Positions 1-64,000 of a DNA stretch of 64,000 nucleotides are shown here, one piece after another. Both the position numbers and the translations under genes were made by a program. The stretch spans positions 327,113,988 through 327,177,987 of the forward strand of contig NC_133617.1 of NCBI RefSeq assembly GCF_048593235.1, read 5' to 3'. Origin of the DNA: Sminthopsis crassicaudata. Its lineage: Eukaryota. The notes beneath the pieces are model-generated. The model made no database searches. It saw only the letters and a program-made list of their open reading frames with translations, and was not told the DNA's origin. Within the stretch, counting starts at the first letter, position 1, and the number at the start of each line of letters is the position of its first letter.

Positions 1-40240: not shown

Positions 40241-40957
40241 AATTTATTTATTTTTAATACACATTGTTTTATGAAACATGCAGGGAGAGAAAAATCAGAG
40301 CAAAAGGGAAAAACCATTGGAGAGATTAAAAAACAAAACAAAACAAGTGAACATAGCATGTGCTGATTTACATTCAATTTCCTCACTTCCTTTTCTGAAT
40401 GCAGATGGTATTTTCTATACAAAGTCTATTGAGATTGCTTTGGATCACTGAACTAATGAGAAGAACCATGTCTTTCATAGTTGATCATCACACATTCTTG
40501 CTATTATTGTATGTATTGTATTCCTGTTCTACTTGTTTTGCTCAGCATCAGTTCATGTAAAACTTTCCAGACTTTTCTAAAATCAACTTGTCTATCATTT
40601 TTATAGAATAATAATATTCCATGATTTTCATATAGCACAACTTGTTCAGCCATTCCCCAACTGATTGGGCATCTACTCATTTTTCCAGTTCTTTGCTACC
40701 ACAAAAAGAACTGCTACAAACAGTTTGCATATGTAGGTCCTTTATCCTCCTTTACGATTTCCTTGGGATACAGACCCAGTAATTAATGGCACTACTGGGT
40801 GAAAAAGTATGCACAATTTGATAGCCCTTTAGCCATAGTTCCAAATTGCTCTCTAGAAGGGTTGGATTATTTCACAATTCCAACCACAGTGTCCCAGGTT
40901 TCCCACATTCCTTCCAACATTTATCATTATCTTTTCCTGTCATCTTAGTCAATCTGA
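40241..40957 (-). mobile_element. L1 3' end (ORF2 C-terminus plus 3' UTR)
   Basis: Reverse complement is homologous to 50270-50800 (CWK.CGK / LFVVAKNWK region). Confidence 0.9.
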
Positions 40958-41249
40958 AGGGGAAATACAAAGAAAGAAAATATGTAATGGGGATTTAGAG
41001 AGTAGGTCTCGCCTTCAGTGACCAAAGCAAGCAAAAGCAAAAGAAATCAATGAGTTAAATAATTTACTCAACATATCATAGTAAATTACTGAACTGGTAC
41101 TAAAACTCATCTTACTCCCAACCCCATTAATAAAGCCTCCAAAAGAATATATACACTCCTTGGTTGTTTCATTTTTGCCTTTGCATTTCCAGCAGCTAGC
41201 ACAATGCATGGCATACAGTTGACATTTAATAAATATTGGCTGATAGATG

Positions 41250-41497
41250 AAAACAGTGGATTTGATTTCCCAGCATTGGGCTGGGAATGAGAAAAATTCA
41301 TTTTCCTGATTTCAAATCTGACCTCAGACATTAACTGTGTCAAACTTGGGCAAATTGCTTAACTCTGTTTACCTCAGTTTCCTCATCTTGTAAAATGAGC
41401 TGTAAAAAGGAAATGCCAAATTACTCTAATATCTGCCAAGAAAACCCCAAAATGGAGTTACAAAGAGTTGGTCACAACTCAAACAAGTGACCGACAA
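41250..41497 (+). mobile_element. MAR1-type CORE-SINE
   Basis: Core plus 'gaaatgccaaattactct...gccaagaaaaccccaaaatggagttacaaagagttgg'. Confidence 0.85.
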
Positions 41498-41954
41498 TCT
41501 TTATCTCATGTTACTCCTCTAACATACCACACTATAACCAAACTGGACCATTCATTCCCTTGTATATTTATTCCTCTGACCAGAATTTCCTCTAATTGCT
41601 ATTTTTGTCTATTGAAATCTTCCCTTTCCTTCATAGCTAAAATGAAAATTGACTACATCCATCTGTGACCATTTTTTTTTCTTTCAACCTCAACACTTGT
41701 GCCTCTCTGATGCCCTAATTTCATTTCATTATGCATAATAATCATTGTATACTTACTGCATTGCCTATTTTTGAAAGTGGGAGTTACCTCAGCATTGTAG
41801 GTACAGAACTGACCAAAGCTAAGGAATACTCATTTTACTTATGGTACAAAATTAACTGTGTGTGGCCCTGGTTTCATTCTTAGTCCCCAGGCAGTCCTCC
41901 AAGAGAGTGAGTAGTTACAGATGAATTGCTGGCCTACAAAGTGTGGAAGAACTA

Positions 41955-42118
41955 CATTCAAATCTATCCTCAGAGTTGTGATCCTGGACAAGTCAAGAAA
42001 CTGTGTTTGCCTCCTCATATGTAAAATGTAAAATCACTCCAATATCTTTGCCAAGAAAACCCCAAATGAGGTCACAAAAAGTCAGACATAATTGAAAATG
42101 ATTCAACAACAGCAACAG
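41955..42118 (+). mobile_element. MAR1-type CORE-SINE, partial
   Basis: 'cactccaatatctttgccaagaaaaccccaaatgaggtcacaaaaagtcagac...caacaacagcaac'. Confidence 0.85.
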
Positions 42119-42235
42119 TAAAAATTTCTATATTGGTAATTATGATAAGATTATACACCAAATATTGGTGAGCGTATTGTATTTTCCATGTTATATTATG
42201 ATTGCTGCAAGGGCAAAGATCCTGTTATTGTTGTT

Positions 42236-42383
42236 TTTGTTTTTGTTGTTGTTGATTTTTTTTGTTTGTTTGCTGAAGGAATTGGGGTGAAGGATCACAG
42301 AGTTAGAAAATGTTAAATGTCTGAGGCCAGATTTGAATTCAAGTCCTCATGACTTCAGGGCTGGTGCTCTATTCACTGCACCT
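42236..42383 (-). mobile_element. WSINE1-type SINE
   Basis: T-rich tail then 'gcaattggggt'-like end and 'gtctgaggccagatttgaattcaagtcctcatgacttcagggctggtgctctattcactg'. Confidence 0.8.
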
Positions 42384-42387
42384 GTTG

Positions 42388-42860
42388 TTGTTTTTAATAG
42401 CTTTTTATTTTTTAAAATACATGCAAAGATAGTTTTCAACACTCACCCTTGAAAAACCTTGTGTTCCAAATTTTTTTGTTCTCTCTCCTCCTCCCTCTCC
42501 CCTAGACAGCAAGTATTGCAATACAGATTAAAAAACATGTGCAATTCTTCTAAACATATTTTCACATTTATCATGTTGCACAAGAAAAATTAGATCAAAA
42601 AGGGAAAAAGTGAGAGAAAAAACAAGCAAGCAAACAACAACAAAAGGTGAAAATATTCTTTTGTGGTTCATATTCAGTCCCCATAGTCCTCTCTCTGGAT
42701 ACAGATGTCTCTCTCCATCACAAGTCTATTGCAATTGGCCTGAATCACCTCATTGTTGAAAAGAGCCAAGTCCATCACAGTTGAGCATCACATAATCTTG
42801 TTGATGTGTATAATGTTCTTTTGCCTCTACTCACTTCACTTGGCATCAGTTCATATAAAT
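42388..42860 (-). mobile_element. L1 3' UTR
   Basis: Reverse complement matches 10600-10724 and continues to 'ttcacttggcatcagttcat' (ORF2 end). Confidence 0.85.
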
Positions 42861-44769
42861 AGAGACCCTGTTTTTAATTAATTTTCTATTCTCATCAGTT
42901 TCTAGGAAATGATTATTGAATCAGTGAACCAGATAGTGCAAAATAATAGATCAGTCCTGATATATTAATTGTCAAGACACATTTAGTGACTTAAAATAAC
43001 TAAAATATTTTCCTGCCTAATCCATCTCAACAAAATCAACAAACCCCAATGGCAGCATATAGATATATATATATAACTTTGTTGGATATGATGATTACTG
43101 AGTTTTCTGAGAAAAATGAGTGGCTGTGGGTAAGAAACTACTAGGTGAGACAAAAAAGGACAATTTAGAAGTAGTCTTGCCCTTTAAATGCTGTAGTAAC
43201 TTAGACCATATTTCAGACATGTGATATCACTTGAGAAATATTTTAAGTAGTTTAATATGTTACATTGTCAAAGGACAAGCAGCATTCTGGATATTAAACA
43301 GAAAAAAATCTTTCTTCAAGCTGTGTGATTTAACTCCATTGAAAAGGCAATGCTGACAAAATTAATGCTAAGGATTTGATTTGGTACTTGCCTTAAGTGG
43401 TGAAAAATGGTACAAAATTTTATTTTAAATTTAATTTTGATTAAATTAACTTTTTTGAATTGTTATGTAATTAAGTGTATTAAATTTCTGTGAAGAATAG
43501 TCACAAAATAAGGGTTGGGGGAAGAGCTAATTTACTACTTATTCTGAGGGTTTGAACTTGACAAGCCTGTGCTTGGGTAAATGGTTTCAATAAGATAGTA
43601 CTCTCATTTTATACTGAATACATCATCTTGTTGCACAAAGCCACATCTTCCTCCTACTTCTGTTAATGATACCATCATTCTCTGGATGTTGTGCTATGAG
43701 AATATTGGTAAAAGTAGGACAGTTGTGTGCATGAAGTCAGAAGAATGCAAAATTGCTTGCTGCCACCATTTACACTCTGCTCCCTATGTCGCAAGTATTA
43801 GTGCTTACATTTAGCTAGAAGAACAATCCTCCCCCGATCCCAAAGGAAAAAGAAAACAAACAAAATAAAACCAACCCCCCTAAAATCCTAAATCCCTAAA
43901 CAAAACAGTTGCACTACCTAGACCTGAGTATGTAGAGAAAGATTTGTCATGTGAAGTGTTAAAAAAAAAAAAAAAAACAAAAAAAAAAAACAAAAAAAAA
44001 AAAAACAAAGTAAGTGCAGTGTATGGAGTAAAAGTGGACTGAGAAAAAGATGGAGAGGGGAAGCAAGGTGAATTGGAGGAGACTTAAAGGGTATTATATT
44101 TCCAATCATTTTAATGATAATTTCTTTAATCCTAATGGATACAAAGGATTTCTTTGTAAATGAGTGTGTTTTGACAACAAATTGGCAACAGCTTCTTAGT
44201 CTAGTGATCCCTTGGGCAGGGATATCTATTGAAGGTAACTGTGATGAGAAAATTCAGTCATATCCTTTATTTCATGGATACATGAATGGCAAGTTCCAAG
44301 CTCTTTCACTAGGTTGTATGGTGTATATAGAAGATAGAATTTAGAGTAAGATTTTCTGGATAAGAATCCTGATTCTGATATTCAACTATGAGAGATTCAA
44401 CTATGATAACCTCCTAGGACTTAGTTTCCTCATCTTTTTTTTTTTTTTTTTTAGATTAGATGATGCTATGATTTCTATAATTACTCTTTAGGAAGAGGGG
44501 CACAAGAGCATTAAGATCTACATATTGATATGTAATCTCCCTATTTTCTTTATATCTTGGGATAGGCAATGTGGTAAGAACAGAGTTAAACTTTAGAGGA
44601 AATAGATCTGTGTTTAAGTCTTACCATATTGGGGGGTGGGTCAAGTCATGTAATCTCTCAAAGTTTTAGGCAACTGATTCTTTAGGATTGATTTGAAGAA
44701 GAGTTGCTAATCTGCATTGGTAGAAGGTTAGCCAAGAGTTCCAGATAGCAATAAAATTACAGTTTCTTT

Positions 44770-45960
44770 CATAATCTCTCTAGTATCTATCCCTTAATTC
44801 TGTTCTGGCTGTCATTGTTTTTATTCAGGCCCTCAAAATATCTCCTGCATAATTATGATTGTTTTCTGTCTGCTATAGTCTCTCAAGTCTCCCAATGCTA
44901 ACAGATTATTCTTTCTAAATCACAGTTCTGATAATGACACTTGCCTACCCAAAGATATTCAGTGATTCTTCATTGCTCACTAAATTAAATCCAAATTACT
45001 TAGACTACCAAATTCAAAGTTCTTTTTTCATGCTTAGACTACAAACTGGGGACCATTTAGAGTCTCATCCCTATTTCTATCTACATCCTCTATTTTGGGA
45101 GGAGGGGGAGAGAAACATATCACTATACACTTTACCTGAACATCTTCATGTATTCTGGTTTCCTTGCTTTTGTTTAAGGTTTTTTTTTTCCTAGCCAGAA
45201 ATGCCATTTATGAAGACTTTTGTGATTTTTGCTCCTCTCTAAAAAAATGGTATTTAATTTTCACTAAGCCTTATAACCCCCCCTTTATTACTAGTCATTT
45301 TTTATTTTAGTTATTTAAATGTTTATAATAGCCCTTTTAATGTGTTGTAAACTATTTACCAAAGAAGACCACCTCATTTCTTTCTTTATTCTAATTAGTG
45401 ACTCAGTTGTAACACAGTAGGCAACCAATAAAAACATTGACTTGACTTTGTTGAATCACCATTATTCTTTTTCTCCTCTTTGTCCTGCTCCTTCTATTTT
45501 GTCCTCTTTTCCGCATATAGTCTTCTTTATTTTCACATTTTCATTTTAGCTTCTTTCCATCAAGAAAAACAGAAGGATAAGATACACATTTCTTTTAAAG
45601 GAATGACAGAGGAGCAAGAATATTTATACTCTCTATTCATATCCTTTGATCATTTATCAATTGGGGAATGGCTCCTATTTTTATGAATTTGACTCACTTC
45701 TCTATATATTTGAAAAATAATACAAGCGAAACTTGGCTGCAATTTTTTTCAGCTTCCTGTTTCTACCTATAAACTGCCTTAGCCTCATTTGGGGTGCCAC
45801 CCCCTTACTTTATCCTTCCCTTATCAAGATTCCGTTTATATGTTGTTTTTCCCCAGTAGAAAATAAGCTCCTTGAGAGTAAAGACTATTGTTGTTTGCAT
45901 TTGTATCCCTAACACTTATTTCAGTGATTGGCACATAGTAAATGCTAATAACTAGTATTT
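44770..45960 (+). mobile_element. Fragmented L2 (3' region)
   Basis: Ends 'ataagctccttgagagtaaagact...gtatccctaacactt...ggcacatagtaaatgctaata'. Confidence 0.6.
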
Positions 45961-45993
45961 GCAAAGCACCTAAGTTTTGTAAAGAATTTTATT

Positions 45994-46173
45994 NNNNNNN
46001 NNNNNNNNNNNNNNNNNNNNNNNNNNNNNNNNNNNNNNNNNNNNNNNNNNNNNNNNNNNNNNNNNNNNNNNNNNNNNNNNNNNNNNNNNNNNNNNNNNNN
46101 NNNNNNNNNNNNNNNNNNNNNNNNNNNNNNNNNNNNNNNNNNNNNNNNNNNNNNNNNNNNNNNNNNNNNNNNN
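45994..46173. other. Assembly gap, 180 N
   Basis: Run of N. Confidence 1.
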
Positions 46174-47054
46174 GTCTCTTTCCAATTTACCCAATTAGCT
46201 GTATTGCTTTGATGATATCACAGCACCTATGCCTCAGTTTCTCATTTTCAGTATGCGATGGTTTAGATCTTGCCAATAATTTTTTTCTAGCCACAAGGTT
46301 TTGTTTTTTGTTTGCAAATGATTTTTCTAAATTGAATTTTAGTTTCCTAAACCTGTTTCAATAACCATCTGTAACATTAAATAATTATTTCCTTACAAGG
46401 AAGTCAGGTGTTACTGTTGAATCATGAAGAAATCTGTTATGTTATGACATTCTGGGTTTCCTACGATTTTGAGAATAGTTTGATAATTATTATGAAAGTG
46501 GTAAACATCTTGATTGTTGGAGGAGGGAGCATACAATAAGTATGGATTCTGAAAGAATTAGATTGACAGTTGTTAGAATTTTAAGTTGGCCAGCAAATGA
46601 CTTAAAATCACATTTGGAAAGGAAACTAGTTTCCTGCTTTCTCTTTCTTCTCATTCCCCAGGAAAATCCACATTTGTCAAGAACTGAAAAAATTTTGGGA
46701 ACTATTCCTTTTAATTGTAGTTCACTCATGCTTTGCTTCATATACAAAAATGAAAGTGGAGAATTGATATAATTGTTTAGATAATCCTTACCTGAGATTT
46801 TTAAATTATTCAAGCAAAATATTTTATCTACTTAAATAATCTGGATAACTTTCATAGTTCTGTACGTATGTATGAGGTTATAGCTTATGTGATTAGTAAA
46901 GATAAATTAAATATGAGAGAATTTTTTCAATTGAATGCAAAATATAAAAGTTAAAAAGAAAAGAGACAAATTGCTAATAGAATCTGAATAGAACTTTAAA
47001 AAATTCCTAAACAAATCATGGTTGAAATATAAATTTTTCAAATTTGGTAGAATT

Positions 47055-47190
47055 TGAATAGGTTCTTACTAAGTGTTAAGTCTGTACTTAACAATTCTCT
47101 AGTTCCGGCCTTTGAAGGGAGTTTTACCCTTTTGAACTTCTGGGGAGGAGCTTGTATGCTTAGGAGGAGCAAGTTCATAGGTTGAAGTAG
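47055..47190 (+). mobile_element. Truncated 5' LTR (U3 part) of a class II ERV
   Basis: About 130 nt aligning to 48057-48187 of the full LTR with about 16 differences; probable TG start at 47055. Confidence 0.85.
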
Positions 47191-47719
47191 CCACAAGAAA
47201 TAAAAACAGATAATGGACCTGCATATAGTTCTAAACATTTCACACACTTTTGTGCACAGTATAAGATTTTACACACCACTGGAATACCTTTTAATCCGCA
47301 AGATCAGGCAATAGTAGAGAGAAGAAATAGGGACATTAAGACTCTCCTCCAAAAACAAAAGAAAGGGGGAGCCACAGGTAGCCCTAGAGAACTTCTAAAT
47401 TTAGTTCTCTATACCATTAATTTTCTAATTTTTCACAAAGATGCACTGGCTCCGGCAGACAGGTTTTTACAACCCACCAGAAGGGCAGTGTCCAGTGCAA
47501 GCAGCTCCACTGTCCTTAGATAATCACCAGGTCATGTGGAGAGACCCATAAAGTGGTGAATGGAAGGGACCAGATAGGTTAACTGCCTGGGGGAGAGGGT
47601 TTGCTTGTATTTCTTCAGATGGAGAAGGAATCAGATGGGTGCCAACGAGTTATATTCGCCTTGTCCATCAGAGAGAGACAGAAAAAGAGAAAGACCTCAA
47701 AACAAAGGAGAAAATCTAA
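47191..47719 (+). pseudogene. pol: Class II (betaretrovirus-like) ERV integrase relic, core plus C-terminal domain
   Basis: Translates PQEIKTDNGPAYSSKHF...HTTGIPFNPQDQAIVERRNRDIKTLLQKQKKGG...LNLVLYTINFL; 1-nt frameshift in the T run at 47464-47468; then QVMWRDP*SGEWKGPDRLTAWGRGFACIS (stop at 47549-47551). TDNG, IVER and WGRGFAC are HERV-K/MMTV-like motifs. Confidence 0.93.
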
Positions 47720-48000
47720 GAAACATCTGACACTGAAATAGCATGGCTAATGAAGACTGTTAAAGAACTTTAATACCAGCAGGAATCATTGGATTTCCTA
47801 ACACAAGATGAGACTAATGGACAATGGACTTATGGACATGTATAAATTCTCAATTTATGATTATTTGATCATGTTATTTGTTACATACTTCTAGCATGTA
47901 CTATGTTACTATGTTACTATGTGTTTATGTAATTATGTGTAATGACTCCCATATTGATGCATTTATGTTTCAAGGTCATGACCACCCTATGTTCTAAATC

Positions 48001-48370
48001 AAAAGAAAGGGGGAGATGTTAGGTTCTTACTAAGTGCTAATGAGATAATGAGATATTAGGTTCTTACTAAGTGCTAAGAGAGTACTTAACAATTCTCTAG
48101 TTCCAGCCTTTAAAGAGAGTTTTACCCCTTTGAACTTCGGGGGAGGAGCTTAATGTTTAAGAGGGGCAAGTTCATTGGTTGAAGTATTTTTTCCCAGAAG
48201 CCTCTGAGTTATTCCATGCCCATTCTCTGGGAGGATAAAAGAGGGCAGCTCTCTGGAGGAAAAAAAAGTCTCTGCTTTAGGTCAGAGTTGGCGGCCAAGA
48301 GATTGAGTTGAGACAGCAGATCTCCTCCCAGAGAGTGATCGGCAGTCTCTGGAGGCAACAGGACTTTACA
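48001..48370 (+). mobile_element. Polypurine tract (48001-48016) and complete 3' LTR (48017-48370)
   Basis: aaaagaaagggggaga directly followed by TGTT...TACA; exact 22-bp internal repeat at 48019-48040 and 48056-48077. Confidence 0.9.
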
Positions 48371-51153
48371 CTACCAAACATTTAAGGTACAATTAGCCCC
48401 AATGTTATATACATTATTGAAAAAAATAGGGAATGAAGGAGTCCTACCAAATTCCTTTTATGACACAGACATAGTACTGATATACCTAAACCAGGTAGGT
48501 TGAAAACTGAGAAAGAAAAACTATAGGACCAATCTCCTTACGAATATTGATGCTAAAATCTTAAATAAATTATTAGCAAAAAAACTACAGAAAATCATCC
48601 CCAGGATAATACACCATGATCAAATAGGATTTATACCAGGAATGCAGGGCTGGTTTAATATTAGGAAAACTATTAGTATAATTGACCATATTAGTAATCA
48701 AATTAACAAGAACTATATGATCATCTCAATAAATGCAGAAAAAGCATTTGATAAAATACAACACCCATTCCTACTAAAAACACTTGAGAGTATAGGAATA
48801 AATGGACTATTTCTTAAAATAGTCAGGGGCATATATTTAAAACCATCAGTATCATAACTGGGATAAACTGGAACCTTTTCCAGTAAGATCAGGAGTGAAA
48901 TAAGGTTGCCCACTATCACCATTACTATTCAATATTGTATTAGAAATGCTAGCCTCAGCAATAAGAGTTGAGAAAGAGATTAAAGGAATTAGAGTAGGTA
49001 ATGGGGAAACCAAACTATCACTTTTTGTAGATGATATAATGATATACTTAGAGAACCCCAAAGACTCTGCTAAAAAGCTATTAGAAATAATCCACAACTT
49101 TAGCAAAGTTGCAGGATACAAAATAAATCCACATAAATCCTCAGCATTTTTATGCATCACCAACAAAATCCAACAGCAAGAGATAAAAGAAATTCCATTC
49201 AAAATAACTGTCGATAATATAAAATATTTGGGAATCCATCTACAAAAGGAAAGTCAGGAATTAAAAGAACAAAATTACAAAACACTTGCCACAAAAATAA
49301 AGTCAGATTTAAATAATTGGAAAGACATTAAGTGCTCTTGAATAGGCCAAGCAAATATAATAAAGATGACAATACTCCTTAAACTAATGTATTTATTTAG
49401 TGCTATACCAATCAGACTCCCAAGAAACTATTTTAATGACCTAGAAAAAATAACAACAAAATTCATATGGAAGAACAAAAGGTCAAGAATTTCAAAGGAA
49501 TTAATGAAAAAAAAATCAAATGAAGGTGGCCTAGCTGTATCTGATCTAAAACTATATTACAAAGCAGCAGTTACCAAAACCATTTGGTATTGGCTAAGAA
49601 ATAGACTAGTTGATCAGTGGAATAGGTTAGGTTCACAGGACAAAAGAATGAACAACTATAGCAATCTAGTGTTTGACAAACCCAAAGATCCCAACTTTTG
49701 GGATAAGAATTCATTCTTTGACAAAATCTGCTGGGAAAACTGGAAATTAGTATGGCAGAAAGTAGGCATGGATGCACACTTAACAACACATACCAAGATA
49801 AGATCAAAATGAGTCCATGACTTAGCCATAAAGAACGAGATCATAAATAAATTAGAGAACCATAGGATAGTTTACCTCTCAGACTTGTGGAAGAGGAAAG
49901 AATTTGTGACCAAAGGAGAACTAGAGATCATTCTTGATCACAAAATAGAAAATTTTGATTACATCAAATTAAAGAGCTTTTTTTTACAAACAAAACTAAT
50001 GCAAACAAGATTAGAAGGGAAGTAACAAATTGAGAAAATATTTTTACAGTTAAAGGTTCTGATAAAGGCCTCATTTCCAAAATATATAGTGAACTGCCTC
50101 TAATTTGTAAGAAATCAAGTCATTCTCCAATTGATAAATGGTCAAAAGATATGAACAGACAATTTTCAGATGATGAAATTGAAACGATTTCCACTCATAT
50201 GAAAGAGTGTTCCAAATCACTATTGCTCAGAGAAATGCAAATTAAGACAACTCTGAGATACCACTACACACCTGGCAGATTGGCTAAGATGATGGGAAAA
50301 AATAATGATAAATGTTGGAGGGGCTGTGGGAAAACTGGAACACTGATACATTGTTGGTGGAGTTCTGAAAGAATCCAACCATTCTGGAGAGCAATTTGGA
50401 ATTATGCCCAAAAAGTTCTCAAACTGTGCATACCTTTTGATCTAGCAGTGCTACTACTGGGCTTATATCCCAAAGAAATACTTAAGAAGGGAAAGGGACC
50501 TGTATGTGCAAGAATATTTGTTGCAGCCCTTTTTGTAGTGGCTAGAAACTGGAAAATGGATGGATGCCCATTAATTGGAGAATGGTTGGGTAAATTATGG
50601 TATATGAATGCTATGGAATATTGTTGTTCTGTAAGAAATGACCAGCAGGATGAATACAGAGAGTTTTGGAGAGACTTACATGAACTTATGCTGAGTGAAA
50701 TGAGCAGAACCAGGAGATCATTGTGCACTTCCACAACAATAATGTATGAGGATGTATTCTGATAGAAATGGATATCTTCAACAAAGAGAAGATCTAATTC
50801 AGTTCCAATTGATCACTGATGGACAGAATCAGCTACACCCAGAGAAGGAACACTGGGAAATGAATATAAACTGCATTTTTTGGTTTTTCTTCCCAGGTTA
50901 TTTTACCTTCTGAATCCAATTCTTCCTGTGCAACAAGAAATTCGGTTTTGCACACATATATTGTATCTAGGATATACTATAACACACTTAACATGTATGG
51001 GCCTGCCTGCCATCTAGGGGAGGGGGTGGAGAGAAGGAGGGAAAAATCAGAATAGATGTGAGTGCAAAAGATAATGTTGTAAAAAATTACCCATGCATAT
51101 GAACTGTCAAAAAAGTTATAATTATAAAATTAATTTTCAAAATGTAAAAAAAA
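48371..51153 (+). mobile_element. 5'-truncated, inactivated L1 (ORF2 RT to C-terminus, 3' UTR, A tail)
   Basis: ORF pieces MQGWFNIRK..., LFVDDIMIYL (FADD changed to FVDD), CWRGCGKTGTLIHCWW, ending MYEDVF* at 50762; several stops and frameshifts; G-rich 3' UTR; 16-bp TSD at 47024-47039 / 51154-51169. Confidence 0.97.
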
Positions 51154-52509
51154 GAAACATAAATTTTTCTCATGTCAAGAAAGATTAATTTTTCATCTTT
51201 TCCTCTGAAGTGGCAAACAACATAATAAAATCATAAATTTCAATCTTCATAGAAATTTATGAGTCTATGAAATTTGTCATGATGCAATAGACACTTTTTA
51301 AGTCCTTGGGGAAAAGAACAGCAAAATATACAGATCACTGGGACCATAAAGACCAAATTCTTCATACTAACCTTATTACAGAGTTGAATAAAGAAATTAA
51401 AGGAGGACTTAGACTTATTATTGTATTTAAGGACATGCAATTTGAATTATCTTAGTCTCCAAAATCAGAAAATTGCTTCCATGCAGAAGCCTACAATTAC
51501 TTTGAAATGGCCAGGGATTAAGAATGTATTATTGAGTAAGTCTGCAACAAACAGTACTTTTGCTTCCTTTGGCATATATTTTTATCACTATCTTTAAAGG
51601 AGGATTTTGAAACATGCCATTTTGATCAAATGTAATGGGCAGCACAATTTCTTGAAGTCATTAGAGCCTTTTGTTGAACCTATGTTTAAATTCATGTCCC
51701 ACTTCAGTAAGAGTCTATATCATATTTAAATAAGTTAAAATGGAGATAAATAGCCATATTATTTCCTTCTTTGATAATAAAAATAAGTGGAAACAAAAAA
51801 GGTGTTTAATTAAAATGGATAATTCTGTACTTTAATATGGTAGATTTTTTACTTCTTGAAAGTAATTGAAAATTACTCTAAGCAGTAAGATCTAATTCCT
51901 TTGAACATTTCTCTTAAAATTGGCCAGTATAGCACATCCATTCATTCAACAAGCATTTATCAAATTTCTACCATGTGAATAGTATGGTGCATGGTGCTAA
52001 AAGTTGGCATAGAGAGTAAGGGGAAATAGCGTTCAAAAATGATTGGCATAGCTCTGTTATCAAACAGGTTATAGTCTCAGTAGGAAAATAAGAGGTAGGT
52101 GGCATGATGAAAAGCAAATTTTAATTAAGAGTCAGAAGACTTTTATTCATATCCCAGCTTTTACCCTTACCAGCTATATGATCATGGACAATTTTATTCT
52201 TGCTCTGAAGCCTCAATAACCTCAATATGAAATGGCAGCAATATATAGAAAGTGCTTATTTAATCTTAAAATGCTCTATAAATATCGATCCTTTGGTTGC
52301 TCTAGTCACCCAAGCTCCCCAAATTTGACTCTATGTCTCTGTCTGTCCATTTGTCTCCTTCTCTTTCTGTCTCTCTGTCTCTGTCTCTGTTCCTCGTTTC
52401 CTAACTCTTTCCCTTTCTCCCCAGTCTCTCTTTTTCTCTCTGTCATTTCCTCTCTTTTTCTTCCCCACTCCCTATATTTATTGACAATATAATTTGTTGA
52501 CAAATTCTG

Positions 52510-64000: not shown

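What the first reader, a model, noticed from the sequence alone, without database searches (positions are those of the whole stretch)
47024..51169. ERV remnant and L1 enclosed together by one 16-bp L1-type target-site duplication
Seen: gaaatataaatttttc (47024-47039, preceded by TT, giving a TT/GAAA L1-endonuclease-type site) recurs as gaaacataaatttttc (51154-51169) right after the L1 A tail, 15/16 identical. Between them lie 15 nt, then the ERV piece (47055-48370), then L1 ORF2 starting at the base after the LTR's terminal CA. Known: L1 TPRT makes 7-20-bp TSDs at TT/AAAA-like sites, while class II ERV integrase makes about 6-bp TSDs. No 6-bp TSD flanks this ERV (agaatt vs ctacca). Inference: the 4.1-kb LTR-IN-LTR-L1 unit may have entered in one event, either as a read-through chimeric RNA or by capture of retroviral cDNA at the unresolved 5' end of an L1 insertion. 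If repeated elsewhere it would be a composite element in which L1 carries an ERV integrase fragment and LTR promoter.
Basis: partly seen in the sequence, partly recalled or inferred. Interest (0 to 1): 0.7.

Follow-up and report, generated by a model that had tools for sequence, protein, structure and literature searches.

The report
Retrovirus scrap lodged in L1 hairpin
A broken piece of a marsupial retrovirus-like element sits exactly at the loop edge of a short palindrome at the start of a dead LINE-1 copy, most likely because it was inserted there after the LINE-1 arrived, and it occurs once in the genome, so it is a one-off fossil and not a new composite mobile element.

Summary
The 16-bp duplication, the precise LTR 3' end and the missing 6-bp ERV duplication are real. 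Spacer and L1 start together make a perfect 20-bp palindrome, and the ERV sits at the edge of its 4-nt loop with no base lost or duplicated. The two LTR parts carry different LTR haplotypes, so they come from two templates. Both internal junctions are unique in the genome, so there is no composite family, and the spacer's sequence argues against a read-through RNA. Two related species lack the ERV here and probably have an empty site. The same ERV family often nests in L1, and its 'U3 piece to pol' deletion shape recurs with ordinary 6-bp duplications. Best reading (0.55): L1 first, then integration at the hairpin with an irregular left end. Capture during one L1 insertion stays open (0.3), because the ages cannot be separated and no L1-only allele was seen. 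The scan's earlier notes hold no such finding.

The parts
47024..47039 (+). Left copy of the 16-bp L1-type target-site duplication; bottom-strand cut site of the TTTC/AA type
   Evidence: the endonuclease consensus is recalled
47040..47054 (-). 15-nt inverted L1 piece. Its reverse complement matches the L1 sequence spanning the breakpoint (4 bases upstream, 8 downstream). 47043-47050 is the left stem arm and 47051-47054 the loop of a palindrome completed by 48371-48378
   Evidence: exact match of 12 nt or more in 25 of 29 L1 copies, 0 of 20000 random flank 15-mers; palindrome and fold
47055..47058 (+). 4 irregular bases: filler, or a damaged or truncated LTR start
   Evidence: family matches begin at 47058-47059; start unique in the genome; origin not resolved
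47059..47189 (+). U3 piece of an LTR, of a different haplotype from the 3' LTR; stops before the TATA-like motif; no primer binding site follows
   Evidence: 14 of 130 differences against the 3' LTR; haplotype test
47190..47719 (+). 3' part of a class II integrase gene, broken: lacks the first two-thirds of the core profile and changes frame
   Evidence: Pfam rve positions 67-102 of 102, below the cut-off; best PDB match E 2.6e-20; ORFs
47720..48016 (+). Short non-coding ERV stretch without env, ending in the polypurine tract (48001-48016)
48017..48370 (+). Complete 3' LTR, TG...CA, TATA-like motif at 48235-48240
48371..51153 (+). 5'-truncated L1: ORF2 remnant with stops and frameshifts (stop at 50760-50762), 3' UTR and short A tail
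   Evidence: Pfam RVT_1
51154..51169 (+). Right copy of the 16-bp target-site duplication

Best explanation
A one-off nested insertion: an L1 with a 16-bp target-site duplication likely landed first and carried a short fold-back at its 5' end, and a defective, two-template ERV DNA was likely integrated later at the loop edge of the resulting palindrome. Step 1 (the structure is shown, the mechanism inferred): L1 inserted by target-primed reverse transcription, and twin priming or snap-back at L1's own GAATTC site made a palindrome of at least 20 bp just inside the left duplication. Step 2 (inferred): integrase joined the LTR's terminal CA to the first base of the right stem arm. Step 3 (inferred): the left end was closed irregularly. 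Either only one end was integrated and host repair joined the other, or a normal 6-bp duplication formed and its left copy, being a hairpin arm, was later deleted with the first LTR bases. The ERV piece itself likely arose as a recombinant cDNA of two family members. The locus has no intact reading frame and left no daughter copies.
For: Seamless join: the left host side ends on the L1 base just before the base on which the right side starts, giving a perfect 20-bp palindrome with the ERV at the 3' edge of a 4-nt loop. Independent cDNA ends would seldom do this (inference). The same palindrome exists without any ERV inside an older continuous L1 elsewhere in the genome (1 locus). The CA end is exact, as integrase makes it (established knowledge). 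This family nests in L1 often: L1 within 30 nt of the LTR end at 13 loci among 77 ends examined, duplicates included; two cases checked had L1 continuing on both sides. The 'U3 piece, deletion, pol, LTR' shape recurs in 3 of 20 fetched family loci with ordinary 6-bp duplications (6/6, 5/6, 5/6), so it needs no L1. Three-point non-CpG branch lengths make the L1 older: 3.7% (20 copies) and 5.8% (29 copies) against 2.1% for the ERV. Literature: integrase prefers sites next to cruciform loops in vitro (Katz 1998 as cited in PMC3279379, passages); one-ended integrations have one normal end and a truncated end joined to extra viral or inverted host DNA (PMC5041404, passages); short inverted repeats break at the loop tip with partial arm loss (PMC12872147, passages).
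Against: No L1-only allele was seen: species B and D lack the ERV and look empty, and the second sample of species A has the composite left junction. Rare-letter ages do not differ: ERV 16 of 766; L1 34 of 1359, 23 of 774 and 5 of 208; Fisher p 0.33-0.79. The three-point excess may be subfamily divergence. The model needs the ERV to hit one spot in a 2.8-kb L1, and no second LTR was found at this L1 site, so there is no sign of a hotspot. The hairpin is weak (8-bp stem, -5.8 kcal/mol), shorter than the 29-bp repeat in PMC12872147. In the three other U3-piece elements the piece matches its own 3' LTR better (5/91, 2/80, 3/56) than here (14/130).
Confidence: 0.55

Rival explanations
1. One event. 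L1 twin priming left two unjoined cDNA ends, and ERV DNA was built in between them before closure: ORF2p jumped from L1 RNA onto the 3' CA end of an integrase-processed ERV cDNA and then onto a second LTR template, or end joining captured the pieces.
For: One L1-type duplication encloses everything. The ERV lies exactly at the inversion junction, which needs no positional coincidence in this model. The duplication's 3' end matches the L1 template at 7 of 8 bases near the priming point (read). There are two LTR haplotypes and no 6-bp duplication. Ages are not separable. Precedents: twin-primed insertions with extra cDNA at the internal junction (PMC11702581, section 7 read); ORF2p template jumping and use of DNA templates in vitro (PMC10830420, passages); tripartite LINE chimeras (PMC2104539, abstract).
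Against: It does not explain the seamless palindromic fit of the two host-side ends. Templated insertions in tumours are mostly under 250 bp and local (bioRxiv 10.1101/2024.08.27.596794, passages), whereas this insert is 1.3 kb. The deleted shape recurs in ordinary integrase-made copies. Three-point distances favour an older L1.
Confidence: 0.3
2. The L1 palindrome formed first and later broke at its loop, and host end joining, without integrase strand transfer, patched the break with ERV cDNA pieces.
For: The break position is at the loop edge, with no duplication and 4 irregular bases at the left join. Short inverted repeats are break-prone (PMC12872147, passages).
Against: The right join keeps the exact terminal CA with no loss on either side, which is simpler for integrase. 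The hairpin is short.
Confidence: 0.08
3. A read-through LTR-into-L1 RNA from a donor locus was retrotransposed; a composite family may exist.
For: The LTR and L1 have the same orientation. None of the 29 LTRs examined has AATAAA, so read-through is plausible.
Against: Each junction occurs once in the genome at up to 1 mismatch, and a looser LTR-end pattern found only this locus and one non-LTR chance match. The inverted spacer continues into L1's upstream bases, not into the LTR end. None of the 24 LTRs closest to the 3' LTR has this L1 flank.
Confidence: 0.04
4. Chance 16-mer or assembly mis-join.
For: The sequence is AT-rich, with a third 14/16 copy at 51179. The two internal junctions are not shown bridged in the listed contigs, and the table is cut.
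Against: The chance rate is about 4 in 3000 before counting the position right after the A tail. The spacer ties the left flank to the L1 start 1.3 kb away. A contig from a second sample bridges 46732-47088 with no substitutions.
Confidence: 0.03

Closest known systems
Aberrant one-ended retroviral integration (ASLV, HIV-1; PMC5041404, passages)
   Same: One exact CA junction; the other end truncated, joined to further viral sequence, with no standard duplication and inverted host sequence beside it.
   Different: A fixed germline fossil of an endogenous class II element, not a drug- or mutant-induced event in culture. The inverted piece here is probably older than the ERV and made by L1.
5'-inverted (twin-primed) L1 insertions with extra templates (PMC11702581, section 7; PMC2912911 and bioRxiv 10.1101/2024.08.27.596794, passages)
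   Same: Discrete 16-bp duplication; an inverted piece next to it; breakpoints overlapping by about 8-13 nt; foreign sequence at the inversion junction.
   Different: The inverted piece is only 12-15 nt. The insert is 1.3 kb of ERV ending at the exact LTR terminus, a DNA-type end.
U6/L1 and other RNA/LINE chimeras (PMC13174262, passages; PMC2104539, abstract)
   Same: Non-L1 sequence 5' of a truncated L1, in the same orientation, inside one duplication.
   Different: Those are copies of RNAs, often recurrent. Here the partner ends in U5, which a standard ERV RNA 3' end lacks (recalled), and the junction is unique. PMC13174262 has no occurrence of 'ERV' in its main text.
SVA-type composite retrotransposons (PMC2912911, passage)
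   Same: ERV-derived LTR sequence inside an L1-type duplication.
   Different: SVA is a multi-copy family. This unit has one copy.
MEBrv 3, the env-less beta-like ERV of dasyurids (PMC11334065, abstract and passages)
   Same: Class II integrase, no env ORF between pol and the 3' LTR, thousands of candidate copies, related integrase sequence in three other species.
   Different: Not compared by sequence. Copies here span about 6.1 kb with 306-445-nt LTRs, against 7.3 kb and 469 nt. This LTR has no cover in species B, C or D.

Membership tests
L1 TPRT insertion | 7-20-bp target-site duplication at an endonuclease-type site | tested here: met
   15/16 match, TTTC/AA-type site; sister copies 12-20 bp
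L1 TPRT insertion | 3' UTR and A tail before the right duplication | tested here: met
L1 TPRT insertion | Empty orthologous site with one copy of the target | tested here: inconclusive
   Species B and D contigs match to 47036 and run on 1235 and 1233 unlike letters at single-copy depth, which would end in the TC repeat at 52330-52390 if the site is empty; the letters were not shown
5'-inverted L1 (twin priming or fold-back) | Inverted L1 piece next to the duplication, breakpoints close together | tested here: met
5'-inverted L1 (twin priming or fold-back) | Microhomology at the priming point | tested here: inconclusive
   7 of 8 match, but 3-nt and 2-nt gaps are needed to bring it into register (read)
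Normal concerted class II ERV integration | 6-bp duplication on both sides | tested here: not met
   absent here; present in 5 of 7 and 13 of 22 family copies
Normal concerted class II ERV integration | Two LTRs copied from one template | tested here: not met
   14/130 differences against 1-8 in 7 pairs (Fisher p 1.7e-4 on the U3 part, binomial p 0.009 against the whole-LTR rate); two linked sites discordant here and concordant in 7 of 7 pairs
One-ended (aberrant) integration | One exact CA end, other end irregular | tested here: met
One-ended (aberrant) integration | Target existed before the ERV (L1-only allele) | not testable with these tools
   no such allele among four runs laid; no close-relative genomes available
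Composite retrotransposon family (SVA-like) | Several dispersed copies sharing the junctions | tested here: not met
   1 match each in 3.24 Gb; one search added no LTR copy
MEBrv 3 | Beta-like pol and no env ORF | tested here: met
   about 300 nt between the integrase stop and the 3' LTR. That the top PDB entries are MMTV integrase is recalled
MEBrv 3 | RT phylogeny within the clade | not tested
   no RT in this fragment and no reference sequence at hand

The most novel reading that the evidence does not exclude
A germline fossil of L1 ORF2p jumping from its own RNA onto the integrase-trimmed CA end of a retroviral cDNA during a twin-primed insertion, then onto a second LTR: direct splicing of two retroelement life cycles in one nucleus, and a route by which an LTR promoter can be fused to L1.
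Probability: 0.25. Interest if true: 0.5.

Novelty: new member of a known kind. Interest (0 to 1): 0.24.

Why it matters
Under the best reading it matters little: it is one dead nested insertion, though a neat natural example of an ERV at a hairpin loop edge with an irregular end, so far described mainly in vitro and in culture. It also warns that a shared target-site duplication does not prove a single event. If the single-event reading holds, it would show L1 machinery using retroviral cDNA as a template in the germline, a possible first step towards SVA-like composites.

Tried and rejected
Composite family or donor locus: junction searches found only this locus. A special LTR subfamily starting with the irregular 5' end: one exact match only. 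L010/L072 as donor (its flank begins like the L1): a different LTR subtype. Microhomology between the LTR end and the similar L1 9-mer 8 nt upstream of the breakpoint: a join there would have kept the 8 bases, which are absent. Hotspot for ERV insertion at this L1 site: no second case. Age test: two methods disagree in strength, so it does not decide. Fold-backs at sister L1 5' ends: of 29 copies, 23 had the 5' alignment start inside the locus; one gave a 14-nt match that is an (AT)n artefact and the other 22 gave at most 8 nt. The second palindrome hit, L174, is not in L1. Reads were laid only on 46174-48590, so the L1 body and right flank were not checked against other species; species C had patchy cover. 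Expression was not tested. Literature searches for ERV-L1 chimeras of this form (listings and abstract starts only) showed none, but the library lacks most subscription papers, and the supplements of PMC11702581 (Figs S7-S10) were not seen. The scan's notes gave 2 unrelated hits in this genome and 0 by words.
Full report
Observation. The two 16-mers are at 47024-47039 and 51154-51169 and differ at one base. They are the only places in the window within one mismatch; a third with two mismatches lies at 51179. A random window 16-mer finds such a match in a random 5 kb in 4 of up to 3000 draws. The left copy follows TT and the right follows the L1's short A tail. Of 29 sister L1 copies, 14 show 12-20-bp duplications abutting the 5' end. 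I take the duplication as real. The window lies in a 3.24-Gb, 8-contig genome.

Anatomy. Inside the duplication lie, in order: 15 nt (47040-47054); 4 irregular bases; a U3 piece (47059-47189); a broken integrase 3' part (47190-47719; Pfam rve positions 67-102 of 102; best PDB match E 2.6e-20); about 300 nt without env, ending in a polypurine tract; a whole LTR (48017-48370); and a 5'-truncated L1 with stops and frameshifts. The 22 of 29 family copies that align through the LTR end lose similarity at 48370, so the CA end is exact. The family normally makes 6-bp duplications (5 of 7 two-LTR copies; 13 of 22 LTRs without PPT or PBS). This copy has none.

The 15 nt are the reverse complement of the L1 sequence that spans the L1 start. 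An exact match of 12 nt or more occurs in 25 of 29 L1 copies and in 0 of 20000 random flank 15-mers. The match runs four bases upstream of the breakpoint into L1's own sequence, not into the LTR end, so its template was not an LTR-L1 read-through RNA. Read side by side, 47043-47054 and 48371-48378 form a perfect 20-bp palindrome (8-bp stem, 4-nt loop, -5.8 kcal/mol), and the ERV sits at the 3' edge of the loop with no L1 base lost or repeated. The same palindrome occurs once more in the genome inside an older, continuous L1 with no ERV, so this L1 site can fold back by itself. It is uncommon: none of 22 informative sister 5' ends had one.

Two ERV templates. The U3 piece differs from the 3' LTR at 14 of 130 sites; LTR pairs of 7 proviruses differ at 1-8 over the same part (Fisher p 1.7e-4, and binomial p 0.009 against the whole-LTR rate). 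Two linked sites split 77 LTR copies into two haplotypes (37 and 28; 12 mixed or other; p 3e-10). Both LTRs agree at these sites in 7 of 7 proviruses, but the window has one haplotype in each part. Whether the left end is a damaged single-repeat LTR start or a truncation cannot be told.

No family. The U3-piece/integrase and LTR/L1 junctions each occur once at up to one mismatch. A looser pattern added one hit that is not an LTR.

Other species. Reads were laid on 46174-48590 only. Single-copy contigs of species B and D match the left flank to 47036 (64 and 63 differences in about 850 bases) and then run on for 1235 and 1233 letters unlike the stretch. If the site is empty, that length ends in the TC repeat at 52330-52390, a natural contig break; the letters were not shown, so this is inference. 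The U3-piece bin and the three inner LTR bins have zero depth in B, C and D, so this LTR family is younger than the split. A contig of a second sample of species A bridges 46732-47088 with no substitutions and 5 gap letters of unknown place, so the left junction is not a mis-join. The other two junctions are not among the listed bridging records. No L1-only allele was seen; only 15 of 162 joints were listed.

Order of events. Three-point non-CpG branch lengths are 2.1% for the ERV part and 3.7% and 5.8% for two L1 parts, which favours an older L1 but includes subfamily changes. Counting only rare letters gives 2.1% against 2.4-3.0%, not different (p 0.33-0.79). Base rates favour nesting: L1 lies within 30 nt of the LTR end at 13 loci among 77 ends (duplicates included), and two that I checked are ordinary proviruses inside a continuous L1, one of them among the 29 closest L1 copies. 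The 'U3 piece, deletion, pol, LTR' shape occurs in 3 of 20 fetched loci with 6-bp duplications, and a fourth has an inverted LTR with a perfect 6-bp duplication. So this family regularly integrates rearranged DNAs without L1.

Mechanism. I favour L1 first (0.55). The L1 closed its 5' end as a palindrome. Integrase then joined the CA end beside the loop, where it prefers to act on cruciforms in vitro (Katz 1998 as cited in PMC3279379, passages). The left end was either joined by host repair, as in one-ended integrations with truncated ends and extra viral or inverted host pieces (PMC5041404, passages), or its 6-bp duplication was later lost at the hairpin, as short inverted repeats lose an arm (PMC12872147, passages). 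All mechanistic steps are inferred. The main rival (0.3) is capture in one L1 event: twin-primed insertions can take up extra cDNAs at the internal junction (PMC11702581, section 7 and passages), and ORF2p jumps templates and copies DNA (PMC10830420, passages). It explains the position for free but not the seamless palindrome. These odds are judgement, not computation.

Comparison. It works like an aberrant nested ERV insertion into a 5'-inverted L1. It fails the tests for normal concerted integration and for a composite family. The ERV resembles the env-less MEBrv 3 clade (PMC11334065, abstract and passages), but membership was not tested by sequence. Searches listed no report of this exact architecture; the library is incomplete, and PMC13174262 (passages) surveys RNA partners, not ERVs.

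Verdict. Real, single-copy, dead; a new member of known kinds. Interest 0.24. The boldest reading left open, ORF2p jumping onto an integrase-trimmed retroviral cDNA, has probability about 0.25 and would merit about 0.5.

Noticed in passing
L074:~6637-9217, L075:~7606-9195, L083:~7414-9209 (oriented coordinates): Three of 20 family loci are short elements with only 57-93 nt of the 5' LTR joined to internal sequence, no primer site, yet flanked by 6-bp duplications; either defective cDNAs were integrated or the deletion recurs.
   Followed up: partly
L068:~7444-9187 (oriented; G000:C6 near 50.51 Mb): An element with an inverted LTR, then an integrase piece, then an LTR, flanked by a perfect 6-bp duplication: two U5 ends were used for integration. 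It resembles the mirror-image element of note e1-9002883, but the join is at the U3 start.
   Followed up: partly
LTRs of L002-L030: None of 29 LTRs has AATAAA; most have only ATAAAA about 218 nt in, which may serve as both TATA box and polyadenylation signal. The R-U5 part varies widely in length.
   Followed up: no
L169:1501-1520 (G000:C4:46099224): An older continuous L1 carries a perfect 24-bp palindrome at the same ORF2 site, suggesting templated perfecting of a native quasi-palindrome.
   Followed up: partly
window 47065-47145 and 48118-48360: This LTR has zero cover in three related species at 80% likeness while the integrase region is abundant in all: a lineage-specific LTR on a shared internal region.
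   Followed up: no
L008/L070, 3' end: The 3' LTR is followed directly by a primer binding site, as in a tandem provirus.
   Followed up: no
L166:445-1441 (G000:C3 near 70.093 Mb): About 20 nt after an LTR end lie an inverted L1 piece, a forward L1 3' end with tail and another inverted L1 piece; a complex L1 cluster.
   Followed up: no
window 48361-48370 against L1 copies: The LTR's last 10 bases resemble an L1 9-mer that lies 8 nt upstream of the breakpoint in L1 copies; probably chance.
   Followed up: partly
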